A DNA stretch of 62,883 bases, the filler included, from Intoshia linei (taxonomy: Eukaryota; Animalia; Orthonectida), in NCBI GenBank assembly GCA_001642005.1. It is 8 parts of 8 records of this genome, joined end to end, with 100 filler letters (N's around TTAATTAATTAA, not from the genome) between each part and the next. Parts side by side here need not be neighbours in the genome. Positions count along the whole stretch, not along the records: positions 11,625 to 31,007 come from LWCA01000742.1; 7 more parts are not named here. One strand, written 5' to 3'. Every line of letters begins with the position of its first letter. Positions within the stretch are counted from its first letter, which is position 1. Shown here piece by piece: positions 1 through 62,883 of the stretch. The notes under the pieces were generated by a model. It saw nothing but the letters and a program-made list of their open reading frames with translations, did not search any database and was not told the DNA's origin. The translations under genes were made by a program, and so were the position numbers.

Positions 1-612
1 CTATACAAAATAAATTAAATTTTGCTCATTATTCATATTTTGAAGTGCTTTGACACCAAAAATCATATATGCAATTTTAAACGGTTCTTCGCTCAAATAG
101 ATTGTATGAAATATACAAGACATTTTTAATTAAAAATGGGAATTTTATCAAATAAAATTAATGACATGTCAATAAATTAATATTTTAAATAATGAATTAT
201 TACTATATTATTGTACAGTAGATTAAATATTAAATGTACTTAATCTGAATTAATAATGAATTAATTAACACTGACAAAAATATAATACATTTCTAAATAT
301 TATTTGTTTTTTAATGGTTATAACATTTTCATAATTAAATTAATTTAAATTAAAGCATAAAAGAAAAAATAGATACTACACTTAATACTCTTGGAATATA
401 TCAAAATAAATAAGTATCAATTAGATATTAATAAGTGTTTATGAGTATGATGACTACGCAAAATGTATTAATATACATTAATAATAAATGAATATAGTCT
501 CATAAATTATGGATAGATTGAAAAATTTAATTTAATCTGATTAATCAATATTAATGTTGTTATGAATAATCGCGTTGTTATGTTTAGACAATTACTATAT
601 TAATAAAAAGAA

Positions 613-3600
613 ATGCGTGTACGAAAGCATCATTTTGCATGGCTATTGGTGTTTTTATTAGGAATACTATTATTAAACTATACTATTAAAAAAAGCATCA
701 TACCAAATAAATTCAATATCGAACAAAATAATGATAAAGTTCACATTTCGCGGATATCTATAAATTCAGTAGACCCATTCAAACAAAATGAATTACGAAA
801 TATATTAGACAATAATGAAATATTGGCAAAAGCTGTAATGATATATGATGAAACGGACAAAATTTCCCAAAAAAAATTATTAGTCTTCGAATCTCTTTTG
901 AATACATTTAACTTGACTTTTATATACATAAAAAATTGTCTCGATGCAAATAGCTTTAACATTTATTCCACTAATTATGTTTTGTCTCATAAATTAAAAT
1001 TCTCAAATTTAAAATTAATCATTTATTTCAATGCAAAATGCTATCATGAATGGTCACTGAAAAAACAATTTACAAATATGGCTAGAATAGATAATGTTTT
1101 ATTATTTATTGAACCTGGAAAGACATATTTTAGGTCAATAAATTTCTTGAACGTCAAAATTGAAAACGAAAACAAAAATTTACCGAGTGTACAGATTGAA
1201 TCTCTTAATTTTCATCAGATTTTAAAATCAAACGTAACTGTGCCTTTAAATATCAATATTATTTCAAATATATACAAAAGACAATTAGTCAAAAATGAAA
1301 ATAATGATAATATTTTAAAAACTTTAAATTCCATTTATTATGATACCAAAGAACTTGAAATAAATATTTTTAAAAAATTAACTCCAGTCGTTAAAAGCAA
1401 ATATTATAATTTGATTTATAAAATGGAAGAGTTGAATCATATTGTATTTACTACATTGGAAATTGATGGCTGGGTTATGCAAACCCTTATAACAGAATCT
1501 ATAGCTCATTTGTTAAATAGAAGTATAGATTTAATGAAAATTATCCATATTAATATTGATCGCATTTTTGATATCAAAAATGGAATAAAACTGAAAAAGG
1601 ATGACGTAAAGGTGAATATTGAAAATCAAATTTTAATTTGCTGTTGCATTAATTTGATAAACATTTAGAAAATTATTGAATTACAAGATAATTTGAATCA
1701 ATACATAGAGAATTTTAAATTTGATTTTGGATTCGATGGGGCCATGTTTAAGGAAGGATTTCCTAATCAAATTGAAGGAGATGAATTCTTAATTGGTATG
1801 TTGTAGTTTTATTCATACTTCAATTAAAATTGGGCGGCAATAACACTTTTAGATGAATATTCGTATCTGTATTTGTATATTTAGTGTAAAAATTATGTTT
1901 GTCTGTAATTTAATTTTGAAATTGAGTCCTTCAGGGTCAATTTTACTTTATTTTTAAGATTATACACTCATTTTCTCTAATAAATTAAAAAAATGGGAAT
2001 TGTGTTTAAAATTCTTTACATAAACACAAATTAACTGGCAATAATTCACCTTAAATTAAATTTAATGTGAAATGACCGGTCAATGGTGAAACAAATTTTG
2101 GAAAAACTCTTTTAAAGGATTGATTATAGTGGATATGTTATAGAATTTTAATATAAGATTTTATTATTCAATTTATTTTTTTGTAGAATTAAAAAATCCT
2201 CCCTCGAAAGAGCTAGGTACTGTTTGTACGAAGAACATAACAGTCAAGCTAAAAAAATAATTTAATTATAATAGTTTATTTACGCATACAATCTTACTAT
2301 TCTAGTGACATTATTAAAATAATCATTAAAATTTTATTGGTTTCATATGGTTCACCATCATTCGATTTATAGTCTATCTTACGTCTATATTTAAAGCAAA
2401 ACTGTATAATTTATAAAAGTGTCTTAATTTATTGTAAGATGTACTTGAACGCGTTTATTATAATTAAAATATGTTACACATGTACTATACAATGGCATTA
2501 ATCCGATTAACCAATAATCTAATATAATTAAAATAATTATAATTCATTATTGAAAACCCTATAAACTATTTTCAATAAAATAATATTTATTGAATAGATA
2601 ATAATGAAAAATTTCTATGGCACAGAATGCTGTATCGACAAGTTGTACCTCATGTTTACCCTAAAAATGCGATTCAAACAAGTTTAAAGTATAATACAAA
2701 TTTTGCAACAGTAATTTATAAATTTATAAAATCATTTCTACTTAAATCCAACCATTTTTACTAAAAATCAAAATTTAACAGGCCTTAAGTGAAAAATCCA
2801 CTTTTAACCATCCTAAAAGGAAAAATTCAGTTTACCAACCCTTTAGGTAAAAATTCAATTTTACCGAATTGCATACTATCCCATAAAAACTCATTATCAC
2901 AAACAAATCAAAGTAAAGTTCTTAAATAGAAGGATTACCCATCAACACATATTATAACCTCTTTAATACTTACTTATACTGATGATGAAACGAATAATAC
3001 AATTAAAAAAAAATTATTTATGATGGATTTTTCTGTCCTTAAAATATTTTATATTTTCTTTATTTGATGTTTTTCCTGGTTTTTCTCGCTTTCCAAATAT
3101 AGTTAGTGGCAAATCAATTACATTCAATCTTTTTTTTCACGAATAACATTGAAAACGTGGTAGCATTTTTTACTTTGTCTTTGAAAAACATTTTGCAGTT
3201 GCACTTAATCAATTTCAGAGTTGGTAAAAGTGTATTTTTCCTTTAAGGCTTTGTAAAACTAGAATTTTACCTAAAAGGTTGGTAAAACTGAATTTTTTAT
3301 CAAAAATATTTATAATTGTATATAGAATCACAAAATACAATTAACTGAAGAATATCTGACGACTATAAGTGACTCTGGAATATATCCAGTGATTGATGAC
3401 TTTTATGATTCAATAAAAGAATACAACATAAAATTATTATCAACCATGTACTACAGAAATTTTTTGCCAGCTTATAGACGTTGTGGGTTTATATATAAAA
3501 ATATTAGAGTTTTATTAACTTACAAATGTTTTAATTAATCTTAGATTCTACCGAAAATTGATGTTTTTAAAGTTTCAAAGATAATAACTCAAATTATAAA

Positions 3601-6258
3601 TCGAAAGGTGATGGTAAAATGATGATATATGGGCGATTCTGGCAGAATATGGCATGTTACTTTAAAATGAGAAATTTTAGAAAATTCATAAATTTAAAAT
3701 AAATCTCATTTTCAACTGCGAAATTGCTCATGTGAAATTTAATTTAATTTACTATTGAATTGTTAACAATTTTTTAATACTTTTTTAGTTTATTCTGATG
3801 TCATACGATTCTTTTTACTTTACTGAACGTGAATATAGGGTGAACGAAATTTACAAAGTTTTTGAAATGCTCCATTATTTTACAAATTTCAAGTTTTCAA
3901 CTAAAAAAATAACTGAATTTGCTCAAGAATATTTTGAAAAATTAAATGAAAATAAACCAGAGCCAGTTTATTGGACGGTAAATACAAGCATTATGAATCC
4001 TAATTAATTGAATTAAAATATTCTTAATGAAAGAAATTTTATTTTTTAAGGTTTAAATGCATCTTACTTTTTCGACTCAGAAAATTAACTAATTTGAATA
4101 ATTTCTGATAGTAAAAATTAACTGGGTTAAACTTTATATCAGTAGTAAACTGAAATAAATAATACATTATAACCTTCAAATTATAGAATGCTTGTAATTT
4201 TCAACAATCCCGTAGTATTATGCAAGATTCCTCACTTTGTGATAGAATTCCAAAATTTATCATATTGGGCTCTAGAAAAGCAGGTTTTTATTTTAGAAAA
4301 TTTTGTTATATTATATGTAGGAACTGGAGCTCTTCAATTTTTTTTAAAGTCCAATCCACGCCTTGTTAATGGGCACAGACATTCTTATACCGTTATTACG
4401 GGAGACCCTGAAATGAAATATTTTGACATGTATTATCATGAATCGTTTGATAAGTAAGTTTTAAGAAATTAAGTATAATTTAGCATTATATGTTTGATAT
4501 TTTTAGATATTTAGCAACATTTCCTAAATTTAAATTCGGTCATAACAAGACTATATATTATTTTGAAAAAACACCAAATTATTTTAATACAAAAAAAACT
4601 CCTGAACGTATTTTTAATTTGTTTCCTAATATGAAACTTGTTGTTCTTCTTAAAGATCCGGTTAAACGAACATTTTCAGCTTTCCATGTATGATTATTAT
4701 TTTATCAAGAGGTAAATTTTTAAAATAGGAATTTGGCAATGGAAATTTTAATGAAAAAATTAAAAACATGGAATTAAGAAACGATAGTCGAGATTACTTA
4801 ATTGGAGAAAGTTTATATGCCAATCACTTTGAAAATTGGCTATATTATTTTAATCCCGATAACGTAATTATTTATTAACGATAACGTATTCAAAATGTTT
4901 TGAAATGAGAATTGAAATTTAAAAATTGCGTAGCAATGAAAAAAATTCTGAAGGAATGAATTATATAGATTTTCACCCATATTTCTTTATTGGAAATGTG
5001 TAGAGGTTCAATACACACTTTTTTGAATGAAATTGTAGGAGCAATATTTACATTTTTAATTTTTATTTTAATCAAAATATTTGAAAAATATTGGTTGATA
5101 ATATATTAAAAGTATTTTTCATCTGGAATGCTTAGATTTCTCGGGTTGAACTTTTGTATTTAAATCAACTGGAATAAGCTCTATCAGAATAATCTTTTTT
5201 TTAATTTTCGGACTGTTATTTATTACACATTTTTTTTTTAACAAAATATTTCAAAAAAAAATATATGAATACTAAAATGCTTTTTTGACCGTGAAGTCGT
5301 CACTCATTCGGATTGACATTTTCTGTGTTAGTTAACAGGATACAACTGTACAACCTGTAAATTTTTTAAAATTCTAGGGCTGTTTTCATTAAAAAAAAAG
5401 GGTAATTTGGGGTTTTGGACCTGAAGATATAATTTTTTTAAATTTAAATTTATGGTAATGTTTATGATTTTAAAATCCGTATCAGCGTATATATTTTTTT
5501 AAATTCTCCAACTCGTTTGATTTTCAAAAAGAGGGACAACTGGGGTTTTTAACCCGTAAAATGTGAAATTGGGAGGTTTAAATTAAGTTTGCGAACACTC
5601 CCGAAAAAAACTGTAATTGAAATGTGGACTTTATAAAATTCTAAGACCGGTAGTTATTTAAATAAAGTAGGACACACAGACACACACACACATACACAAA
5701 CAAAAATCGCTTAGCATATTATACTATGTTATGTTATGTATAAGTTAAAATATTTTGGTTACCTATATCAATATTATTTTTACTGCTAAAACTTACTTAA
5801 AGCAAGTCATCAATTCGTCGTAAATTGATAATATCTGATTTGTAGAACATTTTAAAACATGTAGTAATATTTCAATAGATTCTAGTACTCGATTCAGCCA
5901 GACTTGTCACGAATCCCATCGAAACAATGTACAAAGTAGCTGACTTTCTTAAATTACCATATTATAATTACGAAAGTGTTATCAAGTAATTAATGTTACA
6001 TACTTAAAAAATATTCAATTTTTATAATTATTTTCAAATAGATATCACAATGAAAAGGGATTTTACTGTCTGTTATCAAAAAATGGGATATCTTTCTCTT
6101 GTTTACCTTCGTCAAAAGGTCGAAACTATGAACCAATGACGGAAGAATCAAAATCAAAATTAGAAACATTTTTTCAAGAACCGAATAAAAAATTATGTAA
6201 AATATTGAAAAATATACAATCCGTAAATTTGAATTGGTTGAATCCTTACTGCAGTTAA
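613..6258 (+). CDS. NDST: Heparan sulfate N-deacetylase/N-sulfotransferase-like protein (multi-exon)
   Basis: N-terminal TM anchor. Spliced exons (613-1611, 1669-1795, ~2599-2710, ~3327-3508, 3545-, 3789-3977, 4187-4283, 4321-, 4507-4687, 4729-4863, 5879-, 6041-6258) give NIDRIFDIKNGIKLKKDDVK, NFKFDFGFDG, SGIYPV, PAYRRCGFIY, CDRIPKFIILGSRKAGTGAL, YFEKTPNYF, LKDPVKRTFS, KGFYC..CLPSSKGRNY, colinear with NDST1. Confidence 0.88.
1935..2252 (+). mobile_element. Non-autonomous Helitron, 3' fragment
   Basis: Ends in gagctaggtactgtttgtac...aacagtcaagcta, the family 3' hairpin plus a degenerate CTAG. Confidence 0.6.
2735..3310. mobile_element. Foldback-like non-autonomous DNA element with tandem subrepeats in its inverted arms (NDST intron)
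   Basis: Units like ttttaccaaccctttaggtaaaaattc repeat on the left and recur inverted on the right; a related copy in opposite orientation lies at ~33175-33590. Confidence 0.6.
4885..5750 (-). mobile_element. Non-autonomous Helitron family copy in NDST intron
   Basis: Near-identical to 18900-19740 and reverse complement of 38802-39360/31108-31300; contains a (CA)n tract near the 5' end. Confidence 0.7.
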
Positions 6259-6597
6259 AAATTTACTGAAACATATATTTTTCTAATCTCATTAATACAA
6301 TATAGAAATTAAATTTTATATTATTTTTTATTTTTAATTTAATTATTGAATTTCATATAACACCTGTAGCAGGAGTTTAATTTTAAACTCTAAAATTGAC
6401 ACTGTATCAGGTTGTCACCGACACATATAAATATACTTTTCATCTCATGTTCAATTGAATATTTACATTATCACAAATTAGTATATATAGTTACCTGTAT
6501 TTCAAACATGTAACCATGCATTGCCTTAATAAACATCATTTTAATTATAATATTCATAGTTACATAATTAAACGAATTATAATAAAGATATATTAAT

Positions 6598-7186
6598 ATG
6601 AAGTTGGTTAGGTTTATATGTAAAATTATATTTTAAATTTATTATATAACAGATTCTTAATGAAATTGAGCCATGAAACGGTTACAATTGAACTAAAAGA
6701 TGGAACCGTTATAACTGGAACGATTGCTGGTAATTTTATCCAAAATATATTAAACTTTCCATGCTACAGTAAAAAATTTATAGCGTAATATGCGATTATA
6801 TAACAAAATATTAACCCATACTTTTTGTATGTAAATGATTAAATTTAAGATATCTAAATTCATATATTGTATTACATTTCAGGTGTGGATATGAGCATGA
6901 ATACCCATTTAAAAAATGTAAAGTTGAAATCACCCAATAAGGATCCAATGACGTTGGATAGCATGAGCATTAGAGGAAACAATATTAGATGCTACATTTT
7001 ACCGGATGCTTTACCTCTTGATACTCTTTTGATATACGATGAACCGAAAATTAAACAAAGAAAGAAAGAACGTAATTATTCGCTTAAATATGTTTATATT
7101 TATTTTCAGTTCGACCAATGAGCAGGGGTAGAGCGCGTGGACGTGGACGAGGACGAGGTAGAGCTAGGGGTGGACGTCGATTTTAA
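6598..7186 (+). CDS. SNRPD1: Small nuclear ribonucleoprotein Sm D1
   Basis: Four exons give [56 protein letters not shown] followed by an RG-repeat tail ([20 protein letters not shown]). Confidence 0.97.
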
Positions 7187-8256
7187 ATAATAATTATACT
7201 TAATTGTGTATAAATAAACATTTTTTTAATCTGCTTATAAATCTTTCACCCACCTTGTGCAATTTATAAATAATTACAAATTAGCAGTATAAATTGTACC
7301 CGGAACGTAGTTACAATCGAAATTTTGAATATGATTATATGCGAGTTAAATTTCTAAAAGTGTTTGGTGTTGATTTTATCATCGAATTTGTCAAAATCAA
7401 AAATTTTCATGATATGTACCAATTAAGCTTTGTTAAAACTTTTTTATTTCACTCAACACTTTTTGGTTATTACAAAAATTTAAATTCCATTTGTAAAAGT
7501 CAATTTGATAATAACTTATAATTATGTGAATTACACTAACCTAATTTTCAACTTTTTCATGTTAACCAGACAAACTTAATTGATTTTTAAAAAAATTTAA
7601 AATTTTGAATTTTCAACTTCAACTAGTGTTGGTAATCGATAAAAATCTTTGGGTAATTACAGATAAAAATGTTTTACCGGTAAATTCTTATGTAAATTAA
7701 AGGACATTGGTATTTATTTTTTTTATTACAATATGTAAGTACATTAGGGTGTCACACCCATCAAAGAATCAAGGACAATTAGCACTAAAAGTGTATTTTT
7801 AAAATAAAAAAACTAATTCACAATCAAAAACATTTAACGCTATCTGTTCGAGTTGCGTTTGTCATTAAAAATATGATGGAAAAATTAAAACGGAAATTGG
7901 CGGAAACCCAAATTTGTTTCAGGTGGAACCATCATATCACATTACTTTTTACTTTAAAGTGAATTATTCCATCTTAATTTTTTGTTTATTAACATTTGCG
8001 TAAAAAATTTTAAAAACAATTGTTATCTCATTTTTTCAATTTATTAGACAAAATGTGTGTATAATATTAAAAATAAAGTAAAAACAGTTCAATCCTAAAA
8101 ATTGTCATAAATAGCATAAATTCCAGAAAAAATATATTATAAAAACATATTTTATTATTTTCAATGTGATGATACATATGCAGTACTAAGGATGACAAAT
8201 AACCGGAAAAAAATTAACCGGTTAAATTTTGTATAATAAATTTTTTATTATTACTA

Positions 8257-9041
8257 TTATATATAATAAAATTTATTAGACATCTTTAAAAAACATAGTG
8301 CATCAATACTTTCATCTGAAAGCCTAGATCTAATTTTAGTTAGAAATAGACCAAATGATAAAAATGTTCTTTCTGCTTCCACACTTGTCGCTTGAATAGA
8401 CAATATAGATTTATATAATGATTCTAAAGGTGGAGTTCTTAATTGTGTAATTTTGTAACATTTTAATACAGTGCTGACAAGCACTGCTGATGTTATTATT
8501 GATAAGCATGATGTTCGTATTCATGGCATTCATGTATTTTTTTCAAAATTGAGATTGATTATCATTATTTAAAATATCGTGATCTATTTGGGGTTCACAG
8601 AATTGCTTTTTTTTTTTACTAAAATTGTCGTCAATATTCAATCTTTTAAGTGCTATTTCTATATTTGATCTTAATATTTTTTTAGGCAATAATGGAAAAA
8701 TACTATCCCTCATACTTTTAAAATCATATAGATATGATATAATAGAATTTGTTTTTATACGTCTACGTGATGTATATCGTTTAAAAATAGAGTCATAAAC
8801 TTTTAAGAAAATAGATGTATTAATTGTATTTAAGTTTTTTAAGTAGAAATTGCATAAATGATTCTGAATAAAAAACATTAGTATTTTTAGAGCATATATT
8901 TTTTGTAACAACTTCTATAGGACTTAAAACATTTATAAGATGTAAAGTTGTTAAATCTGTTATGTTAATTGTATACGTTGATCCAATTACTCTGAGAGCT
9001 TTATGTATACAATTATTTAGTTTTATAAACTGTGTTATCAT
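8257..9041 (-). pseudogene. Frameshifted hAT transposase remnant
   Basis: C-terminal dimerisation motif QATSVEAERTFLSFGLFLTKIRSRLSDESIDALCFLK; split across three ORFs. Confidence 0.85.
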
Positions 9042-9234
9042 AGGTCAGTGTTTCTCAACCTTTTTTACTGCGCGGAACCCTTATGAAATTATGAAATTTA
9101 TCTTATTATCACTACCGGAAAAAACTGTGGAAATTGAAATGTGAACTTTATAAAATTCTAAGACTGGTAGTTATTGACATAAACGGTAACACACACACAC
9201 CAACAAATATTAGAAACCATATTATAATTATAAT

Positions 9235-10330
9235 ATGAAACCTGAAAACGGCGCGAATAATTACGTTAATCATGAAAACCTAGAAAGAACCACTTTTGAT
9301 CTGGAAGAATCAGTCTAGTTTTAAAAAAACAATGAAAAAAATTGAATTATAATTTAATTTAAGAAGAAAGAAAAGAGGTAAATCGACATTGATATTAAAA
9401 TATTGTATTATTATTAGTTAAAAAAATACAATTCAAAAATCACTTCGAAAATCTGAAAAGAAAACTAAAGAATTGAATCTAATTATTGAAGATGATAAAT
9501 CTGTTTACAATTATGTTATGTCATGTTAATTAAATTACATTATGTAATTAGATAACAGTTATGGCGCAAATATCATTATTATGTCAACAGGTAACTTCAT
9601 TTAAAAATTTAATTTTGTTTCGGAATATCAAAAATGTTGAAACGTATTATTTAATATACATATTTTAATTATAATTTAATGTACATGCAAATGTCTGTCA
9701 GTGTTGACCAATTTGTGCCATTTTCATTATTTTCTATAATCCCTACTAAATATATTAAATGTGATATTTGAATTATTCAAGTAAATTCATTGATATTTTA
9801 AAATAAGTTTTAGAATTTCAAATTGAGGACTTGAACATTGGACATGAACTTGAGGATAAGCAAGTGGTTCATATTGATTTTATATTCTATAGTAAATATA
9901 TTAGAATTCTTTTACCAAAATTAAATTTGAAAACGGCGCGAATAATGACGTTAATCATAAAAATGATAAAGACGTAAACGAAGAAATAATGCAAGTAGCA
10001 ACTAGTGGATATGGTAGTTACATGAGACGTGAACCACCTAAAAACTTGGGAAGTATACCTATTCCAAAAGTAAGCTCAAAGTTATATAAATTGTATTGTC
10101 CTTCTTGTTATCAATGTGTTTATGATTTTTCTTTGATCTATTTATAATTTATTTGTAGGGTAAATCCAATTGTCTGAATGGTCTTGCATTTGTTATTACT
10201 GGAAAATGGGAATTATTTGATAGAGATACTATTAAAGAGTTTATTTAAAGATATGGTGGTATTATACGACCCAAAATTAGTTCAAAACATCATATGTTGT
10301 TGTCGGTAAAGAACCGAGTCGGTAGTAGAA
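9235..10330 (+). pseudogene. RFC1-like (replication factor C large subunit) BRCT fragment, disrupted
   Basis: GYGSYMRREPPKNLGSIPIPK|GKSNCLNGLAFVITGKWELFDRDTIKEFI*RYGG matches the RFC1 pre-BRCT/BRCT region; in-frame TAA at ~10246 and a downstream frameshift; no ATPase exons visible. 5' limit uncertain. Confidence 0.7.
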
Positions 10331-10570
10331 AATGAAAAAAGTTTATATTTTTGTTAGAATACAGTTAGTATAGTTTTTTGAACCAATACACGCATGTAGT
10401 TTTTGGTATTGTGATTTTTTCAGTGCATTTTGTTTGGATAACTTATCCTAGAATAAAGTTACATTTTGAAATATTTAATTGTTACACGTGCATTTTATTT
10501 TGAATTTTACTGATTACGATTTGTTATAAAAGTAATATTATGTTACTTTTTGTACTATTGATATATAAGT

Positions 10571-11301
10571 ATGCCAAAAAATCCAAAATCGAGACAGGAA
10601 AAAATCAGCAATATTCTAAAACTTTATCCAACTGAATTTAAAATGATGGACAACAATTTATTTTGTTTAAGATGCAATTGCAATGTCTCGTTTGATAAAT
10701 TACATTATGTACAAGTACATAGGGGTTCATCAAAACAGAAATCTTTAAATACTGTTATGCCTATACGAAAATACTTAAAAGTTAAGAGTGATTTTGCATT
10801 GGAAGTGTTAGAAGCTTTTTTGTCAACAGTCATACCATTATATAAATAAATTTGAATTAGTAAAAATAATTATTAATGGTATACCAGGAAATAATGTGAT
10901 CATACAACGAGTAAGGAAGGCAGTATCTGTAGTTGAATTATATGATGAATTAATGCAACTCAATGGTTATGCATCTATAATAAATGTGATTAAATTGGCA
11001 AAAGACTCATTTAACATTAATAAAGCATTTGAAACATTTTAAAATTTAAATTTTGTTCCAGATCCATGTAAAATACTTCATTACATAGAAAAAAGGTTGA
11101 AAACCAATGACATTACAAATATAATGATGGCTTTGGATAAATCTAAGCCTCCTTCATTGTACAGTAAATTAAGAAATGGACCATCAACATCTAATGGTAT
11201 AGAGAAGTTTTAGTATGTTGAATAAATTCTTAACTAAACAAAGAAATTTTGCACATGATAATATAAAGAAATATTTAATATTGTACCATAATAAAGTATG
11301 A
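10571..11301 (+). pseudogene. Internally deleted CGGBP1-like/hAT transposase remnant
   Basis: N-terminal zinc finger LFCLRCNCNV..H; C-terminal PSTSNGIE.(fs)FSMLNKFLTKQRNFAHDNIKKYLILY resembles a hAT dimerisation motif. Confidence 0.65.
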
Positions 11302-11524
11302 AATAATACTTTGTCTTATTTGTATGACTTTCCACGTAATAGTCACTTTTGTTAATTGATGAAACATGAATTTTACTGAAAACAGTTTATAAATTTTTTA
11401 TAGGTTATAAAAAGTTTGCCCTAATGATAATAAATAAACAAATAATGAAAATAAATTAAAAAACGCTACCTTTAAATTATATGCTACCATATTTCTTTTT
11501 ACGTTGTTTGTTAGTTTGATTTGT

Positions 11525-11623
11525 NNNNNNNNNNNNNNNNNNNNNNNNNNNNNNNNNNNNNNNNNNNNTTAATTAATTAANNNNNNNNNNNNNNNNNNNN
11601 NNNNNNNNNNNNNNNNNNNNNNN
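11525..11623. other. Scaffold gap with artificial TTAATTAATTAA spacer (also at 31008, 43163, 45398, 47712, 54150, 58284)
   Basis: Identical N-run/12-mer/N-run layout seven times. Confidence 0.97.
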
Positions 11624-11744
11624 NCTTCCACGTATGGGGTGGCACTTTTGTATTTTCGCAAAAAAGTGAAAAAATTCATACCCCTAATGTATATCCTTAT
11701 CCTCGAAATTTAATTTTTTTAAAATAAATTATGAATAATAAAAA

Positions 11745-12650
11745 TTACTAAACTAAGACATTCATCTCTATGTCCTTGTATGCCTCCAAATATAGCTATT
11801 TGTGAATTCATTTTCCAGTGCCAAAGTTTCACGCAACGATCTAAAAAAATCATATTATGAACAAAAAAAATTAAAACTCTTTCTAAAGCCATAATGAAAA
11901 TAATTTCCCAAAATAAAACACGATACAAAACAAAAATAATAATAATATCAAATATCAAAAATTTTACAATTTTTGGGTAATTTGAAATGTATCGTTTAAT
12001 ACAGTGGTTTTCAACCTTTTTGTGTTCGCGACCCCCCTTATAAACAAAAAATTTTCTATATACTCCAAACATCTTATCAATTCACATAAATGAAAATATT
12101 AAAAAAGCATATTCAGTTTTATTTATATTTTATACTGTGTTCAAATTCTCACGACTCCCCTAATAAATTTCGCGGCCCCATGGTTGAAAATCAATGGTTT
12201 AATACCTTTACTAGCTGAAAAAACCAAATTTGGATTATGACAATGAGTCATTAATTCATTAACAGAAGAGCCATGACCAAGCAAAACCTTATGATAATGT
12301 TTGTCTAGTAATTTAATAACTCGTATTATTCCTAGTGAACCAGCCACCAAAATGACTGGAACTTTTTTTGAATCATCATACGTCCAATCACATGTATAAA
12401 AAATCTAAAATTTAAAATTACCCCAAAAAACCAATAAAAATTACATCATTATAATCTGCAAACGAGTAAATAATCCGGGTTGTAAATTTTTCAGAATCTT
12501 CAATTTCATAAACATTAATCTGTAAAAAATTAAAAAATAAAAATTTCAAAACAAAAAAATTTTAAACCTCTTTTCCGCCTACTACGCAAAATACATTACT
12601 AGAATATTTGAAAAATGAAACACCAAATAATTTTCTACTATTGACTTCCT
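11745..12650 (-). CDS. EED: Polycomb protein EED/esc (WD40), 5' portion; 3' part lost in gap, start not resolved
   Basis: FYTCDWTYD..VAGSLGIIRVI..GHGSSVNEL..NPNLVFSASKDRCVKLW..IAIFGGIQGHRDECLS is the EED signature. Confidence 0.92.
12002..12196. mobile_element. hAT (Buster-type) MITE in EED intron
   Basis: TIRs cagtggttttcaacc / ggttgaaaatcaatg; 8-bp TSD gtttaata at 11994-12001 and 12197-12204. Confidence 0.85.
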
Positions 12651-13084
12651 AAAATGAAAAAAAAAAAAACTCAAATAACAATTAAAAATGTAAATTAATA
12701 TTAATAAACATTTAAATATATGTAATCACATTCACATTTCTTCAACTTTTCAAAAGGGCCCAAACCTAACTACAAATATGACAAAAATGCAGTAACTTTT
12801 TTTGATTTTTAAATTTTACAACTTATGAATATTATAAATTTTATAAATAAAAGTTAAAAAATTGGAAATATTGTATGTTATTTTGTGTCGGGTAATTATA
12901 ATAAATATATTAACCCTAAGCCATGATTTAAATGTTAAGTTTAACATTTTGTATAATCAAATAAATTATAATAAAACCTTGATAGTTTCAACATATTCAA
13001 ATTTTAAATTTGATTTCACATTTTTCTTCATAATTGTTATAGCAAACAAAAATTAAGTTTTTTTAATAACGTATTAACGAGTAA

Positions 13085-14009
13085 ATGAACCTGAATATGA
13101 TAATTCTTTATATTATTAGAAAAATATATATATCTTTTCTTTTTGTATATTATCAAACAACAATCATTTTATATTATGTAAATTTGTATTTCAATTTTTT
13201 TTCAAGAAAATTACATGGAAACTTGCCAAATTATGAAAAATTTGAGACCTTTAAACAAACCCCTCAACATGTTGCCATCGTTGTTAAAAATCCTAAAAAA
13301 TTTAAAAATCAAATTGTCAATCTAGTTTGCTTATTAATCAATTTTGGAATTGGCGCCGTCACACTTTATGATAAGAATGGTATGAGGTGAATATTTACTT
13401 TTTAAAGCTTTATTTTTAGGATACATGCTAGAAAATGACCATTATTTCATAGACAAGATTGAAAAAAGTATAAAGTGCCACATTAAAAAAAACAAAATTA
13501 ACAATTATGTTACATGTTTACTATTTGGATTTTCAATTATAATTTTCATTTTTTTAGATAACAAAAATGTGTACATTAATATATACGATTTTCATAGTGT
13601 AGAAATTCAATATGATGAAGTTATTATGTCCAGTAAATTATTGGATTCAAATCAATTGTTACGTCGAATTTTAGGTCGGTTTTTTTGATTATAATGATTA
13701 TTTTTTAGCTTGTATACCTAACTCCAACCCAAATTTAATCTTATTATTTAATAATTGCAATTCTTTGGATGGATTTTTCCCCATCAATATTCATCAATCT
13801 GAAATATTGTAATTTATATTTTAATAGGTTATATAGTTTTTATAACGAATCGTTAGTTTTGTTGATTTGGCTGTAAAGTTACTTTGACTATATTTTATCT
13901 TGAAATTTTTATACCTTTACAGTTTTTTTGTAAAGTGGATAAAATTAAATCGAATTTTGTTTTTGAGGCTTTCTTTAACTTTGCAGCAAATTTGATAATT
14001 TTTTTATAA
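13085..14009 (+). CDS. NUS1: Dehydrodolichyl diphosphate synthase subunit NUS1/Nogo-B receptor
   Basis: N-terminal hydrophobic segment, PQHVAIVV..IVNLVCLLINFGIGAVTLYDKNG and NPNLILLFNNCNSLDGFFPINIHQSEI align to NgBR; last-exon phase ambiguous. Confidence 0.8.
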
Positions 14010-14309
14010 CGTTTTACTCAACTGATAAAAATAGTTTATTTTTAGCATTTTTTTAAATTAATTAGAAAATTAAACAATACAAATAAATTATAAAAAATAT
14101 GAAGATTTTTTTAAAGAATTGATAAAAATACCTAAAAAAAATTTTTATTTTATCTTTGAATCAAATACACCTGCGCGAATCACTGCCAGTATGAATATTT
14201 TGATAAAAACGTGAATACTGAATATGATAATATTTTGGTTGAGTTTATGAGAAATACTGTATTAATAATAATAGTATACAATAAAAACCAATGTTCTGAA
14301 AATGGAATC

Positions 14310-16433
14310 ATGGAGGTTGGCTAGTAAGTTTTTACTATTATGAATAATTTGTGTTTAGTACCAAACAATTTAGTCGATCGCTACATTATTATTTCAAAAA
14401 CCAAAAAACAAAATAAAAAATCCCTTTTTTCAAATATTTTTTTGAAAAACACGATTTTACCAAATCTTATGAGCAACAACTTCCAAAAACCAAAATAAAA
14501 AATCCCTTTTTTTAAATATTTTTTTGAAAAACACGATTTTATCAAATCTTATGAGAAAAAACCTTTAATTTTTTATAAGTGTTTCCGTTTCTAAATTTCA
14601 TGTATTCTTTGTGGTCCAAAAACAATATATTATGAAATGGGGACGTACACTATTTGAATCGAGACTATTTTAATTTATATCAAAAATTAATCTGATTAAG
14701 AAAGAAAGAGCCATATGATTACTGTTTGTAATCGAAAAGTCTTTGTGCCACGTGGAATCTAATTTTGTTGATGTTAACACCGTTATCTTAAAATCTTAAA
14801 ATCATTGTGCTGACTAAAAAGAAATCAATCTTGAGAGAGGAATTCAACAAACTGTTTGAAATTTTTACCTGATTAATAAGATATGATACAACTTATCACA
14901 TAAAACGTTCAAAAATTCAAATGAGTCATCAATTATCAAAAAAACAAGAGAATCGTGTGCTTTGAGTTTAATCTATATTGATGAACAATATATCATTTTT
15001 AACTTTTATTTTTGTCGAGAAAGCTCCAATGTTCCAAAAATGGAACAGTTGATAACTTGGAATTCGGAACTCTTGGGACTGACATTTTTTGTAGGTGCCT
15101 TATTTAGCATATCATGTGACTACATATGTAAAGTAAGAGTATATACAACCACGGCAACCCTGAGCAACGGGATAAAGATACAATAAAATGTATCTACTTG
15201 TTATAAAAATCCAATTTATTTACTATTAATTTTAAAATTTAGTATTTATAATCAAGTTTCCTTGAATTACCTTTCCAGACAAGACGTATTTGAAATTTTT
15301 GTAAAATATTGTAATGTAGAATTTAGAAATGGTACCTAATAAATTATTTTCATTTAAAGTTATCTTTATTAAAAAATTAAAAAGTAGAATATTGAATGCG
15401 TAATTTGAATTTGATAAAAAGAGTATAAAACTGAAAAATTGATTTAATTTCCATTTACAGAGTTATGCCATAGTCAAAAGAAAATACCCGTATTGGGACT
15501 ATCCTATTCCCGATTGGGAGTATAAACAAATGTGGGTATGGCAAAAGGTGCGTAATCGAGTTTACAGAAATGTATTTGAAGTTGACAGAGAGGTTAAATA
15601 TGGCGATACAATGAACGTTTTATTGAATTGCAACGTTGAAGGTAATTGATTGTTTAAAAATATTTTATCTCGAATTAAATTTCCCATTTAGGAATTGGAA
15701 TTGAAGGGGAAGTTGTTTCCGTCGACAAAAAATTGGCTAGGGATTTATTAATACCATCTCAGCAGGCTTTATACACTTCCACCGAAAATTTAGAAAAAAT
15801 GAAAATAAGAATGAGTAAGAAAAAATCTGATGATTCTTTCAAAATATCTGAAAATCTTGCTAAAGTAATTTTATTTTCTATTTCAATTAAATTTTCAAAT
15901 TCTTTAATTTTAACATGACATATAGAGTATAATTATAATATTACGTTTTAGACAATCAGATTGCTCGAGTGCATGACGTTACCTATACCAATGAATGGAA
16001 ATGTAGATTGGATTTTAAACAAATACCACATCCGAATAGCCTTGAGGCGGGCTGTAAAATATTAATTATATCCTTTAATTCATTGTAGGGTGTTATTATA
16101 CCTCTAGATAAAATTTCCGTACCTGACAACATTTCGACAGCCCAAGACGTCAAAATACAAGTTGAAGTAATTAAATCATCATTTTTTATTTTGCAGCGAA
16201 TGTGGTTGCACGAGGCGACCCATGGCGGATTGTCATGACGATGATTCTTAATGTGTTAAATTGTTTTTTTCTAGATAAACCCTAAAAGAATCATTACCAT
16301 CAACTCGAAAATATTTTTGATTGACAAAACTGATAATAAAATGCCAAACGTAGTTTGGAAAGAACTAGATTTTATAGTTGGAATGAAATCTAATATGAAA
16401 ATACCGGGAATATTAAATAACACAAACATTTAA
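14310..16433 (+). CDS. MRPL9: Mitochondrial ribosomal protein bL9m
   Basis: Exons 15461-15641 and 15692-15864 give NRVYRNVFEV..MNVLLNCNVEGIGIEGEVVSVDKKLARDLLIPSQQALYTSTENL (L9 N-domain); last exon 16276-16433; first exon uncertain. Confidence 0.8.
14395..14556. repeat. Two tandem copies of a ~70-80-bp unit; dispersed relatives near 49920-50060 and 59480-59540
   Basis: caaaataaaaaatccctttttt..aaatattttttgaaaaacacgatttta.caaatcttatgag occurs twice. Confidence 0.75.
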
Positions 16434-16451
16434 TACAGATTTATTTATATT

Positions 16452-17910
16452 TTATTTCTTATCTCCCTTCTTATAATTTTTCTTTTTTTCTTTCTGATTG
16501 CTTGGCTTGTTTTCTTTATTTTTATTCTTGTTGTTCTTTTTGGTTTTACTTGGCGCTGTTGACGAGGTTTCGGATTCATCATCGACTGTAGCTTCTTGAT
16601 ATTGTTGATATTCTTGAATAAGATCAAGCATGTTATTATATGCTTCACTAAACTCCAATTCGTCCATCCCTTCTCCAGTGTACCAATGAACAAATGCTCT
16701 TTTACAAAACATGCGATCAAATTGTTTTCCAATTCTATCAAAAGGCTCTTGCATGGCCGTTGAATTGCCAATAAATGTACCACACATACGTAAACCCCTT
16801 GGAGCAATATCGCACACGGCAGAAATGACATTATTGGGAATCCATTCAACAAAACTTTTTGTATTTCTGGTTTGCATTGAAAGAATATTGTCGTCTACTT
16901 CTCTCATTGACATTCGGCCACGATAAATAATGGCAGCAGTAAGATATTTTCCGGAACGGGTATCACAAGCCGTCATCATGTTTTTGTTGTCAAATAATTG
17001 TCTAGTTATTTCTGCTACTCCAATCGTTCGATATCTTTGGCTTCCTCTAGATGTCAATGGAGCAAATCCTGGAGTAAAAAAGTGTAGACGCGGAAATGGA
17101 ATCATATTGACAGACAATTTACGTAAATCTGCATTTAATTGTCCCGGAAAACGAAAACACGTGGTAATGCCCGCCATTGTTGCTGACACGAGATGATTCA
17201 AATCTCCATATGTAGGAGTTTTTAATTTTAATGTTCCGATACAAATGTTGTATAAGGCTTCGTTGTCTATGCAAAATGTCAATTGTGTGTTTTCTATGAG
17301 TTGGTGAATACTGAGAGTTGCATTGTAAGGTTCTACGACAGTGTCGCTCACCTTTGGTGAAGGGATAACTGAGAATGTGCTAATTATTTTGTCTGGATAT
17401 TCATCAGTTATTTTGGATAAAAGAAGAGTTCCCATTCCAGAACCAGTGCCTCCGCCAAGTGAATGCATCAATTGAAAACCTTGTAATAGGTCACATGCAT
17501 CGGCTTCTTTTCTGATTATATCCAAAACACTATCCACTATTTCCGCACCTTCAGTATAATGACCTTTTGCCCAATTATTCCCTGCACCGCTTTGTCCAAA
17601 TACAAAATTATCTGGTCTAAATAACCTTCCGAATGGTACCGACCGTATTGAATCTATTGTACCAGGTTCCAGATCAACTAGTATAGCTCTAGGCACATAT
17701 TTACCAAGTAAACCTTCCGTAAAATATACTTCCAATCTTTCCCCTTGCAAGTAGGATTCTCCTTCGTATGCACCATTTTGGTTTATGCCGTGTTCGTCAC
17801 AGATAATTTCCCAAAACTAGATTCATGTTTTATTTCATATTTTTAGTTCTTACCTTGGCCCCCATTTGATTTCCACATTGCCCAGCTTGCACGCTGATGA
17901 TTTCTCTCAT
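16452..17910 (-). CDS. TUBB: Beta-tubulin, divergent copy A with basic C-terminal tail
   Basis: [19 protein letters not shown], 37-nt intron 17817-17853, then [38 protein letters not shown]. Confidence 0.97.
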
Positions 17911-18639
17911 ATTTTTATTATATTAATAGTTCCAGTGCCATTGTTTAGCCAAATCAATAAACGTGTTCCACTAACACTTTAATTTTATGACCCTTGAATT
18001 TAGATCAAATATTGTGGAACAATATTTGAATGGGGTTAATTTTCATATATGTATCCATTTTGTTATTTTGGCATATAATTTATATTTAATAGTCTTGTTT
18101 TAAGCGTTTATGCGTATCGTTTACATAACTTTGTGTTTTTATTATTTGATATTGGTGAAAAAGTAAACCGCATTTCATTTCAAATTCTAATTTCTGTTTT
18201 CTGATTCTAATTTTCTAATTAAATCTGATTTTATTTTTAAATTGAGATAATTTATTTATAATGAGTACAGTTTGTTGTGTTTTATTAGACTAAATTAATA
18301 TTTTTATTAATTAAAAATGATTATCTCAGTGACATGCTATAGCAGAGCTGAACGTACCAATCTCGAGACCACCCTAAAATCAAACATAAACACAACAATT
18401 TTTTTCTGTGAACGATGCGTAGTGTTATAGCCCTAGCCACCTATCCAAGGCTCTTGGCTTACATTTTAAATATGAATATTGACATTTACAAAAAATATAG
18501 TTCAAGATTATATTTGTATGTTATATGTATGATATATGAGTATTTACAAACTAAGAAAATGTAGCTACAAATGTACGTCTAAAGCCGATGGTTTAAGACC
18601 GTCACCAAACTTTTTTTCACCAACCAGGCAGTACTAAAT

Positions 18640-19740
18640 ATATTAAAAATAAACTAAAGAGTGTTCAATCCTAAAAATTGTCATAAATAGCATAAATTCC
18701 AGAAAAAAATAAAAATTATAAAAACCTATTTTGTCATTTTCAATGTGATAACATATATTCAGTACCAATTTAATAAATACTTAAAAATACCAATTATGTA
18801 TCAATAATGAACTGAATCTTTATAAACATTTCATTTGAATTTTATATTATTGCAAAGGATTGTAATATAAAAATGATATTAACAAAGTTTTTTTAGTTTC
18901 GTTGTTTAGCTTCTTATTTAAATTTGAATGTTTTAAAAATGAAAATTTGAAATTTAAAAATTGCGTAGCAATGAAAAAAATTCCGAAGGAATGAATTATG
19001 TAGATTTTCACAGATATGTCTTTATTGGAAATGTGTAGACGTACAATGCACATTTTTTTTGAAATTGTAGGATCAATATTTACATTTTTGATTTTAATCA
19101 AAATATTTGAAAAATGTTGGTTGATAATATATTAAAAATTATTTTTCACCGGGAGTGCGTAGATTTCTGGGGTTGAAATTTTGTATTTATATCAACTGGA
19201 ATAAAATCTATCAGAATAATTTTTTTTTTTTAATTTTCGGACCGTTAATTATTTCACATTTTTATGTTTTAATGTATGATTATAATGTTGTAACAATGTA
19301 TGCATACTAAAATGCTTTTTTGACCGTTAAATCGTCGCTTATTCGGATTGAAATTTTCTGTATGTTAACAAGATACAACTGTAAAACCTGTAAATTTTTT
19401 GAAATTCTAGGGCTGTTTTCATTAAAAAAAGAAGAGTAATTTTTGGTTTTACCCTGAAGATATAATTTTTTTAAATTTAAATTTATGATAATGTTTATGA
19501 TTTTAAAATCCGGCATCAGCGTATATATTTTTTTAAATTCTCCAACTCGTTTGATTTTCAAAAAAAGGGACAACAGGGGTTTTTGACCCATAAAATTTGA
19601 AATTGATCTTATTATACGCTCTGGAAAAAACTGTAATTGAAATGTGTTCTTTAAAAAATTCTAAGAGTGGTAGTTATTTCAATAAAGTGGAATACACACA
19701 CAAACAAAAATCGCGTATCTTTTTATGTAAGTTAGGATGT
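18640..19740 (-). mobile_element. Non-autonomous Helitron family copy
   Basis: Aligns over ~1 kb with 4885-5750 and the reverse complement of 31108-31620; 5' end reads a|tcctaacttac on the minus strand. Confidence 0.7.
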
Positions 19741-20025
19741 ATCGATTTCTAAAAAACTTAAATATGGAATACCTGTAAACATTTTATATTTATTTACAAG
19801 ATATTTTCATAGTAAATTTGATTAAATTGTACTAGTGAATAGATTCGTTGTTATTTTGAATTTGAATTGTAGGTTTAATTTTTTTGTATATTAGATACCG
19901 ATTGCAATTTGTATATTCATAGTTTTTTATCCTGTATATAAATTTGTATTTAAATCGTACACCGATTATCATAATAGTATTATGGAAAGGGTCATGAACT
20001 GGCAATCTTATTGAATTTGTATATT

Positions 20026-20336
20026 GTACATTAGGGCTATTCCATTTTCATAATTTTTTTTAATATCAAAATGAAATATATAGAAAATGATGGCTGTTTA
20101 ATTTGCTGCAGAATGATAAAAATATTATTTATTTTGGTCTAAAAAACTACTGCCTTTTTATGTTTTCTAACTTTTTTCCTCTCATTTTTTAAGAATTTTT
20201 TCTATCTATTGATATATGTATTCTTCATATCATATAACACTAAATATGTATTAATAAAAAACATTAAAATTAAACTATTTAGCCTTTTTTGTATTGGTGG
20301 GGCATTGGCGGAGCTCGATTATGATCCCTAATGTAC
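20026..20336. mobile_element. MITE bounded by gtacattaggg/ccctaatgtac inverted repeats
   Basis: 11-bp inverted repeat; the same end motif occurs at ~7739, ~11681 and ~47071-47086. Confidence 0.55.
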
Positions 20337-21489
20337 GTAATACGTATTTATTCAAAAATAAATATATTTTCAATCAAATTTCCATTTTGTAAATAAATTG
20401 TGCAAAAAAATAGAAAAACATTTTTTATAAAAAATTTTGAAAAGAAGATGTATAATTTTTATTACCCCATATTGTCATCATTTCCATCTATTGATACATC
20501 GTTATTTTGATTTTTTACGATCATTACTTTGAACCGTGCATTATCTATTTCAGCAAAAAATCGTATGTCACCTAATTATTATTAAATATTTCATTTAATT
20601 GTTAAAAATTTAAACAAATGATTTTATAAGGGTACCATATTTATGTTTTTCAATTTTTTCTGCCCTGAATCGTAGTACGTTAAATAAATAAGGTGCAGTT
20701 GTGTTTTGTTTTCTTGTATAATATTTTTGACAATTTTCAGTTTCTTTCATGTGCAATGTTTCAATTTTCAATAATGATTTTGAAATGTTGATTACATCTT
20801 TTTTATTGAGTTGTCCTCGAGTTATTTTTGTACTTTTTTTGTGTAAACGTTTGTGTATTTTATTTTGTTTTAATCTTTTCATATTATGGAGAATTTTAGT
20901 AAACTTTATCAATTTTTTCAATCTGATTCAATTCAACTGATCGATGAACGATGAATGAAAATATATAATTTATGCCGTTTAGTTTGTGTTTTATGAGTAT
21001 TAAAATAAAATTAATTGTGACAAACTGTGAATATTGTTGATGTTCTTTCATTCAATGCACTACATCATTTGTGAATTTCTTATTATTAAATTGTACAAGT
21101 TACTTGTCAAGTTTCATGTAATGTAATGTTGATTAAATATGGTGATGGGAATGTTGATCTATTGAAGTGCAAAAATATTTTAAAGAAATTCCATCGTATT
21201 CAGTTAGTTTTTTTATTTTATATGAATAATCAGGTTTAAATTTGTTAAATTAGTTTATGGTGTAGCGCTCCACTGGATATGGACGCTCCAAGTTAAATAT
21301 TTTAATTTAATATTAATGATGATTCATTAAGATCAGGGGTGTCAATGATGCGGCTCGCCAACTGAAATACTGAATATATAAAAAAGAAGTCGGAACAAGG
21401 CCTATGGCACACTAAAATATCAATGGGTTAACTAAAACTTAAATATTACAGTTATAATTCTTACTTAGATAACGTAATTGAGTTACACA

Positions 21490-21807
21490 GTATGTCTGTT
21501 ACCATTATTTTTTTAGGAAAGTAATAGGTGTAGAGTTTTTAAAATACCCATTTCTAATACAGTTTTTTGAGGGTCATGATTTATCGCAAATTTAATTTTC
21601 AGAAATTGTGTCCTAGAATTACAAAAAATATACACATCTGATAAAGATTCTAAAATTATCAACATGATAAATTTCAATTTCAAAATCTTATATCTTTACA
21701 GCCGAAACCCCAAATTACCCTTTTTTGTAAATGTAAAAAAGTCATATGTATCTCACTTTCGGCAGATCTAGGTACTGTTTGTACAGAGTAAATAACAGCT
21801 AACCTAG
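21490..21807 (+). mobile_element. Short, internally deleted Helitron
   Basis: 5' part like 37760-37990; ends in the family hairpin and CTAG at 21804-21807. Confidence 0.6.
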
Positions 21808-23415
21808 AGTGTTGATAACAAATGTCAGTAAAATTAAAATTTTTTGGTAAATTTAAAAAAAAGTTGGCATATTCATACAACTGAATAATAGAATATTTTT
21901 ATATACGCGCTAGCTACTACAACCGATGCCTTGACGAAATCAGGAGAGAATTTCCGTTCACTGCATTGTAATTCCTTGGTGTGCTAAAAGAAAATTTCTT
22001 TTGCTATATTGACATGCATGTTATCTGTCAGTTGGATACGGTGTATATCATAAATTCAAAGCGGGAATCTTAGCTCCTACTAGGGTCCACAATTAATTGT
22101 AACGAGAATAACAAGATTATTTATTATATTAATAACATAATTTTTAAAGTCAAAAATGAAATATGGGTCAATTATTGTTTTTATTTTTTTTGTTGCTCCA
22201 TGGTACCTGTATGTAATAATATATAATTTATACATTAATTAATTTAGTATGTAATTTATTTGTGATAGTATCTATAACCACAAATGACCCTTTTATATAA
22301 AAATGAAAAAAGTCCTAGAATTTTATAAAACATAAATTCTGTAATATTTTTTAAAATCATAAGCATTATCATAAATAGCAATTTTAAAAAAGTTACTTTT
22401 CACGATCAAAACCACAAATTACACATTTTTTAAAAAATGAAAAGATTCCTAAAATTTAAAAAAACATTACAGCGTATACATTAATCTCCAGTTAACGCAC
22501 ACAAAAATTTATAATCTGACAAAATGACGTCTTCACGGTCAAAAAAGAACATTAACATTCATTTTTTTATTTATTTGGTAACTATTTTGGAATAATACTT
22601 ATTTTCAAGGACGACTCGATATTGGTAGAATATTTCTAAATCTATCCATTAAAAAAGTTGATAAATGACGATGTTTCGTTTGATTCTCTGAAATGGTGTT
22701 AAATTTTTTTGAGTGTGGTTTAATAAATTAAAGCATTCAATTAATGGGTAAGAGATCCCATTTAAAGGGATTCAGTATAACGTTAATATGTATAATCTAT
22801 TATGGGTTCTGTTGTTTTTGTAGAATCTATTTCTGATTAAAAATTACTCAAAATACACTGCATTATTCGATAAACTAATTAATGCATAATGTAAAAAATA
22901 ATAGACCACTAGATACCCTCTCCGTGAACTGTCCTGAATTGTTCAGTTAAATTCAAGACAAAAGTAATATTATCATGGTATAGAAAAATATATTTTTTGA
23001 AGAGGCATTTTCAAGTTACGTTAAAATCTCCATTGAGAGGTTGCGGTACATTAGGCTCGGTTCTAATGGTTTATTTTAAAATCTATCTACAACATACGGT
23101 AAAATAACTGCAAGGTTCAATATACATGTGGAATGCATGTATGATACTTATAATTCTCATGTGATACAAACATTATTTGTAGAACAATTAATCAATTAAC
23201 TTTAAAGAAACTTAATCCATAATTATCATATTTCACATGAACAATTTAATATATAGAATTAATTATACACAAATTGTACTTTAATGTACTAAAATGTAAC
23301 CTAAAAAAATGCAATATGTGGTATATTGTATTAAATATAGAGCATTTATTTCAGTGCCAGTGGGTCAACATTGATTAATTTCAACAATAGAAATCATTCC
23401 AAAATAAATAAAAAT

Positions 23416-24786
23416 ATGAGAGAAATCATCACTGTACATGCAGGTCAATGCGGAAATCAGATTGGATACAAGGTATATCGTATAGAATATAATTCTAAAA
23501 AGTGTAAATAGTTCTGGGAGAATATTTGCGATGAGCATTGCATAGATTCAGAGGGATCTTATCAAGGAAACTCCAAATTACAATCAGAAAGACTAGATGT
23601 ATACTTTACTGAAGTTGGATCAAAGAAATTTGTCCCTCGATCAGTATTCATAGACTTGGAACCTGGCGTAATTGATCCCATTAGAACTGGACCACTAAGC
23701 CAATTATTTCGACCAGATAATTTCATTTTTGGTCAAAGCGGTGCAGGTAATAATTGGGCAAAAGGTCATTATACTGAAGGTGCTGAATTATCCGACAGTG
23801 TTCTAGATGTAATACGTAAAGAAGCTGAATCCAGCGAAATGCTGCAAGGCTTTCAATTGATGCATTCTTTGGGCGGTGGAACAGGTTCGGGACTGGGTAC
23901 ACTTCTCATATCAAACATTTTTGAAGAATATCCAGATAAAATGATGACTTCTTTTTCGGTAATGCCCTCACCCAAAGTTAGTGAAACAGTTGTTGAGCCA
24001 TACAACGCTACACTTAGTATTAATCAAATAATAGAAAATACTCATTTCACCTTTTGCATTGATAATGAAGCTTTATACAAAATTTGTACTGAAACACTAA
24101 AGCTCAAATCTCCTTCATATTCTGATTTAAATAATCTAGTTTCTTCTACGATATCTGGTGTTACAGCTTGCTTTCGTTTTCCAGGACAACTTAATGCAGA
24201 TTTACGCAAATTGGCAGTCAATATGGTACCCTTTCCACGGTTACATTTTTTTGTCTCTGGGTTTTCTCCATTATTACCCATTACCAGTCAAGGATTCCGA
24301 TCGACAGGCGTATCTCAAATTACTAGCCAATTATTTGATCGAAAGAATATAATGACTGATTGTGACCCTCGTTTAGGTAAATATATGACTGCTGCCTTGA
24401 TTTACAGAGGTCGAGTGTCGATGAAAGAAGTAGATGAGCAAATATTTAATATTCAGAATAACAAAAGTCAAAGTTTTATTGAATGGATACCCAATAATAT
24501 CATTTGTGCTGTTTGTGATGTAGCACCACGTGGAATAGACATGTGTGGGACTTTTATTGGTAATACTACAGCCATTCAAGAACCATTTGCTAGAATTTGT
24601 ACTCAATTTAACACAATGTACAAACGAAAAGCATTTATTCATTGGTATACTGATGAAGGTATGGATGCTGATGAGCTAACTGAAGCGTATAATAATATGC
24701 TAGATCTAATTAATGAATATCAACAGAATCAGGAAAGTTCTGTGGATGATAATGCATCTGTTGACTCTGGAGAATCTCAAGAATAG
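23416..24786 (+). CDS. TUBB: Beta-tubulin, divergent copy B
   Basis: [19 protein letters not shown], 39-nt intron 23473-23511 at the same position as copy A, complete tubulin ORF. Confidence 0.97.
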
Positions 24787-25160
24787 TACCAATCAATATA
24801 AAATACTTGGTCAAATTAAGAAAATAATTTAATTATTGATCTTTTTTAATTAAACATGTTTCAATTAATTTATTGTGTATTTTGTCAAACGGGTAAGTTC
24901 ATAGCTTATGATAAAGTTTACCTCACAGGCTATGAATTATTTTATTGTGAAATTGTGAAAACTTAAATTAAATGTATGTGCCGTTTTTGTAGTTTACCTA
25001 TCATACAGAAAAGTTTTTAAAAATAATAGTTAGAGAACTCTAGAAACATAATCCAGATGAATTTTACCAATATTGTAAAGCATTGTATTAAATATAAAAA
25101 TGATAATAACAAAGTTGTATTACTTTTAGTAATTCGTTGTAGTTTTAATTTAAATTTAAA

Positions 25161-25318
25161 TAAAGTGTCCAGAAAAAATACGTACTATCAATTTTAGTTT
25201 ATTTGGTGTTAAATGTAAAGCCAAAACTACTTATCTATGATGACGAATAAAAATTTTCGGCTTAAAATTTATTCCAAATAAACTAAAAGTGATAGTACGT
25301 ATTTTTCTGGGCACTTTA
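25161..25318. mobile_element. Palindromic Tc1/mariner-type MITE
   Basis: taaagtgtccagaaaaaatacgtactatca.ttttagtttatttgg pairs with ccaaataaactaaaagtgatagtacgtatttttctgggcacttta; TA at both ends. Confidence 0.8.
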
Positions 25319-25597
25319 TAATTTTAAATTTTAAACGGATACTATTTAATGCTCCGACTAATTTAATAGTTTCAGCTTCTAATTTAATATTTATAACGCA
25401 TAATTTAATTAATTTAACATTATTTAAAAAGTACTGTGGTCGTCTAATTTAATGCTTAAGCGTGTAATATAATAATTGTACCATCTAACCTAATATTCGA
25501 AACGTTTGAATAAATTTATAAATTTCTGTGGATCACCACAAATCAACATTTTTCATAAGCCGTTTTTTTATGTATTAGCATTTTTAAGTAAATTTTG

Positions 25598-26785
25598 GAG
25601 TTATTATTATTGCAAAATTTAATTTAATAGTTACAACGTCTAATTAATTCCCCGCTTCTATAATTATCATTAGCATAATTATTAATATTAATTAATTAGA
25701 TAAAATTAAAAATAAAATAACTAAAAACATTTATATTGTTTTATTTGTTTTATTATTTTGTGAATTAACTGTTAATTTATCACTGCTTCAGCAAAGCTTG
25801 ATTAGCCTGAGCTGGTCGTCCCCTCTTTCTTTTGACATTTAATTGGAGAGCATTCGACTCTCGAGGTACAATACACCCATCAAATCTTAATCGTATTGCT
25901 ATACCGATAGAATGTTTACACATGTAATTTTTACCCCAAAAGGGACACGTACACTTCGAAAACTTCCAATTTTAACGATCCAGCGATATTTTCCAAACAA
26001 AATTTTCTCATATTAAAAAAATTTTCAAAACTGTTTTGATTTATTGAATCCACATATTGACTCACTTGGTCCTCGGTCAAGTTAACATCATTTACAATAA
26101 AAATTCAGTTCATAGTTATTTGTCAATAAATTAAAAGTTAGTTTTATAAAAAATAACGTTGTGTTTAAATAAAATAAATGCTACTTCTATTAATTTTGAC
26201 GCTAACATTATAACTATAGACGCTGGTGAAATTAGACACTGTAACTACACAGTGTGTCAATTTATTAGGCAGATCACTAAAATTCATATAATAAACTTTA
26301 GGAATGATGAAAACTTAATTTTTTTTTGTAATTAGGTGGCTTTTAATTGATGTTAATATTATTCATTAAATAAACTGAATTTAATTTGTAAAAAAAACTT
26401 TTTATTCACATTGTTTATTTACTTAAATTACTGTGTAAATTTGTTAGGCAAATTTGAAATCGGACAAAAAAATGACTTAAATAATGACGAAAAAAGTCAA
26501 ATAACAGACTTATTGGCCAGAGGAAAGACAACTCTTCAAATATACAAAGTTCTATAACGCGACCATCGAAAATTAAAAAATGGGCTCATTACCCATCAAA
26601 AAAAAAAATAATAGGTCAAAATATAGAAAAAAAAGGTAGTGACACTGCGAGAATTATCTCGAATTACCTAATTACAAAAAAAATAAGTTTTCATCATTCC
26701 TAGAGTTTATTACATCAATTTTAGTGATCTGCCTAATAAATTGACACACTGTGTATTAAATTATATGTTGCAATAATAATAACTC
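25598..26785 (-). mobile_element. MULE (Mutator-like) element remnant with long imperfect TIRs
   Basis: Minus strand ~25780-25980 encodes SKCTCPFWGKNYMCKHSIGIAIRL (SWIM finger) and KRKRGRP (AT-hook); ends gagttattattattgcaa / ttgcaataataataactc. Confidence 0.75.
26248..26753 (+). mobile_element. Internally deleted Tc1-like element
   Basis: Perfect 37-bp TIR cacagtgtgtcaatttattaggcagatcactaaaatt, TA flanks, HTH relic GQKNDLNNDEKSQITDLLARGKTTLQI..*RDHR. Confidence 0.9.
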
Positions 26786-27199
26786 AATTTAAACTAAATG
26801 CTTTGAAAATGAGAATTTGAGATTGACAAATTGCGAAGGAATCAATTATACATATATTTTCACCCATATTTATTTGTTCCCAAAGTGGGCGATATAATTT
26901 TTAAAAATTTTTTAGGAGGGGTTGAGAAAATATATTGCTAAAAAGATGGCGGTAGGCAAAATGAGTTTAGGAACCCCTGGTGTAGACGTTCAATGGACAT
27001 TTTTTTCACTAATATTTAAAGATACCATCAAATTTTAAAATATCCCTACAAAATTTTGGTCATTGTTCTTGAAGAAACCACAAAAATATTGTCAAAAAAT
27101 AAATATTATGATTAATTAACAAAATCGATGATTATGTCGCTCTAAGATGTATCGGTTTAACAATAAATGGCTCAAACGTATGTCGCTCAACTGAAATAA

Positions 27200-27580
27200 T
27201 TTATAATTCATAACAACACATTTAGAATTTAGTATTTGTGTGAAATAATTAACGGTCCGACAATTAAAAAAAAAAAAGAAAGATTCTGATAAAGCTTATT
27301 CCAGTTAATATAAATACAAAATTTCAACCACAGAAATCTACGCATTCCCGGTGAAAATAATTTTTAATATATTATCAATCAACATTTTTCAAATATTTTG
27401 AAAATAAAAATTGTAAATATTAATCCTACAATTTCAAAAAATAATATGCATTGAACGTCTACACATTTCCAATAAATAAGTATAGGTGGAAATCTATGTA
27501 ATTCATTCCTTCGCAATTTTTCATTCTCAAATACTTATTTTCAAAAAATTTAACGAAATTTATTTTATTTATTTAACGTT
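27200..27580 (+). mobile_element. Helitron family internal fragment
   Basis: Matches 28700-28980 and 39230-39360. Confidence 0.65.
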
Positions 27581-28174
27581 GAATTGGTAGATATAAAATT
27601 TTTCAACGATAGGGTTATTAAAAGATTTTATTAAAAGAATCCTACATTTTTTTGATAATTAATTCTTTCTGATCAAAACAACTAGAAGTATATAAGGTTT
27701 GCTCCATTTTTTATATATAAATGAAATCCTTGCATGTATTGAATGTCCGTTAACGTTGTTTGTTTTGATATTATTCGCAATCATGAAGCACTCGATATCA
27801 CAATCAAAATTACTCTGCAGTTGTTCCAATAACCTCAAAAGAAAACCTTTTCAAACGCAAAATTCAATTACCAAAAAAATTTCGTCATTTTGATATGGTT
27901 TGACGGCGGAAGTGTTATGAAGTGTAGTTCAATGTGTATTGTTATATATATTATCGTAAATACTTTTCAGATTAAATCTAATAATCTTAAAACTATTTTA
28001 TTCAATCATTACAAGGGGAAACTGTTTTTTTAAACAGGTTCATTATTTCTGGGTTTGACAACTAATCCACATATTCCATAAACCTTATAATTGTTGATGC
28101 TCAGTCTTGTGATCTCTGTAATTTTAAAGTATAAAATCGCTCATAAAAATAATAAAGGTCTATTCATAATTTAA

Positions 28175-31100
28175 ATGACACTTGATTGCTTAAATCGAAT
28201 TATATCATGCTCTTTAATTTCCAATACATGTAACAATTATGCAAAGTTGATAAGAATACCACCCAATCGAAAAAATTATTATTTTGAAACTTTATATGGA
28301 AAATTACATTTAAACCCTGTAAACCAGAATTATAGTATTATAAAATCTTCAAAAAAGCATAATTTTCTGATTAAAGATGCAACTTATATTGATACAATAT
28401 CAACAGTTTACGAATTTAATAATGTAGATTTTCAGGTATATTTAAATTATAAATATGGTAAATACACAATGTAATAGTAAGTGATTACTAATCAGTGATT
28501 AGTATGAGAGATATTACATAAGTTATGTAAAATTTTAAAATCGTAAATATTATCATAAATTTAAATTTAAAAAAAATAACAGATGGTACAGTTGTATCCT
28601 GTTAACACACACAAAAAAATTCAATCTGAATAAGTGACATTGTCACTGTCAAAAAAGCACTTTAGTAAAATTTTTTTTTTACGAAATATTTTCTTAAAAC
28701 AATAAATATGAAATAATTAACAATCCGACAATTATTCTGATAGAGCTTATTCCAGTTGATATAAATACAAAAGTTCAACCCCAGAAATCTACGCATTCCC
28801 AGTGAAAAATAATTTTCAATATATTATCAAACCAATATTTTTAAAATAATTCGATTAACTATTAGTAAAATATCCACACATTTCCAATATATAAATATGG
28901 GTGAAAATCTATATAATTCATTCCTTCGATTTTTTTTCATTCTCAAATACTGATTTTCAAAAAATGTAACGAAATTTAATTAAATATTATTATACGTGAT
29001 ATGAAACATTTTGGTATATGACAATTATTGATACAAAATTAATATTTTTTTAATCATCGAGAGAAGATACTGAATATACAGTTTTATTTATAATTTTATT
29101 TTTTATGAAATTTAAGCTATTTTGACAATTTTTAGGATTTACTATTTTGGCTTTATATTTAAGATAAACTCATTATCTTTTATAAATTGAATAAATGGGA
29201 TCACAAAATTGTTTTTAAAATTCTATACAAAAATGCTAACCAAATAAAATTAAGTGGGAATTATTCATTTTTAATTAAGATTTTATTATTGAATTTATTT
29301 TTTTGGTAGAATTAGATAAGTCCGCCCTCATCAGAGCTAGGTGCTGTTTTTAAGTAGTACAAAACAGCCAAGCTAGTGCAATATATAATAAAAACTTTTA
29401 ATTTTAAGTCTAATGTGATTATACTTTTTAGAATTATACAAATATTACTTCTCTTATTGATGTAATTCCTAATAAAAACCAACATTTATTAGAAATAGGA
29501 ACTGGTTCATCGATTTTGACGCATTTGTTGGCTAAATCAGGTAGATTTGTTTTTCATCATTATATAGTTAGTTGGAAAAACTGGACATGTCACTAGCTTG
29601 GAATCTGACACAGCCTTATTTGAAAAATTGCGTATAAAACGAAAAAAATATTTTATAAAATCTGATGACAAATTAACGAACACAGAAATGAATTGTGAGG
29701 TATCTTGTAGAATTTGATAATGTTACATACATGTCTTTATGGTCATTAGAGTAGTGTTTCAAAACTAGGGTTGCCAATTGCGTTATTTCCCCCCTGAGAC
29801 TTCGGTTTGACTTGAGGTTTTCAAATTCAACTCAAGGCTCAGGGTTAAGTTATATTTATCAGGGTAAAAGTTTGCTCTAAAGTATTTATTATGAAATATG
29901 AAATTATTGAATTTTGCAATAAAAATTGTGTGTAAACTGTTATTTTTTAAAAAAGAGACTCCAACGTAAAAGAGGCCACCTAAAAATTTTTTTAAATAAC
30001 AAAAAAAATAACACGCTTCGCTCAAAAATTATGGTTGAGGATAGCTTAATGTTGGTAACGCTATTCACTACCATGTATTCCATCAAAATTAAAAATAATA
30101 TGTGAACGCATAAATCAATTACAATTTTACTTTTATTCTATAGAAGAATATACAAGATAGAATAGATTATATGAATGTTGATTTAGAAGATTTTACACAT
30201 CAAGACTCATATAACCACGTAATTTAATATACAGTTATCTCTTTTTGGTCACCTAAAGTAAAAAATCAAAATTATTGAAAAATATACATTTTCATAAAAA
30301 CTAAATGCAGTCAAAATCTCATTTAACGAATGTTTTGTTTAATGAATATTTTATTTAACGAACATCGAAATTTTATTTTTTATATAAATGCCTAAATGTC
30401 TGGTAAAGGGTGTTTCATTAAGACGGATCGATAAAAACAGCAAATAAAACAATGTTAATGGGTAAATTTTATTGATTTTTTTATTGAATTATGTTATTTG
30501 GCACATGGCAATTATGTGTGAAAAATAATATCGCTCAAATGTTCGCCAAAGCTTTGGCGGCACATCTCCACTCGATGGTCAAAATTTTATATGACATCTC
30601 TGCATAATTGCTCTTCAATCTCACAATATGCCTTATTATCTCATCCTTCAGCTGTTCAATTGTTGTCGGCTTGTTTGCATAGACCTTACTCTTAAGGTAA
30701 CCCAAAGGAAGAAATCCAGAGGCGTCAAATCGCACGATCTTGCTGGTCAACCCACTTCGCTGTATCGAGAGATGATGCGACCTGGGAATTTCTCCTTTAA
30801 TAAAGCCATTGTTGCATTTGCTGTGTGGTATGTGGCGCCGTCCTGTTGGAACAACAAATTCTCGACATCCATAGTATTCAATTTAGGGGAAAAAAAGTTG
30901 GTTATCATGGCACGGTATCTCTCGCCTGTGACAGTAGCATAATTGCCGGCATTATTCTCGAAGAAAAACGGTCCAATTATTCCGCCAGCAAAAAATGCAC
31001 ACCAAACNNNNNNNNNNNNNNNNNNNNNNNNNNNNNNNNNNNNNNNNNNNNTTAATTAATTAANNNNNNNNNNNNNNNNNNNNNNNNNNNNNNNNNNNNN

Positions 31101-32555
31101 NNNNNNNATTTTTAATATATTATCAATTAATATTTTTCAAATATTTCGATTAAAATAAAAAGTAAGAATGTAAATATTGATCCTACAATTTCAAAAAAAA
31201 TGTTCATTGCACGTCTACACATTTCCAATAAAGACATATGGGTGAAAATCTATATAATTCATTCCTTCGGAATTTTTTTTATTGCTACGCAATTTTTAAA
31301 TTTCAAATTTTTAAAACATTTTTATTAAAATATTCAAATTTAAATAAGAAACTAAACAACGAAACTAAAACTTTGTTAGTATCATTTTTATATTGCAATT
31401 TTTTGCAATAATGTTAAAATTCGACTGAAATGTTTATAAATTGATACACAATTGATATTTTTAAGTTTTTATTAAATGGGTAGTACCAATTTGGTACTGA
31501 TTATATGTCATTACATTGAATATGACAAAATAGGTTTTTGTAATTTTATCTTTTTCTGGAATTTATGCTATTTATGACAATTTTTAGGATTAGACTGTTT
31601 TTACTTTATTTTAATATTATACACATGTTCTGTCTAATAAATTAAAAAAATGGTATAACACTTGTTTTTAAAATTCTTTATGCAAAATTTAAACAAACAA
31701 AAAATTAAGATGGAATAATTCAGTTTAAAGTAAAAAGTAATGATATATGATGGTTCCACCTGAAACAAATTTGGGAACGACGCCTTTAAAGGATTGATAA
31801 TAGTTAATAGTAGGATTTTTAAGTTAGATTTTTAACGTGAATTTATTTTTTTGGTATAATAAAAATGTACCCTCGGCAGAGCTAGGTACTGTTTGTACAT
31901 AGTACAAAACAGTCAAGCTAGTGTTGTATAAAATACTAGCAAGTTTTTCATTTTAAAAAAAAGGGTCAATTGGAGTTCTGGTCATGAAAATATAAGATTT
32001 ACTTAGTAAGTACTATACAGGACATATTTTGAAACATTTTTTACTCACACGTGATATCTCGCCATTAATGCATGTTAAATTAATTTTGTGTTACATAATA
32101 TGGAAGAACATATTTCATAATTCAATGAAAAATAAAAACGTAGAATTTAAATCATGTAACATGCAATTGAAACCCCCTAATAACTTAAAGTACGCAAAAG
32201 GAATCCAGTATTCCAAAAGTGGAAAATAAAAATGTAGAATATAAATCAAGTGATATGAATTTCAAAGATATATCGAATCGATATTATCGATAGTTGAATC
32301 TAAGTAAAAATAATAAAAAAAAAACGGAAGAATCCGACGTTTCAACAGAAGATACAAAATTAGAAGCGTACAATGTAGAAAATATTAAAGCCAATTTTAA
32401 AAATCAAGACTTAACATCTTGTAGTAGATACCTTTTGTGTTTCACCTTATTTTCATTTAATTACGAATAGTGAAAAATTAACAAAAGAAAATGAAAAGTT
32501 CCATACGCATGCCGACCGCAAATTAATTAAAATTATAAATACATTTAATCTATAA
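28175..32555 (+). CDS. tRNA (adenine-58-N1) methyltransferase, TRMT61B-like; 3' exons uncertain, spans a gap
   Basis: Exons 28175-28435, 29432-29540, 29572-29699 and 30143-30218 give ETLYGKL..IIKSSKKHNFLIKDA..LLEIGTGSSILTHLLAKSVGKTGHVTSLE (SAM motif I, Trm61 pattern). Confidence 0.72.
28525..29376 (+). mobile_element. Non-autonomous Helitron in TRMT61B-like intron
   Basis: Family body ending ctgttttt..aaaacagccaagCTAG|t. Confidence 0.72.
30405..31007 (-). pseudogene. Tc1/mariner (DD37D/maT-like) transposase remnant truncated by gap
   Basis: FQQDGATYHT..G*PARSCDLTPLDFFL(fs)GYLKSKVYANKPTTIEQLK; terminal taaagggtgtttc at ~30405. Confidence 0.88.
31108..31921 (+). mobile_element. Non-autonomous Helitron, 3' half
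   Basis: Ends ctgtttgtac-ata-gtacaaaacag hairpin, then tcaagCTAG|t. Confidence 0.78.
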
Positions 32556-32575
32556 TGAATAAATGCTTACAATAA

Positions 32576-35500
32576 TTATTTAGATTTTTCCAATATTTTA
32601 TTTAAATCATTAATATTATTCTGTAAAATGTCAACTTGATAGACATTATTGTCTTTGATTGCTTGGTCTAAATATTCTTCTAATTTTGCAATTTGTTCTA
32701 GTATAACAAAACTGGTTCTATCATCAATGAATATATCTTCTTTTTCATCTTTTTCATACTTTTTTTTCAATTTTTTTTTCGTTTTTCCAATTACTTTAAA
32801 TATATTTCTATGATGACTATCCTTGTCTTTAACTTTTTCTAAAATTACTCCTTCAGCGACTACTTTGTCAATATCTATAGAATCTTCTTTTTTAATAAAT
32901 GGATTATTTCTTTCATCGCCTAAATTTAATTAACATTACATTAAGAACATTTAATTAGTTTTTAATTATAATTAAATTTTTTTTTCTTTATAATTTTTAA
33001 TTTTTAACCATATTGATGAATTAGGATTGATTGAAACCCAATTACTAAACAGATTTTAAGAGTAAAAAATATTGAGTATACTATTCTTATTCCCTTTTGA
33101 TAACGAGGGTATTTATCAATGATTTAGGTGATATGGATATACAATGTTTATTATACATTTAACAATTTTTAAAGAGAATATTCTTAAATCCAACTATTTT
33201 TACTAAAATTCCACTTTTACCAAACCTTATAAAAATACTTACAAAGCGAGAAAGACCACTAAAAAGATCTAATAAAGCAAATATCAAATATTTCAACGAC
33301 AGAAAAATCCATAATGAATAAATTTATTTTACTTTTGTTTTAAAAAGTTTTAATTGATTCATCGTCAGTTTGAGAAGGTATTAAAGTGGTTATAACATCT
33401 TTTTATCGATAATCCTTCTATTTATTAACTTCACTTTGTTTGGTTAATAATACTGAGTTTTTATCGGATACTCTGCAATTCGGTAAAATTGGATTTTTAC
33501 CTTAAGGGTTGGTAAAAGTGGATTTTTTATTAAAGGGTTGATAAATTTTGATTTTTATAAAAATAGTTGAATTTAAGTAGACGCCTATTTTTAAAGACCT
33601 AGTCAATGTGAACATGGGTAACTTAAGTGAAAAGATTAATACAGTATAACCCCGTCTTGCGACACCTTTTTTGAACAGTTCCCCAAAAAGCGGGGGTACC
33701 CCAAAAACTGAGGATAATGATAATATTGTATTATGTATTAAATTAATTGAACGACGATAGTATTTAATCATAGTAAGAAAGTTGATAAAGATTCGTTGAT
33801 GGGGTATATCAAAGAATTAAGCATTTATTTAAAAAAAGAATTTTTTTAGTATTAACAAAAATATAAATAGAATTGAAAATTTGATAAACGCATGATTATT
33901 GAGACGACAATAACAACTAAATATTTACATAATATCTGATAAAAACATATGTAACTTTTTATCTTTTAATAATTGAACTATTTCCAATTGGGTGTCATAA
34001 TTTAATTTATCGTTCACCATTTTCATTCAAAATTTTTGTAAAAAAATAAGTCCCCCAAAACGAGGTTTATTTGGCACTTATTTTATAGGAAATAGTACAT
34101 AATACTATGAAACTAATAAAATATTTAAAAAGTTCCCAAAAAAGCGAGGGTTTCCCGTTGCCGAGGTTTGCCCCAAACCGGGATCGGACTGTACATTGAA
34201 TTTAATTAAAAAGATTATTAGATATTGGATGCCAGTTTTTTAAGGTGTTGAGTTAGATTAAAAGGATAGCAACCCTGATTTATGTATATTCATTACTAGA
34301 TAAAACAATTTCCAGTTCTTTGTTTTGTTTATATTCAACATTTATATCCTCAACACATAACGAACAGTCTAGGATAAAATTTCTCGTTTTGTAACGCAAC
34401 ATTTTTATTAATTTTTCCATTTTCTTAGAATTTGATGTGTTTATTAATGGACCATCCTTTTCAATTTCTTTGCTATATTTAAAAATTAAGGTTTATGGAA
34501 TTAATATAGTAGAATGGTGTCCACGACTAAGAAACTTTGTGCTTTACACTAAATCAATAATTTTTCATTTTTTAAAATTTATCTAAAATTCATTTATTAG
34601 ATATTTTTTTTACCAATAATTTCATTATAGGAAATCAATCACTTATTATAATTATAACTAGAATGGCTGTTTTATACTTTGTACAAACAGCATCTTGCTT
34701 TGCCGTGGGCGGAATTTTATAATTATACCAAAAAAATATAATCTTAAATAAAAATATCACTATTCACTATTACCAATATTCTAAAGCAGGGGTGGCCAAC
34801 AGGTCGATCCCGAAATTTTTTAAGATACATGTTAGCAAAAAATGGAAAATTGTTTTCTCGAAATTTCTAATGATCTTTTTCAAGGCCTTCATAATAACAT
34901 ATAATAAAATCTGCCATTGCAGATTTGCAATTATCACGTAATACTGTTATGAGACGAATAGATAAAATAGATTTTTTTTAACTATGAAGTGTATTTAATT
35001 TATATTATAATGTCCTATTACTAATGTCATATGTACTTATTGAATTTCAGTATAGTCGATCACTAGTATTTCAAAAAATATAAAGTCGATCTCTAAAAAA
35101 TTAAGTGGGCCAGCCCTGTTCTAAAGTAATGGTTCCCAAACGTGTCAATACAATTTTTATTTTTAAATTCTAGAACCATTAACTTAATTATATCAAATTT
35201 TTTGTTTTAATTAAATAATTTCTCAATAAACTCACTTCTAAATATGGTAAAAAGTTTTTCCTAAAATCCCCCTTGAAAAAAGGTTGCAAAAAAACTTCCC
35301 TAAAAAAGCCATTATAAAATTTGTTTGTTAATTTTTGTTAGATTATTTGGAAATTAGGATTAAAAGTATAGCTAGCTGTGAATCACAACATCTACTGAGT
35401 AGATGAGTATTTGATATATGTAGGCCGTTTCTATTATTTTTTAGTTATAGCTAAATAAGTAAGTTAGCTGTACTGAATTGGTTGGTGGTTGTTTTAAAAT

Positions 35501-38500
35501 ATTAATTTGGTATCTAAAATATATTTTGATTATAAAAATGCTTTTTTTAACCGTGAAGACGTCCCGTAGTGAAATCCAAATTTTTTGTGGGTAATATGTA
35601 ATGAATAAACTGTATGAACTGTAATTTTTTTTAAAATTCTGGGACAATTTTCATTTTTTAATAAAAGGTATTTTGGGGTTTTGACCCTAAAGATAAATTT
35701 TTTTAAATTTAAATTTATGATAATATTTATGATTATAAAATCCGTATCAGAGTGTATATTTTTTTAAATTCTAAAACTCGTTTAATTTTCAAAAAAGGAT
35801 AATTGAGTTTTTGACCGGTAAGATGTGAGTTTCAGAGATTAAAATTTATCTTACTTTCGCCTTGAAAAAACTATAATAGAAATGTGGAATTGTTAAAATT
35901 CTAAAACTCTTAGTTTTTGAAATAAACGATAACACAGACATACAAAGAGTTTTATATACAGTTGTAGGTAAGGATTAGATAGTTGGGTAAAATACATGAA
36001 ATATCAAATATTTTGATTTATTTTGACTATCATTATGATATTTTGATAAACTCTGTATGTTAACATTTTCTATATACATATGTATACTTACCTGAATGTG
36101 TCAAGATATGAAAACTTTTCATAAATATCCACCATTAATATATTTAATTTTTCAATTTCAAAGACATTCAATTTTCTAAAATAGTTCGATAAATAGTATA
36201 AACTAGTAATTTTGTATGTTAATGCCCGTTCGCAGTTTCAATCAATATGAATGAGTACTTAAAATTTTTTCATTATTATTAAATCCATTGAAATTATTCA
36301 GAACTGTTGAGAGGGCTAATGTTTATATTACCGATCCCAAATCATCAGGGCTACTATTCTATAGAGATGGATAATGTTGGAAAATTTGTTAATTATGTGA
36401 AAATATTGATCATACCTTTAGTCTTGTGTAAATAACCAGATTAAGGCATTAACAAGCTGAGTGACAACTCAAACATTGTCCATTAACTTGCCCAAAACTA
36501 ACAACCCAGTCCATTGGTGTCAAAACAGATTAAAATTCAAACGCACCGTAACATATAAAATTTATTTAAATTAATTACTCTTTTTTTGAGAGTATTTTAT
36601 TCATATCAATCAATATTTGACAAGTAGAATTTTCGAATGATCGAAGGGTCTTAAATAATTACAATTATATCAAAAAAAGTATGATTGGTCAATGAAATAT
36701 GACCATGAACCCGGATACACGTAAACTTTACACATGTCACGGTTTAACGTGAAGAGTGCTAATTTTTATAATTACGAAATTTGCATGACGGGGAAAATTG
36801 ATCGTTCCTGATTAAGATAATAAAGTTGAACAATACAATAATTTGAAAATTTTATTTTTTTAACCCCTAAATCGTTTCTAATATTGCCAACCACCTGTGC
36901 GGTCGAAAAACGATGATTTGTGGAGTATATTATAATACATACCTTCTGTTTATTGCATAACGTAAGAAACGACTCATCCATACAATCTTTATGTATCCAC
37001 CTTTGATTGAACAATATTTGAAAGCAATGTCTACAAGTCCGAATTTCAAAATTATCTGATAACAAATTTATAACTTCTAACGGGTCACTATCTTTGTCAG
37101 CAATAGATGAAATTCCACTGTCTCTTCGATGTAAAGGATACATAACATTCTCTGATGTAAAGGCGCTCACTTTAATATCTGTAAATACCTCATATTTCGG
37201 AATAATTTCATCTAAAAAGTAAAATTAACCTACCCATGCATGGGACATGTATCTATTAACAACAAGTAAAAAAACATATATAAATCAAGAATCCACAACC
37301 TATGAAACAACATTTATCCTTAGTCGACATGTCAGATAATTTTCTTGTTGTGCAGACAATAAAAATTACTTTTTTTATTATTACAAAATGTGCAAAAACC
37401 TGGTGAATTTTAACATTTACCAATGATATGTTAGTTTTAGAAAAAACAATATTCGTGCAATAAAATTTTATGGGGCTAGGAAGAAAGGTTGTCTTAACAT
37501 TATTACAATAAAATATATTTACTTAACGCTTCTTTATAGATAAAAAAGGAACAATTGGCGCACATAAGAATTCCACATAATCTGCAATGATGACGTCTTA
37601 GAATAATGGTGAAATATTGTCCACAAGTCATACATATTGGTGCATCGCTATCATCTATCCATGAAATTATTTCACTGGTATTGACTAAATTACAATAATT
37701 ATCCTTACTTATATAAAGTAAAGTACTGTACTGTTATTATTAAAATTTATGACTCTCTGTTTGTCTGTTACCATTTAAGAAAGTAATAGGCCTACAGTTT
37801 AAGAATACCAATTTCTAATACAGTTATTAGAGGCTGAGGTTTTATCGCAAATGTCATCTTCACAAAATGAGTACTTCAACCTTAAAAATCCCAATTATCT
37901 TTTTTTTTTAATAAAACGAATCCTAGAATGTAAAAAAATATACAATCTGATGTCGATTTTAAAATGGTGAACATTAAAATGATATATTTCAATATCAAAA
38001 ACTTATATATTCATGGCCAAAACATCAAACTGGGGCGCGTTTTAAAATCATTACTATTGTCATAAAATATGGTTATTTCAACCCCAGAAACTTACATTTT
38101 CATGTTTAAAAACCCAGATTACCCTTTTTTTAATAAAAAGAGTCTTAGAATTGTATAAAACGTTAATTGTGACATAGTTTTTAAAATCATGATATTCATC
38201 ATAAATGGTAATAAAGGTTGCCTAATTTTTGCATCATAGCAACCTCAAAAGCTTAAATTTTTACGATGAAAACCTCACATTACGATTTTTTAATAAATGA
38301 AACGAGGTCTAGATTTTTTTCAAAATCATACCTAGTGGAGTTGTTTCAAATTCACTTATACAAAAAAATCAATCTCATAAATTGACGCCTTCAGGGTCAA
38401 GAAAACACTTTAATATTTATTTATATTATTTGATGGTGTATAAAATAACGTTGAAATCCTTACTTATATAATACATGCTTTGTTTGTCTGTGTGTATGTA

Positions 38501-41232
38501 ATCGTTTATTTCAATAACTACCAGTCTTAGAATTTTATAAAGTCCGCATTTCTATTATAGTTTTTTCCGGGTGAAAGTAAAATAAATTTCAACCTCCCAA
38601 ACTCACATCTTACTGCCAAAAAGCCCAATTATCCTAATTATCCAAAATAAGTTTTTAACCCTGAAATAGTCAATTTTTGGAAATGAAATTATCAATAAAA
38701 TATCACTCTTTAAAAACTATTAGTGTTTTTAAAACTCTACTTTTTACTTTTTTAAATATACTGGAAGAAACAAACAGGCATACATTTTAACCAAAATTAT
38801 AATCTTAACTTATATAAAACGCTACGCGATTTTTGTTTGTGTGCCTGTGTGTGTGTTTCACTTTATTGAAATAATTACCACTCTTAGAATTTTTTAAAGA
38901 CCACATTTCAATTACAGTTTTTTCCGGGACGTATAATAAGAAAAATTTTAACCTCCCAATTTCACATCTTACGCGTCAAAAACCCCTGTTGTCCCTCTTT
39001 TTGAAAATCAAACTAGTTCGAGAATTTAAAAAATATACACTTCGATACGGATTTTAAAATCATAAATATTATCATAAATTTAAATTTAAAAAAATTTACA
39101 GGTGGTACTGTTTTATCCTGTTAACACACACAAAAAATTTTCAATCGGAATAAGTGACGCCTTCACGGTCAAAAAAGCACTTTTGTATTCATATATTTTT
39201 TTCTGAAATATTTTATTAAAACAATAATAAATGTAAAATGATTAACAGTCCGAAAATTAAAAAAAAAAATTATTATTATAGAGATTATATAAGTTGATAA
39301 AAAATAAAAAATTGCAACCCCAGAAAACTACGCATTCCCGGTAAAAAATAATTTTTAATATTACACTGTGTAGTATAGTATTAATTATATTATATTACAT
39401 TACATTACATACAATGTTACATTATATTAGTATAGTAGACAATAATTAATATAATAAAATAAAAATACAAACTACTTAAATTTGATATATAATCTTGTTG
39501 AAATGCAAAATATCGAATAATCTTTTTTAATCTGTTCATAGCACGATATTGTTCAATATCAAAAAAATTGTTGGCATCATTTCTCATTTTTGTAAATTTT
39601 GCGGTGTAATCACAAATATTTACTAAATATTTTTTATAATTGACAATATTCTAAACGGTGGTTCTAAAACTGTTATAGTATGTGATGCCTTAACAATTTC
39701 AGATTAGGTAAGATTATTTATGATTATATCAATTAAATTGGAATAATAACATTTAACGCTAATTTAGTAGAGAAATGGAAAATAAATGTAAACGACTCTA
39801 TATTAATACGTTGCATACAAAAAAATTAAAATAAAAAATTGTAAATGTTTGCCAAAATCATCAAAAACACTATACGAAATGTTGAAATTCTTTGAATTCA
39901 ATATACACTTGTAGAACCACATGTACCGAGAAATTATTATCATTATACATTATACTATTAAAAATGTACACTTTGCATTTTCATTAACTTTTAAATCAGA
40001 AATCTTTTTTTGTTTCTTGAATGCACACAATATTTCAGTTTCCAAAGCCTTTTTAACTGGTTTTGTTTTTTTTTCATCCATAACTGTATAGTCTAATTCA
40101 TTTTTATAATTGATATTATTAATAGTCTAATTCATTTTTATAATTGATATTATTAATAGTCAATTATAATTAGTTTTTACTTTTTAGTGGTTTTTTTTTT
40201 TTATTTTCCTTTTTGGTTTTTTTATAAATTTCTTGAACCGTCGAGCTGGTATTTTTTTCTTCAATTGAATCTTTAACTAAAATAAATAAATAATTAAAAA
40301 TTTAAATTTTTTATGTCATGTCAAATAAGTTACAGTCAGGGCCGTGGAGAGTTATCAGTAGGCCCGGGCAAGATGCAATTTGTATTCCCCTATCAATTTT
40401 TTTTAATAAATGAGACCTTTATTCATTGCTTAACCGATCGTTCATTATCTAAAAATTAAAAATAACTAATTGAACTGTTAATAAAACATTTTATTATACG
40501 GTAATTTGGTTTACATTGTTGTACTTAAGAACTTAAATCTTTTTAAAAAGTTTTGGCTAAGTTTTATCATTTTATGAAAAAGTACATTGTTAAAATTAAA
40601 ACGAAAATTGACGGATGGTTAGTGAAAAAGAGACATATAAATAAAAATCAAAAACCTTTTTTTAACTGTTTTAATTATTTTAGATGTAAAATTCATTCAT
40701 TTTTTAGATACATGTATATTTAAACAATTGAAATATAATAATAATGTTTAAACAAGGATTTAATCTTATTATTTTAAAAAAATCAAGGAGTCCCTAAAAC
40801 AAACTTTTTTTAAGATTTTTGGGATGAAATTTTAATATATTATTAACGAATCAAGGTGCTTAATATAACAAAATTATATTACTTTTAGACGAGTAAATTT
40901 CATTCAAAAATTGTAAGGAATACAGAATTATAACGACTGCGAAATACGAATCAGAATTATAAATATAATCAAAATAACGTAATTGTTTATAAAATATATT
41001 GATAATAGTAATGAAATTGGAAAAGAATTATATAATGTACTTATTTTAATCTTTTCTTCATGACTTTTTATAATTTTGAAATTATTGCTCGATTCAGACT
41101 CAAATACATTCAAAATGGCATTGGCATCATTAATATCTAAAACATATTTAACAATTTAACACTTTAGTATGTAATACTGGAAGCTTTTTCCTTTTTCTTT
41201 TTTCTGAAAATTTTTTTTACTTTTTTTTCCAT
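32576..41232 (-). CDS. RBSN: Rabenosyn-5 (FYVE Rab effector); the 5' exons at ~39990-41232 may belong to it or to a separate gene
   Basis: Exon ~39476-39622 (FTKMRNDANNFFDIEQYRAMNRLKRL), FYVE WIDDSDAPICMTC..RRHHCRLCGILMCANC (~37530-37685) completed by IRTCRHC (~37040), NPF motif (~32900), C-terminal Rab-binding helix ILEQIAKLEEYLDQA..QVDILQNNINDL. Confidence 0.82.
33175..33590. mobile_element. Second copy of the foldback-like element
   Basis: TIR cttaaatccaactattttta / taaaaatagttgaatttaag; interior is the reverse complement of 2860-3100. Confidence 0.65.
33642..34191. mobile_element. pogo/Tigger-like MITE
   Basis: TA|cagt...actg|TA ends with repeated subterminal ccccaaaaagcg(a/g)gg motifs. 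Confidence 0.65.
34658..35975 (-). mobile_element. Helitron copy with nested hAT MITE
   Basis: CTAG plus hairpin at 34658-34692 (reverse); 5' a|tccttac at ~35973. Confidence 0.65.
34787..35118. mobile_element. hAT (Buster-type) MITE
   Basis: TIR caggggtggcc / ggccagccctg; perfect 8-bp TSD ttctaaag. Confidence 0.88.
37702..39362 (+). mobile_element. Three stacked Helitron 5' portions (starts ~37702, ~38457, ~38803)
   Basis: Each starts A|TC(c/t)t(t/a)acttatataa, followed by a gt/ctgt-rich tract and the family body. Confidence 0.72.
40089..40161. repeat. Perfect 34-bp tandem duplication
   Basis: tagtctaattcatttttataattgatattattaa x2. Confidence 0.9.
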
Positions 41233-41839
41233 AATATAATTCCAAGTAAATATTTTATCAATTTATTGCATATTTGATTAAAAATAAAGGTATATATTGG
41301 CGTTAATTTACTATAATAATAATAACAAAAATAAGATTTTTAATTTTAACTTTAACAATTTGGTAGAATTAAAAACGTCTGCCTTTGGTAGGGTAATCTA
41401 CAAAAACGGCACACATTATATAATTATAATTATGTACTTATGTATTGTACGAAGTACTTGAAAATAAAATAATGCTACTCAGTATAATAGTCCTATAATG
41501 AATAATTTGTGTGAATGATAGCGCATGTATGTAGCGCATGGTATGTAAAACGTTGGTAAAACTTTTTCAAACTATGCGCTCTGGCGCATTTGTGCGTCGC
41601 ACAAATTAGGTGTGTCCAATTAAAAATTGAAAACAAGCTATACACCGTTTGACGAAGGCACATGTAAATCGATTTTTTTAAAAAGAAAGAATTTGATTGA
41701 AATTCCCACAGTTACAATTGGAGGTTGTATGAGATATTTACAATTTCATTATTTATTCAAAGGCTCAAATTAAGGTTTAATAAAATCAAAACCAACAAAT
41801 TTAGTTAAAAATTTTACATCCATATTTAAATATATATTT

Positions 41840-42146
41840 ATTTTGGTTTGGACTGTTTTTGCTTTATTTTTAATATTATACAGTGTATAATATACACACA
41901 TTCTGTCTAATAAATTAAAACAATGAGATAAAAATTCTTTTTAAAAATCTTTACGCAAATGTTAAAAAAATTAAGATGAAATAATTCACTTTAAAGTAAA
42001 AAGTAATGTAATATGATTCTTCCATCTGAAAGAAATTTGGAAACCACTCCTTCAAAGGATTGATAATAGTGAATAGTAGGATTTTCTGAATTTATTTTTT
42101 TGGTGTAATAAAAATGTTTGTACGTAGTACATAAGAGTCAACCTAG
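41840..42146 (+). mobile_element. Helitron 3' fragment
   Basis: Matches 31590-31921; ends CTAG|t at 42143-42146. Confidence 0.7.
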
Positions 42147-42288
42147 TCATGTATAAATTATGTTAAAAAATTTGTGCCGGCATCCACAAAATCTTGGATC
42201 AGGACATTTAAATTATGCTTGATTTAATCCTGCTAATCAACAATCTGCCTGAACTAATCAAATTTTAAAAATTATATATTTGGATATA

Positions 42289-42354
42289 CAGTGCAATCGC
42301 GCTAAATTTGATAACTTGCAATTGACGCCATTTTCTCTTAGCGCGATTGCACTG
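42289..42354. mobile_element. 66-bp mini-MITE (Tc1/pogo type)
   Basis: Perfect 17-bp TIR cagtgcaatcgcgctaa / ttagcgcgattgcactg with TA flanks. Confidence 0.85.
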
Positions 42355-42634
42355 TATTATATTCATTGTTCAAATAAATAAACATTTTTCACATAAAACT
42401 CTAAACAAATGAAAAGTTTACCTCTAATGAACAGTATAACATTATGATTAACTGATTTCGAAATGAAATAAAGCATGAAAAATTTAAAAACAACGAAATT
42501 CCCCCAAAAAATTTATATGATGCCAACTCATTTGTTAGAAAGATGACTTAGATGTGAAAAAATGATGCAAGAAAATAATTTAAAAATTTAAATTTATTAA
42601 AATTAATCATGTATTATTGATCATGCTTGTCAAT

Positions 42635-43162
42635 TATTTTCCGACATTCCTCTGATAGTTTAATAATATTATTGAGTTCATATTTTTTGACATATTTAAC
42701 ACAATAAGTGTTGCCTAAAATAGAAATTACATGAAACTTTACTTATAAAAATTACCTCTGTGAATATCTTTATCTATGATATCAGACCATTCTGATTCTA
42801 ATTGTTTCAAATCAATAGGATGAAGTATTTCTTCGAACAGAATATAAAAACATAATTCATGAAAATATTCAATGCCTTCTCTAAAAATAATATAAATATT
42901 TATTTTAAAAATAAATAAATATTACCTTTGATCCATTTCAAAATCTATCATAGCCAACTCGTTCATAATTTTGTAAAGTGGAACGTAAAAATTTTTTCTT
43001 AGATAAACAGCAGCGAATTGGTAAAATTGACTTTTTATTGTTGTTTTAAAACTGGAATGCGAAGCATATCCAATTAGTCTGGTCAATGAAATAGCCTTCT
43101 CGTAGTAGGAGCTTTCATTCTCTAAAAACCAGTACATGTTTTTCACTGGAGTTCGATTCGGA
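42635..43162 (-). CDS. 3' exons of an unidentified spliced gene truncated by gap
   Basis: Open segments separated by ~40-nt GT-AG introns (near 42882-42925 and 42715-42755); no family recognised. Confidence 0.45.
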
Positions 43163-43262
43163 NNNNNNNNNNNNNNNNNNNNNNNNNNNNNNNNNNNNNN
43201 NNNNNNTTAATTAATTAANNNNNNNNNNNNNNNNNNNNNNNNNNNNNNNNNNNNNNNNNNNN

Positions 43263-45397
43263 TATTTTTGATTCTTTGAAAGGAAATAAATATTATTCAA
43301 CATTTGATCTGTGTTCGGGTTTCTGGCAAGTTCCTTTGTCCAACAATGCCAGAGAAAAAAACTCTTTATCTGTTGGTCCACGAGGTACATTATACCAATT
43401 TAAAGTCATGCCTTTTGGTTTAAAAAATGGACCCGCCACTTGTCAACGCATGATGGACGGGGTTTTACGGGGTTTAAACTTTGCTCACACATACATGGAT
43501 GATGTAATTATTTATTCAAATACGTTGTCTGATCATAGAAGGCACCTTTCAATATTCTTTTCTAAGTTACACGATGAAGGTCTCACACTAAAAGCAAAAA
43601 AATGTCACATCGGTTTACACGAAGTACACTTTCTCGGTCATGTCATTAACTTTGAAGGCATTAAAATTAACCCAAGCAAAATTGAAGCTATTCAATCCAT
43701 GAAATATCCTATTAATAAGAAAACTGTACAAAAATTTCTCGGTACCATCGTCGTTTTATTCCAAATTTTGCACATATAGCTGAACCTTTAAATTGTCTAC
43801 TTCGAAAAAATATTCCATTTTTATAGGATGCAAAATGTATCAATGCGTTTAATCTACTCAAACACAAATTAACACCCGCTCCTGTTATGACATTACCAGA
43901 TCCAAAATTATCATTTACTTTAGAGACTGATGCATCTGATTTTGGCATTGGTGCTGTCCTTATGCAAAATAATCAGCCCATTGAATATCTTAGCAGACGC
44001 CTGACAGCTGCTGAACGTAATTACAGCACAGTAGACAAAGAAGCTCTAGCTATTATTTATGCCGTTAACAAATGTAAACATTATTTGATCGGTAAACAAT
44101 TTACTATTCTCACGGGTCATAATCCTTTAACATCTATAGCTAATACCTCAAAATTACGGGGTATGAAATTACGGTGGTTTCAGGATTTACAAAATTATGA
44201 TTATANTGACAGCTGTTGAACGTAATTACAGTACAGTGGACAAAGAAGCTCTAGCTATTATTTATGCCGTTAACAAATGTAAACATTATTTGATCGGTAA
44301 ACAATTTACTATTCTCACGAATCATAATCCTTTAACATCTATAACTAATTCCTCAAAATTACGGGGTATGAAATTACGGTAGTTTCAGGATTTACAAAAT
44401 TATGATTATATAATCAAATATAGACCTGGGCCTATGAATAAAATGGCTGATCAACTTTCTTGCTGTTGCGCCATTCTTCATAACTTTGATGATATTAATA
44501 TTTCTCTTTTTCAAAATACGGATCCCCATTGTAAGGAAATATTGAATCATTTATTCCTAAAAGTGCCAATATCTCATTTTAATAAGTTTTCCAAAAACTT
44601 AGGTAAATGTTATATTTTTAATAAAATTCTGTATTTTAGATCGGCTAAAGCCGAATTAATTGTAGTTCCCAAGAAGTTGCAGGATAAGCTTATCGAAATG
44701 GTGCACAGCGGTCCACAAGCATGTCATCCAGGTGTTCGAGCCGTTATATCGGTTATTTCTCGTTGATTTTATAATATTGGACGGGGAAGTTCAGTCAAGC
44801 AATTTATTGCATAATTGTACCATTTGCAACCAACAAAAAACAGGTCGGTTCCATCAAAACTTACTCCTCAAGCAACAAAATGCATCGCGGTTCAATGAGC
44901 TATGGTAGCTTGATTTTGCAGGACCTTTTCCTGTTTCTAATAATTATAAAAGATACTTATTAGTAATGATTGACCATTTCTCTGGTTGGCCTGAAATTAT
45001 TCCAATTGAAAATATTTCGGCTGAAAGCGTTGTTGAACATATAAAAATAAATATTATAGCACGTTATGGTGTACCGTCACGTATTCATACTGACTGTGGA
45101 ACACAATTTGAATCTAAACTGGTTAGTCAATTATGTGCAGATTATAGAATTCGCAAAACTCATTCAACTCCTTACAGACATCAAAGTATTGGTCATGTTG
45201 AACTTTAAATCGTACAATTAAAGACAAATTGCGCTTTTTTTGCAACAATGAATTTTCAAATTTGTGTGAGAGTATTCCCAATATATTAATGGAACTACGA
45301 AAGACACCCACTGAAAGAAATTCCGTTTCTCCGTCTGAAATTTTCCTTGGTCGACATTTATCCTTACCATTTATACATCACCAACCCGTTAATCCCA
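43263..45397 (+). mobile_element. Ty3/Gypsy LTR-retrotransposon pol remnant (RT-RNaseH-integrase), decayed
   Basis: DLCSGFWQV, MPFGLKNGP, YMDD, ETDASDFGIGAVL, ERNYS..KEALA, integrase HSG..HPG, IDHFS, GVPSRIHTDCGTQF; multiple stops and frameshifts. Confidence 0.95.
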
Positions 45398-45969
45398 NNN
45401 NNNNNNNNNNNNNNNNNNNNNNNNNNNNNNNNNNNNNNNNNTTAATTAATTAANNNNNNNNNNNNNNNNNNNNNNNNNNNNNNNNNNNNNNNNNNNNTTG
45501 TTTAGTAACTTTAGTGCTATAAAAAATTGCATTTGTCGACTCTACTTATTACCATCACTAATGCTATATATTCAGTATCTTATTTAAATTAAATAGATTA
45601 ATTTTTAAATATCTTTATTGCAGTCAAAAAAATATTCCAAAAAAATTATCATCTGGGCTTAAACTAGACAAGATTCCTTATTTTCATAATGTAAAATATG
45701 GCAAAATAAAAAAACGACATTTATTATATCACATGGTGATTCGGATATAAAGTTTTTTTGAATAATTTCTTATGGATAAATTTTAAAAATGAATTATGCA
45801 TAATGAAGAGAATTGTATAGCCAAGTTATATTTAGTCAATGATGCAATATTATGTTTCTCAAAGAATGGTAATTTTGAATAACAAATCAATGTGTAGTAT
45901 ATTGCTATCATACTAATCGAGATTCGAATATATACTTTTGATATAGCTTAATTTTAATGTTAATTATAA

Positions 45970-46535
45970 TTATAAGCTTACAAGGTTTTCTATATTTCCG
46001 TGAACCCGTATTCGGTAAATACACATCCTGTGACTACCATAATTTTCAATAAATCCAATTTTAATGAATTGTGCCATATTAGGAGTCTAAATTGTACATA
46101 ATTGTAATTATACTTTAAGATTCAAAAAAATTACATAAACAGGAAATAATTGAATTTCGGAACAATTAATTTTATAATGAAATGATCCAATTTTTATATA
46201 ATCATCAATGTAATGTATTAATTACGTAAACGTATCCAAATTTTGGAGCAGTAGTGCGATTATTTTGTCTGACAAGTAATTTGATGTAAGTATGAACTGT
46301 GTTCAATACTGATACTCACCACCACAATTTTTTCAGAAATGGAAATTTCAAGAAAAGCATCTTTAGGAACAGTTATCTAAAAATTCCCGGTCGATTGCCA
46401 AATATCATTATTATGTCTTTTACCATGTCATGTTAACTAAAATTCAACACAACCAATTTCATTATGTTTGTAAAAGAATTTTTTTAGAATCGTGGTTTTA
46501 TGTAAGGTTAAAATCCGGTAGAACTGATTGCCAAT
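45970..46535 (-). pseudogene. SUN-domain (Sad1/UNC-84) coding sequence with frameshifts
   Basis: Not in the ORF track. Pieces FLEISISEKIVVVSISIEH, RTTAPKFGYVY, IGSFHY..IQLF and, after an intron, FIENYGSHRMCIYRIRVHG occur in SUN-domain order but in shifting frames. Confidence 0.62.
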
Positions 46536-47811
46536 TTAGTGAAAAGTTACTTATTGTATAAAACTTACAAATATTACGATTTTCGGTACAATTGTGGTCA
46601 CATTATTAAAAATATGTTATCAAAAGAAATTCCGATTTTTAAAATAAATATTAAATTTTAGTTTTGGTCCGTTTCATTATTCAATTTTATGAATTTAACA
46701 TTGATTATGCGTTCATAATATTACCTGTTTATAATTTTTTTTCACTTTACATTTATACACTAAATTTTTAGAAATTCAATTGTTGATAAAAATCGAACTA
46801 AGACAGCTAGAATAAAAATTAAAAAAGTGAGATGTTTAGTTATAAACGGTGATTAACATGATACTCTGTACACCATGAAAATTCACTATAACACTGCTTT
46901 AAAAAAAATAAGTTATATTTTAATTTTACTATAAGATTTGTAGTTGTTTATTTAAAATGTTAAACGCACAGCGAATATCTATCAAGAGTGGTTTTTGATT
47001 ATGTTATAGAGTTTCTTTTTTAAAAATACACACAGTTAGTGCTAACCATCCATTAAATTTTCGAAAAAATGTGACACCCTAATGTACTACTATCTATTAT
47101 ATTTCTGATACATTACTGTACCCAGACATATTGGCGGTAGAATATTTTTATGACGCTGGAGGGCGTTGCGATGAAAAAATTTTAGGAATTACTGATGTAT
47201 ATGTGGATAATATCAACAAAAATTTATCGTTAATGATGATTTTAGATGCATTGTTTTTGAGATCGAAAAGATTAGTTGGTGGGTTAGTGGGATCAGTTTT
47301 TGATGACACAATGCAAAATAAACAATTGTCGCTACCTTTAAAATTGTCAATTTATGAAATGTTTGTTTCTGTGCATAATAGTAATTTATATATTAATTTA
47401 AAATTACATTTTATAATCAAAAAAATATTTTACTTGCTTTTAACGTTTTTGGTACTTGAATCATATATTGTATATTATAGATTATGTCTTGTATGAACAA
47501 TGTTAATTGAACATGAATAATCACAATTTTATTGTTAAACCTTTCGAAATTTTACTACATGTATAATATAAACTGCACCGCAAAACTATGTGCAAAATCC
47601 AATTTTTGCAATTAAATATATTTATTAAACTTATAATTATATATTTTGAAGGACATTTTAATATAATACTGATTATTAACTTGTATTAAAAATTTCGAGA
47701 AATTCCATCAANNNNNNNNNNNNNNNNNNNNNNNNNNNNNNNNNNNNNNNNNNNNTTAATTAATTAANNNNNNNNNNNNNNNNNNNNNNNNNNNNNNNNN
47801 NNNNNNNNNNN

Positions 47812-48011
47812 AAACAGACTTATATGAAATTATGCACCCTTCGAGAAATGACATCCCACCAAGTACATACGTTGATTTAAAGAAATGCCATCCAACCTCT
47901 TGTTTCGTTGAAAGAAGCTTCTGAAAACTAAAAAGAATGGTAACCAAAGGTCTACCATTTTCTGAAAAAAACATTGAAAAATATTTCATACTGTATTATA
48001 ATAATGACTAA
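47812..48011 (+). pseudogene. CGGBP1-like/hAT transposase C-terminal remnant
   Basis: CHPTSCFVERSF*KLKRMV..FSEKNIEKYFILYYN; its 3' flank (48150-48212) is repeated at 45498-45541. Confidence 0.7.
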
Positions 48012-48282
48012 TTGTTAATTTTAAATATATTTTATTCTTTAATTATATTATTTAAAATATTTTAATGTCACATAATTAATTAATATTTTAATGACTTTCA
48101 TTTTCAATTCAAATAAATTTAATGAAATTTGCATGAATTGTTGTCTTCTTGTTGTTTAGTAACTTTAGTGCTAGAAATTTTTTAGTGCCATAAAAAATTG
48201 CATTTGTCGACTTTAATCATTACACTAATTAGTAAAAAAATTAGTTTATATTTATGATAGTCATTAAAAATAGATTCTAGAG

Positions 48283-48427
48283 CAGGGGTGTCAATTATGC
48301 GGCCCGCGTTATAATATAAATTTTTATTTTTTATAACAATTGTTTACACATATTTTTTATTTTACAGTTTTAATAATAATTTTTTTCACATTTGCCACGC
48401 CCAAGCAAATTGAGTCTGACACCCTTG
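48283..48427. mobile_element. hAT (Buster-type) MITE
   Basis: TIR caggggtgtca / tgacacccttg; perfect TSD ttctagag. Confidence 0.88.
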
Positions 48428-48464
48428 TTCTAGAGCTTTAGAGATAAAATTTTTATTAACGGAA

Positions 48465-48825
48465 TTTTTGTTCCACTTTATTTAAATAACTACCCGTCTT
48501 AGAATTTTATAAAGTCCACATTTCAATTAAAGTTTTTATCGGGGGTGTTCGCAAAATAAATTTCAACATCCCAAACTCACATCTTACGAGTTAAAAATCG
48601 CAATTGTTTTTTTTTTGAAAATCAAACGGGTTGGAGAATTTAAAAAAAATATATACGCTGATACGGATTTTAAAATCATAAACATTATCATAAATTTCAA
48701 AATTTTTTAAAAAAATTATATCTTCAGGGCCAAAATCACAAATTACTAAATTTAATTAATGTTAAAAAATAAAAAATTAAGATGGAATAATTCACTTTAA
48801 AGTAAAAAGTAATGTGATATATGAC
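48465..48825 (+). mobile_element. Helitron fragment
   Basis: Reverse complement of ~5400-5670. Confidence 0.65.
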
Positions 48826-49054
48826 TTCAATGACATATTTATGAAATTTTTGAAAATCCGATTATTCGAAATGTATTCCGATTATTTTTCTCCGATTATT
48901 GTAAGCGATTAACCGGGTTTTTGATTAATCGGATATCATTTCCTAGTTCTGACTTTATCATTAGTGTATTGTATAAAATGGATTTTGTGAAATGTAAAAT
49001 GTATATTTGTTCAATCTTCAAGACATATTTTTTCCACTATTATTTACGTTAAAC

Positions 49055-49342
49055 CAGCCTTTATAAACCTCTTTTCGATTGGGCGCACTTGGAAGCTATT
49101 AAAATATTTTGGCGTTCAAGTAGTTAATTAATTAATAAAATACTAAAAATTATATATTTTTTGGATTCTTATTGAAAATCTTTATAACAGTAAAATTTTG
49201 CAATGAAAAAATGTAACTGATGTAACTGAGCTTCTGTGAAATTGTGTATATTTTGTTTTCAATTAAAAGTTAAGATTCGCTGAGCACGTATAGAATTTAC
49301 TTAGGCGCACTGGTGCGCCAGGCCCTTGGTTGAGAAATACTG
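49055..49342. mobile_element. hAT MITE, older
   Basis: cag...aacc / ggttgagaaatactg ends; TSD cgttaaac/cgttaaat. Confidence 0.7.
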
Positions 49343-49649
49343 CGTTAAATTATTATTTTTTTTGCTTAATAATGTCTTGTCTTGTTGTATATTAATATAT
49401 ATTATATATATATTAATAACCAAATTCATTTATATTCACAAATAAACAGATTGAACATATATAATTTTAAATTATTTGATTTTAGACTTACCAAAAATTA
49501 ACATTACTCGATAAAGTCAAAAGTTTTAACGAAAATAAGAATTGTTTGGTAATATTTATACATAATATGTATTAACATAATAACTTACATAATCACGATG
49601 CATGTATTTAGATGTTTGTAATGTTACTCATGAATAAATCTATCTAAAT

Positions 49650-50291
49650 CAGTGGTTCCCGGTTCAAATAGTGTACGGACTAGGGTCAGCATGGTCAAAT
49701 TGTCTAAAAACTGACTGAATTCTAGACAATCTACTGTAAATTGTCTAGTTGTTAAACATTAAGTGATGTAAACAATTTTTTACAATAATTTTTTGGTTAG
49801 CCTCTTTTTAAATATTTAATATTTTAGCACATAGCCATTAAATTATAATATTAAATTCACACCTAATTAATTTTAATTAACCTTAATGTTATTTAATTGA
49901 ATTAAACCCCATTTCAACATTTTTTATTTTGGTTTTTTGATTAAGAAGTTGTTGCTCATAATATTTGGTAAAATAGGATTTTTCAAAAAAATTGGGAAAA
50001 GGGCATTTTTTATTTTGGGTTTTGATTAAGTGGATTTTTTCAAAAAATATCGGTAAAAATCAATTTTTCCATGAGTTTTGAAATGGTATTTTTTTATTAA
50101 ATTTTTGAATGGTAGAATAAAAGTTGGATTTTTGAAATAATGTAGCAGATTTGTAATAAATATTAAAAATTTAAAAAGACTCCTACAAAAATAAACAAAA
50201 TTAGATAAAATTTTTTTGATATTTTATTAGAATATCACAGACGCAGCAGTTTAGGACTTAAGGGTCCAGGGACCCAAATCGGCAACCACTG
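49650..50291. mobile_element. hAT (Buster-type) MITE
   Basis: TIR cagtggtt / aaccactg; perfect TSD atctaaat. Confidence 0.85.
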
Positions 50292-50452
50292 ATCTAAATC
50301 AATGTGTCGAATAATTTTTAAATTAACATTTTCTATCAATTAATTTTAAAAAAAATCAAGTTTTACCAACCCTTTTGAAACAAATTATTTCAAAGCACTG
50401 TATGATAAAGTATTGTTAAAATATTAGTTTAGATTTTTTAATTTTTTATCAG

Positions 50453-52790
50453 TGAAAATATTTAGATAAATTGCAAGCACTAAAAAGAGGTCTTTTGAAA
50501 TTAAATTTTCATAATACAAGTTAATGTAGTTGGATTTATTTAGCTTCAATTAATTTCTTCCTCTATTATTTAAACTTAATTTATTGTTTTGAGAAGATTT
50601 CATTAATAGCTAAGAATTCTGTTCTACCAGCTGTGTTTATGGAAATGCAAGTATTAAACATGTTGGAAATCATTGATTTAACGAGATCCTTAATTCTCGT
50701 ATGATTTTTTGGTCAGTTTCTCTATTTTTGGTTTAATATTATATGTCCCCGTTCAGATTTATCAATTTGATTACTTTGTTTCCTACGTTTGATACATTAT
50801 ATGATTATTCCTTGCCAAATTGTATTTATAAATTTAGTTGCCATTAATACGTGTGACGGCTGTATTAGCTAATCGAGATGATTTTGTTGGTATTTTAGCT
50901 TTAAAAATTTACAAAAAATTGAAATCAATTAAATTTGACAAACATAAATGCGACTCCGATGATGAAAATTTAAAGGTATTTTTTGTTCAAATCATCACAT
51001 AGTTATTTAAAGTTTTGATATTTAAAATATTGCAGTATCCTTCATATTCATTAGTGAGTTTACTAGTTTTAGTCTATTCTAAATAAAATAATTTTGATTA
51101 AAATTTTTAAAACAACCGATTTTATCAAGTTTTTTATATTTTAATAATTTCTGCCGACGGTCATGTATAAAGTTAAAACATTCTATTTTAATTCTTTGAG
51201 CTAAAAATTAAGTTAAAATTTAATGTTATTTTTTTGTAGTATGAATTACAAATGCAATATTATATATACTACTATTGTATTGTAATTGTATTTAATGATG
51301 ACACTTATAATTAACAATAAACAATTATACAATTGTAATTGATGCACTGTATTATATGGAGATATGAAAATGTAACAAAATCCTATGATTAATCTCAGAA
51401 TTATTTATCTTAGTGTACAACGATTGTAATTAATTTAGATAATTATCTATTTAATTGTTTCGATTTTAATTGCTTTAAATCATAATTGTGCTTAAATTCA
51501 TTTTGCATCATTTCTGCACAACACATTTAACATTAGCTTATTTTTCATAATCTGATTATATTAATTTAGATGGATAAAAAATCTGGTAATATTTTAAAAC
51601 GTAGATAAATAGTGTTAAATTAACCAAATATTTTTAGTGATCGACACTAATGTCGCCAAGTCTAATACTCGAACCAAGTTATACTCTGGAAAATCGAAAG
51701 ACCACAGTTTTGTTGGATTTTTCATTATATATTTTTATTTTAGCCGTTTGTTCCCTCCAAGAACTTTGCACGAAAAGTATGCGCAAAAATTTGCATTGTA
51801 ATTTTTAATTTTAAACAAAATTTGGGAAACTTGGTCGCACTTATTGAAATGTTTCAGTCAATAAAAACTAGGCAAGGTAGTAAAATTGTGATTTTATGAG
51901 TAACATTATATTTACAAAATTCAAAATTATAAACTTATGTATTTTGGTAGGATAAAAAATTTATCATTTTTCAAATTTTGATAAAAGTATGAAGATGAAT
52001 AGTTGTCTAAATTATAATTCTTCAAATTTATGAATCTTACATTTTAGTCATTGTTAAATTCCCCAATCTTCCTGAAGATACCATTAAAGATATTATCCAA
52101 AAAGCTAACGTTGGTCAATTGCGGAGATTTGAATCTTATAATCCTGTAAAATTGTTTGTAATTTATATAATTGATTATTTTAGAACCTTTGTCATTTAAC
52201 TGATGATGTTTGGGAAAGTTTGGTTAGACAAAAGTTTAGAATTAATTCAATGATACTGAAAAAAAATGAAACATTTCGTGATTTGTATTTGGTATTTTTT
52301 ATTCTATAGTTAATCTTTACTGTTAGTTTCAAATAATTGTAGGACGAATTTGTAAATTAGGATTATTTAAACTAGTTGGGTCTCGGAAATGATCAATTTT
52401 TGTGGTGGTTACTTTTTGTATTTTTGGCTCATATTATCTGATAACATTTTAAAAGATAAATGTAAAATCAAATCACACGGAAAGTTTCCACTTGAAACTT
52501 GATATTTTTATTTTTTCAGCGTTTTAGTAAACAATGAATTTCTATGTTTAATAAAAAGTGTTTATATTTTATATTTTAGCGCTATGAAACTTCTGAAAAC
52601 AAAAAATTGCAACTCCTGTCTTTAAAATTGAAAGCACGAATGAGTCATAAAGAAAACAGTAATTTACATATTATTTTACTTTATAAAGTCTAATTTGGGT
52701 TTTATACGGAGGGATATGAGTTTTAGTCCTTATCAGCTTTAGAATTATCAATATATTCGACAAATTCTGCTTTTCAAAGTGTTATGTGAG
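50453..52790 (+). CDS. ELOA: Elongin A (transcription elongation factor B polypeptide 3); termini uncertain
   Basis: Missed by the ORF track. Small exons give NTRTKLYSGK | VCSLQELCTKSMRKNL (BC-box) | NLPEDTIKDIIQKANVGQLRRFESYNP | NLCHLTDDVWESLVRQKF..ETFRDLYL | RYETSENKKLQLL. Confidence 0.8.
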
Positions 52791-53289
52791 TATTGTAAAT
52801 ATTGTTAGGTTTCTGAACTTTGTTTATCTAATTAAAAAGAATATTTTTATATTAACGCAATGTAAATCAAAGTTTGCTAATTTTTGTGGATATTTTTTTA
52901 AATATGATATATTTTGTAAACTGGTTCTACTTTGACATGGTGGTACACTCTAATTCCTCGTTGAGGGATTTTTAATTTGAAAAATGACAAATTAGAGGAT
53001 TTTTGTTTATATCTTTATTTTGAATTGGCATATTGTGTAATAGTGCGCGTCACATAATTAGCATAAATTTGTATGAATGTAAAAATGCATTGCCATTATT
53101 AGATAGTTGTTGTAGAACAAGCAGCGTTGTCTTATGTCCGTAAATATCTAATTCATGGTTTCATAACCTTTTTTAAATTTAGTACCCTTAGTCATATCCA
53201 CTATTTCTAATACAACTGTAAAAAATAGAAAAGTGGTCCACTACATGCAAAAACTTTCCGATCCCTAATTTAAGTCTTAATAAAGATGT

Positions 53290-53925
53290 ATAAAAAGTGT
53301 ATTATTTGTTGTAGTACAAAATCAAATATTTTTTAAAAAGTTTCTTTGTTTTGTTTTGTTTTGTTTAATTGTATCGTGAAGAGTATGAATGACCATTTGT
53401 TCGTTCATATTACTTTTAATATTTTTACAATCATATAATATTACATTCTGAGGTGTTTCTAATGTTCCGATTATAGTATTAATATCCATTTAAATCAGTT
53501 TCGTCCATAATGATAAAGATTAATTTATTAATACAATAATTTTTTATTCTCTTCATTTCTTTCAAATACAAAGCATCAATTTTATTTCTGCAATTGCTTT
53601 CAGATGGCAAAATTATTCCATTTTTTTAAATATTGTTCTTAACTCGACGTTATATAACTTTTTAGAGGTATGTCCGCAGATAGAATTGCTTCCATCATTT
53701 CTGTTGCAAAGTCATTCGATGTTTTAATTGAACTTCCAATACTGACAATATGCATAAAACTCGTTTTGCTAATTTGCGGTGTAATTAAACAAAGTTTAAT
53801 TTTGTAAAAGTAACATTGCAACATTTCATACAAAATAAATTGTCGTCATTCTTAGTAAATTCATTAGGATCAAGTTTTGTAATATTGTAAATTTTTTCAT
53901 ATTTAGATTTCGCATATTTTTGCAT
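53290..53925 (-). pseudogene. CGGBP1-like/hAT transposase remnant
   Basis: PNEFTKNDDNLFCMKCCNV, DFATEMMEAILSADIPLK, LPSESNCR, IFIIMDETD; paralogous to 10571. Confidence 0.7.
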
Positions 53926-55618
53926 GCTTAAAAAAACATTAATTATATAAAAGTATTGCTAAATTACCTATATTGTGAATAGAAATAAGTTAAGAATAAA
54001 TAAAAACTGCTTTTAGTGAGTAGTAAAAATTAATAATAAGTTTATTTACTACAATCATGCATAAAATATAAGTACAAAACAAAACGAAATTGTATAAAAC
54101 AAAATTCATGTTTGAAAATATAATTTAACTTTTAAAAATAAAATTTAACNNNNNNNNNNNNNNNNNNNNNNNNNNNNNNNNNNNNNNNNNNNNTTAATTA
54201 ATTAANNNNNNNNNNNNNNNNNNNNNNNNNNNNNNNNNNNNNNNNNNNNTTGATTTTTACAAACATTTGGAAAATCATAGTGAATTATGTAAAAAAATAA
54301 TTTCCAATGATAAATACCTTTAAATTTCAAATTGTTAGAACTTTCAATTCAAATTTTATTGTTCTTTATTTTTCTAAGACATTTCGAAAAGTACTTATTT
54401 AGTACTTATAAAATCTGGACACTTTAACTTAGACCATTTTTAGCAACCGACTAAAAATTGATACGATATTGTATCACCAATATGCATAATTTGCAGTGTA
54501 AAATTTACATTTTGTACTTAGAATTGTATCTAATTTTGACATGCACAATAAAAATGCAACAGTCAAAAAATGTGCTAAAAACAGATTAAAAATACAGTCA
54601 ATTTATGGTTGGTTTAGAACGAACAATGTAGGTACGACTCCCATTATAAAATAAAAATATTATTATTAATGTATTACGTGCTACTGTCAGATTCATAATT
54701 GCCAAAAGTACAAATACAATACTAAATATATCCATTTTGATGTCAAATATATTATTGCTAGAAAATAATAAAATTTGGTTTCAGCTTAGAAAAATTTAAT
54801 TAAATATTTGCACAATATAATATTAAACAAAGTAAATATATTTGTATGACGTTTTTACGTATGATTTGCTGTTATGTATTTCGTATAAAGTTAATACTTC
54901 TGTTTATACGATAAACAGTAGCTGGATATGATGAGAGTAGACTTTTATACTTATAATGTATATTATATCTAACAAATTTTGCTTATATTCTTAACGAAAA
55001 TATTAACTTGTTCAAATCAACTACATTTCAGTTTTAACTTTTGTCAAAACATTTTTCTATTTACACAACAGTTAAAGATGAATGAAGAAGTGTCTTACCC
55101 ATCTTTTTTGGTATTCTTCCTCTTTTGTTATTCAACACAATTTGTAAAATACTTTACTAATATAAAATTGAATGTCAGTGTGTGTTACCGTATATTTAAA
55201 AAATTAAAAGTTGTAGAATTAAAAAACACCAATCTCTAATACAGTTTTTCGAGAATGATGTTAATATTTAAGTTTCACATTCCTAAATTTAGTTCTTCAG
55301 AGCCAAAAACCCAATTAACTATTTTTTCTAAATCCACCTCAAAATATAAAAAAAACATAAATTATGTACGATCAATCCATTTTAGACTAATAAATAAACT
55401 ATTATTGTAAAAGTATATCATTTTATTGATGACGTAATAAATGAATCATCTATTTCAATAGTTCTCAACCTTTTTCTTGCTTTCTTTAAATTTCAACGTG
55501 ATTTAAAACTTAAGTACACAAAATCGTAACTAATTCTGAAAAATGGTTTCAAAAATTTTAGTTTTATATTTTAAATCAATGGCGAGTTATAGAATAAAAT
55601 GTTAATATTTTCATATTA

Positions 55619-55688
55619 CAGTAATAATCGTATGGCGAGATACACAATTGGCGAGTTATAAAGTTGGCGAGTTGTAGAGAGATTACTG
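55619..55688. mobile_element. Tigger/pogo-like mini-MITE
   Basis: cagtaat / attactg ends with three internal tggcgag repeats. Confidence 0.5.
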
Positions 55689-57742
55689 CATATATATAAA
55701 CTATACAAATAAGTGCTTAAAGCAGTGGTTTTTAACCGGGCTGCATAATCAATTTTTAAGGTTCACAGATCTATTTTCAGTTTTTTTAATTACATAAATA
55801 AAATAATTAGTTAAAAATTAATTATTGTCGTGTCGCAAAATTACGAGATTTTAGAATTTAATCAAAAATAATTATCTCTTACCTCTAACCCCATTCCTTA
55901 TCATTATATCCTATATTATATCATATTCCTATCAACCCCATTTCAGCGATATTCAGTATGTTTAACCTATTAACCGGGGTGGCAACAGCTGGAAAATTTA
56001 TTTAAAATTATAAATTATAAATTTAGAATTTTTGCGAACCACCAAATTATATTACCATGGTATATAACATTGATCCGTTTTATCAACAAAAATTAATTTA
56101 TTATCGCAAAATTCGCAATTTGTAAATAAGTTGTTACATTTGTAACATTTGAATCGATTTAATTAAACTTTTTAATGTGTTTAGGTAAATTATTACTGTG
56201 GGTAATGGGTTAACATGAAAAACGATACTTTGTTTTACAAAACTTTCGTATGTCTACTCGGAAAGGTAGGTATATGTTAGGGGTGTGTAATGTTCGAACG
56301 TTTTATTAAACTTTATTAAGTTTAGTTTTATTAACATTAACATGGTCTAATAACACCTTAAATAAGTAGCAACGTGAACATGAAAAAAAAAACAATTTCA
56401 GTGTTTATCAGTAATTTTAGAATGTGAAACATAAATATTGACATAAATCACATTTAAAATTTTTATTAGCAATTTTTAAATTTATGATTTTAAAATCCGT
56501 ATCAGAGTGTAATTTTTTTAAATTCTTGAACTCGTTTGATTTTTTGAAATTTTATAAATACATACGTACGTTATGTACGTAAGTTAGATATTTTTAAAAA
56601 TTAAACAAGTTCAAATTTAAAAATTTATGCTAGATGGCTTATTCTACTAAAGCCCCATAAATTTAAAATGCAAGATATATTGCATTTAAAATCAAGAACT
56701 TTGCAATATCAACGTAACATTTTGACTTAAAAACTACTTTTTAACATTTAAAATTTTGTGCAAAATTACAGGCTCACAGTTGTACAAAGTCAATAAAAAT
56801 TGCATCATCGAATTTGACAGATGTGGGTTACAGATTTTTGATACTTTTAGTCTTCACTCTATTCCAAGCCCTATTAAGTATAAATATTGAATCCAATAGA
56901 TTTATACCTTCAGTTTGTTTTTCTGAAGATATTCTCTGTGCCATTTAACTAATTAATTCAATTTGATAACACTGTCCAACAAAATTTCGACAAACTGACC
57001 GAAACTTCTGTTATATGTAAGTGAACCAGTATACATCTATTTTTAAAAAAAATTATTAATTTTAAGATTGACTTTGGATTTAATTAAGGGTCAAAGTTTG
57101 TATTTTAAGAGGTACATTCTACCGTGAGGTCTATTTACAATTAATATTACATATTACAAATGGTAAAATTGACAGATATACATACACGTTTACATATGTA
57201 TAAAAAAAATTGTCATTAATTATGTAATTACCTTAATTAATTAACTCTAATTTTAAGGTAAAATCGACAAACAATATGAAATAAAAATTTTCTGGATGTA
57301 CTACTTACATTACATAGGGTTAATCCTAGACCATTGGTTCCTAACCGGAAATGCATAATCAATTTTTGGGGTACACAGAGCTATTTTCAATTTTTTTTAA
57401 TTACATTAATAAAATAATTAGTTAAAAATTAATTATTTTTCGAAATGAGTCAATTTACATAATTGATATTTTTATTATCAACAAAAAGATTAGATATAAG
57501 ACATAATTTCATATTGTTAATACTTATTAAGACTCAGAAAATAGACGAATTAAGTAGTAGCGAATTAATTAGTAGGAAAACTAATACATAACAATTGATT
57601 AACAGTTAATAATTAACGTTCATTGAATTTATTCACAATCATTTAATAATCAAATTAATTTTGTATTTTCGACTTTTTTAAGGTATACAAATTATGTATT
57701 TTAATATATAAATTATCATAGAGTTTTTAACCTTTTCTAAGT

Positions 57743-58283
57743 ATGTCTAAAAGAAGACAATGAAATAACAATTACGTAGAATTTGATTTTACCTGTCGTA
57801 ATGATGCAGATGAAACCGAAAAACCTCAGTGCATTTACTTGTCGGCGTTTTATGCAATAATAGCATAAAGCCAAACCTCCTACATAATCATAAAAATATA
57901 AAATACTCAAACCTCACTGACAGTGTTGAAGTTATCGCTCGAAAAAGAACTAGGTGTAACAGTTGACAATTTATCATTTCTTCTCAATGTAACAAAATTG
58001 TAGAGGCATAATATCATGTTTCTTACCTGTTTTCTAAACAAAAAAAGCATCATACCATCGGAAATGTTGATCAAACCCTGTACTCTTAACATTTGAGAAC
58101 TTCTACTTAATGAAAAACAAAAAGGGGCACTTATATCAATTTGTTTGTAAAAGGATTAAAAATTTAGCAGAATTTATGGAACTTTAAGTTATGGATGAAC
58201 TTCAAAAAACCTTGTAAAATTTAGTTTATAATTGGACGAATCTACTGATGTGTTTGCAAGATATATTGTGAATGATAACATTA
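57743..58283 (+). pseudogene. Buster/ZBED5-type hAT transposase remnant
   Basis: MSKRRQ*NNNYVEFDFT..EKPQCI, EMLIKPC, LDESTDV; preceded by TIR-like cattggttcctaacc at ~57332 (copy at ~55723). Confidence 0.75.
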
Positions 58284-60649
58284 NNNNNNNNNNNNNNNNN
58301 NNNNNNNNNNNNNNNNNNNNNNNNNNNTTAATTAATTAANNNNNNNNNNNNNNNNNNNNNNNNNNNNNNNNNNNNNNNNNNNNTATCGGTGATAAAGCGT
58401 TTCTAATCAATTGTATCAATAAAAACGACATAACTTTTAACCACCTAATAGGTGAAGATAAATTTTCCATTGTTAAATTATAAATGTAAATTAATTGTGT
58501 ATATTATTGGTCGAAAAATTCAGCCTACGAGTCAACACTTGTTAAGCCCTTTGAAGGTTTTTTTTGCCTTATTTTCCAGGATTTGTTAAATAGGATTTAA
58601 TTTACAAATTTTTAAACAAGTTGTAATAAACTTTGAGCTTGATATTGTTAGTCTTGGTAACCGCACAACAACACTATTAGTGTAACCGGACAAAATTCAA
58701 TTAGTCACGGTCATTACTTGCATAAAAAATATTTGAATTTTTTCTATAAACCGTACGATTAAAAAAAATTATAAACACCATGGAGGAAGAGAATAACCGA
58801 TATTCACAAAAAATTTCTTTTGTACATCATTATTTAGTTTTATAAAGGAATATTGGCCATCAAAAAGTTTAACTTTATCAATCCAATATTATTTTTTTCA
58901 GGAATTAAAAACATTTGAGTGTCTGTAGTTGGGTTTCTAATCAATTTTTTACGCTTTGCAATTTTCGATGAGAATTTATGAAAAATTTTTTGTCACATCG
59001 CATAATACATACAAATTGTACACCCAAATTGGGTGACCCAATTTACATATAATTTTGTTATCAGGAGTAATATAAAATTCTATGGGAAAATCAATTAAGT
59101 AGTATAACACTTTTGTATAATTTGAATCATTAAATAATAATTGAAATATTGATCAATATTTAAAATAATGTTAAAAATTAACTTTTATTGGCCTACAAAG
59201 CCTCGTTTGTCACCTGTTTAAAAACTTCATTTAAATTATCAGAAAGTTATAATTAACATTTTTTACATACAAATAAACTAGAAAAAGGATACATTTTTGA
59301 ATTTACTTTTTAAATAAAAAATTGCTATAATTATAATATACAGACTCTGTATTAGAGAGGTGGGGAAAGTTCGGCCTTATTGACGATTTGGTACGGCCTA
59401 TTGAATAATATTAATTACTTTTCATTTAAAATTATTTTATTTATTATATTATTTTTAAAAAATTAATTTTTAATAGAATGGGATTTTTCAGAAAAATATT
59501 GGTAAAATTGTAGTTTTTTCTCATAAGATTTTGCTAAATTGAATAAAATATGCCAAAAAATTATCATTCACCCCAATCATCTAAAATTTTTGTATTCACC
59601 CCACGAGAAGCACTGTTGTATTTGATTAAATTTTTTTGGGAAGTTAGTTCTGCCTTCGAACAGTAAATGCTTCACACCTCTGGTCTACTATATGACCAAA
59701 GGTGTTACCAGCATTTCTGGTTATACTACCAGCATAATTAAAAATTTTCCTTATTTTATTAAAATACAACTATACATTACTGCAGAGTTGCCAGATGTTG
59801 AAATTTTATTTCAAAACCTAAACGACGGCTTAATTATATTTTAAAAATCCCACTTTGATCCCACAAAATTTAATAAAAAATACCATTTCAAGCCCTTTAT
59901 GTAAAAATTCCTTCTTACGATTTTACAAAACGTTAAACCTAAAGTTAAGGTAAAATTTGCTGGTAATAAAAACCAACAAAGGGTTGTTGGTACGCGCAAA
60001 TCGACCACTCTTGTATATGACGTATTTATTAAGCCCTTCAGATATACATTTATGAATCGATTTGGACTAAAAACATCTACTCTCATTTTTGAATTCAATA
60101 ACAATCCATACTCACAACTCCTAGACCTCTGTATATAGTGTATCGGGTGATATAAAAATTAATTATACATTCTTACTAGATACATGTCCGGTTGAAAAAT
60201 TAATTTCAAAATGTATTAAGTAAAGTCCATACAAATTAAATGTAAAGTTAGTTTTTTATTGATAGTAAAATATTTTATAGAATAATGAAGTCCCATATGA
60301 TTGGAAAAATCGTTTCCTATCATAAAATAGAATCAGCTGCTTTGATAAAATCGAATATTCAAGTTTTTAGTGACTTTTTAAAAATGGTATTAGTAGTTCA
60401 TCATTATTTAATGTATAGCATTTTGACAAACCAATTCGAACGTGGGCACTATTGAAAGATAAAGAATATAAAATTGGCGATTATGTTTTGATTAAACAAC
60501 TATCCAAACCACATTCACTTGAAATAAAATATGAAGTAAAAAATGTTATTTTCGAACATGGAAATGTTATCGACCGATTAACAGAACAAAAATTGTACGA
60601 TTAAATATTTATAAACAATTTAGAATACATAACAAATTAACAATTTATC

Positions 60650-62183
60650 TTATTTTTCTTCCAATTCATTTTTATCGGAGATATTGTCACATCCATATTT
60701 AATATTGTAGGGGATGCTTTTATTTGTGTATATATTGTCCATGGACTGTGTATTTTCAATTTTTGTGGGCATTATCATATTTATGGGAGATATTTCGTTT
60801 TCCAACTGTAATTTTAGAGGACGATATTCATGACTAGATGATGAAAAGTGGTTGGAATTTTGGTTTGTACAAGAGTTTTCATTAGGTTTTTTATAGTAAC
60901 TGGGATTTTCATTTCCTTCATTGTACACTTTAATTTCATTATAAGAATTACTATTCAATGGCGAATGACGTCTCACAACTATAGAATCGGAGTATGCATG
61001 TTGGCGTTCTTTATAGTTTTGAAAACCAATTCCACAGTGAGATAATTTTAAGGATTTTTTTAGTTCTTCCATTTCCAATTTAGCCTCTTGTTGTTTAATG
61101 AATATCAGTAATTCTTCATTTGTAATAGCATTATTTTTGGTTATCCATTGATGATCTAGAAGTTGTTCGAGGTTGGGTCGCATTGATTGTCTGTGATTCA
61201 AACAACTCGAAATGAATGACTTTGCTAAATTAGAAAGATTTTTGTTTTTATATTTAGGTGAAGCTGCAACTATAAGTTCATCGTTATCGAAAGGTACATC
61301 TCCGTATAACATGTTATATGTTAAAATTCCAATTGACCAAACACAAGCAGGAATGGCGTAGTAGCAATGATATGCTACCCATTCAGGGGGGCTATACACT
61401 CGGGTACCTAAAATACAATGTAGCATGTTTTTAAATTTATACCGTCGAAATCTGTGTACAATGCTTTCTTTAGAGGCGCTGCACCACCAAAATCAATCAA
61501 TGTTATTTTTCTTGTTTGCAAGTCTACTAATATATTTTCGTCTTTAATATCCCGATGTACGATTCCTGCAGCATGTACTTGTTGTAATGTCTCTATCAAT
61601 TGTTTGATCATATTTGCTCCTTCTATTTCTGTTAAATAATTTCTCTTTGTAATGTAGTCAAATAAGTCCATGGAAGGAGTAGGTCGTTCCATTATAACTA
61701 TGTATGAGTCCGACCGTTCATAAACTTCCAGTATTTTTATGACACTGTCAATGTGTTTCAACTTTGTAAGAATGTGTATTTCAGTTGGGATCAGAGACAT
61801 TTTACTCTAAAAATATATTAGAGGTGTATAGATTCAAATTTACCATGCACCAGGAAGGTATTTTTTTTCTAGGAATTAGTTTGAAGGCAACCTAAAATTG
61901 AGGTATTTACGAAGAAAATAAATTAACCGGTTTGTCATCCATTTTTCTGGTGGCAGCAAAAACTGTTCCAAAACCTAAAAGTTTAGTTTTATTTGGTAAA
62001 TTTGTCGAAAAGTTTATATAAAATCATACCACCAGATCCTAACGGACTTGTTACATTATATTTATGCATTACGGAACAACGTTTATTCATCAAAAATTTT
62101 GGTATTCCATTTTCATCTTCTTCATTTTTCGTATAGCTAATGGGAAGAGATCCGACAGATTCGTCTACTTTCATTCGATTCAT
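60650..62183 (-). CDS. PIM: PIM-family serine/threonine kinase
   Basis: LGSGGFGTVF, VAFK, hinge MERPTPSMDLFDYIT, HRDIKDENIL, DFG, YTDFDGTRVYSPPEW; introns 61975-62029, 61892-61927, 61807-61843, 61408-61442. Confidence 0.95.
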
Positions 62184-62613
62184 TTAAAAAATTTAAAATA
62201 TAATATTTAAAGCAATAAAAATTAAATTTTTTGAAATTTTTAACAGAAAAACTAGTTTTCAAATTGTATAATATTCATAATCCAGTTACTATTACATTCA
62301 AGGCAATATTAATTATCAATAATTAAAAATGTGTACTTATCGTCATATTAATTGTCTTTACAAGTACAAAACGACTCGAACTAGAAACAATGACTTCTTG
62401 TGGATTAATATCATACATAGTAACCTATCATTATATCTTAGATTAAGTCTTAGTCTAAGATAGTTCATTCATAGAGCTTAGTACTAAATTAGTCACTGGT
62501 AGTGTTTAATATTTTTAATTGGTTTCTATATTAAAAAAAATTTAAATTTTAACTTTAAAACATAAATTCTTTAATTTACTAATTTTTTGAATATATAATT
62601 ATATACTCCTTAA

Positions 62614-62787
62614 CAGTGGCGGCTCGTCATAGAGGACTGCAGGGCTGCAGCCCTCCAGAATTTTTACCAACTTAAAAAAAATTATTTACAAAATTATAAT
62701 TTTATATTACAATTCAATACTCAATTCGTAATTTCTATTGAAAATGTAATACTATGGGCTGGATTGTTTGCAGCCCACGACTAGTGA
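62614..62787. mobile_element. GC-ended MITE-like element (CAGTGGCG start); a second start at ~62806
   Basis: cagtggcggctcgt..ctgcagggctgcagccc with a distal gcagcccacga inverted match. Confidence 0.45.
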
Positions 62788-62883
62788 ATTTCAGTATGTA
62801 GTTTACAGTGGCGATTCTCCACCTCGTGTCACTCGTGCTCAGCACGAGTAGACATTTTGCGAAGTTGATAAATTTAATAATTT

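Follow-up and report, generated by a model that had tools for sequence, protein, structure and literature searches.

A transcribed beta-tubulin gene of Intoshia linei with a predicted lysine-rich, positively charged C-terminal tail

The DNA stretch that was analysed (the window, 62,883 nucleotides including filler) is composed of eight parts of the genome of the orthonectid Intoshia linei, and all positions given here are window positions. Positions 11625-31007 correspond to contig C503 of the 41.6-Mb assembly, which has 27% G+C. This record carries two beta-tubulin genes, referred to as bA and bB, which are arranged head to head on the same contig, about 5.5 kb apart, and which have the same exon structure; for nine other ORFs of 11625-31007, no Pfam match over the curated cut-offs is found. 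As obtained by translation of the stretch, bA is a two-exon gene on the minus strand (17910-16452). The features of bA, of its convergent neighbour and of bB are listed in Table 1.

Table 1. Positions of the bA gene, its predicted parts and signals, the convergent neighbour gene and the sister copy bB
Feature	Position	Strand	Description	Evidence
bA exon 1	17854-17910	-	19 codons, MREI at start	sequence, RNA contigs
bA intron	17817-17853	-	37 nt, GT..AG, after codon 19	joint 17816/17854 in RNA contigs of two runs
bA exon 2 (whole)	16452-17816	-	454 codons and TAA	
bA tubulin body in exon 2	16590-17816	-	GTPase domain, intermediate domain, H11-H12; to ...QEYQQYQEA	Pfam, PDB, RNA contigs
bA proximal tail	16548-16589	-	14 residues, Ser/Thr-rich, net -4	RNA contigs of all three runs, no gaps
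bA distal tail	16455-16547	-	31 residues, Lys/Asn-rich, net +12	sequence
Two adjacent AATAAA in the Lys-rich coding stretch of bA	16515-16526	-	possible internal poly(A) signals	sequence
bA annotated stop TAA	16452-16454	-	overlapped by AATAAA 16456-16451	sequence
Second AATAAA, beyond the bA stop	16445-16440	-		sequence
Convergent neighbour gene, last exon	16275-16433	+	stop 16431-16433, 18 nt from the bA stop	
bB, divergent beta-tubulin	23416-24786	+	exon 1 23416-23472, 39-nt intron after codon 19, exon 2 23512-24786	

The homology searches with bA were done with exon 2 alone, and the deposited 473-aa protein OAF67116.1 stands for the joined model of exons 1 and 2. Exon 2 matches the Pfam families PF00091 Tubulin (E 5.3e-54, 183.8 bits) and PF03953 Tubulin_C (E 6.4e-36) as well as the solved beta-tubulin chains of the PDB (E 4.6e-224). 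At 100% identity, exon 2 corresponds to an I. linei beta-tubulin already in the databases (OAF67116.1 / A0A177AYR0), and the bA gene model, including its lysine-rich end, is thus public under that accession. The top PDB and database matches are all of the beta class, at 72-77% identity; the bA body is 72-75% identical to ordinary beta-tubulins, and the alpha genes of Intoshia are 35-46% identical to bA. When compared with canonical metazoan beta-tubulin (TUBB4B, PDB entry 9eok_B; Intoshia C2621/C1991), the fold and the domain order are the same, and the shared features include the co-translational autoregulation motif MREI at the opening of exon 1 (the junction of exons 1 and 2 being confirmed in RNA contigs), the GGGTGSG nucleotide-binding signature, which is not among the altered invariant positions of bA, the M-loop, the residues E410, D417 and E421, and the intron after codon 19. 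The EGEF axoneme motif, used as a test for axonemal-type tubulins, is not present in the tails of bA and bB, and the canonical Intoshia copy has EGEFDEE. Likewise, the tail of bA is not an acidic, Glu-rich E-hook, its net charge being +8. An acidic tail is a typical feature and not a structural requirement, and bA stays in the beta-tubulin family: it is a beta-tubulin by every structural criterion tested, with only the acidic tail and the axoneme motif missing.

In the preliminary description, the beta-tubulin ORF was reported to end in a polycationic tail, with 15 lysines in the last 31 residues. This is borne out, with the coordinates and the strand being correct as well. The same 31 residues include 7 asparagines and 3 acidic residues (net +12), and the whole 45-residue tail, which follows after ...QEYQQYQEA, carries a net charge of +8, where canonical beta-tubulin has about -10, and is about 25 residues longer than the canonical metazoan tail. 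The comparison of tail charges that had been proposed sets bA clearly apart, as the intact tails among the best 120 database homologues are all acidic, with net charges ranging from -7 to -16. In a scan of 1.84 billion cluster representatives, of which the best 150 matches were examined for tail charge, the net-positive tails among these 150 belong to models that are plainly frameshifted or fused (such as a rabbit UniRef entry) and to one model from Ptychodera flava. A region-restricted search for a homologous tail (residues 395-454 against 5.8 billion proteins) finds only the bA protein itself. Comparison of the last 120 residues of bA with transcript-derived fragments yields no Intoshia fragment and no other Lys-rich tail, and in the open-access full-text literature no description was found of a polybasic tubulin tail, or of bA itself.

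The DNA and the peptide of the tail are also unique in the Intoshia genome, as found by searching the assembly. A repeat or mobile origin of the tail DNA was considered and is ruled out by this single occurrence. In a 144-kb sample of the genome, with 70 stop-to-stop ORFs of at least 100 aa, there is no other 31-aa window with more than 11 lysines; such a lysine density is not ordinary for the AT-rich Intoshia proteome, as judged from this small sample. The tail DNA consists of 68% A and has 25% G+C, as compared with 38.5% G+C in the body. Of the two alternative frames of the tail, one is open and encodes a basic peptide, and the other reaches a stop at the VDDE codons. An open frame through this DNA is unsurprising, and is no sign of coding by itself, because the DNA is A-rich and because a second frame is open too.

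It had also been stated that the tubulin body is intact. This is correct in the sense that the body is full length and has both Pfam domains, but the H11-H12 surface is remodelled. When 270 positions that are constant in 17 canonical beta-tubulins are used as the invariance reference, 38 of these are altered in bA, mainly in H11-H12, and 55 in bB, as compared with 2 in the canonical Intoshia protein. The changes in bA (for example K379D, E383K, A387R, R390C, E412Y, S413N, N416L and S420Q) cluster at residues 379-420, which we take, from established tubulin structures, to be helices H11-H12, the outer ridge touched by motors and MAPs. E410, D417, E421 and the nucleotide-binding motifs are unchanged. 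Changes at 11 invariant positions are identical in bA and bB; the derived features shared by the two proteins include E412Y, S413N, N416L and others, together with VDD as the opening residues of the tail. That H11-H12 is remodelled in a coordinated way in both paralogues suggests that selection has acted on the microtubule's outer surface, and not mere decay.

The two copies are 68% identical, with bB having the more divergent body and ending after a tail of 16 residues, which is weakly acidic and Ser/Asp-rich, has no basic residue and is without a Glu run; its stop falls about where the lysine run of bA starts. In a maximum-likelihood tree, calculated for the region of the last exon of the canonical gene, bA and bB form a sister pair (SH-aLRT 95), of which the long branch attaches to the metazoan beta-tubulins, and the canonical Intoshia beta-tubulin is among the shortest branches of the same tree. 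The substitution rates between bA and bB are dN 0.21 and dS ~2 (saturated), with dN/dS being ~0.1, and therefore both bodies have been under purifying selection since the duplication.

The tail of the canonical Intoshia beta-tubulin is EEEGEFDEEEEEEEA. The canonical beta copies are cut by contig ends, on C1991 and C2621, and C2621 (1-3781) opens with the last codons of another canonical copy, which suggests a tandem array of near-identical genes, unresolved by the assembly. A further, multi-intron and divergent beta-tubulin with an acidic, Asp-rich tail is present on C2345. The canonical alpha gene (C168) encodes a tail ending in ...EDEEEGEEY, and a divergent alpha-tubulin, also with an acidic tail, is found on C3039; the latter is a candidate partner of the divergent beta copies. 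At least nine loci of the TTL family (tubulin tyrosine ligase-like) score above the Pfam cut-off (on C2061, C431, C3103, C2634, C429, C1142, C2124, C543 and C3151), so that tail-modifying enzymes are available for the canonical tails; the reduced genome of Intoshia keeps a sizeable set of these enzymes.

Assembled contigs from three sequencing runs of one study (X1-X3, of unrecorded type) were aligned to 16250-18000. These runs are RNA-derived, because 17817-17853 is precisely missing from the contigs (with CT..AC on the plus strand, which is GT..AG on the minus strand); contigs of the neighbour gene from the same runs likewise jump an intron, at 16168-16274. Record 2 of X1 and record 5 of X2 span bA exon 1 and reach into the 5' UTR, to 17994. 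The bA contigs are colinear with the genome, without gaps, down to 16548, and there are only two differences, at 16869 and 17052, which are both third-position and synonymous when checked by hand against the frame. The expression of bA, its splicing as modelled and its frame up to the first lysine codon are thereby confirmed, and the concern that the gene might be silent is answered by contigs from all three runs. A donor suspected near 16549 is unused in the assembled transcripts, since the match of the contigs continues through its GT (16549-16548) in all three runs. If one were to postulate a 56-nt intron between this donor and a CAG ending at ~16494, the C-terminus would still be basic. 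Similarly, an indel restoring an acidic tail, which had been envisaged, is not seen in the RNA contigs up to 16548, and none could have this effect because neither of the two other frames encodes an acidic tail.

The RNA check that the preliminary description had asked for, across 16452-16600, is achieved in part: the gapless match extends to 16548, but 16471-16547 is masked as a repeat in the read alignment (with the warning that 'reads seem cut there'), and the direct RNA view stops before the Lys-rich codons. Contigs of X1, X2 and X3 carry 54, 48 and 88 more letters, respectively, 3' of 16548, which are not displayed; if colinear, these contigs end at ~16494, ~16500 and ~16460. The ends of X1 and X2 would then be 15-21 nt downstream of the internal AATAAA pair, and these ends could reflect an internal poly(A) site, internal priming by oligo-dT on the A-rich run or a break in the assembly. 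The presence of the Lys-rich codons in the bA mRNA is only indirectly supported in this way, and we infer that the complete Lys-rich tail is translated. A 263-nt RNA contig (record 8 of run X3) is ~91% similar to the genome over 69 nt (17556-17624) and then diverges; this contig presumably derives from a different tubulin gene, either a paralogue or one of the host.

It is plausible but unproven that the tail arose from a former acidic tail, by a frameshift or by bypass of its stop, after which the ribosome would have read on through the A-rich 3' region of bA. In such an AT-rich genome, a shift of the frame by one base would convert Glu codons (GAA) into Lys codons (AAG), and GAA repeats read in this way give AAG-AAx pairs. 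The codon usage of the tail is of interest here: AAA and AAG occur in a ratio of 13:1 in the bA body and of 8:7 in the tail (Fisher p 0.035), and with an intergenic ratio of ~7:1, the probability of 7 AAG among 15 lysine codons is ~0.001. This excess of AAG could equally fit descent from GAA repeats or avoidance of poly(A) tracks in a translated sequence. The DNA of the canonical Intoshia E-hook, when read in the +1 frame, encodes a Lys/Arg-rich peptide that runs beyond the normal stop, and therefore one frameshift would give both the charge reversal and the extra length. The internal AATAAA pair at 16526-16515 provides TAA stops in another frame, which fits a former gene end at this point. 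However, the frameshift origin is unproven because no DNA homology between bA and bB is detectable after the VDD codons, where the local alignment is no better than those of shuffled sequences, and the lack of a Glu run in the sister copy bB counts against this origin.

The acidic tubulin tail is among the most constant features of eukaryotic microtubules and is the platform of the 'tubulin code', which comprises glutamylation, glycylation, motor landing, severing and MAP binding; the kinesin-3 K-loop, severing enzymes and basic MAPs act on such acidic tails. The reading that is favoured here, with a rough probability of 0.55, is that bA is a real, transcribed and lineage-specific specialised isotype of beta-tubulin, in which the E-hook is replaced by a polylysine-like tail. 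The genes bA and bB are a fast-evolving head-to-head pair that exists alongside the canonical beta-tubulins of Intoshia. The bA protein keeps its GTP-binding core and its lateral and longitudinal contacts, and because of this conserved core it should still be able to form heterodimers with alpha-tubulin and to polymerise. Its Glu-rich E-hook would have been exchanged for a short Ser/Thr-rich stub and a 31-residue polylysine-like extension, which, if made as annotated, would not be a substrate for polyglutamylation or polyglycylation and would bind or neutralise the adjacent acidic alpha and beta tails (about -10 each). Microtubules with an altered surface charge would be the result, and these may be expected to capture K-loop motors and basic MAPs more weakly, to resist spastin and katanin, to have a tendency to self-bundle and to associate laterally. 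Charge neutralisation, bundling and exclusion of glutamylation are functions of the tail that we infer only. E-hook interactions are electrostatic, as described for the interplay of K-loop and E-hook (PMC12933465). The polybasic segments of kinesin-3 K-loops and basic MAPs are Lys-rich, disordered and drawn electrostatically to acidic tubulin tails, as the bA tail could be, but these elements belong to the partner protein and not to tubulin, and they have no sequence relation to the bA tail.

A more far-reaching version of this proposal, which is doubtful, is that the tail is a natural 'K-hook', in which a polyanion was turned into a polycation by a frameshift of Glu codons and was then kept by selection, with a role in cross-linking, in neutralising charge or in directing import into the nucleus. 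If this were true, there would be a class of microtubules that is invisible to the glutamylation and glycylation code, and other animals, such as Ptychodera flava, may independently have followed this one-step route. The protein concerned (XP_070536937.1, 'tubulin beta-4B chain-like') is a predicted, divergent sequence of this hemichordate with 46% identity, in which GEGE is followed by a run of Arg and Lys with a net charge of +15, and this tail has the look of an out-of-frame Glu run. Unlike bA, it has a degenerate H11 region; it is not an orthologue, and it could be a copy in decay or a model with a frameshift.

Several other explanations of the Lys-rich end of bA have to be weighed. It is possible, though not favoured, that bA is a functional paralogue in which the Lys/Asn stretch is a neutral or slightly deleterious read-through that followed the loss of a stop in an AT-rich genome, and which would be tolerated because this isotype no longer depends on its tail. 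This would agree with the tail DNA resembling A-rich non-coding sequence (its G+C content is close to the 27% of the genome and below that of the body), with the second open frame, with bB stopping about where the lysine run begins and with the uniqueness of the tail among the 5.8 billion proteins. However, no other long ORF of the 144-kb sample has a comparable lysine density, and AAG is enriched over the non-coding expectation (P ~0.001). The concerted changes of the outer surface of the body also argue against neutrality, as they suggest specialisation at the level of the surface. That the bA protein is a decaying pseudogene, or that its gene model reflects an assembly error, is by comparison largely excluded and is given almost no weight: the long branch and the many changes at otherwise invariant sites might be read in this way, but down to 16548 the sequence of the RNA contigs is that of the genome, save at the two synonymous sites, and dN/dS is ~0.1 in a gene with an intact frame and conserved core motifs, of which the transcript is spliced and expressed.

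The annotated tail might also not be made in full, as a result of cleavage and polyadenylation after 16526-16515, by which a shorter mRNA lacking an in-frame stop would be formed, or of a wrongly modelled 3' end, and the product would then be truncated, unstable or ending in lysines encoded by the poly(A). The two canonical hexamers within the coding stretch are in agreement with such an event, in particular as they are stops in another frame, as if marking the ancestral end of the gene, and the ends of X1 and X2, if colinear at ~16494 and ~16500, are at the expected cleavage distance. This explanation is nevertheless unlikely, as the X3 contig, with its 88 letters past 16548, would reach ~16460, 6 nt from the annotated stop, and both internal priming and assembly breaks are well known from A-rich sequence. 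Moreover, non-stop mRNAs are normally degraded, and the depth of the bA contigs is at least that of the neighbour gene (a weak measure); even the shortened product would be basic. Finally, by analogy with the stage- or spindle-specific isotypes of Physarum plasmodia and Tetrahymena nuclei, the basic tail may be a targeting signal, such as an NLS, taking bA into the nuclei of the multinucleate plasmodium stage. The lysine clusters, being 10-14 residues apart, resemble bipartite NLS patterns, nuclear spindles of Tetrahymena use beta-like tubulins without PTM motifs and plasmodial Physarum builds intranuclear spindles only (PMC3382179, PMC9294176), but any Lys-rich stretch fits NLS patterns, and this possibility is considered very unlikely.

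With bA as a transcribed, specialised isotype, an expressed beta-tubulin of opposite tail charge would be a natural experiment on the purpose of tail charge, and it would be a hint that this radically simplified parasite has a specialised microtubule array. It would also point to a simple evolutionary route, in which the AT-richness of a genome allows a frameshift of one base to change a run of Glu into a run of Lys and to carry translation past the stop. Specialists would not expect a natural tubulin tail to have its charge reversed, and the matter can be tested directly. If, instead, the tail is untranslated or neutral, bA calls for caution about 3' ends that are modelled through A-rich sequence. 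Non-canonical beta-tubulins are known from Tetrahymena, in which BLT1 and BLT4, without the tail motifs for glutamylation and glycylation, occur in particular microtubule arrays (PMC3382179, PMC9294176). These are protist genes of independent origin, for which the loss of PTM motifs, and not a polybasic tail, is described (PMC3382179, PMC9294176), and, as bA and bB group together and attach to metazoan beta-tubulins, their resemblance to bA would be a functional analogy only.

The surroundings of bA are compact on its 3' side. RNA contigs of the convergent neighbour gene end at 16409-16440, and, as the stops of the two genes are 18 nt apart and the contigs extend to 16440, the 3' UTR of each gene must overlap the coding end of the other. 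This overlap shows that the genome is compact. Elsewhere on the same record, the intergenic A/T-rich DNA at 14401-14562 contains a tandem duplication of an 82-bp unit (2.0 copies, 93% match).
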